41,610 nt of DNA from the IMG/VR virus record IMGVR_UViG_3300036798_000457, positions 1 through 41,610 of that record; one strand, given 5' to 3'. The notes beneath the pieces were generated by a model that was given only the letters and a program-made list of their open reading frames with translations, did no database searches and was not told where the DNA came from. Each line of letters begins with the position of its first letter. Position 1 is the stretch's first letter. Below are positions 1 through 41,610 of the stretch, one piece after another. This DNA comes from a virus. Its lineage: Duplodnaviria > Caudoviricetes. The position numbers were made by a program, and so were the translations under genes.

Positions 1-127
1 ATCCGTCAAAGCTGGCGCAAGGTCTGGCGCGTCTGGCGCCGAATGCCGATCCGGCAGACATCTACCAAGCGACCTCTGATCTTTTAAAGCTGTCGAGCGG
101 CAACAAGGCCGAGCAGCTGCAGGCGGC
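1..127. repeat. Terminal direct repeat, copy 1 (circular-assembly overlap)
   Basis: 1-127 is identical to 41484-41610; 127 is a common assembler k-mer; an ORF reads through the junction. Confidence 0.95.
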
Positions 128-590
128 TTATCTGGCAAAACTGATGGGGATCAACCTCCAGGTTCACGCTCGGCACGAGGATGTAGAGACACAGCAGGCT
201 GGTGCCGGCGTACGAACGGCGGCGGGCATTGCGGGCCGAAAAGAAGTTGCGGGGATGAACATTGCGGCACGCGGGCAGATTGCGGCAGCGAATCAAGAGA
301 TCAGGCGGGCGGCGAACGCGAATCTCAAGGACTACCGGGACCAGACCTTGAAAAATGCCGTTACGCGGCTGGCGCAACAGGCTGCGGCCCAAGGCAACAC
401 CACCGCGGGTCGCGCCATTTCGCAACAGCTTCGGGCCATTCAGATACAGCTGAATGCGATCAAGCCGGCAGATGGCGTCTCTTATAGCGATGAGCAGGTG
501 GCGCAACAGAAGCAGTTAGCCACGCAGGCGCAGCGGCTAGGCGACCAACTCGCCAATAGTCCCGACCAATCGGGTTCGGCAGAACAATGA
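3..590 (+). CDS. 3' part of junction-spanning internal virion/ejection protein (starts at 40697; 458 aa in total)
   Basis: In frame with ATG 40697 after removing the 127-bp overlap; Gln/Ala-rich; lies between two other ejection-type genes. Confidence 0.8.
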   Translation, partial: PSKLAQGLARLAPNADPADIYQATSDLLKLSSGNKAEQLQAAYLAKLMGINLQVHARHEDVETQQAGAGVRTAAGIAGRKEVAGMNIAARGQIAAANQEIRRAANANLKDYRDQTLKNAVTRLAQQAAAQGNTTAGRAISQQLRAIQIQLNAIKPADGVSYSDEQVAQQKQLATQAQRLGDQLANSPDQSGSAEQ

Positions 591-591
591 C

Positions 592-3500
592 ATGGTCGAG
601 CGGTACACCGATCAGCAACTTCTCGACGCGGGTTTTAATCCCGCACTGCTGCCCATCATCCGCCGGGAGAGCGGTGGGAAGAGCGTAGGCTGGGAGGGGC
701 TGCCGGGGTCACGGGATTACGCGCCCGGTGGCACCGACCTCTCTGGCTATCCGCTAAAGTCGACCGGGTTTCCTGCGTGGCCCGGCAAGGCTGGTCCGGA
801 GGGCAACTCCACGGCGGCGGGTGTCGCGCAGGTCGTGGGGTCGACATGGGATCCGATCGCCAGCAAGCTCGGCGTCACTGATTTCTCGCTGGAATCCCAA
901 GCCAAGGTCGCCAACGAGCTCTACCGCCAATCGGGAACATCGCCGTGGCGGGCGAGCGAGCCCGGCGACCGCTCGGGCCGGTCGATCTCGGGAGCGGCAC
1001 CCGGCGAGCAAACCGATGGTGGTCTCTATATCGGCCGGGTCGGGCTGGGTCGTGACGACCTCTCGACCGGCGGCGCGCTACTGCTCTCCAACCTTCTGAA
1101 AAACGCCTACCCCGAAGAAGCACAGTCAGCGACCGGCAATCCGCTCCTCGATGGCCTTATCAAGGCATCGTGGCCTGGCAACGAATCGGCAACGCCGCCA
1201 CCGCAAGCGACCGCGCAGCAGCCGCTGCCACAGGTCGCACCGCCGCCGTTGCCAACGACAGTGCCTGGGCTGCAGCCGGGTCCGCTGCCGCAGATGGCAC
1301 CGCCACAGCCGCTGCCGAGCGCACCGCCGATAGCGCCGCCGGCACCAATGCCGCAGCCAGCTCCGCAGGCCCCGCCGATGGCTCCGCCGCCGGCACCGAT
1401 GCCGAGCGTGACGCCAATGCCAGGGCAACCCTCGGTCCCGGCCCAGCCGATGCAACAGGCGGCAATGCCGCCGCCGATGGCGCCACCGCCACCGCAGCAA
1501 CCCTCGGCTCCACCTCAGCCGATGCAACTGGCGGGCGATGTGTTGGGGTTTGGTGGTGAGAGTGGCGATCAGATGGCTACTCGCCCCGGTCTATCTCCAG
1601 AGACTTGGCTGAAATTGCGGGGGTTGGACCCGGCAAATTTTGGGTATGACTTCCCGGCGAGGGTGCCGGTTATGCGGATGAAAAGGACTTATCCGCAGTT
1701 TCCAGCAAACGAGGCATCAAATGCCTCGACCGGCAACAGCCTGCTCAACAACCTGCTCAAGCAGATCAGTCCGATCGGCACGGCGCAGGCGGCTGAAGGG
1801 CCACCACAGGCCGCGCCAGGACCGGCTGCGCCACCGCCGACCGCCGCGACCGGCAACAAGCTGCTCGATGGTCTGCTCAAGTGGATCGGCCAAGGCGAGG
1901 CGGGCGAGCAGGAGCAGCAGAGCGCGGTCGCGGCACAGGCCACGCGCCCGATAGATCCGTTTTCGGCTGTGGGCGAAACCGCAGCGCAACTCGGAGACAT
2001 CTTTATCAAGCGCCCGCTTGAGGCGGGAGTGCGTGGTATTTCGGGGCAAGATGCACCCGGTACGCCCGAGGCCATCGAGGGCGCGATGGGCGCGGCCGCG
2101 CTGGCGATGCCCGGCAGCATCGGCAGGGGCGGATTGGGTGCGGGGCCGCGGTTTCCTCGCCGCGAGCCGCCGCCGATACGCGAGGGTGGGGCGGGGCCAG
2201 CACCTGCCGGGACGGCGCCGCCGGGAACGGTCCGGCTCTATCGCGGCATTGGCGGCGGCTCGGCCGGGACGGGTTCCGCAGAAGGCGGATGGTTTACCAC
2301 CGATCCGGCAAAGGCCGCGCTCTACGGCAAGGTTCACTCTGTTGATGTAACCCGCGATGAACTAAAGCATTTTGCGCAAGGTCATGGCGGTCCGGACGAG
2401 TTTGTTACCGACAACAAGGGCATCATCGGGCGCAGTCAGCCGGTGGCAGGGACGGCACCGCCAGCAGCTGCGGGAGCGGCGCCGCCTGTTAATGAAGGCA
2501 GCGTCAGGTTTTATTATGGATCACATACCGATCCGACAAGCGGGGGCGATCGATTTGCCACACCTTATCTCGACCGGGCGCGGAACTATCGCGCATACGG
2601 GGAGACCAACCCTGTCTACTATGTCGATGTAAAAAAAGGTGATCCCTGGGAAGTCAAGCAAAGACAATGGGATGAGATAGACGAGCAAGCCGGCACCAAC
2701 ATGGTTGGACGTTACCATGAAGGAGTTTTGCCGGAACGTTTAGCAAAGCAGTTTCGTCCGTTGGAAGCTACGGGTAGCGCGCCGCGCGGGCAAATCATCG
2801 GGGGGCCGAGACCACCGGAACCGCCTCCTGAACCTGCTAAACTGGACCCACCTCCCGGCACACCCTATCAGCCGCTCGATGACGATCTCTTTCGCGCGCA
2901 GCAGACCAGCGAAGCCGAGCGCCTCGAAGCGCAGAAGATCGCCGAGCAACTGCGCGATCACGGCATCACCCCCGCCGATCTAGAGGAGGCTTACCACATT
3001 CGCGAATCGCGGATGACCAAGCGTCCGCTGCCGGAAACCGAGAAATCCCGCCTGATCGAGCGGGTGCTCGCGCCGCTCGACAACAAGATCCTGCAGGACG
3101 CGCAGTGGATCTACGAGCACGCCCCGGACATCTACGGGTCGATGCGCGAGGCGCCACTGCGCACCGCCCAAGAGGGTCACGTCCACCGCAAGGTCGTCGG
3201 CAAGAACATCCCCGGCGAGCATCTCGATCCGTCCGAGGGCGACATCCTGACCCGTACCTTTCTTGGTCGCGGGTCATTGTCACGCCGTGCCTCGGGATTG
3301 ATGCGTCGTGAGCCGGTCTATCTGTGGGAGGACAATGCCGGCAATACACTCGGGCAATGGGGCAGGCTCGGTGAAAAGGGAGGAGCTGCCCGCTATGGCG
3401 AAACCCGCACCATCAATGGCACCAGATATACCGCGCGGCAGCCGACGACACGCGAGATCACCGGGCGCAATCCGGGCGGGCGGCAGTACATCGAAGACCT

Positions 3501-5010
3501 CGGGGCCAATACCATCGACAATGCGCTGCGCCTCGGGCGCGTCCGTCGCAACATCGAAATCCTCCAGAAATGGCGACCGATTCTTACCGAAGGCGGGTGG
3601 TTTATCCCCGAGGGGTCGCACACCCCGATCCCGCGCGGCTACAAGGACATTCTTGTCCCGCAACTACGGGGCAAGGCCGATCCGATGGTGGCCGACATCA
3701 TCAATGATGTCTTTAACGCCGGCGGCGACTGGCCGGAAATCCTCGACAAGATCAACCGCATCGGCGTCGGCTCGATGTTCTGGTTGCCGATCCGCCACCA
3801 GCTGAATGTCGCGGCGCATTATGCGATCGGTCGCGGGTTTGACTGGCTCTATCGCAATCCTAACCTGTTGCGCGCGACGACAGCGGTGCAGACGCTCGGA
3901 CCCGACTATATCCGCTACCTGAAAGCGGGGGCCGGGTTGCGCTACGCCTCGCCGCTCAACGAGAACTTCTACAACACGCTCCTCACCAAGCTGGGGCATG
4001 ACATCGTCAAGGATCCGGGATGGACCGGTGTTGCCAAGGCGCTCGGTTTTAACAGCGCACAGAAACTGGCCGAGTCGATCTATGGCTGGTCGCGCCGCGA
4101 ATTGTGGAAGGTCAATGATGTCTTTCTGACGGCGCGGATCATGGAGCTCGAGCGTGCTGGTAAGCCGCTACAGGAAGCCATCCGCATCGCCGAGCAGGAG
4201 ATCCCCAACTACCGACTGCCGACCAACAACCTAGCGCTCCGCAAGCTGATCAATTCGCCGCTCGTCGCCTTTGGCCGGTATGGCTATGGCCGCGCCAACG
4301 CTCTTGCCAGGACCGCAATTAACCTTGTTGGAACCAAGGCGACGGGCGAAGAACGGCTGCGCGCTTTAGGCCAAGCGGTGGGCCTCATCGTCATCGGCAC
4401 CGGCGGCTACACGCTGGCTAATCACGCTTTGCAAACAGCACAGAAGCAAGTCGGCGGCATGCTGCCCGAGAAGTGGCGCAAGCGCCTCCTCGGTGACAAG
4501 CCGTTGGAATTTGCCGAGACCGGGCCATTTGGCGTGACGCGGGAGGCCGCCCGCTACGGCATGTCTTTTCTGCCCAAGGGTGTTGCCAAGACCAAGATCC
4601 CGGGCACTAGCGAGACCCTTGGCAGCGTCATTGGTCTGGAGCCGGAAGCAGAAAGTTTCTCACGGGTGCTTGCTTCGCTCGTCACCCCCTCGCCCTTTGT
4701 CGAGCAGGCACTGCCGTATTTTACCGGGGGACGCAACCTCTTTACCGGACAGCAAATCCTCGATCCCCAGAAGCACCTGCCGGCGGAAAGCGTGCAATTT
4801 ATGGAGCAGATGGCGCGGCTAGTTAATCCGGTGGCAGCGGCACTCGATGCCGCGCGCAAGGGTCTTGTCCCCGCCATCGGTCCACAGTTCGGCGTCAAGC
4901 AGGAATACAAGGTGCCGCCAAAGATCGAAAAGATGCAGCGGCGCGGGGCCGCCAAGAGCACGGCAAAAGACCCGATCCAGTGGCGCGCCGACAAGCTGTT
5001 TGGCTACTGA
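592..5010 (+). CDS. Large internal virion (ejection) protein with N-terminal lysozyme/transglycosylase-like domain, Pro-rich linker and two ART-like domains
   Basis: 1472 aa; RESGG...STAAGVAQVVGSTW...DFSLESQ...PW lysozyme-superfamily pattern; RLYRG...WFTTDPAKAALY...DEFV and RFYYG...FATPYLDRARNY...HEGV; last structural gene of the late cluster. Confidence 0.75.
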   Translation: MVERYTDQQLLDAGFNPALLPIIRRESGGKSVGWEGLPGSRDYAPGGTDLSGYPLKSTGFPAWPGKAGPEGNSTAAGVAQVVGSTWDPIASKLGVTDFSLESQAKVANELYRQSGTSPWRASEPGDRSGRSISGAAPGEQTDGGLYIGRVGLGRDDLSTGGALLLSNLLKNAYPEEAQSATGNPLLDGLIKASWPGNESATPPPQATAQQPLPQVAPPPLPTTVPGLQPGPLPQMAPPQPLPSAPPIAPPAPMPQPAPQAPPMAPPPAPMPSVTPMPGQPSVPAQPMQQAAMPPPMAPPPPQQPSAPPQPMQLAGDVLGFGGESGDQMATRPGLSPETWLKLRGLDPANFGYDFPARVPVMRMKRTYPQFPANEASNASTGNSLLNNLLKQISPIGTAQAAEGPPQAAPGPAAPPPTAATGNKLLDGLLKWIGQGEAGEQEQQSAVAAQATRPIDPFSAVGETAAQLGDIFIKRPLEAGVRGISGQDAPGTPEAIEGAMGAAALAMPGSIGRGGLGAGPRFPRREPPPIREGGAGPAPAGTAPPGTVRLYRGIGGGSAGTGSAEGGWFTTDPAKAALYGKVHSVDVTRDELKHFAQGHGGPDEFVTDNKGIIGRSQPVAGTAPPAAAGAAPPVNEGSVRFYYGSHTDPTSGGDRFATPYLDRARNYRAYGETNPVYYVDVKKGDPWEVKQRQWDEIDEQAGTNMVGRYHEGVLPERLAKQFRPLEATGSAPRGQIIGGPRPPEPPPEPAKLDPPPGTPYQPLDDDLFRAQQTSEAERLEAQKIAEQLRDHGITPADLEEAYHIRESRMTKRPLPETEKSRLIERVLAPLDNKILQDAQWIYEHAPDIYGSMREAPLRTAQEGHVHRKVVGKNIPGEHLDPSEGDILTRTFLGRGSLSRRASGLMRREPVYLWEDNAGNTLGQWGRLGEKGGAARYGETRTINGTRYTARQPTTREITGRNPGGRQYIEDLGANTIDNALRLGRVRRNIEILQKWRPILTEGGWFIPEGSHTPIPRGYKDILVPQLRGKADPMVADIINDVFNAGGDWPEILDKINRIGVGSMFWLPIRHQLNVAAHYAIGRGFDWLYRNPNLLRATTAVQTLGPDYIRYLKAGAGLRYASPLNENFYNTLLTKLGHDIVKDPGWTGVAKALGFNSAQKLAESIYGWSRRELWKVNDVFLTARIMELERAGKPLQEAIRIAEQEIPNYRLPTNNLALRKLINSPLVAFGRYGYGRANALARTAINLVGTKATGEERLRALGQAVGLIVIGTGGYTLANHALQTAQKQVGGMLPEKWRKRLLGDKPLEFAETGPFGVTREAARYGMSFLPKGVAKTKIPGTSETLGSVIGLEPEAESFSRVLASLVTPSPFVEQALPYFTGGRNLFTGQQILDPQKHLPAESVQFMEQMARLVNPVAAALDAARKGLVPAIGPQFGVKQEYKVPPKIEKMQRRGAAKSTAKDPIQWRADKLFGY

Positions 5011-5038
5011 TTACGGATGCGAGCGAACGGGGGTCAAG

Positions 5039-5119
5039 ATCAAAACACTTTTTATAGAGCGCACCGCAGACGGGCTGCTCGACCTGGCGGTGCGCGCCAA
5101 GGCCCTGAAGCACGATTTA
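5039..5119 (+). pseudogene. Relic duplicated 5' end of the ATP-grasp gene
   Basis: Translates IKTLFIERTADGLLDLAVRAKALKHD versus MKVLFIEKTADGLLDLAIRAQAYGHE at 5540; the start position reads ATC instead of ATG. Confidence 0.85.
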
Positions 5120-5539
5120 CTGATGAAGATGGCGCCAGATTTGTTTGTTTTTGATTTTTATGACCAGCGTTTTGCTAACTTCATATTCGCGCGCAAGAGC
5201 GCGGCTGCTCTTGGCGCTGTGATAAATAACCAATGCTTGCTCGGGAGTTAGCACCGTCCAATGCCGCTCCTTACGCATCATATCCCAACTGTTGTCCTGT
5301 CCGCTTCCGATGAAGAGATGGTCTGGATTAACACACAAAGGTGTGTCGCATTCGTGGCAAACCCTCAACGATGGCGCGATAGGACCGCGATACAATTCGT
5401 AAGAAAAGCGATGGGCATAAACGCTTTTCTTGTTAACCCAGAACCGCCCATACCCATTGTGTGCTTTTCCTGTCCACAACCAACACCGTGGGCCAATGAT
5501 GACTTTTCCAAAGAATTTATCTGAGATGGAAGAGGTCAT
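5117..5539 (-). CDS. Free-standing HNH homing endonuclease with C-terminal HTH-like domain
   Basis: CWLWTG...GYGRF...AHRFSYE...CHECDTPLCVNPDHL motif; AT-rich; antisense to the late operon. Confidence 0.9.
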   Translation of the reverse strand: MTSSISDKFFGKVIIGPRCWLWTGKAHNGYGRFWVNKKSVYAHRFSYELYRGPIAPSLRVCHECDTPLCVNPDHLFIGSGQDNSWDMMRKERHWTVLTPEQALVIYHSAKSSRALAREYEVSKTLVIKIKNKQIWRHLHQ

Positions 5540-7825
5540 ATGAAGGTCCTATTTATAGAAAAAACCGCAGACGGTCTCTTGGATTTAGCTATTCGTGCGC
5601 AAGCTTATGGGCATGAAGCTATGTACTTCTTGCCTACATACGATCAATACAAAGCCCCTGTTGGCAGGGGCCTGGTCACCAGAGTGCCAAATTGGCGGGA
5701 TGCTGTCAATAAAGCGGATTTAATCATTTGCGGTGGAAACGACTATTGTGTTGCGGAGTTGGACCGCGTGCGTGCCAACGGCAAGCTGGTCGTCGGTTCG
5801 TGCGTCGAGGCCGAAACTTGGGAAAGTGACCGCGCGAAGGGCATGGCAGTATTTCGCGCCGCCGGGATCCCCGTCCCGCCCTACCGGTCGTTCACTGATT
5901 ATGACACCGCTATTGCCTACGTAAAAAAGCATGACCAGCCCTTTGTCTCAAAGCCCTCGGGACGGTGTGACGACAAGGCGATGTCCTATGTCGCCAAGAC
6001 CCCCGCCGATCTGGTGTACATGCTGCAGCGCTGGAAGCGCGCCGGCAAACGCATCGGTGAGGAATTTATCCTGCAGGAGAAGTTGCAGGGGATCGAATTC
6101 GCCGTTGGCGCGTGGTTTGGTCCGGGCGGTTTTGTCACCGAGTGGGAGGAGAATTTCGAGCACAAGAAGCTCTTTCCCGGTGATCTCGGACCCAACTGCT
6201 ATTCCGCTGATACTGAGGTGCTGACCGAAACGGGATGGAAATTCTGGCCCGACGTCGTGTCCTCCGACAAGATCGCCACACTCGTCAACGGCTATCTGAC
6301 ATTTGAAAAACCTTCTCAGCTTGTCGCCGCTCCCTTTAGGGGAGACATGATGTCGTGGCAATCGAATCGGGTCGATTTGATGGTTACGCCTGGTCATCAG
6401 ATGCACGTCACCGATCGAAACAGCGTTAGGGACGGCGAGCCTGAGTTTGGCTTTAAGCCGGCCCATGAGATTGTGGATTGCAAGATTGCCAAGAAATTTG
6501 CAGTGCTACGAACCGCCAGCTGGGCGGGGAACAAAACCATGTCCCCGGAAAAGGCGCGACTATTTGGCATGTTTATGGCCGATGGCTATGTCAAGCGGCG
6601 CTCAATTCAGTTTGGAAATTGCCCCGCGCACAAAGAGACGCTAATCCGCGCCGCCGCCCTTGCCTACGGCGTGACATGTCATCGCTACGGACCGGATATT
6701 TACATCAACAATGCCAGTTTGGCCTATGAATGGGCGTGGGTTCCCACGGCAACCGAGAAACGCGTCCCAGCAGAAATCATGAACGCTGAACCGCAGGTTA
6801 TCGCGGCGTTTCTTGAGGGGTTTGCACTTGACGCTTCCACCCGCGCTAATAACCGCATCTATACAACAGCCAGTCGTGGCATGGCTGACGACATCCAAGT
6901 TCTGCTGCTTAAGGTGGGGTTAGCAGGAAACATCAACGAGCGTGATCGCCGCGATGAGCCTGAAAGACTTTTGAAGGGTTATGTTGTTAAAGGTTCGTTG
7001 TCTTGGGATATCAGCGTCTCGTCAAATGCTCTGGCGTGGCTCAGACCGCGATATTGGCGGCCGGTTTGGTATGACGGTATGGTCTACTGCGCAACCGTTT
7101 CATCGCATGTTCTCTTTGTCCGCAGAAACGGCAAGGCCTGTTGGAACGGTCAGACCGGCGAGCTCGGCACCGTATCGCGCTGGGTGACAAAGTCGAAGCT
7201 CGCGGACAAGGTGTTGAAGCCTCTGGAGGTGTTTCTGCACCGCACCGGGTTTGTCGGCTGCATCGATGTCAGCGTCATCATCGACGAGGAGGGGACACCG
7301 TGGCCGCTGGAGTTCACCTCGCGCTGCGGCTGGCCGGCGTTTAATCTGGAGTGCGCCGCCTTCACCTGCGATCCGATTGAATTCATGCACGATTTAGCTG
7401 CGGGCAAGAACACAAAGAATGTTCATCAACTCGACGAAGTGGTTGTAGGCGTCGTGGTCGCATTGCCCGATTTCCCCTACTCCCACGCCACCCGGAAAGA
7501 GGTCGTTGGCGTGCCAATCTATGGTGTCACTCCCCAGCTGATGCCCCATCTGCACTTCGCCCAGGTCGCGATGGGCAACGCGCCCCAGGAAGCTGCCGTC
7601 AATCTCGAGGACGGCCCACTGCACGTGGCAGCCGGTGACTATGTCGTGATAGTATCCGGCACCGGCCCGACGGTGACTGCCGCGCGGCGCGGCGCTTACG
7701 GTCATGTGAAGCAGCTTTCCATGCCGGCTTCCCCTTTTTGGCGTATTGACGTGGGGCTTCGTCTGAAAAAGGAACTCCCAAAACTTCAGTCACTTGGATA
7801 TGCGACGGGGCTTTCTTTTACCTGA
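5540..7825 (+). CDS. PurD (GAR synthetase)-like ATP-grasp ligase, intein-interrupted (442 aa after splicing)
   Basis: WESDR..G...F..AGIPVPPY, PFVSKP, ILQEKLQGIE, EHKKLF.GDLGPN|TGELG (PurD GPNTGGMG loop), PLEFTSRCGWP. Confidence 0.8.
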   Translation: MKVLFIEKTADGLLDLAIRAQAYGHEAMYFLPTYDQYKAPVGRGLVTRVPNWRDAVNKADLIICGGNDYCVAELDRVRANGKLVVGSCVEAETWESDRAKGMAVFRAAGIPVPPYRSFTDYDTAIAYVKKHDQPFVSKPSGRCDDKAMSYVAKTPADLVYMLQRWKRAGKRIGEEFILQEKLQGIEFAVGAWFGPGGFVTEWEENFEHKKLFPGDLGPNCYSADTEVLTETGWKFWPDVVSSDKIATLVNGYLTFEKPSQLVAAPFRGDMMSWQSNRVDLMVTPGHQMHVTDRNSVRDGEPEFGFKPAHEIVDCKIAKKFAVLRTASWAGNKTMSPEKARLFGMFMADGYVKRRSIQFGNCPAHKETLIRAAALAYGVTCHRYGPDIYINNASLAYEWAWVPTATEKRVPAEIMNAEPQVIAAFLEGFALDASTRANNRIYTTASRGMADDIQVLLLKVGLAGNINERDRRDEPERLLKGYVVKGSLSWDISVSSNALAWLRPRYWRPVWYDGMVYCATVSSHVLFVRRNGKACWNGQTGELGTVSRWVTKSKLADKVLKPLEVFLHRTGFVGCIDVSVIIDEEGTPWPLEFTSRCGWPAFNLECAAFTCDPIEFMHDLAAGKNTKNVHQLDEVVVGVVVALPDFPYSHATRKEVVGVPIYGVTPQLMPHLHFAQVAMGNAPQEAAVNLEDGPLHVAAGDYVVIVSGTGPTVTAARRGAYGHVKQLSMPASPFWRIDVGLRLKKELPKLQSLGYATGLSFT
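6197..7153 (+). mobile_element. Intein (319 aa) with LAGLIDADG-type endonuclease region and C-terminal Gln
   Basis: Starts CYSADTEVLT..GW; block B VTPGHQM; LFGMFMADG and AFLEGFALDAS helices; ends VYCATV..HVLFVRRNGKACWNGQ|T; removal restores GPNTGELG. Confidence 0.9.
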
Positions 7826-7887
7826 TTTTTCCCAAGCCGCAGAGCGCAAGCGGTTACATGTCCTGCAGACTCGCTTCTGCGATTCTC

Positions 7888-8445
7888 TTAAATGGCATCT
7901 TGTTTCTCCGTCACTCCTATTGCTTCAGCCTCTTGCGCCGGCATGCCGATCACGTCCCGCAGATCGATGACGAGGGTGATTCGCGGTGTGGCGGCGAGAT
8001 TGATCGCGGCATGCCACAGCGAGGGGCGGGTCAGCACGACCTGACCCGGCTGCATCAGCCAGGGTTCAGGGGGGGACCAAAGATAAGCCTGAGGAGGACA
8101 GCGCACACCGACAAGGAGACGAAGGTGGCGCAGGCAATAAGGCCGTGTGTCCTGGCGCAGCGGTGCCGCCGCGCCGGGGTCGAGGAGCTCAAGATAAATC
8201 CGTCCTGGTAGAAGTCCCGGGCGTGCATCGAGAATCGTTCGGAGGATTGTATGCATTTCCGGCCAGCGGCCGGCGGGGCCTGTACGGCGATCGACAAAGG
8301 CACTGTCATCGTTCGGATCCCCATTCTTCTTCGGGCCGCGCAGCGGCAGGTGGCGAATGCCGGTTCCGGTGAAGAGCGGCATCCGCGACCTGAGCGAGGC
8401 GATCAGGTCATGCGGGTCGACCCAGCCGACCAGCTGAAAGTTCAT
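7888..8445 (-). CDS. Aspartyl/asparaginyl beta-hydroxylase-like 2OG-Fe(II) fold protein, first His apparently lost
   Basis: GRIYLELLDPG...RQD...MQPGQV...WHAAIN....RITLVIDLR matches the family layout; HxD reads RQD. Confidence 0.7.
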   Translation of the reverse strand: MNFQLVGWVDPHDLIASLRSRMPLFTGTGIRHLPLRGPKKNGDPNDDSAFVDRRTGPAGRWPEMHTILRTILDARPGLLPGRIYLELLDPGAAAPLRQDTRPYCLRHLRLLVGVRCPPQAYLWSPPEPWLMQPGQVVLTRPSLWHAAINLAATPRITLVIDLRDVIGMPAQEAEAIGVTEKQDAI

Positions 8446-8621
8446 TCGAGGTGCAGTTCAAAGCCGCACCGCGAGCAATGCGCGATGTTGTCGTCGATGA
8501 GTTCGACATAAGGGTCGCCCTGGCAGACGGGTTTTCCCTCGCTGTATGTCCACCAGGCGAGAACCTGCGCCTCGATTTCCTTGCAGCCGCAGCGCGGGCA
8601 TTCTTTTGGAACGTCAGGCAT
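8442..8621 (-). CDS. 59-aa zinc-ribbon protein (not in ORF track)
   Basis: MPDVPKECPRCGC...HCSRCGFELHLE; two CxxC pairs; overlaps both neighbours as in translational coupling. Confidence 0.75.
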   Translation of the reverse strand: MPDVPKECPRCGCKEIEAQVLAWWTYSEGKPVCQGDPYVELIDDNIAHCSRCGFELHLE

Positions 8622-8874
8622 AGTAAGCCGTCAAGCCGACGAGAGCGAACCAGCACAGACCGACAAAGCTAAGCGCGAGACGCCAAGCATTTTCGTCCTC
8701 GGGCAACCACCAGACAATGGGCAGCGAGAAGACCGGGACAGCAATCCATCCCGCCCACGCAAGGTTCAGCACGGGATGCCTATGCTGATCCCAGAAGGCT
8801 GGTGCCAACACCACGGTATAAAAGAGAGCGCCGCCAAGGATCTCTTTCCAGTGGGTGATAAACATTCGGCGCAT
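8614..8874 (-). CDS. Small multi-pass membrane protein
   Basis: 86 aa, three hydrophobic segments, GGGGAAAGGG leader. Confidence 0.65.
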   Translation of the reverse strand: MRRMFITHWKEILGGALFYTVVLAPAFWDQHRHPVLNLAWAGWIAVPVFSLPIVWWLPEDENAWRLALSFVGLCWFALVGLTAYYA

Positions 8875-8949
8875 TTGATGATCCCTTTCCCCACGGATGT
8901 CCCACGGATGCGAGGTGCGCCGGATAGTCCGCCGGCGCTCGGATCCGGG

Positions 8950-9099
8950 TTAGAAACAGTACTGGTTGCAGTACGTGTAACCACCGATCGTGTTGCAGGT
9001 CGTGGTGCACATGTATGCCTGCGCCTTAGTGGCAGCAAAACCGCAGATGCCAAGGCCGATCATCGTAAACAGAGCGACGGCAGTGATGTACTTAGCCAT
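8950..9099 (-). CDS. 49-aa signal-peptide-bearing Cys-rich peptide (not in ORF track)
   Basis: MAKYITAVALFTMIGLGICGFAATKAQA|YMCTTTCNTIGGYTYCNQYCF; GGAG 7 nt upstream; AQA signal peptidase I motif. Confidence 0.75.
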   Translation of the reverse strand: MAKYITAVALFTMIGLGICGFAATKAQAYMCTTTCNTIGGYTYCNQYCF

Positions 9100-9147
9100 T
9101 TGAGACTCCATGAGCTTGTAGCGAGTTGTCGTGAGTTGCCGCTTAGA

Positions 9148-9357
9148 TCAGTCGCATGCCGTGGCTCCTTTCCTTTCCCCAAGGACGCGGTTGAGCGCGC
9201 CCTGCAACGCCGTGTAGTCGATCTGTGTCAGCACTACCTCGACGACCACCCCGGTCGAGTGGGCGCGCGAGGCAATGGCGAGCGTCTTGTGCTTGATCAC
9301 CGTCTTGCCCTGCAGCAGCCCGTCGATATCGCTGGTATCAAGGGTGAGCCTAATCAT
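9148..9357 (-). CDS. Hypothetical protein (69 aa, MIRLTLDTSD...)
   Basis: Start overlaps the upstream stop; ordinary globular composition. Confidence 0.6.
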   Translation of the reverse strand: MIRLTLDTSDIDGLLQGKTVIKHKTLAIASRAHSTGVVVEVVLTQIDYTALQGALNRVLGERKGATACD

Positions 9358-9529
9358 CGGCGCCGGGCAGCCGGTCGATGGTGTTCCAGCAGCAGCGCAG
9401 CGTGTCGCCGGGCGGCCAGTCGGGGCCGGTCTTGACCAGGTTGTCCGCCTTGAGCCGCGCCTCCATGTCGCTCTCGGCCTGGATCTCGATCTCGAAATTG
9501 GCGACAAAGTAGATCCGGTACGTCGTCAT
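9350..9529 (-). CDS. Hypothetical protein (59 aa, MTTYRIYFVANFEIEIQAES...)
   Basis: Purine-rich leader GGGGAAAGGGGAAAGGGG directly upstream; IEIQAES.EA pattern common in small phage proteins. Confidence 0.65.
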   Translation of the reverse strand: MTTYRIYFVANFEIEIQAESDMEARLKADNLVKTGPDWPPGDTLRCCWNTIDRLPGADD

Positions 9530-9554
9530 GCCCCTTTCCCCTTTCCCCGTGTGA

Positions 9555-10565
9555 TCAGGCGTGCGCCACGGCTTCGCGCCGCAGCTTCGACTTGCAGTTC
9601 TCGGCAACCCGGTGCAGTGAGTTGATGATCGCTATGCCCTTCTGCTCGCCCTCGACCGCGCCGATCAGATCCACCAGACGGCCCCAGTCGGCACTCTTCA
9701 GCATCTGGTCGACGTCGCCCGGCGATCCCGCTTCCCGCAAGGCGCGCTCCATCGCCTGGTAATCGGCCTTGGCCTGATCGCGGTTATGCGCCTCCTCCTC
9801 GGGCATGATCTCGGATCCCGCTACAGGCGCGCGCGGCGAGGCCGCAGGGGGCAAAGGGATCTCGGGGGCTACCGCTGGCCGTCTTGGCGCTGATCGCGCT
9901 GTACGGGCCTCCACGGGCTTCTGTGGGCGTGTCTCTGGAACAGCCGCCTCCAGCGGCGGTGCTTCGGCCTCAGCCTGCTGCATTTCGTCTGTGGTATAGA
10001 GACCGGAGAGTTCCTGAGGGAATGCACGCCGCAACGCCAGCGCCTCGGCGCATTTGGCAAGCTGACCCGGGGCCATCTTTTTCCAGAACCGGGTCGGGTT
10101 TCCGTCCCGATCGAGCTGCACATAGTCGCTGAAGCGAGCCAGTCCGAGACACGGCTCCTTGAAGTCATGGCGTAGCGCATAAACCCGCGCTGCCACCGGC
10201 GGCTCGTCGTGGACCCAGACATCGAGCCAGACACCATCGCGCCCGCACCACTCCGGGCCAAGCTGGCCGGCGTAATGCCCGCTGCGCTCCGCGATCAGCC
10301 GAAACCCATCGATGCTGACCTGAACAGAACGGGTGCTGACCCACTGGCCGTCCCGTCGCTCTCGCCGTTCCAGCGAATAAATCTGACGTGCAAACGGATC
10401 GAGACCGGTGCGTTTGCACTGGTACAAGAACATTTGCAGTTCGTCATCGCTAGCGCCTCGGCAGATCGTTCTCTTAACGAGGTCGATCTGCTCGTTGCTG
10501 AACGTCAGCATCGACCGCGGCATCGCCGGAATGATTTCACCGGTTTCTTTATCGTGACTGTCCAT
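9555..10565 (-). CDS. bet: RecT/Bet-family single-strand annealing recombinase
   Basis: [69 protein letters not shown]. Confidence 0.92.
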
Positions 10566-10765
10566 CAATATTTACCTTTCAACTGACGGGCAAAGAACTG
10601 ACCCGGGCTGGGGGCGGCCTGTAAGGCGGCGGCGACCTCTGGCGGCACACCGTCGAGCGTGTATTCGTCGCCGGCCTGCGTCGTGAGCGTGAGGGTCTGG
10701 GTCTCGTCGTCGTAGCTGGCCGACGACAGCCAGCTGCTCTTCAGCGGAAAGGTTGTTTCGGCCAT
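10565..10765 (-). CDS. KTSC domain protein
   Basis: [10 protein letters not shown]...L.L....G..Y....VPPEV...L..APSPGQFF...LKGKY. Confidence 0.9.
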
Positions 10766-11631
10766 CACGCGTTCTCCTGCTTTATGGTCATGGTCAACGC
10801 ACCGGTGGTGGAGCGTTTTGCGGTAAACAAACCCCGTTTGGTCGGCCGGACGAGCTTGCCGACATCTTCCGGCAGCAGACTGCCGATGGTGGTGCGTGCC
10901 GCGCCGTAGGCCTTGTGCGCTGCCTCGGTCTCGGCAAACGCCTCGATCGCATTAGCGCAGTCGACCGCCCAGTTGTTGCGGGCGACAAAGGCCTGCCATT
11001 CGGGCGAGCCAAACGGCTGATCCATCTCAACCGTGCGCAACCGCGGCTGCGGCTTCGGGATCGGTTGCGGAGACATATCCGGAGGCTCCTCGCCGGCCTC
11101 GACCCACGTCCAGAAATCGGCTTCCTGTTCGATGAGGTCCTGAGCGAAAAAGGGATCGGGTTGACCTTCGATGACCTCGTGACGGGAATTTCCCGCCAGG
11201 ACCGACAGAACCCAGTAATCAGCCTCGCAGACGATGCAGTTGTGGGTCAGCTGCGGCGTATATCGCTCGACGAGTTCCTCATAGCGAAACTGTCCGACAT
11301 GCTTAAAGTCAATGTAGCTAAGCATGCCGGCACTGTTATTGGTCAGACCATCGAGGTTCGCGCGCATAAACGGGTGTTGTTCGGAAACCCACGTTTCGTT
11401 GCGGCGGATGACCGCTCGGCCCGAGGTCTTCTCATACCAAAAGCAGTTAAAGGCTTCGGTGAACGAACCTAGCTGGACCGGCAGATTGCCCGACAGGTCG
11501 ACGGGTTCGGTCAAACCCATCTTCTCGCGCCAGAGCGCAACCCAATCGCCCTCAATGATGCGCTTGGCATCGGTGCCGCCAAGGCCTTTGCGGCGCTCGG
11601 CAAGCTGCTCGGCGGTTAGTCCTAACAGCAT
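10765..11631 (-). CDS. YqaJ/lambda-type exonuclease
   Basis: RRKGLGGTDA, W.EK.G, G...E, HPFMRANLDG, IDFKH, Y.PQL.H; adjacent to RecT. Confidence 0.9.
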   Translation of the reverse strand: MLLGLTAEQLAERRKGLGGTDAKRIIEGDWVALWREKMGLTEPVDLSGNLPVQLGSFTEAFNCFWYEKTSGRAVIRRNETWVSEQHPFMRANLDGLTNNSAGMLSYIDFKHVGQFRYEELVERYTPQLTHNCIVCEADYWVLSVLAGNSRHEVIEGQPDPFFAQDLIEQEADFWTWVEAGEEPPDMSPQPIPKPQPRLRTVEMDQPFGSPEWQAFVARNNWAVDCANAIEAFAETEAAHKAYGAARTTIGSLLPEDVGKLVRPTKRGLFTAKRSTTGALTMTIKQENA

Positions 11632-11632
11632 T

Positions 11633-11845
11633 TCAGTCGTCTCCTCTGCCGCCGCCGGCCGGGCGCTCGCCCAGGATCACGGCAATCTTCTCCAGTGTCT
11701 CAACCGCCAATACCCGTTGGTCGGCACTCGCGCACTGCGCCAAGTGGCGAAGTGCCGACCGCGCCAGCGTCAGCGCCGCATATTCCCTGCTGCGCTGCAT
11801 GTTACGCGCCCACGGCTCGGGCAACGGAGCGGGTCGCGGCGTCAC
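11633..11845 (-). CDS. Hypothetical protein
   Basis: GTG start overlapping the upstream TGA; helical composition. Confidence 0.55.
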   Translation of the reverse strand: MTPRPAPLPEPWARNMQRSREYAALTLARSALRHLAQCASADQRVLAVETLEKIAVILGERPAGGGRGDD

Positions 11846-12030
11846 CGGTAGATCTCGCAATACGAATCGCGGTAGGCAGCGATCGCCTCCCACAGCTTGA
11901 GGCGGATCTCCGCCGCGCGCTCGATCCGCGCGATCCGCTCGTCAAACCCGTTCGCCGGCAACTCGGTGGACAGCACCGTCTGCAATGCCCCGAGCTGCTC
12001 GCTCAGCCGGAAATAAGCATCCAAATCCAT
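11842..12030 (-). CDS. Hypothetical protein, first gene of the recombination operon
   Basis: GGAAGGAG SD then MDLDAYFRLSEQL... Confidence 0.7.
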   Translation of the reverse strand: MDLDAYFRLSEQLGALQTVLSTELPANGFDERIARIERAAEIRLKLWEAIAAYRDSYCEIYR

Positions 12031-12048
12031 AACGATCTCCTTCCCCAA

Positions 12049-12097
12049 TGACAGGAACATATAGGCGCTTGCCTCGCCCTGTCAACGACATTATCAT
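12049..12097. promoter_or_regulatory. Overlapping divergent sigma70-like promoters with TGACAGG/CCTGTCA inverted repeat
   Basis: + strand TTGCCT(12069)-N17-TATCAT(12092); - strand TTGACA(12085-12080)-N16-TATATG or N18-TATGTT; located between divergent operons. Confidence 0.6.
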
Positions 12098-12105
12098 TAA
12101 GCGGG

Positions 12106-12525
12106 ATGGAAAACTTTCGGGGCGGCTGGCGCGAGATGCGCGAGGCACTGATCCGGGCGGGGTACGGGCCGAGCGACCTTCGTCAGTGCTTTGCCCGCGG
12201 GGTCGGGCCGCCCTCGCAGCGCATTTGTGGGCGGCGGGTCTACCAGTGGCAGGAGGTCGAGGCGTGGGCGCGGACCCGGAAGCGTCCGCACAAGATCGAC
12301 CTCGGCCCGTCCGCGCTCGGGCGCTGGCTCAAGCCGCGTGAGACAGCGTGGGGCTTTGCCTTCCGCCTCAACGTGCCGGTGCGTTATGTCCACCGCTTGA
12401 TCGGGCACAGAACCAGTCTGTGGTTCGAGCGGCTGCCGCCGCCCGATGTCATGGAGTTGATCAGTCTCGAAACCGGCATCCCGCTCGCTCGCCTCGAGGC
12501 GGACGCGATGGACTTGGCATGTTAG
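12106..12525 (+). CDS. Putative DNA-binding protein (AlpA/Xis-like N-terminus plus HTH-like C-terminus)
   Basis: GVGPP..RICGRRVYQWQEVEAW resembles the AlpA/excisionase wing; FAFRLNVPVRYVHRL...RLPPPDVMELI..ETG resembles Cro/XRE. Confidence 0.5.
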   Translation: MENFRGGWREMREALIRAGYGPSDLRQCFARGVGPPSQRICGRRVYQWQEVEAWARTRKRPHKIDLGPSALGRWLKPRETAWGFAFRLNVPVRYVHRLIGHRTSLWFERLPPPDVMELISLETGIPLARLEADAMDLAC

Positions 12526-12995
12526 TGGTCGGCGCAGACCCGGGGCTTGGCGGCGCGGTCGCGCTGCTTGATACCACGGATGACCGCCTCCTGATCTGGG
12601 ATATGCCAACTCACGCGCTGACCCGGAGCGGCAAGGCGAAACGCGAGATCGACGCCTACTCTCTGGCCGACATACTGCGTTTGCACCGCATCGACCATCT
12701 GTTTATCGAGCGGGTCGGGGCCATGCCCGGCCAAGGCGTCTCGTCGGTCTTTGCCTTTGGTCAGGCCTTTGGTGTCATCCGCGGTGTTGCCTCGGCGATC
12801 GGCATCCCGATGACGCTGGTGTCTCCCGCCAAGTGGAAGAAAGACCTCGGCGTCCCCGCAGCCAAGGACGGCGCGAGAGCGCGCTGTTCACAGATTTTTC
12901 CGGCACACGCGCACTTGTGGAGTCGATCTAAAGATCATAGTCGCGCCGAAGCGCTCCTTCTCGCCCATTACGGCATCAAGACGAATGGATGGTAG
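12519..12995 (+). CDS. ruvC: RuvC-like Holliday junction resolvase
   Basis: VVGADPGLGGAVA, FIERVGAMPGQGVSSVFAFG, V.PAKWKK, DHSRAEALLLA. Confidence 0.9.
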   Translation: MLVVGADPGLGGAVALLDTTDDRLLIWDMPTHALTRSGKAKREIDAYSLADILRLHRIDHLFIERVGAMPGQGVSSVFAFGQAFGVIRGVASAIGIPMTLVSPAKWKKDLGVPAAKDGARARCSQIFPAHAHLWSRSKDHSRAEALLLAHYGIKTNGW

Positions 12996-13031
12996 GCGGC
13001 AGCGCTGGGGGCATCTCCCATGAACATCCGG

Positions 13032-13244
13032 TCACGGTCCCTCCTTACCCAGCATGACCGCCATGCAGCGGTCAAACAGTTGCTGCGCCATGCGGTCGCG
13101 CTGATTAAGCTGATCGTCTAAAAACCACATCACAAACGCGATAAATCCGGCATTCAAGAGGATGAGGACGATAAAAACCGGCGGCAGCGCCGTGATCAAT
13201 GACTTGCCGAGGCCGACGAGGCCGCCATTGCCATTTATCGCCAT
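13032..13244 (-). CDS. Small single-pass membrane protein (holin-like candidate)
   Basis: 70 aa with long hydrophobic segment LITALPPVFIVLILLNAGFIAFVMWFL followed by a charged helix. Confidence 0.6.
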   Translation of the reverse strand: MAINGNGGLVGLGKSLITALPPVFIVLILLNAGFIAFVMWFLDDQLNQRDRMAQQLFDRCMAVMLGKEGP

Positions 13245-13300
13245 GGTCTGACATCATACACCGCGGCATGGGGATGCCGTGCGCAATCCAACATCACCCT

Positions 13301-13352
13301 TCCCCGCCGTTGCCTGGCTGTCCCTGGGTCCAAACGCGGCGGGGATTCTTTT
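13301..13352 (+). terminator. Putative intrinsic terminator
   Basis: TCCCCGCCG(13301-09) pairs with CGGCGGGGA(13337-45), followed by TTCTTTT; long loop. Confidence 0.5.
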
Positions 13353-13450
13353 ATCCCGCATCCCGTGTGAATCGCGGGCATAAGTCATCGCACCGTCTTC
13401 CGGTCGCAGCAGAACGGTCATAATCTTTCGCGGTATCCGTGGGGGAAGGG

Positions 13451-14365
13451 ATGCCGCCTGCTGCTCGTCCGCAACAATCGATCAGCCAGCAATCCGCCGC
13501 GTGGCGGGCCGCCGAGGAGGAGCGCCAAGCCGCTCAGGAGCTTGCCGACTGGGGCAGGCTCGACGACCTCGGCATCCTCGATCTCTCGCTGTTCGACCCC
13601 GAGGCGCTCCCCGAGCTCCTGTGGCTTGTTCCGCACCATTTCTCTGCCGGCTCGGTGGCGCTTGTGGCCGGTGACGGCGGGACGGGCAAGACCACCCTCC
13701 TGATGCAGCTGCTCAACGCCGCCGCGCTCGGCCTCAAATGGCTCGGGCATGCCTGCGAGCGCGCCCGCGGGCTGATGCTCGCCTGTGAGGACGGTGTCAT
13801 CCCGCTACTCTGGCGGCAGCGCGCCATCACCCGCGCTCTCGGCATCCCGTGGCTGGCGCCCTATCAGGCCGGTCTGCAGATCTGGCCGCGCGCCGGTCAG
13901 GACAATACCCTGTTTCAATTCAATCCGCTCTCGGGCGAGGTCGAACCGACCCATCTGTGGCAACGCCTTGAGCACCGCTGTCGGCGCGATCAGATCCGCT
14001 ATCTGGCGATCGACACCGTGGGGCAGACCTGCGCGGTCAATGGCAACGATGAGCACCAAGTGGTCAACACCGTCGCTTATTTCCGCCGCTTGGCGATGGC
14101 GCTCGACGGGGTGGTCATCCTGACCAAGCACCCCAGCCTCTCGGGCCGCGCGCTCGGCACCGGCGAGAGTGGCTCGACCGCGTGGTCAAACACTGTCCGC
14201 TCGCGCTTTTATCTCTCGCGCGACAAGGAGAAGCGCCTCACTTGGCGCGGGATGAAGTCAAACTACGACAGCCTCGACGAGGATTTGCCGCTCAGATGGC
14301 AGGACGGCGTCTTTGTCGTCGATGCCCCTGAACCAAATTACGGGCAGCGCTACTGGCAGGAATGA
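13451..14365 (+). CDS. AAA_25 / RepA-type SF4 helicase domain protein
   Basis: WLVP, Walker A GDGGTGKT, LACED, Walker B LAIDT, HPS...ESGSTAWSNTVRSR, KSNY. Confidence 0.85.
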   Translation: MPPAARPQQSISQQSAAWRAAEEERQAAQELADWGRLDDLGILDLSLFDPEALPELLWLVPHHFSAGSVALVAGDGGTGKTTLLMQLLNAAALGLKWLGHACERARGLMLACEDGVIPLLWRQRAITRALGIPWLAPYQAGLQIWPRAGQDNTLFQFNPLSGEVEPTHLWQRLEHRCRRDQIRYLAIDTVGQTCAVNGNDEHQVVNTVAYFRRLAMALDGVVILTKHPSLSGRALGTGESGSTAWSNTVRSRFYLSRDKEKRLTWRGMKSNYDSLDEDLPLRWQDGVFVVDAPEPNYGQRYWQE

Positions 14366-15430
14366 TCAGCGCGCCTCTTCTAAAACTTTAATCCTGGCGT
14401 GAAGTTCTTTAATGCAATTGATCAGTGGAAAGACCAGCTTGCCCAGATCGACGCTGAGCAGGTCGGGGACATCTTCGCTCTCACGGGTCAGCACAAGATC
14501 GGGCAGGACCGCTTGCACTTCCGCGGCGTCGAGTCCGAGATGCGTTTGCCCGTCGTCCGAGGTGCCGCCCTTGCCATTGTAGTTGAAGGTGATCGGGTTT
14601 AGCGCCAGCACCGCTTCCAGCCCCTGCGACCACGGCTGCATGTTCTCCTTGGTGCGCGGATCGCTGATCGCCGCCCACGTGCCGGTCTGGTTGCTACAGT
14701 TGCCTGCGGTATCGATGATGATCCGAGCCGGCGCGCCGGACGCGGTCTGATCGATAATCGAAAAACGCCCGTCCGGGAGGGTCCCTGCAGTCCAGGTCCG
14801 CACGGTATTGACCGTCCAGGCCGAATAACAAACGCCGCCGGCCGGCACCTGCGCACTGATGACGTTTGGCGTCGCCACGGCTGACAAGACCGCGAGGCTT
14901 CCCCCCGTGGTCACCGTCCCGGTGACCGTGAGATTGCCGGCGCCGTTGATCGTCAACACCTCGGTCGGGGTCGGGCTGGCGATCCGGAAGTCGCCCGCCG
15001 CGGCATAGGTGCTCCACAGCTGGTTGAGTGTGCGGTCGTTGTAGAGAATGGCGGCCGTCGCCCCGCCAACGACAATCTGACCATTGCCCGGAAACGACCC
15101 GCTATTGACGGCGAGACCCTGCACAATGCTGACATTGTTGGAAAAAATCGGATTGCCGGTCAGGGTCGGCTGCACGCTGAGCACAACTGAGCCGCTGCCG
15201 GTGCTCGTCGTTGTCCCGGTTCCGCCGTTGGCCACCGGCAACACCCCGGTCATCGAGGCCGACAGCGACAGTTTGGCCCCGTCCCCCGCCACGCTTCCCG
15301 TGTGGTCGTGGCCACTCGAATTGTCAAAGGCGTTCTGCAGCTGGTTTAATTCGGTGTTGACGTCTTCGGCATTGGCGCGCAGCCCCGGCTGAATGTTGGC
15401 CGCCGCCTGCCGAACATAACCCTGCGCCAT
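14366..15430 (-). CDS. Tail fibre with C-terminal intramolecular chaperone (peptidase S74-like)
   Basis: N-terminal VNTELNQLQNAF...GHDHTG, GVLPVANGGTG repeat, SDPRTKEN cleavage motif, LNPITFNY, LINCIKELHARIKVLE coil. Confidence 0.88.
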   Translation of the reverse strand: MAQGYVRQAAANIQPGLRANAEDVNTELNQLQNAFDNSSGHDHTGSVAGDGAKLSLSASMTGVLPVANGGTGTTTSTGSGSVVLSVQPTLTGNPIFSNNVSIVQGLAVNSGSFPGNGQIVVGGATAAILYNDRTLNQLWSTYAAAGDFRIASPTPTEVLTINGAGNLTVTGTVTTGGSLAVLSAVATPNVISAQVPAGGVCYSAWTVNTVRTWTAGTLPDGRFSIIDQTASGAPARIIIDTAGNCSNQTGTWAAISDPRTKENMQPWSQGLEAVLALNPITFNYNGKGGTSDDGQTHLGLDAAEVQAVLPDLVLTRESEDVPDLLSVDLGKLVFPLINCIKELHARIKVLEEAR

Positions 15431-15453
15431 GGCCGAGCCCCCGCCTTCTCACC

Positions 15454-15579
15454 TCATCCCCAATAGCACCGAACACCCCACCACACCAAGTAGAGCGCCG
15501 CCCACAGCAATGGCGTCGCCAATAACAGGCAGCACCACACGCACAGCCGGATATGCTCCAGGCCACGCGGCCGGGTCAC
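15454..15579 (-). CDS. 41-aa membrane peptide
   Basis: GTG start overlapping the upstream TGA; MTRPRGLEHIRLCVWCCLLLATPLLWAALYLVWWGVRCYWG. Confidence 0.45.
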   Translation of the reverse strand: MTRPRGLEHIRLCVWCCLLLATPLLWAALYLVWWGVRCYWG

Positions 15580-15662
15580 AATCCCCCCGCCACCAGGGTA
15601 AAGACCACTAAGGCCAGCAAGACTGCCGCCATCAACCCGTTCCACCACGGCATCCTCTCCAT
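15576..15662 (-). CDS. 28-aa membrane peptide (not in ORF track)
   Basis: GGGGAG SD; MERMPWWNGLMAAVLLALVVFTLVAGGL. Confidence 0.45.
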   Translation of the reverse strand: MERMPWWNGLMAAVLLALVVFTLVAGGL

Positions 15663-15687
15663 CGCTCCCCCCAAAGGACCACACACC

Positions 15688-16329
15688 TCATAAATCGACG
15701 ATCTCGTCATCGTCGAGCCGCAGATCGGCCGTCTTTATCCGCTCGGCCAGGATCTGCAGCGCATCTAAGTGCTGGCCGCGGTACATCTCGATCGCGATCC
15801 GCGCCCCCACCCTGATCGTCGTTGCCGCCGCCTCGCGCTGCTCGCGGATGAGGCGGATATGGTCGTCGTCAAACGGCACCGGCGCGCTCAGGATCTTTTT
15901 AAAGACGGCCATCGAATCGCCGGTGATGTCGCGAAACTGGTCGCCATGCGTCGCCATCGGCAGATCGGGGTTCTCCGCCTGCAGTGCCGCAATCCGCTTG
16001 TCGAGGTCTTCCATCCAGGCAATCTCCCGCAACGCCTGCAGCCGCAGCATCTCGGCCGGCGGCAGTCTACGACCGCCTTGATGGCGAACCACCGTCGCAA
16101 CCGTGATCCGGTTGGGAAAACCGGGGATCAACCCCAATTTGGCCGCCGCCCCCATCCGCTTTAGGTACACTGCCGCCGCCGCGTGGCGCCGCGCCCGCCG
16201 CTCGGGGCTCGCCGCCCAGTCGGCAATGTGCCGCGCCCGCCCCTCGGCATCAAGCCCAGCCCAGGTCCACCGCGCCGGCAGGCCGGGATCGCGCGTCGCT
16301 GGGTCCTTGTTGCGCTTATGCCCTGCCAT
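15688..16329 (-). CDS. Hypothetical protein, possibly terminase small subunit
   Basis: Basic N-terminus, helical C-terminal half, acidic tail; no TerS found next to TerL; function is a guess. Confidence 0.5.
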   Translation of the reverse strand: MAGHKRNKDPATRDPGLPARWTWAGLDAEGRARHIADWAASPERRARRHAAAAVYLKRMGAAAKLGLIPGFPNRITVATVVRHQGGRRLPPAEMLRLQALREIAWMEDLDKRIAALQAENPDLPMATHGDQFRDITGDSMAVFKKILSAPVPFDDDHIRLIREQREAAATTIRVGARIAIEMYRGQHLDALQILAERIKTADLRLDDDEIVDL

Positions 16330-16576
16330 CAATACGCGCCGCCACCGCCAGGCTGAGCCGCTGCAGCGTCACTCGGCGCGCGCTGATGGCCAGGGCCAGA
16401 TCCCGCCACACCGGCACCGGCACCGTGTTCTGCCCGTTGAGCCAGCGCTGCACCGTCCGCCGGTTGATCCCCATATCGAGGGCCATGTTGTCCGCGACCG
16501 GAGAACCAAACAGTTCCCCCGCCACTTCGCGGATCAGCTTCGCAGCGGCCAGCGTGGCGTCGTCACCTCCAGCCAT
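16316..16576 (-). CDS. HTH (XRE-like) transcriptional regulator
   Basis: MALDMGINRRTVQRWLNGQ..VP. Confidence 0.75.
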   Translation of the reverse strand: MAGGDDATLAAAKLIREVAGELFGSPVADNMALDMGINRRTVQRWLNGQNTVPVPVWRDLALAISARRVTLQRLSLAVAARIDGRA

Positions 16577-16743
16577 TGCCGATCGGCCGCCACCGCGTCC
16601 GCCGTCGTCCGCTCCTTCCACCGTCGCCATGTCCCGCCTCGGTCAATCAGAAACCGGCCATTGCCGCACAATGCCAGCCGGAAACCGGTGCGGCGATTGA
16701 CCCACCGCCGCACGGGGCCACCGTTCGATCGCAAATTTGCCAT
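16534..16743 (-). CDS. Hypothetical protein
   Basis: 69-aa ORF filling the gap in a leftward small-gene array. Confidence 0.5.
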   Translation of the reverse strand: MANLRSNGGPVRRWVNRRTGFRLALCGNGRFLIDRGGTWRRWKERTTADAVAADRQWLEVTTPRWPLRS

Positions 16744-16772
16744 TTAAGTCAATTTGCTCCGCCATAACAGCC

Positions 16773-17000
16773 TCACTCCACCACAAGATCGTTCGCCAGC
16801 GCGCGAGACATCGCCCCGATGACCTCCAGCATCGATGCGGGGCCAAAGCCAAAGCAGGCAAAAGAAGCGTCCCGATTGACCAGGAGCGCCTGGGCAAATT
16901 GCAATTCGGGCCATTCCCCCGCCTCGATGCGGTCGGCTAATCTGCGCAGGCCGCCAACGATGTCGCCGCTCTTGCCAGGGAAAGCAACAACCGCCTCCAT
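16773..17000 (-). CDS. Hypothetical protein
   Basis: GGAGG SD; DIVGGLRRLADRIEAGE pattern typical of small proteobacterial phage proteins. Confidence 0.7.
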   Translation of the reverse strand: MEAVVAFPGKSGDIVGGLRRLADRIEAGEWPELQFAQALLVNRDASFACFGFGPASMLEVIGAMSRALANDLVVE

Positions 17001-17134
17001 CACTGCCCCTCCGCTCGCTTGAGTGTTCCCCAGTTGGCCGGGCGCTGTGTGGCGGGTATGTCAAAAGCCTCGCGAAACACATCGCCAAGTCGCTTGAAGT
17101 CATGAATCGAAAGACGCTGTTCCTCTCCCGAGAA

Positions 17135-17482
17135 TTATGCACCTGAGGCGCTTTCGCTCGCAGCTCTCGCTGCTATGCTTTTCGACGGCTCTGTGGGCTT
17201 GTGAGTGGCGAGATGATTGGCGTAGCGGATTGCCCAATCAGCGGCATTGCTGTCGTGATTGTGTCTGTGCCAAATCGCTCGATTGCGCAGTTCCGCTTCT
17301 GCCGCCGCCCAGGTGGCGGCGTGCTGCGCGGCGCGGATGGCGGCGATGATCCCGGCAAGCCAAGCCTCATCCATCTCGTCGGGATCGTGGCTGAGGAGAT
17401 TTCGCGCCCGTTCTAGATCGGTCATCGCGTGCTGCTCGGCCTTGGCCTCGGCGTGTGCTCCTTGAGCCGATGAGTCGTTCAT
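17135..17482 (-). CDS. Hypothetical protein
   Basis: ATG overlaps the upstream TGA; Ala-rich helical. Confidence 0.55.
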   Translation of the reverse strand: MNDSSAQGAHAEAKAEQHAMTDLERARNLLSHDPDEMDEAWLAGIIAAIRAAQHAATWAAAEAELRNRAIWHRHNHDSNAADWAIRYANHLATHKPTEPSKSIAARAASESASGA

Positions 17483-18150
17483 TTGCGATCCCGCCCAACC
17501 GCACGCGCGATGGCGTCGGCCTTCGCCGCGTTCTGGCTGTGTGCCGGAAACCCCACAATAGACTGGCGGTTGCCGCGCTGGCACAAACTGCACTCTTGGC
17601 AATTCGTGTCGAGATACGTCGCCGGGCATACTGACAAGGCTTGCCCGGCCGGCGTCTTCTTGGGGAGCTCGGCCGTGCGCGCGCGGTACGCTGACAATGT
17701 CTCCGCCCATTGCCCCCGGTTCTCTTGCCGCGCGTAGTCAATCGGCAACACGACAACGACAGGCGCAATCGCCAACGCCGCTAATTCATCAGCATGCGCC
17801 ACATTGTTGCCCGACAGATTGATCGTGAAACCCCCGCCGTTCGCCGCGACAAGTGCCGCCAGTGCCGCGCCATCAATCGCGTTCCCCATGCCCGGCAAAT
17901 CGCCCGCCTGATTGTGACGCCATAACTGACCCCGAGGCAACGCCGCGACAGACTTGAGGAACGCCGCAAAATCGGTTCCCGTCCGCCCGTCATCCACCTT
18001 GCCCCAAAACATCGCCAATGGACCTGCTTCGGCATAACACCCGTTACCCTGCAACGGGCAACTAGGCGGGCAACTCTCCTTGGCCGTCGTGCTAACCGGG
18101 ATCGGCCCGGTTTTCCCGTTCCGACTCTTTAATGTCAGATGATAATTCAT
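17479..18150 (-). CDS. Cys-rich phage protein (GP88-like/degenerate radical-SAM-like candidate)
   Basis: SRNGKTGPIP, CPPSC...GCYA, WRHNQAGD, VCPA....CQECSLC...VGFPAH; GGAGAGG SD. Confidence 0.6.
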   Translation of the reverse strand: MNYHLTLKSRNGKTGPIPVSTTAKESCPPSCPLQGNGCYAEAGPLAMFWGKVDDGRTGTDFAAFLKSVAALPRGQLWRHNQAGDLPGMGNAIDGAALAALVAANGGGFTINLSGNNVAHADELAALAIAPVVVVLPIDYARQENRGQWAETLSAYRARTAELPKKTPAGQALSVCPATYLDTNCQECSLCQRGNRQSIVGFPAHSQNAAKADAIARAVGRDRK

Positions 18151-18152
18151 TG

Positions 18153-18170
18153 GCGCGGTCCTCTCCGCTT
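18153..18170 (-). repeat. 18-bp leader repeat copy 2 (AAGCGGAGAGGACCGCGC, contains SD)
   Basis: Identical to 18465-18482; each copy directly precedes an ATG. Confidence 0.9.
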
Positions 18171-18187
18171 GGTCCGCTACTCGACCC

Positions 18188-18463
18188 TTAGCCGCAATAC
18201 CCCTCGTCACACGCAAACTCGTAAAGCTTGCGCTCCACTAGCGCCAAATCATCGGTAAGCCAATCGTCGCGGCCAATCAGCAAAGACCAGCGCTCCGGAC
18301 GACCGTTAGGCCAACCAGCCACGGGCCTCTCTGCAATCCACAGACTATCGACATACACCCGACCGTGCGGTTTTTCATCTTGCGCCCAACAGACATCGCC
18401 AAACTTTGCGACCAAATCGTCACAGTCGCAGCCCGTCGCCTGAAATTCACCAAATGTCATCAT
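18188..18463 (-). CDS. Hypothetical protein downstream of the hammerhead ribozyme
   Basis: SD in leader repeat; MMTFGEFQAT...WSLLIGRDDWLTDDLALVERKLYEFACDEG. Confidence 0.75.
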   Translation of the reverse strand: MMTFGEFQATGCDCDDLVAKFGDVCWAQDEKPHGRVYVDSLWIAERPVAGWPNGRPERWSLLIGRDDWLTDDLALVERKLYEFACDEGYCG

Positions 18464-18464
18464 C

Positions 18465-18482
18465 GCGCGGTCCTCTCCGCTT
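18465..18482 (-). repeat. 18-bp leader repeat copy 1
   Basis: Identical to 18153-18170. Confidence 0.9.
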
Positions 18483-18540
18483 CGTGGTCTCGTCAGTGCC
18501 GGCAACGACCGACAGACGCGCTCGCAAGCGCGTTTCGACC
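18482..18540 (-). ncRNA. Type II hammerhead ribozyme
   Basis: Minus strand reads GGUC-GAAA-CGCGCU-UGCG-AGCGCG-UC^-UGUCGG-UCGUUG-CCGGCA-CUGACGA-GACC-ACGA; both core boxes, three stems, GUC cleavage triplet and loop-I UCGU/3' ACGA pseudoknot are present. Confidence 0.9.
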
Positions 18541-18583
18541 TTGCGCCTTAATAAGGCCCGTTACGCAGCGGCATGGCCAGCGG

Positions 18584-18751
18584 TCAGCCCTCCGCTCGCT
18601 CAACGCCGGGGCGCAGAATGTTCTGTGCCTCCAGCATGTCCACCAGCCGCGCGGCCCACTTGGCCGCTATTTCTGGCTTGCCGCAGTCGCGGTAGGCAAT
18701 CGCCTTCGCCATCGCCCGGCTCATCTCGCTTCTATCTGCCTTGGTTGTCAT
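18584..18751 (-). CDS. Hypothetical protein (55 aa), first gene of leftward early array
   Basis: AAAGGA SD; MTTKADRSEMSRAMAKAIAYRDCGK... Confidence 0.7.
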   Translation of the reverse strand: MTTKADRSEMSRAMAKAIAYRDCGKPEIAAKWAARLVDMLEAQNILRPGVERAEG

Positions 18752-18900
18752 CTCACAGTCCTTTCGCTCGGTTCTTTCCGAAATCCCGGCAACAGTCATT
18801 CCGTTACCGCATCTACGACACAAACATAAGCACACCTGATACTGTCATGCACATGCGGCAAAACGCCATACCCAAAAAACGCAACCAACCCGTTCCATTC

Positions 18901-18942
18901 CTCCTGACACCTCCTGACAAACCTACTGACATGCTCCTGACA
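18901..18942. repeat. Four helically phased 9-mers CT(C/A)CTGACA
   Basis: Copies start at 18901, 18911, 18923 and 18934 (spacing 10, 12, 11) in the largest non-coding region. Confidence 0.85.
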
Positions 18943-19297
18943 AACTGTTGCAAAAATGCAACTATACTTTACGCTCGCGCCCGCGCGCAGTCGCATAATG
19001 AAAGTGGACCAGAGGCGTCACATGCAGCGATCGAGGTCCGCAGTCGCAACCAGCGCAGGAGCAATCGCTGCCGCATACTCTAGCATCATCTGCCAGAGCG
19101 AGCAGCGCTCAAGCGGTTGTGGTGGTGATGGGCGTTCAACGCCCAAATCACCACAGCACCAGAGCCCGAGCGAGCGGTCTCACCAAACGTGCCGTTCGGC
19201 GAAACCCGGGGAGCCCCGGACGGGGGCCGGAATATATTCCCCCCCTGTCTGAGATTGTTGCGGAATCCGGGAGTATGCAACCGGCGGTAGACCAAGG

Positions 19298-19580
19298 GTA
19301 CCCAGAACCCGGCTAGCGTGAGAACAGAGGGCGCTGAAGGCGTGGCGTTGAGACGCCACGGCGCCACAGGACGGTCCGTTGCGTGGGGTTCTGGGTACTG
19401 ATTTTTTCTTTTTTTGAGTGACGGGTCGGTTCTGAGGCGCGCCCCCCCGCTATGCGGGGGGTCTGAGCGCGCCCTCTGTTCGGGGATCGGGGTAGGTGTT
19501 TTTGTTGGAGAGGAAGGGCGTAGCGGCTTGGTTTAGGCGGCAGACAGGCGTCAGCTCCCGCCTGACGGCGGGTGACGCCC
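19298..19580. other. Cluster of inverted repeats and T-tracts upstream of repL (origin/packaging-end candidate)
   Basis: GTACCCAGAACCC(19298)/GGGTTCTGGGTAC(19386) enclosing CGTGGCGT-tgag-ACGCCACG; CCCCCCGC-tat-GCGGGGGG near 19442; GGCGTCA..CCCGCC-tgac-GGCGGG-TGACGCC near 19547. Confidence 0.6.
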
Positions 19581-19657
19581 TTTCCTCTTATAAGACAGAG
19601 AAGAAAGGGCAAATGCTATGTCTTTGGTATTATTGATAGAAATGCCAATGCGGGGTT

Positions 19658-19696
19658 CAATAGACTTGAACGAATTTACGCAATAGACTTGAACGA
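19658..19696. repeat. Two perfect 16-bp direct repeats CAATAGACTTGAACGA (iteron/operator candidate)
   Basis: 19658-19673 and 19681-19696, 23-bp period; first copy lies in the palindrome TTCAA-N5-TTGAA; immediately upstream of the rep gene. Confidence 0.8.
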
Positions 19697-19709
19697 TTCG
19701 GGGGATTTG

Positions 19710-20108
19710 ATGGCAAAGAAGAGCGCTTTTGGCAGGGGTCAGTTTATGTTGGTGAGTCAGAACGGGTTCTCGGCATTGCAGCAAGAGGCTCTGGCGAAGA
19801 AGCTGGGCATCCGCGAGTTGCGGGTGTTTTTCGAGATGCTGGCGAATACCGGGTACGACAATGTTGTGATGGTCAGTCAGGCTGACATTGGCCGGTTGAC
19901 GAGGATGGACATGGCTTCGGTGTCGCGCTCCTCAAAGGCGTTGCTTGATCAGGGGTTTGTGGAGCGATTGAACAACCGGCGCGGGTGGTATCGGATCAAT
20001 CCTAAATTTGCTTGGAAGGGTGGCGGTGAAGAGCATCGCGCCAGCCTGGCTCGCGAGGCTGAGGACGAATACCTGGAGAAGTTTGAGCAGCTGAAGGAGA
20101 TCGGCTGA
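19710..20108 (+). CDS. RepL-like (plasmid-type) winged-helix replication protein
   Basis: LRVFF.ML....YDNVV.VSQADIG....MDMASVSRS.KALL..GF.......YRINPKFAWKG. Confidence 0.7.
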   Translation: MAKKSAFGRGQFMLVSQNGFSALQQEALAKKLGIRELRVFFEMLANTGYDNVVMVSQADIGRLTRMDMASVSRSSKALLDQGFVERLNNRRGWYRINPKFAWKGGGEEHRASLAREAEDEYLEKFEQLKEIG

Positions 20109-20437
20109 TGCAGGCTGCGAACGCCTCGGAGAATGTGACGATGTTGCCGCAGCGCGGCATCGAGTGCCTGTCGCGGAAGATGATCAACAAGGGTGCGCTG
20201 GTGGCGATCTGCGACATCCGGATCAACGGCTGGCACCTTGTGCTGCGCGACTGCAAGTGGTTTCGCAAGGATTCGAAGCAGTGGATCGGCCTGCCCTCGA
20301 CAAAGTTCGTCGATCGGAACGGCAAGGCCGTCTACACCAACCTTGTTGAGTTTATTGACAAGAACGCCGCCGCTCGGTTTCAGGCGGCGGCGCTCGAAGC
20401 CGTCGAGATGTATAGGGAGAGCGCCGAGGAGACGTGA
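20108..20437 (+). CDS. SpoVG/Whirly-like nucleic-acid-binding protein (candidate SSB)
   Basis: GALVAICDI...LVLRDC.......WIGLPS....DRNGK..YTNLVEF. Confidence 0.65.
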   Translation: MQAANASENVTMLPQRGIECLSRKMINKGALVAICDIRINGWHLVLRDCKWFRKDSKQWIGLPSTKFVDRNGKAVYTNLVEFIDKNAAARFQAAALEAVEMYRESAEET

Positions 20438-20503
20438 TCCTTTCCCCAAGATCGCGGGAGAGGATTGCCGGGGAGCGGCCGCCGCGTCAAGCGCGATGAC
20501 GTT

Positions 20504-20800
20504 TTAGGCCGTCATGTCTTCGTCTTCGTCCTCGTCCTCGTTGGGTTTGATGGTTTGCATGACCCACTCGATCATGTACTCGCGGATCGCCTCCTCTTGC
20601 ATCTTCGGGGGCAAGACGTATTCCGCGAGAAGAGCGTCGGCCGTGCGTTCGGCGCGTTCGCGCATGACCCAAGCCGTGATGCTCGTGACATCTTGCATCC
20701 AGGCGGGGGGTGGTTTGTCGCCTTCTGGCATACAGTGAAAACTGCGGTAGAGTAAGTTGTCACACTTGATGGCGTCACGGGGAAAGTGTTTTTTAGCCAT
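20504..20800 (-). CDS. Hypothetical protein with acidic tail
   Basis: AGGTG SD; ends NEDEDEDEDMTA. Confidence 0.65.
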   Translation of the reverse strand: MAKKHFPRDAIKCDNLLYRSFHCMPEGDKPPPAWMQDVTSITAWVMRERAERTADALLAEYVLPPKMQEEAIREYMIEWVMQTIKPNEDEDEDEDMTA

Positions 20801-20862
20801 CACCTAGAGTGCCTTCTTGTTGTCGGTAGGGGGAGCCGTCCAGAGCTCCCCCGTCCCGCTCG

Positions 20863-21753
20863 TTAATGGACTTGCGGCAGGTTCTTTTTTGTGTCGGTCT
20901 TGATGTCGCGAATCTCCTTTTTGCCGTCGCGCAGCGCGTTCCAGGCATAGATCGCGCCCTGGTAAAGCTGCTTTGGCTTGACGGTGAATTCGCGGTCCTG
21001 GTAGCGCTCGAGCCAATCGTAGAGCACGCTGGTTGGCGAAGTCTCCTCGTACTCGCGGCCGCCGGCGACGACTTCGCGCCAGAAATCGTCGGCGGCATCG
21101 GCATCGACATTGTAGGTCGCGTAGATCGCCGCGATCACCGGCTGATGCATCAAGGGACGCACCCGACCACTAAAGAGACTGCCAAACCACTGGATAAAGG
21201 GGTGCTCGTCCTCCTCGTTAAACAGCACGTAGCGGTCATCGCCAACCGGCGTGCCGTCGCGGCGGCTGACATTCTTGCGAAACCACACCATCCCCTCGAC
21301 CGCCAGCTTGCCGAGATACCGCGGCACATCGTCGAGGTTGCTCTCGAGACCCTGGTAGGCGCCCGCGACATCGGCCGGGGAGCGCGCGCTCTTGCGCTCG
21401 TCAAACTGGCGGAAGAGCAACGCCAAGGCATCCATGTTGGTGCACTCAAAGGTGTCGACATGGACAAACATCCCCTCGGGAAACCGCCCGTCGACCGCCA
21501 CCAGCATGCTGGAGGAGTGCTGACCATTGGCGCGATAGGTGATGCCGTCGACCACCGCCTTGACCCAGTGCGGCGGATGAAACAACCCGGCGTAAAGCCG
21601 GTCGCGCAAAAAGTCGACGCGCTTCTGGTTGCACTCGCGCTCGGTCGGCGAGGCCGGCAAGGTGCGCATATCGTCAACCAAGCCGCGGGTCAGCGGCAGG
21701 GTTTCCGACTTCACCAGACGAAAGCAGGTTTGCTGTTCGGGTTGACCTGTCAT
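20863..21753 (-). CDS. ParB/Srx-fold, DGQHR-like domain protein
   Basis: ER.CNQKRV..L, YRANGQHS (DGQHR-like), LFRQFD...SARSPADV. Confidence 0.55.
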   Translation of the reverse strand: MTGQPEQQTCFRLVKSETLPLTRGLVDDMRTLPASPTERECNQKRVDFLRDRLYAGLFHPPHWVKAVVDGITYRANGQHSSSMLVAVDGRFPEGMFVHVDTFECTNMDALALLFRQFDERKSARSPADVAGAYQGLESNLDDVPRYLGKLAVEGMVWFRKNVSRRDGTPVGDDRYVLFNEEDEHPFIQWFGSLFSGRVRPLMHQPVIAAIYATYNVDADAADDFWREVVAGGREYEETSPTSVLYDWLERYQDREFTVKPKQLYQGAIYAWNALRDGKKEIRDIKTDTKKNLPQVH

Positions 21754-21818
21754 CGATTTACCCTTTATGGCGGAAGTAAAAGAAAAGGTGGCACGAAGCT
21801 TCCGCGCCCCGTGCCACC

Positions 21819-22586
21819 CTACTGGGTCCACTCATCAAGCATCTGCTGCATTTCGTCCGCAATCAGGGCGATAAGCGAAATCGCTATAGTCGCCATATTC
21901 TTGCGGCCCTCTGCCTTAAGCTTGATAACGAGGGGACCGAGTTTCTCGGCAAGCTCAACGGTGCTTACCGTGTTTGCCATTGGAAAGATGCGGTACTGGT
22001 AATCCTGGGCGCGCCGCCGGCGTTCGATTTTGTAACGCGATGGCGCGCTGCGCGAGGTGGCGGCGGCGAGAACCCGCTCGACGTCGTCCCGATCCCGACC
22101 GAGCCGGTTGGCGATCACATCGGTGCCGTGCCACTTGCCATTTGAATAGTGCTCGCGGACCTGATCCATCAGCGCATTGCGGGCGCGTGTCGGACCGGCG
22201 CGCTCTTCGGCCTTGATCATCTCGACCACGTGCAGAAAGCGCCGCCGCTCATTGCTGCCCTCCGACTGTTCCCAGTATTTGCGGAATTGTCTTTCGGACG
22301 TTATTTCCAAATTATGCCCAGTGGGCATATTCGCTGAAAAGGCCAAGAAACGACCAAAGCAAAGCATTCGAGAAAGATAGGATTGCGCCTTGCCTTCCTT
22401 TGCTGCCAGTTCTTCCTGGGTCCAGCCCGAACGCCAGAACAATTGCGCGAGTGCTTGCTCCCATCGAGTGCCGGCCTCGCTGCGACTGTCGCCAAACAGA
22501 TCGCGGAGGCGCTGACGCTCACGCTCGTAATCGCTCTCGCTCATCCGCGGCGGGGCAAACGGGACGACCGATGTCTCATCAGCCAT
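21819..22586 (-). CDS. HTH protein with ParB/KorB-like helix-turn-helix
   Basis: GWTQEELAAKEGKAQSYLSRML; second HTH-like segment DVIANRLGRDRDDVERVL. Confidence 0.6.
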   Translation of the reverse strand: MADETSVVPFAPPRMSESDYERERQRLRDLFGDSRSEAGTRWEQALAQLFWRSGWTQEELAAKEGKAQSYLSRMLCFGRFLAFSANMPTGHNLEITSERQFRKYWEQSEGSNERRRFLHVVEMIKAEERAGPTRARNALMDQVREHYSNGKWHGTDVIANRLGRDRDDVERVLAAATSRSAPSRYKIERRRRAQDYQYRIFPMANTVSTVELAEKLGPLVIKLKAEGRKNMATIAISLIALIADEMQQMLDEWTQ

Positions 22587-22641
22587 GAGAAAAATTCCTA
22601 GTTTAGATTGTCATTGCCGCCCATGTAACGCATACTGGCAC

Positions 22642-22896
22642 ATGATGTCAATCGCCAATGAAAATATTTCTTCGAGAATTGCGAGGCCGGCTTTTTTGCG
22701 CTGGCGATTGCGTCTCGGTCTCTCGCGTCGGCAAGCGGCTGAGTTGCTCGGGCGCACGCCGCGGCAGTTGTTTAATTACGAACAGGGAGGCGAGTTGCCG
22801 CAGACGCTGTTGCTGGCGATGGTCGCGCTGGAATACCTGCCGCCGTGGCGTCTGGCTGAGCTTGATATTGTCCCGACCTGGCGCAAGCCGCGTTAG
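22642..22896 (+). CDS. XRE-family HTH regulator
   Basis: FLRWRLRLGLSRRQAAELLGRTPRQLFNYEQG..LP..L.LA; divergent from the ParB-like pair. Confidence 0.8.
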   Translation: MMSIANENISSRIARPAFLRWRLRLGLSRRQAAELLGRTPRQLFNYEQGGELPQTLLLAMVALEYLPPWRLAELDIVPTWRKPR

Positions 22897-22906
22897 TTGA
22901 GGATTC

Positions 22907-22935
22907 TTGATTTTCTTGGCTATTGTTGCTATATG
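22907..22935 (+). promoter_or_regulatory. Putative sigma70-like promoter
   Basis: TTGATT-N17-TATATG, with GC preceding the -10 box. Confidence 0.45.
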
Positions 22936-22937
22936 CC

Positions 22938-23009
22938 GTGGTGTTCCCTTTCCCCAAACGGAACGCCACACGTAGGAGAGGCGCCGCGGATCACCCGGCG
23001 CCTTTCTTT
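22938..23009 (+). ncRNA. Candidate two-hairpin small RNA with C-rich loop
   Basis: GTGGTGTTCC-CTTTCCCCAAAC-GGAACGCCAC hairpin followed by a terminator hairpin; downstream of a putative promoter. Confidence 0.45.
22979..23009 (+). terminator. Intrinsic terminator
   Basis: AGGCGCCG-N9-CGGCGCCT then TTCTTT. Confidence 0.7.
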
Positions 23010-23066
23010 GTGGGCGGTTTGTCTGAATGACAGTATCCTGCGGGGATGGTTCGGGGAGAGTTGGCG

Positions 23067-23117
23067 ATGGCGTGGTGGCGACGCCTGTGGCGCTGGCTGC
23101 GGGAGCGGGTGATATGA
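23067..23117 (+). CDS. 16-aa Trp/Arg amphipathic peptide (not in ORF track)
   Basis: GGGGAGAG SD; MAWWRRLWRWLRERVI; stop overlaps the next ATG (ATGA). Confidence 0.4.
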   Translation: MAWWRRLWRWLRERVI

Positions 23118-23401
23118 GTTCGCCCTTGCCGCTCGACCCGCCGACCGAGCGCAAGATCATCCAAGTCGCGCTGGCGCATGGCGGGGGTGGGACGACCAGT
23201 GGGGGTCTGCCGCTGATTGTCGTGCTGTGTGATGACAGCACCTTGTGGCGCGGCGGCTTTGACCGCGATCTGAAGGGCGCCTTTGTCTGGCGGCGGATCC
23301 CGGGGGTGCTGCTCAGCGCGGTCGACCAGTCGCCGCCCGATCAGGCACCGAGCGAAGAGTTGCTGCTGCCGACACTTTTTGCCGATGACCGGGGTTTTTA
23401 G
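23114..23401 (+). CDS. Hypothetical protein
   Basis: RKIIQVA...IVVLCDDSTLW......W.RIP pattern seen in small phage proteins. Confidence 0.7.
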   Translation: MSSPLPLDPPTERKIIQVALAHGGGGTTSGGLPLIVVLCDDSTLWRGGFDRDLKGAFVWRRIPGVLLSAVDQSPPDQAPSEELLLPTLFADDRGF

Positions 23402-23407
23402 TAGCAC

Positions 23408-25489
23408 ATGATCGGCTCGGCTGCGCCCCGGGTGATCTCGCCGGTCGAGAGCCTCAAGGCGGACCTGCTCGAGCCGTTTTACCGCGACCGCTGGTACGCC
23501 CATCAATTGCTCTTTCAACACCGCCACCGCGACCGCTCGGCCCGGGTGCATCGCGAGCTCGTCCTGGCACTCAACGCGGCGCACGCCCGCCAGTCGATCG
23601 AGGGTTTTCGCGGCCTGGGCAAATCGACCTATGTCGAGGAGACCGCCGTCCTCAAGGCGATCTTTCAAGAGTTCCGCTTTCTCTTGATTGTCGGGGCGTC
23701 CCTCACCCGCGCGGCGGAAAGATTGTATCCGATCAAAATAGAACTCTTGCAGAACGAATCACTGCTGGCGCTGACCGGTGCGCTTAATGGCGATGTCTGG
23801 CGCGACGACAAGATCACTCTCAAAAACGGGGTGGCGATCCAGGCGATGGGTCGTGATCAGTCGATGACCGGGATCAAGCACAACGACTACCGGCCCGACG
23901 CCGTCATCATTGACGATGTCGAGGATCCCGAGGAGGTGCGCACCGACGAGCAGCGCGCGCAGACCTGGAACTGGCTGCTCAAAGTCCTGCTGCCGGCGCT
24001 TGATCACCCCGACCGCTCGTGGGTCCGCCATCTCGGCACAAGGCGCGGCTCGGGGAGCCTGCCCGAGCGGCTGGAGCAGGCGGGGTGGCCGGTCGCCAAG
24101 TTCCCCATCGAGTATTTGGGACAAGAGGGTGAGCGGCGGGCAACCTGGCCGGCGAAGTTTCCCTTGTCGGCGATCGACGAGCGGCGGCGGCTCTATGCCG
24201 GCGACCTCGAAACCTACTTGCAGGAGTACATGTGCGAGGCGACGAGCGCGGCGGCGCGAGTCTTTGCCCGCGAGACGATGCGGTTTGAGGCGCGGCGGCG
24301 CGATTGGCACGCGGTCTATGTGATGTACGACCCGGCACGCACCACGCACAAGGGCTCGGCGACAACGGGGAAGGCGGTGTGGTCGTGGCTCGGCAGGAGG
24401 CTTTATATCTGGGAGCTGCGCGCCGAGCGCTGGGCGCCGGACGAGATTGTCGCCGACATCCTCGAGACCAACGAGCGCTGGCGACCCACCTGGATCGGGG
24501 TCGAGAAGACCGGTCTCAACGAGTGGATCATGCAGCCGCTGCGGCAGGCCTCACGCGGGCGCATCCTGCCCTTGAAAGGGGTCGAGGCGCCGCGGGGCAA
24601 ACTCGATTTTATTCGCACCCTGCAACCGTTTTTTGCCAGTGGCGAAGTGGTGTTTATCGGGGAAGAGGAGGCTTACCGTGAAGCAATCCAGCAGTTCCAG
24701 ACCTTCCCGCGCGGGCGCATCGACGCCCCCAACGCGCTCGCCTACGCTGTCCTCCTCAGATCAGGACAACCCGTCTACGACGGATTTTCCGACGAAAATA
24801 TTGTTGGCGATCCAGGACAGTGGGGCGATGACAATCCACTCTTCTTTGCCGCTCACCACGACGGGTCTGTCGGCGTTGCTGTTCTGTGCCGGCGAAATCA
24901 TGGACAGTTGTGCATCCTCGCAGACTTTGTCCGAGAAGGCAGTCCAGGCGACATCGTGGGTGATATCGCGGCGGACGCCGCGCTCGTCGCCGGGGCCCGT
25001 CGAACCGGACAGCGCACCATCTGGGGCGAGGGCGAAGACCTCTACAAGCTCCCCCTCACCATTGCCCGCAGCGAAGCCGTGGACATTTCCTGGGTTGTCC
25101 CTCCCATTCACTTCGAGCGCTGGCGCAACACTGGCCTCGTCCAAGCTATCCGCCAGATCCCGGCAAAGGCTCAGCAAGGCGGTGAGCCGCTCGCAGGCCG
25201 CAGCCAAATCGCCGACCTCATCACCCGACGCCCGCACGGAGAACCCGGACTCGTTGTTAGCGAACGCGCCAGCTGGACCCTCAGAGCGCTTGCCGGCGGA
25301 TACGCTCGGCCTTTGGGCCGGCGGGGAATGGCCGAAGGCGAAGCCGAGCAGGGGGTCTACCGGTTGCTGATGGAAGCGGTTGAGAGTTTTGTCGGTGTGG
25401 GGGTGGCGACGCCGTCAGACGAGACGGTGCAGCCGATTGCCTATACCAAGGGCGGTGTGGCATACCGGAGTGCGATCCCGCAGCGCTGA
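23408..25489 (+). CDS. terL: Terminase large subunit with C-terminal extension
   Basis: Walker A GFRGLGKST, Walker B RPDAVIIDDVE, QEYM, nuclease YDPA / GVEK / FPRGRIDAPNALAY. Confidence 0.92.
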   Translation: MIGSAAPRVISPVESLKADLLEPFYRDRWYAHQLLFQHRHRDRSARVHRELVLALNAAHARQSIEGFRGLGKSTYVEETAVLKAIFQEFRFLLIVGASLTRAAERLYPIKIELLQNESLLALTGALNGDVWRDDKITLKNGVAIQAMGRDQSMTGIKHNDYRPDAVIIDDVEDPEEVRTDEQRAQTWNWLLKVLLPALDHPDRSWVRHLGTRRGSGSLPERLEQAGWPVAKFPIEYLGQEGERRATWPAKFPLSAIDERRRLYAGDLETYLQEYMCEATSAAARVFARETMRFEARRRDWHAVYVMYDPARTTHKGSATTGKAVWSWLGRRLYIWELRAERWAPDEIVADILETNERWRPTWIGVEKTGLNEWIMQPLRQASRGRILPLKGVEAPRGKLDFIRTLQPFFASGEVVFIGEEEAYREAIQQFQTFPRGRIDAPNALAYAVLLRSGQPVYDGFSDENIVGDPGQWGDDNPLFFAAHHDGSVGVAVLCRRNHGQLCILADFVREGSPGDIVGDIAADAALVAGARRTGQRTIWGEGEDLYKLPLTIARSEAVDISWVVPPIHFERWRNTGLVQAIRQIPAKAQQGGEPLAGRSQIADLITRRPHGEPGLVVSERASWTLRALAGGYARPLGRRGMAEGEAEQGVYRLLMEAVESFVGVGVATPSDETVQPIAYTKGGVAYRSAIPQR

Positions 25490-25582
25490 GGCCGCACAGC
25501 GCACAATATATAAAGAACGCGCGCGTATGCGATGAAACGAGGGTCCGAGTCAAGGTCTAATTTTGCGGAGGGAGACCAAGCG

Positions 25583-25870
25583 ATGAGCGATCTGACCAAT
25601 GCAGTTTCCGCGTTGATTACGGCGGTGGGAACCTTGGCGTCGGAGACCCCCTCGGGAGGTGTCTCGGTGATCCCGGCGTTGCGGCAGGCGCGCGAGGCGT
25701 GTGACGCGGCGATGGAAGCGGGGGGCGGCAATGGAGAGGCGACCGGCGCGACCGGCGCGACCGGACCCGCTGGTCCCCCCGGGCCGACCGGGCCAACCGG
25801 ACCAGAGGGACCGGCCGGAGGAGCCACCGGGACGGCAGCCGAGGGGGCGCAGCGGGCGGGACACCGCTAG
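25583..25870 (+). CDS. Short collagen-like (Gly-X-Y) protein
   Basis: GGAGGGAG SD; helix followed by GATGATGPAGPPGPTGPTGPEGPAG. Confidence 0.75.
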   Translation: MSDLTNAVSALITAVGTLASETPSGGVSVIPALRQAREACDAAMEAGGGNGEATGATGATGPAGPPGPTGPTGPEGPAGGATGTAAEGAQRAGHR

Positions 25871-26070
25871 TGTCGCCGCGGCGTTGCGCCAATTGCGGCG
25901 ACACGCATCGCGCCGACGAGGTCTGCGCGGTGCATTGGGAAGCGCGCCTGACCGGGCATGAGGATCAGCAGGTCGGGGTTCCCGAGCATCAAACGGAATG
26001 GCCCTCCGGACACTACGGTCACGCCGATTACTGGATCGGATATCATGGCGGCAAACCCAAACCCGGTTGA
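25870..26070 (+). CDS. Small Cys/His-rich protein
   Basis: CANCGDTH...C..H; coupled to the upstream stop. Confidence 0.45.
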   Translation: MSPRRCANCGDTHRADEVCAVHWEARLTGHEDQQVGVPEHQTEWPSGHYGHADYWIGYHGGKPKPG

Positions 26071-28414
26071 CCTCGGCCCGGTTGACCTCGAGGGTGCCGA
26101 TCCCGGTGTGGCGGACGCCGGTCACCTGCGCGAGATCTCCTCGACCCGCCCCTCGGTGCTGACCCGCAAGGACGACCTCCTTGGCGAGCCGAATAGCGAA
26201 TGCCGCAAATGGCTGGAGAAGCGCTTCTCGGCGATTGCCCGTGGGTTTGAGGAGCAGTGTGACCGTTCCAACACCCTGGAAGAATACTGGAACTGTTACA
26301 ATTGCGAGCGCGACGACAACTCCTATTATAAGGGTGAGGCCGAGATCTATGTGCCGATCATTCACGACGCCGTAAAGGCGCTGACGACACGCTGGTCAAA
26401 CCAGCTGATGCCCAATATCGGGCGCTATGTCGAGGTGACTGCGTCGGATGGGCAGCAGCCTTACGAGATCGTGGCGTTGGTCAACCACTACATCAAGCAA
26501 GCAAAATTCAAGGCGAATGTCCTAAAGCCGCTGATCCGCAACGGGATCATCGAGGGGCAGTACAACCTCTATCTCGATTGGCAAGAGATCACCCGCTCGC
26601 TGGTTTCACGTGAAACACATGGCCGGCTGGTCGAGGGGCCAAAACCGGCCAGACCCGGCCCGCGCGGGATGCCGCCCGCGCCCGATCCGCTGGGGGATTT
26701 AGCGCCTGAGGGCGGCCCGGAGATCATCGATATTCGCGAGGAGGATATTGTCGAGGGACGCCCGGTTTTTGAGGTGCTGCACGATTCCGATGTGCTGGTC
26801 TTGCCGGCCACCGCCGATTCAATCGACGAGGCGCTTGAGGGCGGCGGGATGGCGGTCATCGTCCGGCGGTTCTCCAAGGAGGCTTTTAAGATTCTGGCGG
26901 TGGAGGAGGAGTTTGATTTCGGGGAGGGCGAGGACAATCACGATGAGGACGGGATGCCGATGGTGTTCTCGGTCACCCCGGAGATGACCGGTCTTACCGA
27001 CATCGCCAAAAAGCTGGTGCGCGATGTCGGGATCAAGTCGCGCGGCCGCCACGCCATCCTCTTTGAGGTGTGGCAGAAGGTGCCGCTCGGCGACGATGGC
27101 GATTTTGACGAGGACGGCGACATGCGCCTCTGCCGCACCTGGTACTCGTTGCACCGCGAAGCGATCGGTTTGAAGCGCAACCCGCACTGGAATGACCGCT
27201 GCCCCTTGCTGTCGCAACCGGTGGAGAAGCTCGCCGGGGTGTTTAAGGGGCGCAGCCAGATCGAATCGGTGCGCCAGCTGCAGTACGAAGCCAATGACGC
27301 GGCAAACGAGCGCGCCGATGTCGACCACATGGCGGCGATGCCGATCGTCCTCAACAAGGCGAGCGAGGGCAACTATCCGCGGCTCATCGCCAAGGGGGCG
27401 ATCTGGGACTATGTCGAGACACCACCGGCGATCCTCACCTTTCCCGATCTCTCGGGACGCGGCACCGAACGGGTGATGGCGGGGCAGGGGCTGGTCTTTC
27501 AGTCGCTCTCGGTCAACCCGGCGATGATCGCGCAGTCCACCGGGCGCGGCGGCGGCAAGCGCAACCAGGCCGAGGTGGCGATGGAGCAGCAGGTCGATCT
27601 CCTGACCACCGCCGAGGAGGTCGATGTCCTCGACGGGATGCTGACCGAGATGGTCGAGTTTGTCGTCGATATGGATCACCAGTACCGCGACCGCGATCTG
27701 GTTATCCGGCAATACGGTGAGCTCGGTATCCAGGCCGAAATGGTCGGCATCCCGCCGTTGCGCAACCGTAGCCAGTATGAATTCGCCTGGGCCGGCGCGA
27801 CGCAAATGCGGATGAATGTGGCGATGACGCAGAACGGCACGGCTCTGATCAATGTGCTGCGCGGGATGCAGCAGCAGTTAAAAGAGGAGGGGATGCAGCT
27901 TCGCCTCGCGCCGATCTTTGAATATCAGGTGGCAAGCGTCTTTGGACCGACCATTGCCCGCCGGGTGCTGCGCGATCTGCGCCACGAGTTGAGCGTCGAC
28001 CCCGAGGTCGAGAACGACATGCTGCGCGAGGGGCACGCCCTCCCGGTCAGTATGTTCGACAATGATCAAATGCACATTGCCGCGCATCAGCGGGCGATGC
28101 AGCGCGATGGCGATATCTACGGTACGCTGCGCATCCATCTGCAGGAGCACATCAAGCAGATGACGATGAGGAACATGGCGCAGCAGCAGCAGATGATGCA
28201 GGCGGGCGGGGCGCCGGGGGTGCCGGGCGGCGCGGCTTCGGGTGTCGCGGGAACCCCGCGGCCGGGTCAGATGGGGGCGCCGCCACGATTGGCCGGGACA
28301 CCGCCGGGGGCGCAGCCGATGCCGCCGCGTCTCGGGCCAAAACTCCCCGGACGGATCCCGCCGACCGCGATGCCGGCGGCCGGCGCGGCCAACATCATGC
28401 CGAGGCGTTTTTAA
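26045..28414 (+). CDS. Portal protein
   Basis: About 790 aa directly after TerL; YKGEAEIYVPIIHDAV, G.FKGRS....V..LQY.AND, Q/P-rich C-terminal tail. Confidence 0.85.
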   Translation: MAANPNPVDLGPVDLEGADPGVADAGHLREISSTRPSVLTRKDDLLGEPNSECRKWLEKRFSAIARGFEEQCDRSNTLEEYWNCYNCERDDNSYYKGEAEIYVPIIHDAVKALTTRWSNQLMPNIGRYVEVTASDGQQPYEIVALVNHYIKQAKFKANVLKPLIRNGIIEGQYNLYLDWQEITRSLVSRETHGRLVEGPKPARPGPRGMPPAPDPLGDLAPEGGPEIIDIREEDIVEGRPVFEVLHDSDVLVLPATADSIDEALEGGGMAVIVRRFSKEAFKILAVEEEFDFGEGEDNHDEDGMPMVFSVTPEMTGLTDIAKKLVRDVGIKSRGRHAILFEVWQKVPLGDDGDFDEDGDMRLCRTWYSLHREAIGLKRNPHWNDRCPLLSQPVEKLAGVFKGRSQIESVRQLQYEANDAANERADVDHMAAMPIVLNKASEGNYPRLIAKGAIWDYVETPPAILTFPDLSGRGTERVMAGQGLVFQSLSVNPAMIAQSTGRGGGKRNQAEVAMEQQVDLLTTAEEVDVLDGMLTEMVEFVVDMDHQYRDRDLVIRQYGELGIQAEMVGIPPLRNRSQYEFAWAGATQMRMNVAMTQNGTALINVLRGMQQQLKEEGMQLRLAPIFEYQVASVFGPTIARRVLRDLRHELSVDPEVENDMLREGHALPVSMFDNDQMHIAAHQRAMQRDGDIYGTLRIHLQEHIKQMTMRNMAQQQQMMQAGGAPGVPGGAASGVAGTPRPGQMGAPPRLAGTPPGAQPMPPRLGPKLPGRIPPTAMPAAGAANIMPRRF
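26602..26617. promoter_or_regulatory. parS: Chromosome-type parS site embedded in the portal CDS
   Basis: GGTTTCACGTGAAACA, 15/16 match to consensus TGTTTCACGTGAAACA; perfect 14-bp palindrome; five consecutive A/T-ending codons (VSRET) in a GC3-rich gene. Confidence 0.8.
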
Positions 28415-28869
28415 AGAGGCAGGTGGCCCCACCGCTTTCCTGATTTGATCCGCGAAACTTGCGACTGAGCTATGCCATAGGCAAGAGCAATTTTATCTTG
28501 AGTTCGAAAGTCGGAGCGAATAGCCAAGACTTGGCTTGTTGTTAATTTATTGTTGGATGTTTCTTCTCCATTAAATATGGGCTTTCGACCCTTAGCGATT
28601 TTATCGCGCTCGTTGTCGCGGGGAGTGCCAAGAAATAAGTGGTCGGGATTAACGCATTTTCGATTATCGCATTTATGCAAAATCCATAGCTTTTGTGGGA
28701 TTGGTCCGACAAACATAATGTAAGCCGCTCTATGAGCGTGAACCTCACCGGCTTTTGAATAGGAAAAACTTCCGTATCCTCCAGGGATTTTTGCTGCCAC
28801 CCATTCCCAGCAACTAGTGTTGGGATTGACCTCATATTTTGCGGTGAACCGCTCTAAGGCAGTTTTCAT
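28411..28869 (-). CDS. Free-standing HNH homing endonuclease (start could be 28884 or 28908)
   Basis: CWEW...GYGSF...AHRAAY...LHKCDNRKCVNPDHL; C-terminal HTH; AT-rich; antisense between portal and scaffold. Confidence 0.9.
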   Translation of the reverse strand: MKTALERFTAKYEVNPNTSCWEWVAAKIPGGYGSFSYSKAGEVHAHRAAYIMFVGPIPQKLWILHKCDNRKCVNPDHLFLGTPRDNERDKIAKGRKPIFNGEETSNNKLTTSQVLAIRSDFRTQDKIALAYGIAQSQVSRIKSGKRWGHLPL

Positions 28870-28918
28870 AATGCGATCATACATTGGGTTGGCATAATCG
28901 AGAAGCATGTAGCGGGAA

Positions 28919-28948
28919 TTGACAATCTCCTGATTTAGCGCGTATAGC
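28919..28948 (+). promoter_or_regulatory. Putative promoter for scaffold/capsid genes
   Basis: TTGACA-N18-TATAGC upstream of the scaffold gene. Confidence 0.5.
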
Positions 28949-29014
28949 GAAATTCCCTCGAATGGCAGGCGTTACCTGCTTCGCGTCGCGGGCGTTACTC
29001 GCGGGAGTATCAGA

Positions 29015-29749
29015 ATGGCGGGACCGACCGACCCACAGGGACCGGGAACGGAACCTGATGATCTGCCCGAAGACGACGAAGACGATCTCGACATAGACGG
29101 CGAGGACACGGAACCCGAGCCCGTAGAGGCCGAGGAAGCCGAGCCGCCACCGGAACCGCCGCGCAGCCGGGGCAATCAGGCGATCCGGCAGCTTCGCGCC
29201 AGAGCCCAGCAAGCCGAAGTCGAGCGCGACTTCTTTCGTCAGCAGGCGCAGACGCGCCCCGCCCCGCAGATCGATCAACAGCAGCTGCAGCAGCAACGCG
29301 CGCAGGAATACGACCGCATCTCGATGCTGCCGCCCAATGAGCAGGTTGCCGCGCTGCACGGGATGATGCAGCGCGAGAACGCGCTCACCCAGCTGCAGTT
29401 CTTCGACATGAATGACCGGCGTGAGTTTGGCGAGCTCAAGGCATCGTTCCCGGCCGCCGAGCGGTTGAGCGGCCAGGTCGAGCAGATCCTTCAGGCGCAG
29501 CGCGCGCAGGGCATCTATCAGTTTAGCCGCAGCCAGATTTTTGATGCGCTGTACGGCAACGAGGTTCGCACACGGGGGACGCGGGATACGGGGGCGCGGC
29601 GCCGCGACGGCGCGGCAAGGGTGGCACGGCAGACCGTGCGCCCAACAGGGGGCAGACGGGGTGATGTCGGCGGCGGTGGGCGTCGCGGCGGCACCCAAGA
29701 GCAGCAGGATGTCGCGCTGTTGCGCGGTGTCCGCATCGACGAGGTCTAA
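29015..29749 (+). CDS. Capsid scaffolding protein
   Basis: Acidic N-terminus, coiled coil, position between portal and capsid genes. Confidence 0.7.
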   Translation: MAGPTDPQGPGTEPDDLPEDDEDDLDIDGEDTEPEPVEAEEAEPPPEPPRSRGNQAIRQLRARAQQAEVERDFFRQQAQTRPAPQIDQQQLQQQRAQEYDRISMLPPNEQVAALHGMMQRENALTQLQFFDMNDRREFGELKASFPAAERLSGQVEQILQAQRAQGIYQFSRSQIFDALYGNEVRTRGTRDTGARRRDGAARVARQTVRPTGGRRGDVGGGGRRGGTQEQQDVALLRGVRIDEV

Positions 29750-29801
29750 CGCGGGAGGTCTTGACCAGCCTCCCACTTAATACTGGGAGGATATACCGGT
29801 C

Positions 29802-31166
29802 ATGGCTGTAAATCTCAGTCCACAATATCAGGCCGCACTACGTCGCCAGCTGTCGCGCGAGGTGCTGCCGATCACCCAGCGTTACCTCGTCGCGCATCAG
29901 CACGCCATCAAGAAGCAGATGGAGGAAGGAGCGGGGGTTACCTGGACCGCGACGCGGTTCAGCCGGTTGCAACTGCCTTTTGCCCCGTTGTCGGAGGGTG
30001 TGCCGCCAACCGGCGAGCAACTCTCGATCAGCCAGGTGACCGGTGTCGCCTTGCAGTGGGGCGATAAGATCACCCTCTCGGACGTGTCGGTGATCGTCAC
30101 GATGTATGATCTGGTGAAGGAGGCACGCCATCTTCTCGGGGTGCAGATTGCGGAAACCCATGAGCGCAATGCGATGATGTGCTTGATGGGGTCGACCCAG
30201 GTCAATTATGTCGCGGCGCGCGGCAGCCGCGCTCTGCTTATCGCCGGCGATGTTCTCGACACGGTGACCCTCAACCGCACCTACTCAGATCTGCAGACCT
30301 TGGGGGCGCCCTTTGTCGGCGGGCAGATGGAGCCCGATATCACCCGCGATATCGAGCACGGGTCAAAGGCTTCAGAAAAGGGGCCGATGAACAGCGACCA
30401 CTATGTCGCCATTGTTCATCCGCTGGTCGCCAACGATCTGCGGCAGAACGCGCAGGTGCAGACTGCGTGGTCGTATAGCGATGTGACCCGGCTCTATATC
30501 AACGAGTTCGGCTATTGGAGCGGCATCCACTTTACCTGGTCAAACATGGTGCCGCAGTATTCCGGTCAGGCCGCGCCGACGGGCACACCCGGAACCTCTG
30601 GCAATTTGGCGGCCGGCAACTACGTTATCCAGATCACTGGGACCGACACGCTCAACCTGCGGGGCGAGCAATACATTACCCAGGTTTCGGCGGCGATTAC
30701 GACGACCGGCACCACGGGGTCGATCGCCGTGACCATGCCGGCCAATGCCAACTACACCTATACGGTCTATATCTCGGCGGTAGGCTCGACCACGCCAACC
30801 AATATCGCCACCACCTCGACGACGGGTGTCGGTGTGCCGACAAGTGGCCCGCTCACCGGTCAGGCGACCCAGATCGCCGCCGGCTCGGCGGTCACCCTGA
30901 CCGGGATCGGCGCTTTCCAGATCCCGCCCGCGGCCCCGGCCACAGGTGTCACGGTCTTCCCCACCTTTGTCATGGGCGAGCAGTACTATGCCTGCCTCGA
31001 ACTCAAGGACGTGAGCTATACCTTCCTCGATACCGCAGACAAGTCGGACCCGTTGAATCAGCTCCGTGTGATAGGCTGGAAGATGATGGAAGGCTGGGTC
31101 ATTCTCAACCAGCAGTTTGGTTGTAGGATCGAAAGCACCGCATCAAATACCGGGGCTTTCGCGTGA
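29802..31166 (+). CDS. Major capsid protein (N4-gp56-like) with inserted beta-rich domain
   Basis: PLSEGVPP, QWGDKITLSD, YVAIVHP....DL, NEFG..SGI.F, DKSDPLNQLRVIGWK. Confidence 0.9.
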   Translation: MAVNLSPQYQAALRRQLSREVLPITQRYLVAHQHAIKKQMEEGAGVTWTATRFSRLQLPFAPLSEGVPPTGEQLSISQVTGVALQWGDKITLSDVSVIVTMYDLVKEARHLLGVQIAETHERNAMMCLMGSTQVNYVAARGSRALLIAGDVLDTVTLNRTYSDLQTLGAPFVGGQMEPDITRDIEHGSKASEKGPMNSDHYVAIVHPLVANDLRQNAQVQTAWSYSDVTRLYINEFGYWSGIHFTWSNMVPQYSGQAAPTGTPGTSGNLAAGNYVIQITGTDTLNLRGEQYITQVSAAITTTGTTGSIAVTMPANANYTYTVYISAVGSTTPTNIATTSTTGVGVPTSGPLTGQATQIAAGSAVTLTGIGAFQIPPAAPATGVTVFPTFVMGEQYYACLELKDVSYTFLDTADKSDPLNQLRVIGWKMMEGWVILNQQFGCRIESTASNTGAFA

Positions 31167-31192
31167 GTATTCTTCAGAACTAGGAGGCGAAA

Positions 31193-31540
31193 TTGGCATA
31201 CAGACTGAGGGTCACGGTAGATTACGATTGGGTGGGAGACGGTGTGTATTCGACCTTTCTCGGTCCCAACCAGTCAAACAACCCGGGTTATGCGGCGACC
31301 TTTGCTGCAGGAGCCGCAGGGTTGGCGCAGACCGCCGAGCTGATGGTGTCGGAGCTTGTGCCGGGCGGTGATACGCCAACGTTGGCAAATTTCCTCACCG
31401 CGCTGACCAATGCGGCGAACGATCTGGCCGGCACGCCGACGGCGGGGGCAACCCCGATCATGTCGCAGCCGGGTGCGCTCTATGGGCAACCCGGCACGCC
31501 GCTCTCGATTATCCAGGGATTCTCTAGCGGAAATCCATGA
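31193..31540 (+). CDS. Putative virion structural protein (TTG start)
   Basis: AGGAGG SD; directly after the capsid gene. Confidence 0.7.
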   Translation: MAYRLRVTVDYDWVGDGVYSTFLGPNQSNNPGYAATFAAGAAGLAQTAELMVSELVPGGDTPTLANFLTALTNAANDLAGTPTAGATPIMSQPGALYGQPGTPLSIIQGFSSGNP

Positions 31541-31559
31541 GTTATCAAGGACATAGTCC

Positions 31560-32147
31560 ATGGCCTTACATACTCTTGGCACTGCGGCGACCACGTCGCT
31601 GACTGCGGTGCAGTGGTGGCCTGCCGTCGTGGCCGGGGCGGCGGGCACCAACCAGATCTCGCTGGCCGATGTTGCGGCCATGTCGGAGTCGGTCTCTAGT
31701 CCCGAGTTGATTGCCGCCATCATCACCACGACGGGGCCGAACGGTATTCTGTTTACCGCTTCGACCCATGCCAATACGACGCTGGATACCCTTGCCGCCA
31801 ATACCGGCGGGGCGCTGGCGACCATCCAGCCGGGATCGTTGATCCTGGGAGTCGGGATCCCGGCCGGCACCTTTGTTGTGGCGCGCACCCCGGCAACCGG
31901 TCTGCCGACCTCGCTGACCCTGAGCCAGGCGGCAACGACGACGGCGCTTGGGGTGCGGATTATTGTCGCGCCGCCGGGTCCGCGTTCGGCGCTCGATCCC
32001 GCCGGGCAGTCGCTGATCCTGCCGCAGGGGCGCGGCCGGGTGCGGCTCTTCCCCGGTGATTACATCGCGATCAGCAACACCGGCTGGCCGATTGTCCTGT
32101 CTTCGGCCGAGATCAGCTATACTGGATCGCTTTGGAGTTTTGTTTGA
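31560..32147 (+). CDS. Putative virion structural/decoration protein
   Basis: Thr/Ala/Gly-rich; contains GVGIPAGT...LTLSQAAT module. Confidence 0.75.
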   Translation: MALHTLGTAATTSLTAVQWWPAVVAGAAGTNQISLADVAAMSESVSSPELIAAIITTTGPNGILFTASTHANTTLDTLAANTGGALATIQPGSLILGVGIPAGTFVVARTPATGLPTSLTLSQAATTTALGVRIIVAPPGPRSALDPAGQSLILPQGRGRVRLFPGDYIAISNTGWPIVLSSAEISYTGSLWSFV

Positions 32148-32890
32148 TGGTTAATGCTGTTGAGCAGGAGGAGCGCCGCCGCGCGCGGATCGCCGAACTC
32201 AAAGAGGAGCAGCGGCAGAAAGACGTGATGACGGGTTACGAGTCGCCGGAAGCGCCGATGATGGGCGACCCTGAACTCGAATCCGAACCTGAGCCTGTGT
32301 CGCTCCCGCCACGGCGCCCGCAGGGACGACCGCGACGACAGGCGACGCCGGTTGAAGACATGGCCGGGCTTCGCGCCCGTCTGTTGCAGCATCTTTCCGC
32401 CGCGGAGCAGGAACTCATCAGCGACGAGGATCTGCTGGCGATCAAGGCCAAGCAGGACAAGAAGGCGGCCGACGAGCGCAAGAAGGATGTGCTCGAGCGG
32501 CTCGAGGCCGACATGCTGCACCGTGCGCGGGTCGATCAAGAGCTCCTCTCTGCGAGCACGCTGCGGACGGCTGCCGAGCGGGCGCGTCTCGCCGAGAAGG
32601 TGATGGTCAAGATAGAGTTGCCGGGGGGTGGTGCGGGACAGCACACCAATGGGTTTCGTATCGATGGCCGGCTCTACCAAGTCGGCAACGAGTACGAGGT
32701 TACCCGCGCCGAGCTTGAATCGATGCAGGACACGCATTATCGGGTGCATGTCAACGAGATCCGCTTCTCGACCCTCGACCAGGACAAGAAGGCGGGGATC
32801 TCCCTCAATAACCGGGCGATGGGGACAACCGCGGCCAATACGCTGTTTGCCCAAGCGCCGGTTCGCTTAGAGGTTAGAGATGTCGATTGA
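32147..32890 (+). CDS. Hypothetical late protein (coiled coil)
   Basis: Coupled start (TGATG); charged helices; RIDGRLYQVG.EY. Confidence 0.75.
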   Translation: MVNAVEQEERRRARIAELKEEQRQKDVMTGYESPEAPMMGDPELESEPEPVSLPPRRPQGRPRRQATPVEDMAGLRARLLQHLSAAEQELISDEDLLAIKAKQDKKAADERKKDVLERLEADMLHRARVDQELLSASTLRTAAERARLAEKVMVKIELPGGGAGQHTNGFRIDGRLYQVGNEYEVTRAELESMQDTHYRVHVNEIRFSTLDQDKKAGISLNNRAMGTTAANTLFAQAPVRLEVRDVD

Positions 32891-33446
32891 TTATGAGCGT
32901 TACGAAGCCAGCGTGACGCCGATGACCCTGACGGTGCAGGGTGATGCCGGCGGGTTTCAGGTCGCGCTGGTCGCGCATGTCGATGACGAGAGCAATGTCG
33001 ACGTGCAGCTTGACCGGATGCGTCGGTCGTTTATCCGCCAGGAAGCGCATATGCGTTTGACGTTGGTGATGGCCGATCTTGAGCAAAAGCGCCAGGAGCT
33101 GCGCGATACGCCGGTTGTGCTTGAGGCGATCCAGCGAACTTACGCGATCGAGCATGCCGAGATGATTGCCTCATTCCAAGGGATCTGGAACGGGCGCAAT
33201 CGGCTCGGCGCCTATAAGCCATCGACCACCGAGCGCGCGAACCTCGACAAGCTCAAGATCGACGCCGATGCCAAGATCGCCAAGGTCAAGGCACAGACCG
33301 AAAGCCTCCCTCTCCTGATCAAGCAGTACGAGGAAAGGATTGCCAACCTGAGGAACATGATCGACGGCAAGGACAAGCACGTGACGATAGAAGAGGCTTT
33401 TGCGCGGCGGTCTCTGGTCGAGCGTCCGCCGGAAGCCGCTGAGTAA
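32880..33446 (+). CDS. Hypothetical coiled-coil late protein
   Basis: 188 aa, in operon. Confidence 0.75.
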   Translation: MSIDYERYEASVTPMTLTVQGDAGGFQVALVAHVDDESNVDVQLDRMRRSFIRQEAHMRLTLVMADLEQKRQELRDTPVVLEAIQRTYAIEHAEMIASFQGIWNGRNRLGAYKPSTTERANLDKLKIDADAKIAKVKAQTESLPLLIKQYEERIANLRNMIDGKDKHVTIEEAFARRSLVERPPEAAE

Positions 33447-33449
33447 GCC

Positions 33450-34520
33450 ATGCCCCGTCCTGCCGCGAGCATTCTGCGGGAGGCGCTGCGCATCTCTAAG
33501 ACGGGACAGCTGATCGGCTCCTCGATGGCGGGGTACATCATCGATGCGCTCGATGCCCTCAACTCGGCGCTTGATTTTCTGACCGAGACCATCGATCTCG
33601 CCAAGGCGACCAAGACGTTCAACTTTACCTTTGCGCCCAATCTGGTAACGGCGGGCGCCGGCAATATTGTCACGGCGGCGGCAAATCCGTTGCCGATCGA
33701 TTATCTGCGAGTGCAGACCTCGGGCGGTTCCACCGGCGCTCAGCGCTCGACCAAGTGGTATTTGAATGGTGTTCCCTACGACATGATCGAGATCGATCTC
33801 ACCGAGTGGGACGATCAGGTGCAGCAGGCGGGGATCCAGTCCTATCCCTACTACTGTGCCAAGGATATGTCGGGCGGCAGCATCCTGTTTAACTTTCAGG
33901 GAGATCTCAACAGCGCAACCAACGTGGTCAACAATGTCGCGACATCCAACCCGCTGCTCGGCACATCAACCCCCGGTGTTCCATCCGGCTTGGCCCCGGG
34001 GATGAGCCTCGCTGGGGGGATCGGTGCGACGACGCCGATTGTGCCCGGTACGACCATTGTTGCGGTCAACAGCGCGGCAAACCAGATCACCCTTTCGGTC
34101 CCGCCGACCTATCTCAACGGCTCGCCCGGCACAGCCTGGTCGGGACAGGCGGTGCAGGCGTCGCTGATGGCGGGGTATCCCGCCAATCTCTTGATCTACC
34201 CGCCGCCCTCGGGCGCCTTTAACGCGATGATCCGCTACCAGTGCTATATGCCGCCCTTGACCCAGGCGCAGGTCAATGGCGGGGCCTATGCGTGGTATCC
34301 CGACGATACCTCGCTGGTCGACCTTGTCGCCAAACGGCTGATGGCGTTGGCTGATGATCAGCGCATGGGCGAGTACGTCGCGCTGACCCGGCAACTCGTC
34401 GGCGAGTATCGCCGCCATGAGGGCGACCGGGCGAACAGAGCCCAAACGGTTTTGATGGATAGCCGTAGTTTTGGCAAGGATTTCAGTAACTTAAGGAACA
34501 CGAAGACCATAGGTTGGTAG
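33450..34520 (+). CDS. Putative head-tail adaptor/tail tubular protein with inserted beta module
   Basis: PLPIDYLR, YPYY, LLIYPPPS..F...IRY pattern; position before the nozzle gene. Confidence 0.65.
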   Translation: MPRPAASILREALRISKTGQLIGSSMAGYIIDALDALNSALDFLTETIDLAKATKTFNFTFAPNLVTAGAGNIVTAAANPLPIDYLRVQTSGGSTGAQRSTKWYLNGVPYDMIEIDLTEWDDQVQQAGIQSYPYYCAKDMSGGSILFNFQGDLNSATNVVNNVATSNPLLGTSTPGVPSGLAPGMSLAGGIGATTPIVPGTTIVAVNSAANQITLSVPPTYLNGSPGTAWSGQAVQASLMAGYPANLLIYPPPSGAFNAMIRYQCYMPPLTQAQVNGGAYAWYPDDTSLVDLVAKRLMALADDQRMGEYVALTRQLVGEYRRHEGDRANRAQTVLMDSRSFGKDFSNLRNTKTIGW

Positions 34521-34531
34521 GGTGGTAACGG

Positions 34532-36448
34532 ATGCCGAGCCCTGCAGCGCCAACGATCTTTAGACCGCAAACCCTTTCGGACGCTGTCGATTCGACAAAT
34601 GGTCCGCAAGGCGGGATGCAGCTTCTGCAGAACTTTGTCCCGGCCTCGTTCAACCGCAACATCATGGTGCCGCGTCCGGCGGCGGTGCAGGTCACCAGCT
34701 TTGCCGGGTTTAATGCGCCGACCAATGTCGAGCTGCAGTTTGTCGTCGGCGCCCGGATTTATGGGATGGTGCAGTCCGGCCGAAATCCCGGCAAGTCGGA
34801 GCCGTTTGTCTTTAATTATCAGACCTCCAGCTTTGTCACGGTCAGCAATATCACTGCGGCCAACACGCCTACCCAAACCGCGAATACCGGTGGGTGGACC
34901 CCGCCGATAGCGGCGCAGATCGGCGGGGTGATTATTGTGACGCATCCCGGATTTACTAGTCCGGGTAACGTCATGGGTTGGTTTGATGTATCGGGGTTTA
35001 CCTCGTCGACCATCACCGGCGCGACGCATTCCAATACCGTGATCACCGGTCTGTCGTTCAACCCGATCCAGGCCGGGTGGACGGTCGGCATGACGATCAG
35101 CTCGAGCTTGGGCGACATCCCGGCCGGGACGGTGATTGTCAGCATGACCGCGACGACGGTGACCCTCTCCAACGCGGCAACGGCAACCAACGCCACTGTG
35201 ACGCTGACGGTGGCGGGGGGAACCTTGGCCGCGCCCTTGTGGACCGCCGGCAACATAAACGGGAACCCGCTGCCTGCGGTCCCGGTCTCGGTGGCGAACT
35301 TTAACGGGCGGGCCTATTACGCGGTCGGCACCACCCTGCAGTTCTCCGATGCCGGATCGCCGCTACAGGACTCAAACAATCCCAATGTCCAAGTCATCAA
35401 TTTCTTGAATGGCCTCAACGTCACGGCGCTGACCACGACGCCGTTCTCCAACCTGACCGGCGGGATCATCCAGGCTCTGATTGCTTTTCAGGGCATATCC
35501 GCGATTTATCAGATCACCGGCGATGCCGCGCTGAACAATCTGCTGGCGCAGATCCTGACCATCGGTGATGGCACGTTTGCCCCCAACGCGATCACCCTGA
35601 TCCCCAATATCGGCACCTGTTTTATCTCGCCCGATGGGGTGCAGTTTATCACCCTGCAGGGCACGGTGACCCCGGCCATCGGGACGCAGGGCGATGGCGT
35701 GGCGCTGCCTTTTATCAATGTCGTCAACCCGTCGCGGATGACGAGCGGATGGAACAACGACACATTGCGGATCGCGGTGGAAACCACCCCTGGTCAGGCT
35801 TCAGGGTTTTGGGACCAGTTCAACTGGGATGCGGGGTTGTGGGCACCGACCCAGATTGTGACCCAAGAATATTGGTTTCACACCAAGCTGAATGCTTGGA
35901 CCGGCCCGCATACCTTTCCCACGACGCAGATCACCGAATCGCAGATTGGCGGCGGGTTTATCGTGTCGTCCTATGCGGCGGGTCCGGGTCTGTGGGGCTC
36001 GGCGGCGGTGCCGACCACGACCGCGAGCTATATCGAGTTGGGCAAGGTGCTGCAGTGTACGGCGACCACCTGTCTCTTGCCCGACAACCAGGCGATGACG
36101 ATGAACGCGCTGATGCAGACGCTGATCGGGTTTGCCTCGGCCACCGGCATGTCGGCGACGGTGATCTGTCAGCGTGAGGACCAGAGCATCCTCGATACCC
36201 TCAATATCCCGGTTAACAGCGTGCCGGGCGGCCCGGTGTGGGATAGCTTTAACTGGGACATGGCGAACTGGGGACAGAACACAGGCAATTTTGTGCAGCA
36301 CTGGATCCCGTGGAAACAACCGCTGTTGTCGAAACAGTTTTTTCTGACGGTGAGTTTCCTCGCCGCGGCCGGCAATATGATGGGCAACATCTACATGCGG
36401 ATCGAAGTATTGGGTTACCCGATCTTGGGACAGGCTGATGCCGCATAG
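34532..36448 (+). CDS. Putative tail nozzle / DNA stabilisation protein
   Basis: 638 aa, beta-rich; propeller-like segments (VANFNGRAYY..GT.LQFSD); WDxFNWD motif twice. Confidence 0.65.
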   Translation: MPSPAAPTIFRPQTLSDAVDSTNGPQGGMQLLQNFVPASFNRNIMVPRPAAVQVTSFAGFNAPTNVELQFVVGARIYGMVQSGRNPGKSEPFVFNYQTSSFVTVSNITAANTPTQTANTGGWTPPIAAQIGGVIIVTHPGFTSPGNVMGWFDVSGFTSSTITGATHSNTVITGLSFNPIQAGWTVGMTISSSLGDIPAGTVIVSMTATTVTLSNAATATNATVTLTVAGGTLAAPLWTAGNINGNPLPAVPVSVANFNGRAYYAVGTTLQFSDAGSPLQDSNNPNVQVINFLNGLNVTALTTTPFSNLTGGIIQALIAFQGISAIYQITGDAALNNLLAQILTIGDGTFAPNAITLIPNIGTCFISPDGVQFITLQGTVTPAIGTQGDGVALPFINVVNPSRMTSGWNNDTLRIAVETTPGQASGFWDQFNWDAGLWAPTQIVTQEYWFHTKLNAWTGPHTFPTTQITESQIGGGFIVSSYAAGPGLWGSAAVPTTTASYIELGKVLQCTATTCLLPDNQAMTMNALMQTLIGFASATGMSATVICQREDQSILDTLNIPVNSVPGGPVWDSFNWDMANWGQNTGNFVQHWIPWKQPLLSKQFFLTVSFLAAAGNMMGNIYMRIEVLGYPILGQADAA

Positions 36449-36459
36449 AGGAGCAAGCT

Positions 36460-36621
36460 ATGCCTGCTCGCGTTAAAAGATTTTCTGCAAAAGAGGACCG
36501 CCAGGCGGCGCACATTGCGGCGTCGGAGAGGGCGCGTGGCAAGTCGGCGAAGGAAGCGAAGAGCATCGGTTACGCAGTTGTCCAAGCACACAAAGGCAAG
36601 AAGAGAAAGCCCCGTAAATGA
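36460..36621 (+). CDS. 53-aa basic protein, ChaB-like (not in ORF track)
   Basis: GAGGAG SD; MPARVKRFSAKEDRQAAHIAASERARGKSAKEAKSIGYAVVQ... Confidence 0.7.
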   Translation: MPARVKRFSAKEDRQAAHIAASERARGKSAKEAKSIGYAVVQAHKGKKRKPRK

Positions 36622-37043
36622 TTGGTCCGGCGCGCTTGCAGGATAAGATCATGCCTGAGCCAAATTCAGGATGCTGGCTTTGGGTTGGTGCTGCTAACCC
36701 TCTCGGGTATGGTTCATTTCGATTGAACGGCAGAACCGTCTCGGCTCATCGCGTGGTATATGAACTCGCCAAAGGGCCGATCTCTATGGGTTTGACTCTA
36801 GATCACAAATGTCGTGTTCGATCTTGCGTTAATCCTGAGCATCTTGAGCCGGTAACCCTCAAAGAGAATATTCTAAGAGGAGAAAGTCCTCAGGCGAGGA
36901 ACGCCCGGAAAGAGTTGTGTATGCATGGTCACCAATTAAGCCCGGACAATCGAGGGCATAGGATGTGCAAAACCTGCGCTCGTCTTTCTTGGCCGGAAAG
37001 AAAGAGGCGTTATACGGAGCGGTTACAACGGAGGAAGAGATGA
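36618..37043 (+). CDS. Free-standing HNH homing endonuclease
   Basis: EPNSGCWLW, GYG, AHRVVYE, LDHKCRVRSCVNPEHLEPVT..EN, C..GH...C..C. Confidence 0.9.
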   Translation: MIGPARLQDKIMPEPNSGCWLWVGAANPLGYGSFRLNGRTVSAHRVVYELAKGPISMGLTLDHKCRVRSCVNPEHLEPVTLKENILRGESPQARNARKELCMHGHQLSPDNRGHRMCKTCARLSWPERKRRYTERLQRRKR

Positions 37044-37273
37044 GAGGCAGGAAACCAAAGGCGGCGGCGGGCATGCCCAAAATGCCCGGTGTAAAGATGC
37101 CCAAGATGCCCAGGACGCCAAGGGTGGCGGCCGGCAAGACGGCGGGAATACCCGTGGGCAGGACACCGGCAGGGCCGTTGGGTCCGCGGCGGCGGACACC
37201 GCGAACCGGTATGCTGGGTCCGGATGCGGGTGTTGGCGATATCGGGATGCTGCGGCGCAGGCCCTTTCGCTGA
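37040..37273 (+). CDS. Small basic Pro/Met/Lys-rich protein
   Basis: GGAGG SD; MPKMPGVKMPKMP repeats. Confidence 0.65.
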   Translation: MRGRKPKAAAGMPKMPGVKMPKMPRTPRVAAGKTAGIPVGRTPAGPLGPRRRTPRTGMLGPDAGVGDIGMLRRRPFR

Positions 37274-37283
37274 GGAGGAAGTG

Positions 37284-37640
37284 ATGGCTGATTCAGACGA
37301 TAGGACGCCCGCTAGCGATAGAACGGCAGCAAGGAATTTAACCAAACTTTTCATGGAGGGCGCATTTGGGTCGGATCCGCTAAAAAGCGATTACGGCTCG
37401 TCATCCAGAATCAGCACGGCTCTTCGTCAAGAATTGGATAAGAAAGGCCTGAAAGGCTTCAAGAAGGGCGGCAAGGTCAAGGCGACCGGCAAAGCCAAGG
37501 TCCATAAAGGCGAGTACGTCCTGAAGAAAGAGGCGGCGCAGAAAATCGGGCCGAAGAAGCTGGCCTCGATGAATCGTGCGCCGCAACACCGAGCCGCAGC
37601 CGACAAGAAGCTGCTGATGAAGACGAGGATGCCGCGATGA
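37284..37640 (+). CDS. Small basic virion-associated protein
   Basis: GAGGAGG SD; FKKGGKV..TG.AKVHKGEYVL motif. Confidence 0.7.
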   Translation: MADSDDRTPASDRTAARNLTKLFMEGAFGSDPLKSDYGSSSRISTALRQELDKKGLKGFKKGGKVKATGKAKVHKGEYVLKKEAAQKIGPKKLASMNRAPQHRAAADKKLLMKTRMPR

Positions 37641-37981
37641 AATCTGTCCTTGCCGCGCCGATGGCGTTGCTGCTGCTCGGCGGGCCGGCCTATGCGCAGA
37701 TCGGGGCGCCCACCGATTGCTCGGGCACCGCTGGCATCACCTCAGCGGCGATCGTCTTTTCGCATCCGCCGGGTCTCTATGTGCTGCTGAACGATCCTTC
37801 GGGCACCGCGACGCTGGCGGTCAACCCAAACGGCGCGGCGGTTGTCGGCGGTTCCGGTTCGGTCGGGATCGCGTCCAACGCGACGCTGTTGCTTAGTGCG
37901 GCGCAGGGCGTACCACCGTGGGCGACGATCAACATTATCGCCTCGGCGGCGGCGACACCTTTTTCTTGTAAATTTCAGTAG
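37637..37981 (+). CDS. Signal-peptide-bearing small beta protein
   Basis: MKSVLAAPMALLLLGGPAYA|Q...; two Cys, one near each end of the mature chain. Confidence 0.7.
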   Translation: MKSVLAAPMALLLLGGPAYAQIGAPTDCSGTAGITSAAIVFSHPPGLYVLLNDPSGTATLAVNPNGAAVVGGSGSVGIASNATLLLSAAQGVPPWATINIIASAAATPFSCKFQ

Positions 37982-37982
37982 C

Positions 37983-38453
37983 GTGAAATTTGGCTGGGAA
38001 CCGGTCGACACGCTGATTGCCGAACCCAATGCGGCTGATCTGCTGCGGGAGCACTACGAAGCGCTTGGAGTCCACAAGGAAAAGCTAAAGCTCGATGTGG
38101 CTTGGGGAGCCTTGTCGGCGGCCGAGGCCGAGGGCCGGTTTCGGGTATGGACCGCGCGTGACGACGGGTTGCTTGCCGGCTATCTCGGGTTATGGATTAT
38201 CCGACACGGTCATTTTCAAGAAACGCTGATGGCGGTCGAGGATTCGTTTTTGCTTTCAGCGCCGTACCGCAAGGGTTGGACGGGCATCCGCATGCTCAAG
38301 GAGGTTATCGCGGCGCTCCGCGAGATGGGGGTGGGGTTGTTGATTATTCATGAGAAGGTGCATTTTGTGGCCGCGCGTGGCGGTCTGGGCAAGCTGTACC
38401 GGCGGCTGGGATTTTATCATTCCGACAATCTGTGGAGCAAGGTGTTGGAATGA
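37983..38453 (+). CDS. GNAT-family acetyltransferase
   Basis: TARDDGLLAGY, EDSFLLSAPYRKGWTGIRML, LYRRLGF. Confidence 0.85.
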   Translation: MKFGWEPVDTLIAEPNAADLLREHYEALGVHKEKLKLDVAWGALSAAEAEGRFRVWTARDDGLLAGYLGLWIIRHGHFQETLMAVEDSFLLSAPYRKGWTGIRMLKEVIAALREMGVGLLIIHEKVHFVAARGGLGKLYRRLGFYHSDNLWSKVLE

Positions 38454-38489
38454 GTGCTATAAGCGAACCCTGACGAGCGGAGACTGCAC

Positions 38490-40697
38490 GTGAGTCTGGG
38501 TAGTTCCGCACCTGCAGGGGCGAGCACGAATCAGCCGCGCCAAGGCGCGAGCGTCTATACGCCCACCAATCAAGGCAATGCCGATATCGCGCTGCAGGGG
38601 ATCGCCAATCAGATCATCGGCGGGTTTGGCAGTAATTTTAGCGGCACGCCGGGTGGAATGGCCTATCCGATTGCGCAAGGATGGCTCGGCGCCGGCACCG
38701 ATCCCAACAATGTTTACTATGGGCAGGCGCTCGGCGGAGCCGAGCAAGCATCAGGCGGCGCGCAAGATGTTTTTAGCAGCGCCATGACGCTGGGCGGTGC
38801 GATCCCCAGCGCTTTTGCCCAGGCTCAAGCGGCCATTGATCCATCGCTTCTGACCCAGGCGATCCAGTATGGCGCCGGCGGGTCGATGCCCTATGTTGAG
38901 CAGCAGGCAGGGGGGCTCGGCGGGTCGGAAAACTGGATAATGAACCAGTTGGGGGGGCTGATCCCGCAATTGACCGGGCAGGCCGTAACTGGGGGGCAAA
39001 CGCTTTTTGGTGATGCCCTCAGTCAGCTGCAGGGCGGGGCCTACCCGCAAGCCGCTCAGGCATCAAATGATTTGTTTGCCCAGGGGCTATATGACCTGCA
39101 GAGCGGGGTTGTCCCGCGGTCAACAGATATCTCGAATCAACTGCTCGACAGTGCCTCGGCGGGGATGGGGTCGCTCTTTCCGACAGCCCTGACAACGGGG
39201 CAGGGGGGACTTGACGAGGTCTTGCAGCAGATCACAAGCGGAATTTATCCGCAGGCATCGGCAAACGCCCAAGACCTGCTCGGCAATGCCGGGAGAGGGA
39301 TGGCGAGTATTTTTCCCCAGGCGATGCAACAGAGCGGTGCGCTCAATACGGCGGGCAACCAGATCCTTGATACAGGGATGCCGCTGGCCGTGGGTGGTGC
39401 GGCGGATCTGTCGCGCTATGGAAAACAAATTCTCGGGACCGCGTTTGATCCGCAGGGGGCGCTTTACGACCAGCTGCAAAACCAGGTCCGGCAGCAATCG
39501 GCGGCAACCGCGGGGGCTGCTGGTCTTGGCGATACTGCGTACGGCGCCTCGACGATCGACAACACGCTGGCGAACTTCAATATCAACTGGCAGAACCAGC
39601 AGCTGCAGCGCCAGGCGACAGGGTTAGGTGCGGCGGAACCCGCCTTTAGTGAGGCGGCAGCGCTGCCGGGAGCGGTTGCCTCATCCGCGATTCCTTCGTT
39701 TCAAGCCGCAACCGCAATGCCGGGGGCCGCGCTAAGTTCATTTCTTCCTTCGTTGCAAACAGGAGCGGCGCTGCCGGGGTCAACGCTGCAATCGCTGATG
39801 ACGGCAGGCGGGCAGGCTGGGCAGTTGCCGGGACAGACCATGTCCTCGTTTTTGTCGTCGTTGCAGGAGGGGGCGGCCTTGCCCGGACAGGCCATGGCCT
39901 CGGCACTGCCCGCGATCCAGGCGGGGGCGGCCTTGCCCGGAGCAACCCTGCAGTCGCTGTCCCCGAGCCTGACGGCGGGATTGAGCATGCCTTACCAACC
40001 CCTGCAGCAGGGGGGTGCGATTGATCAGCAAATAGCTCAACTCACGGCGGCCATAGGGGGAATGCCCGCGTCGGTTGCGGGGCCATACGGCAATCTGCAG
40101 GCACAGGCGGCGGGGCTGCCTTTTGCCCCGTTACAGGGACTCTCGCAAATGACGGGACAGTTGCCGGGGCTTTTTGGCGGCGGTGCGACATTGTCGGGCC
40201 TGCCTTACGGCACCGCTAATACCGGGATGACCAGTGCCCTCAATGCGCTATCGCAAGGCGTCAACATCGGCAACCAGCAGTTTGTCCTGCCGCAGCAGAT
40301 AATGAACGACCTCCAATCCTATCTCGGGTTGGGTCAGTCAGCTTCGGCCTTGAGCGGGAGTCTGGGGCAGATGGGTCAGAACCAGCTGATGCAGTCGCTG
40401 TCGGGGATCGGCGGCGCACTCGGCACCGGCTCGAACCTGCTGTTTGGCAACAGCCTGAGCAGTAGCGGCGGGCTTTTGGGGTCGCTTGGCCTCAACCCAT
40501 TTACCAGCGGGTTGGGGGCAACATCGCAGTACTTCTCGCCGCTTGCCGGCACGCTTGGCGGCGTTGCTGATTTTGGTGGCGGGGCTGATTTAGCGGGCGG
40601 CGCTCTGGCGGGTGGGGCTGGGTTGGCAGCCGCAGGCACGGGGGCTGCCGTAGACGCGGGCAGCTTAGCCTCTCTCTTACCCTTGGCGCTCCTCTAA
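38490..40697 (+). CDS. Internal virion/ejection (pilot-like) protein with 18-aa repeats
   Basis: Gly/Ala/Gln-rich; FDPQGALYDQLQ, WQNQQLQRQ, YLGLGQSA; hydrophobic Gly-rich C-terminus; follows the GNAT gene. Confidence 0.75.
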   Translation: MSLGSSAPAGASTNQPRQGASVYTPTNQGNADIALQGIANQIIGGFGSNFSGTPGGMAYPIAQGWLGAGTDPNNVYYGQALGGAEQASGGAQDVFSSAMTLGGAIPSAFAQAQAAIDPSLLTQAIQYGAGGSMPYVEQQAGGLGGSENWIMNQLGGLIPQLTGQAVTGGQTLFGDALSQLQGGAYPQAAQASNDLFAQGLYDLQSGVVPRSTDISNQLLDSASAGMGSLFPTALTTGQGGLDEVLQQITSGIYPQASANAQDLLGNAGRGMASIFPQAMQQSGALNTAGNQILDTGMPLAVGGAADLSRYGKQILGTAFDPQGALYDQLQNQVRQQSAATAGAAGLGDTAYGASTIDNTLANFNINWQNQQLQRQATGLGAAEPAFSEAAALPGAVASSAIPSFQAATAMPGAALSSFLPSLQTGAALPGSTLQSLMTAGGQAGQLPGQTMSSFLSSLQEGAALPGQAMASALPAIQAGAALPGATLQSLSPSLTAGLSMPYQPLQQGGAIDQQIAQLTAAIGGMPASVAGPYGNLQAQAAGLPFAPLQGLSQMTGQLPGLFGGGATLSGLPYGTANTGMTSALNALSQGVNIGNQQFVLPQQIMNDLQSYLGLGQSASALSGSLGQMGQNQLMQSLSGIGGALGTGSNLLFGNSLSSSGGLLGSLGLNPFTSGLGATSQYFSPLAGTLGGVADFGGGADLAGGALAGGAGLAAAGTGAAVDAGSLASLLPLALL

Positions 40698-41610
40698 TGG
40701 TCGGTATGCCCCTCCTCAACCTCGGCACCGCGCTTGGCGGTCTGTCGCAAGGTTATAACCAGTCGCAGCAGCAATACATGCAGCGGGCACTGCAGCAACT
40801 TGCCTTGCAGCAGGCGCAATCACAGCAGAACGCGGCGAGACTTGCGGGTCTGGGGCTCCAGGGCGGGTTGCTTGGCCGGGGCAATACCGTGCCGCAGATG
40901 GGCGCACAGGCGTCGCTGCCCGGTATCACGCGGACGCCAGGTCAGGCGACGTCGCCGATCCCGCCGCCCTCGCAGCAGCAGCCGCCCAGTGCTGGATCAG
41001 GCGGCGATGCTGTGTATGTGCAGCCCGACGCCGCTTATTTGCCGTGGGCCGAGCAAGCACAGCGCTGGAACCCCGACAAGGCAATTCCCTCTGACCAGAT
41101 GAATCCCGCGCAAGGCAATGGGAATCAGGGTCCGGAAGGATCGATAGGACCGGAAGGTCCGCAGGGTCCGGCAGGACAAGCAGGCCAAGTCATCCCCCTT
41201 TCGCCACAGCAGGGGGGCGACGATACCCCGAGTTGGATGACCACGCCGATTTTTGGCGCCGGTGGAACGGGGACTGTTCTAGGGCAAGGAGGAGGGCAAG
41301 CGCCCTCGCTCGCACCACCGCCGGCCGCGACGACATCGGGCACAGGCGCCAAGCCGACCCGTCCAGCAACCGCGAAACCAGCCGAAGCGCAACCGGCCGA
41401 AAAGGCACCAAGCGCTTCAGGCAATGTCGCGGTTAACGTGGGCAACCAACAGTTTGATGTACCCCAGTTGTTTAATGTCCTTGATCCGTCAAAGCTGGCG
41501 CAAGGTCTGGCGCGTCTGGCGCCGAATGCCGATCCGGCAGACATCTACCAAGCGACCTCTGATCTTTTAAAGCTGTCGAGCGGCAACAAGGCCGAGCAGC
41601 TGCAGGCGGC
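40697..41610 (+). CDS. 5' part of junction-spanning internal virion/ejection protein (continues at 3-590)
   Basis: TAATG coupling; MVGMPLLNLGTALGGLSQGYNQSQQQ...; open to the window end; short Gly-X-Y stretch near 41120-41190. Confidence 0.85.
   Translation, partial: MVGMPLLNLGTALGGLSQGYNQSQQQYMQRALQQLALQQAQSQQNAARLAGLGLQGGLLGRGNTVPQMGAQASLPGITRTPGQATSPIPPPSQQQPPSAGSGGDAVYVQPDAAYLPWAEQAQRWNPDKAIPSDQMNPAQGNGNQGPEGSIGPEGPQGPAGQAGQVIPLSPQQGGDDTPSWMTTPIFGAGGTGTVLGQGGGQAPSLAPPPAATTSGTGAKPTRPATAKPAEAQPAEKAPSASGNVAVNVGNQQFDVPQLFNVLDPSKLAQGLARLAPNADPADIYQATSDLLKLSSGNKAEQLQA
41484..41610. repeat. Terminal direct repeat, copy 2 (circular-assembly overlap)
   Basis: Identical to 1-127. Confidence 0.95.

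Follow-up and report, generated by a model that had tools for sequence, protein, structure and literature searches.

The portal gene and its palindrome

The window, by which we mean the whole 41,610-nucleotide stretch of viral DNA analysed here, has direct terminal repeats and represents a complete virus record. The genes around the locus and the short element that lies within one of them are as follows.

23408..25489, plus strand: terminase large subunit (phrog_38, E 1.3e-55), upstream of the portal gene on the same strand
25958..28414, plus strand: portal gene of the P22/N4/SU10-like podovirus fold, assigned by fold matches and by its position between the terminase and capsid genes
26602..26617, no strand: host-type parS 16-mer with one outer-base mismatch (core 26603-26616)
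29802..31166, plus strand: major capsid protein (phrog_1357)

The open reading frame 25958-28414 has no match in Pfam or PHROG, and its model matches podovirus portals, namely that of N4 (E 2.7e-17) and also SU10/P22-like clusters. Together with the flanking terminase and capsid genes this fold upholds the portal assignment made in the original prediction. The true start of the gene is probably a later ATG near 26045, the database call of the protein being 789 aa. HNH genes are found near the portal.

The element itself, GGTTTCACGTGAAACA at 26602-26617, agrees with consensus parS at 15 of 16 positions, and the sole mismatch is the first (outer) base. The same variant of the 16-mer is present in the alphaproteobacterial genome G180. 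The core of 14 bp (26603-26616) is perfectly palindromic, and the window has three palindromes of that length. When up to three mismatches are allowed, the parS 16-mer finds this single match in the 41.6-kb window; since a match at so loose a threshold also turns up in 7 of 100 shuffles, the window taken alone offers modest evidence only. In the portal frame the palindrome is read as GTT, TCA, CGT, GAA and ACA, which encode V187-S188-R189-E190-T191 (P0001 numbering). With the CAT that follows they form a run of six A/T-ending codons, the longest in a gene with a GC3 of 0.80, and, if the codon usage of 14 long ORFs from the window is taken as background, VSRET would be written in these five codons with a joint probability of 5e-5. 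Position, frame and codon counts thus confirm the palindrome, and its reading as VSRET in A/T-ending codons, as originally described. The site occupies the far end of a long predicted β-strand (residues 172-192), directly after which a variable, low-confidence Pro-rich loop (about residues 193-226) starts. The Pro-rich loop noted earlier therefore does adjoin the site, but the site itself belongs to the end of the strand and not to the loop.

Selection on silent positions among relatives

A protein search gave 235 portal homologues, the best 120 of which were aligned and inspected. VSRET is present in 92 of these 120 and missing in 28, one of which does not span the region. A locus search with a single protein as query retrieved no loci; a query alignment of 118 homologues retrieved 165, consisting of the best 80 of 283 viral loci, 79 from the best 80 of 269 metagenomic loci and 6 genomic loci, in partly redundant sets. 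Of the resulting 166 portals, including that of the window, 151 cover the site; the 15 not covering it were dropped, and clustering at 80% identity yielded 78 clusters.

VSRET is kept in 35 of the clusters, with pairwise protein identities of 38-80% (median 50%). An alignment of portal genes from related phages had been proposed as a check on whether the palindrome is conserved at synonymous sites, and relatives encoding VSRET proved to use fixed and not varied codons: the exact 14-mer occurs in 32/35 VSRET clusters and a form with at most one mismatch in 34/35. At 60% clustering the corresponding values are 11/14 and 13/14. Elsewhere in the same genes these codons are scarce, GTT, TCA, CGT, GAA and ACA having usages of 0.09, 0.03, 0.06, 0.23 and 0.05, respectively. 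When 256 conserved columns are ranked by how far one codon is used in excess, the five site columns take ranks 1-5, and the share of pairwise identical codons is 0.86 at the site versus a median of 0.51 and a maximum of 0.68 elsewhere. Third positions are G or C in 24/200 cases at the site as against 478/600 just upstream; in the outgroup they are G or C in 144/185 cases at the same five columns. Furthermore, the outer T of the 16-mer, which falls into the preceding codon, is kept in 32/40, and parS words are the only A/T-rich 12-mers common to all 11 genomes compared. These data confirm that the palindrome is selected as DNA and not only as a peptide.

The outgroup also gives a hint on how the site came into being. 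Its portals have R or K at R189 in 36/37 clusters and commonly V at V187, and residues 188, 190 and 191 vary freely, so that the pattern at the site columns is V/A/T-x-R/K. A preference for V-x-R was probably in place on the β-strand before the site was fitted into it, so that only S188, E190 and T191 had to change.

Distribution, copy number and losses

After removal of the site columns a tree was computed in which one clade, supported at 0.984, contains the site at up to two mismatches in 37/41 clusters, compared with 1/37 outside it; the sole outside carrier, L296, is weakly placed. By this tree the carriers mostly share one origin, which was followed by long retention, and the 32 clusters do not represent independent gains. 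Among 26 viral records, chosen mostly for length, exactly one copy was counted in 20, none (at two mismatches) in six and two in none.

Departures from the common arrangement are instructive. The complete genome G009 lies within the clade and encodes VSRET in G/C codons, with no copy even at three mismatches; this genome and other site-free records show that the site is dispensable in some lineages. In L247 the portal reads VNRVK, and a copy with one mismatch lies 1.5 kb upstream between genes, ahead of one for a GH25 lysin; this looks like one case of relocation. The variant of L223, in which Arg is changed to Cys, equals a variant found in alphaproteobacterial chromosomes.

One seeming exception was rejected. 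The 16-mer of L299 appears in another frame (LFHVKH), but this locus differs by many single-base indels from its sister L225, and its true frame is VSRET. The contig on which it lies, G029:C18, consists of about 15.8 kb of phage DNA joined to genes of a Verrucomicrobiae MAG and was not accepted as evidence of a prophage or of a host. The junction lies inside a truncated HTH gene, and neither an integrase nor a tRNA was found at it. Since the contig is probably a chimera, and the own site of that Verrucomicrobiae MAG differs at two positions, it was not used to infer a host.

Identity with host parS and clues to the host

The perfect 16-mer occurs in a Burkholderiales MAG between mnmE and mnmG-rsmG-parA-parB. 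From the class to which an Acetobacteraceae MAG belongs, the Alphaproteobacteria, 151 genomes were sampled, including one flagged as unpublished (G067); 138 contain the 16-mer at up to one mismatch, mostly in two copies, and the reversed control was found in five. The identity with bacterial chromosomal parS claimed in the original prediction is well borne out by the perfect form beside parA-parB and by these 138/151 Alphaproteobacteria. Host parS sites may also fall within coding sequence, as in mnmG (L350). Because the 16-mer is used by other groups too, its sequence does not identify the host.

Three other clues, GcrA, GANTC and a helicase resembling that of phage WO, point weakly to an alphaproteobacterium. 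GcrA-like genes occur in 4/32 records, two of them above the cut-off and these in near-identical phages. Among 16 interrupted palindromes, GANTC, a motif linked to alphaproteobacterial CcrM, shows the strongest depletion in 6/7 genomes, with observed/expected ratios of 0.67 in the clade and 0.65 in the outgroup and a median of 0.90 in 14 unrelated GC-matched contigs. The helicase has its best annotated matches in Wolbachia phage WO. Bins holding relatives are taxonomically mixed, and cluster look-ups returned no host names. Several relatives strongly avoid 6-bp palindromes, a trait usually linked to lytic phages, which speaks against the carrier model set out below. The stretch itself is present in one DNA run labelled soil metagenome, and no RNA run is listed for it.

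Integration, partition and replication genes

Profile searches covered 19 genomes, including site-free relatives, of which 15 are at least 90% complete. Tyrosine integrase (PF00589) was found in 0/19 (control genomes 14/14), ParA (PF13614) in 0/19 (14/14) and ParB_N (PF02195) in 0/19 (11/14); a serine resolvase was found in 0/5 genomes. The lack of integrase and ParA stated for this phage thus extends to all 19 genomes searched. Since the site-free relatives are also without integrase, this lack does not explain the site, and the two traits are not coupled. The site is carried by a complete phage that has neither ParA nor canonical ParB, and it does not stand beside a cognate parAB; it is a borrowed host site and not part of a phage ParABS. 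No clear dif-like site above chance was seen, no full CtrA box was found in seven genomes, and an Rfam search gave no family match.

Three genes of the window had to be considered with regard to replication and to a possible reader of the site.

19710..20108, plus strand: RepL-like winged-helix gene, 132 aa, matching positions 53-133 of a 164-position model
20863..21831, minus strand: uncharacterised protein of about 296 aa with a weakly ParB/Srx-like N-terminal domain, from structure searches
21819..22586, minus strand: HTH protein with sub-threshold matches to ParB/KorB-type HTH, neighbour of 20863..21831

Upstream of the RepL-like gene there is an exact direct repeat of 16 bp, with copies at 19658 and 19681. 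Its partial match is above the cut-off in the window, and the family scores in 2/19 genomes; tblastn found homologues at nine partly redundant loci. The RepL-like gene of the original prediction is hence present here, but it is not a property of the clade. Xre-like HTH genes are present as well. In PLSDB plasmids the capsid query gave only two partial matches at 28%. The portal query had no match in 50,697 phage records, in which capsid and terminase match only at less than 30%. A search of limited sensitivity in 185,579 species genomes found the portal on six contigs of 13-59 kb, five of them titled as MAG or uncultured bins and one from a binned assembly.

For the N-terminal domain of the protein encoded at 20863-21831, ParB, Noc, PadC and Srx were the best matches in two structure searches, although these are weak (Foldseek E 0.03 or worse; Z 5.1-5.6). 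The protein has no Pfam or NCBIfam match (ParB_N/HTH_ParB), its profile matches none of the PDB sequences, and the GxxR box is absent, the family consensus being NGQHSS without the arginine. No copy of the cassette 20863-22586, which the original prediction does not mention, turned up in the 165 related loci or in those pieces of whole genomes that were fetched. As the site is clade-wide, this cassette cannot account for it, and the protein at 20863-21831 is probably not the reason for the site. Other divergent genes of the ParB fold in relatives could be missed, since Pfam misses this fold; orphan ParB-fold proteins are described as common in phages (PMC12704722).

Proposed role of the site and alternatives

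The site is a real feature with strong evidence of selection, and its function is what we infer from sequence. Host ParB very probably binds it. According to the model, host ParB would load at the single parS of the non-integrated phage genome, and the host ParA/ParB machinery would then position and carry the phage DNA while lysis is delayed, for instance at the pole or into one daughter or resting cell. We see about an even chance that the benefit consists in the positioning or inheritance of non-integrated phage DNA in such a transient carrier state, as distinct from stable plasmid lysogeny. Phage phi29 is reported to have five parS sites that are used with Spo0J for spore entrapment (PMC2731898). 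In Caulobacter, a strong parS on a low-copy plasmid lowers viability about 1000-fold (PMC5815017), an effect that fits interference as well as carriage. Against stable plasmid lysogeny, which seems less likely, speak the toxicity of a strong plasmid parS in Caulobacter and the fact that the relatives do not have replication and resolution genes in common.

Interference, the main alternative, could take the form of titration in the lytic phase, in which tens to hundreds of replicated phage genomes, each bearing a strong parS, would outnumber the usual two sites of the host and draw off ParB (and ParA, MipZ or SMC); chromosome segregation and division would then be blocked, to the gain of the burst. 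The two copies mostly held by alphaproteobacterial genomes, the loss of viability caused by a single strong plasmid parS (PMC5815017), the strong avoidance of restriction-like palindromes in relatives and the failure to find a close relative as a plasmid record would all suit this reading. However, a sponge should profit from more copies, and yet 20/26 records have exactly one and none has two; we regard titration as unlikely. A regulatory or organising use is a distinctly improbable option. Here ParB would spread from a site that lies some 3 kb within the region of the packaging genes and silence late genes, report the cell-cycle state of the host, or load SMC that organises or shields the phage circle. 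The position in the region of terminase and portal is kept, and the intergenic copy of L247 lies in the same region. Moreover, in Caulobacter ParB covers about 10 kb around parS and an ectopic parS recruits SMC (PMC5815017), and alphaproteobacterial phages are described as reading the host cell-cycle regulator CtrA (PMC9437464). The GcrA-like genes in 4/32 records, two above the cut-off, could be added to this list. On the other hand, no evident promoter lies close to the site, and a full CtrA box was not found in the seven genomes.

The original prediction also offered persistence as an episome replicating from RepL with the help of host ParABS. The complete genome without integrase or ParA, the RepL-like gene with its exact 16-bp direct repeat upstream and the Xre-like HTH genes agree with such a stable plasmid prophage. 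Nevertheless we consider it very unlikely: RepL is found in only 2/19 genomes and a resolvase in 0/5, no clear dif-like site is seen, site-free relatives are integrase-free too, and no plasmid record was found, PLSDB giving only the two partial capsid matches at 28%. Among the 185,579 species genomes the portal was found on six binned contigs only (at limited sensitivity), and in Caulobacter a strong parS on a plasmid is toxic (PMC5815017). It is highly improbable that a phage-encoded protein, for example one of the cassette 20863-22586, uses the site as its operator or loading site and that the site only resembles host parS. The window does encode a ParB/Noc/Srx-like domain beside a weak ParB-type HTH, and versions in relatives could escape detection because Pfam is blind to the divergent fold; but the cassette was found in 0 of 165 related loci while the site is clade-wide, the match to host parS extends to the outer bases, and the L223 variant is that of alphaproteobacterial chromosomes. 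Protein-level constraint, chance, or a recoded target of an intein or homing endonuclease is scarcely credible and largely refuted already. The frequent R or K at R189 (36/37 outgroup clusters), the common V187 and the HNH genes near the portal might have spoken for it. However, rare synonymous codons cannot be fixed by protein constraint, which therefore cannot account for the site; the outgroup leaves residues 188, 190 and 191 free and ends 144/185 of the codons in G/C. No intein-sized insertion was seen at the position in 120 proteins or 151 loci, and escape recoding from an intein or endonuclease would diversify the target and not converge on one palindrome.

Comparison with known systems and wider occurrence

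The closest resemblance to the proposed carriage by host ParB is found in phi29, likewise a non-integrating podovirus that has no ParAB of its own and bears host-type parS, for which reading by host ParB is proposed. In contrast to the five sites of phi29, there is one here, and it lies in frame in an essential structural gene, with the effect that five portal residues are fixed throughout a clade whose proteins are 38-80% identical. The host is in this case probably a non-sporulating alphaproteobacterium, as inferred above, which would leave no room for spore entrapment of the Bacillus type. The Caulobacter-type chromosomal parS is the same 16-bp palindrome and near-universal in the sampled Alphaproteobacteria, whereas here it sits on a phage, in single copy and without cognate parAB. 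P1 and the mycobacterial extrachromosomal prophages are plasmid prophages with partition systems of their own. This phage shares with them the lack of an integrase and has a RepL-like gene, but differs in having no ParA or canonical ParB, no resolvase that could be found, a centromere of host type and no plasmid record. Alphaproteobacterial phages with CtrA sites and 'lytic deferment' likewise bear sites for a host cell-cycle protein in their DNA, but these are CtrA sites in promoters (PMC9437464) and not, as here, a ParB site inside a gene.

In the literature consulted, which mostly excluded subscription papers, neither a portal gene carrying one parS in frame throughout a clade nor a survey of host-type parS in phages was described. 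A paper on a Staphylococcus phage (PMC10286716) deals with a phage parB-like gene and not with host parS sites. The only experimental precedent found is thus phi29 in sporulating Bacillus. What the present clade adds is unusually clean evolutionary evidence that a host segregation signal has been selected within phage DNA, and so strongly that five residues of an essential virion protein are fixed throughout a deep clade. Furthermore, a single site that can be removed silently allows a direct test of the long-standing question how non-integrating phages persist in or control dividing and dormant cells.

By an estimate extrapolated from 1/64 of the collection, the 14-mer occurs in about 8,400 IMG/VR stretches; as controls, the reversed word and a permuted palindrome with unchanged core were counted in full and gave 29 and 88, respectively. 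An excess of about 100-fold or more over two matched controls suggests that the strategy is common. A broader proposal, which we hold to be less likely than not, is that centromere mimicry is a widespread unrecognised strategy of phages beyond spore-forming Bacillus, in which one host parS in an essential gene lets ParB/ParA/PopZ anchor the incoming genome at the pole and decide which daughter inherits the infection. If true, non-integrating phages of asymmetrically dividing Alphaproteobacteria would have a vertical transmission free of lysogeny, and thousands of unrelated viral contigs would bear such sites, many of them in terminase, portal, polymerase or tail genes. The first 80 of 134 loci, which may include host contamination, have 100 distinct sites, 52 of them in open frames of at least 120 codons. 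Thirty-three such frames were scanned; none was mnmG, rsmG or ParB, and their matches include terminases, portals, DNA polymerases, tail proteins, an endolysin and a primase.

Host-type parS within other genes

In IMG/VR overall, host-type parS (14-mer) is estimated to occur in about 8,400 stretches versus 29 for the reversed word and 88 for a permuted palindrome with the same core. Among the IMG/VR loci L001-L080, unrelated phages, some of them phi29-like, carry the site within the reading frames of terminase, portal, DNA polymerase B, tail, endolysin and primase genes. A Verrucomicrobiae MAG likewise carries a variant of host parS within its mnmG coding sequence (L350:8618, frame FHVE), which is a chromosomal parallel of the in-gene site of the phage.

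Further features of the phage genome

Window 5117-5539, 28411-28908 and 36618-37043: three free-standing HNH endonuclease genes
Window 5540-7825, + strand: PurD-like protein of the ATP-grasp type, carrying a LAGLIDADG intein
Window 7888-8445, − strand: Asp/Arg beta-hydroxylase-like gene adjoining the PurD-like gene
Window 19150-19700: non-coding stretch 5' of the RepL-like gene
Window 20863-22586, − strand: two-gene cassette, gene with a weakly ParB/Srx-like domain and ParB/KorB-like HTH gene

One gene of the cassette, whose N-terminal domain is weakly ParB/Srx-like, belongs to a large, uncharacterised family (254 homologues) with a conserved R-x-NGQH motif, and the other is the ParB/KorB-like HTH gene. 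The cassette turned up in none of the related phages searched for it and has no match in Pfam, NCBIfam or PDB sequences.

In the non-coding stretch, inverted repeats of 13 bp at 19298/19386 and 19322/19469 are nested (z −2.3 for folding), and an exact 16-bp direct repeat lies at 19658 and 19681. The stretch has no match in Rfam and is a candidate origin or regulatory RNA. Homologues of the PurD-like protein exist in all seven of the seven genomes compared and the hydroxylase-like gene is widely shared too; the pair possibly forms a virion or DNA modification module. One of the HNH genes directly follows the portal gene on the opposite strand.

Observations in related phages

L308:16003-16317: GcrA-like gene of the relative G008, directly upstream of terminase

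GcrA-like cell-cycle regulator genes are present in some relatives (G008 and G021, with weak matches in G013 and G034). GANTC is depleted family-wide, and palindromes of 6 bp are strongly avoided in G001, G008, G011 and G013, where 11-19 of about 40 words stay below 0.2 of expectation. Near position 15860 of locus L353 (contig G029:C18), indel-rich phage DNA is fused to Verrucomicrobiae chromosomal genes, probably by chimeric assembly; the junction falls within a truncated HTH gene preceding ispH.
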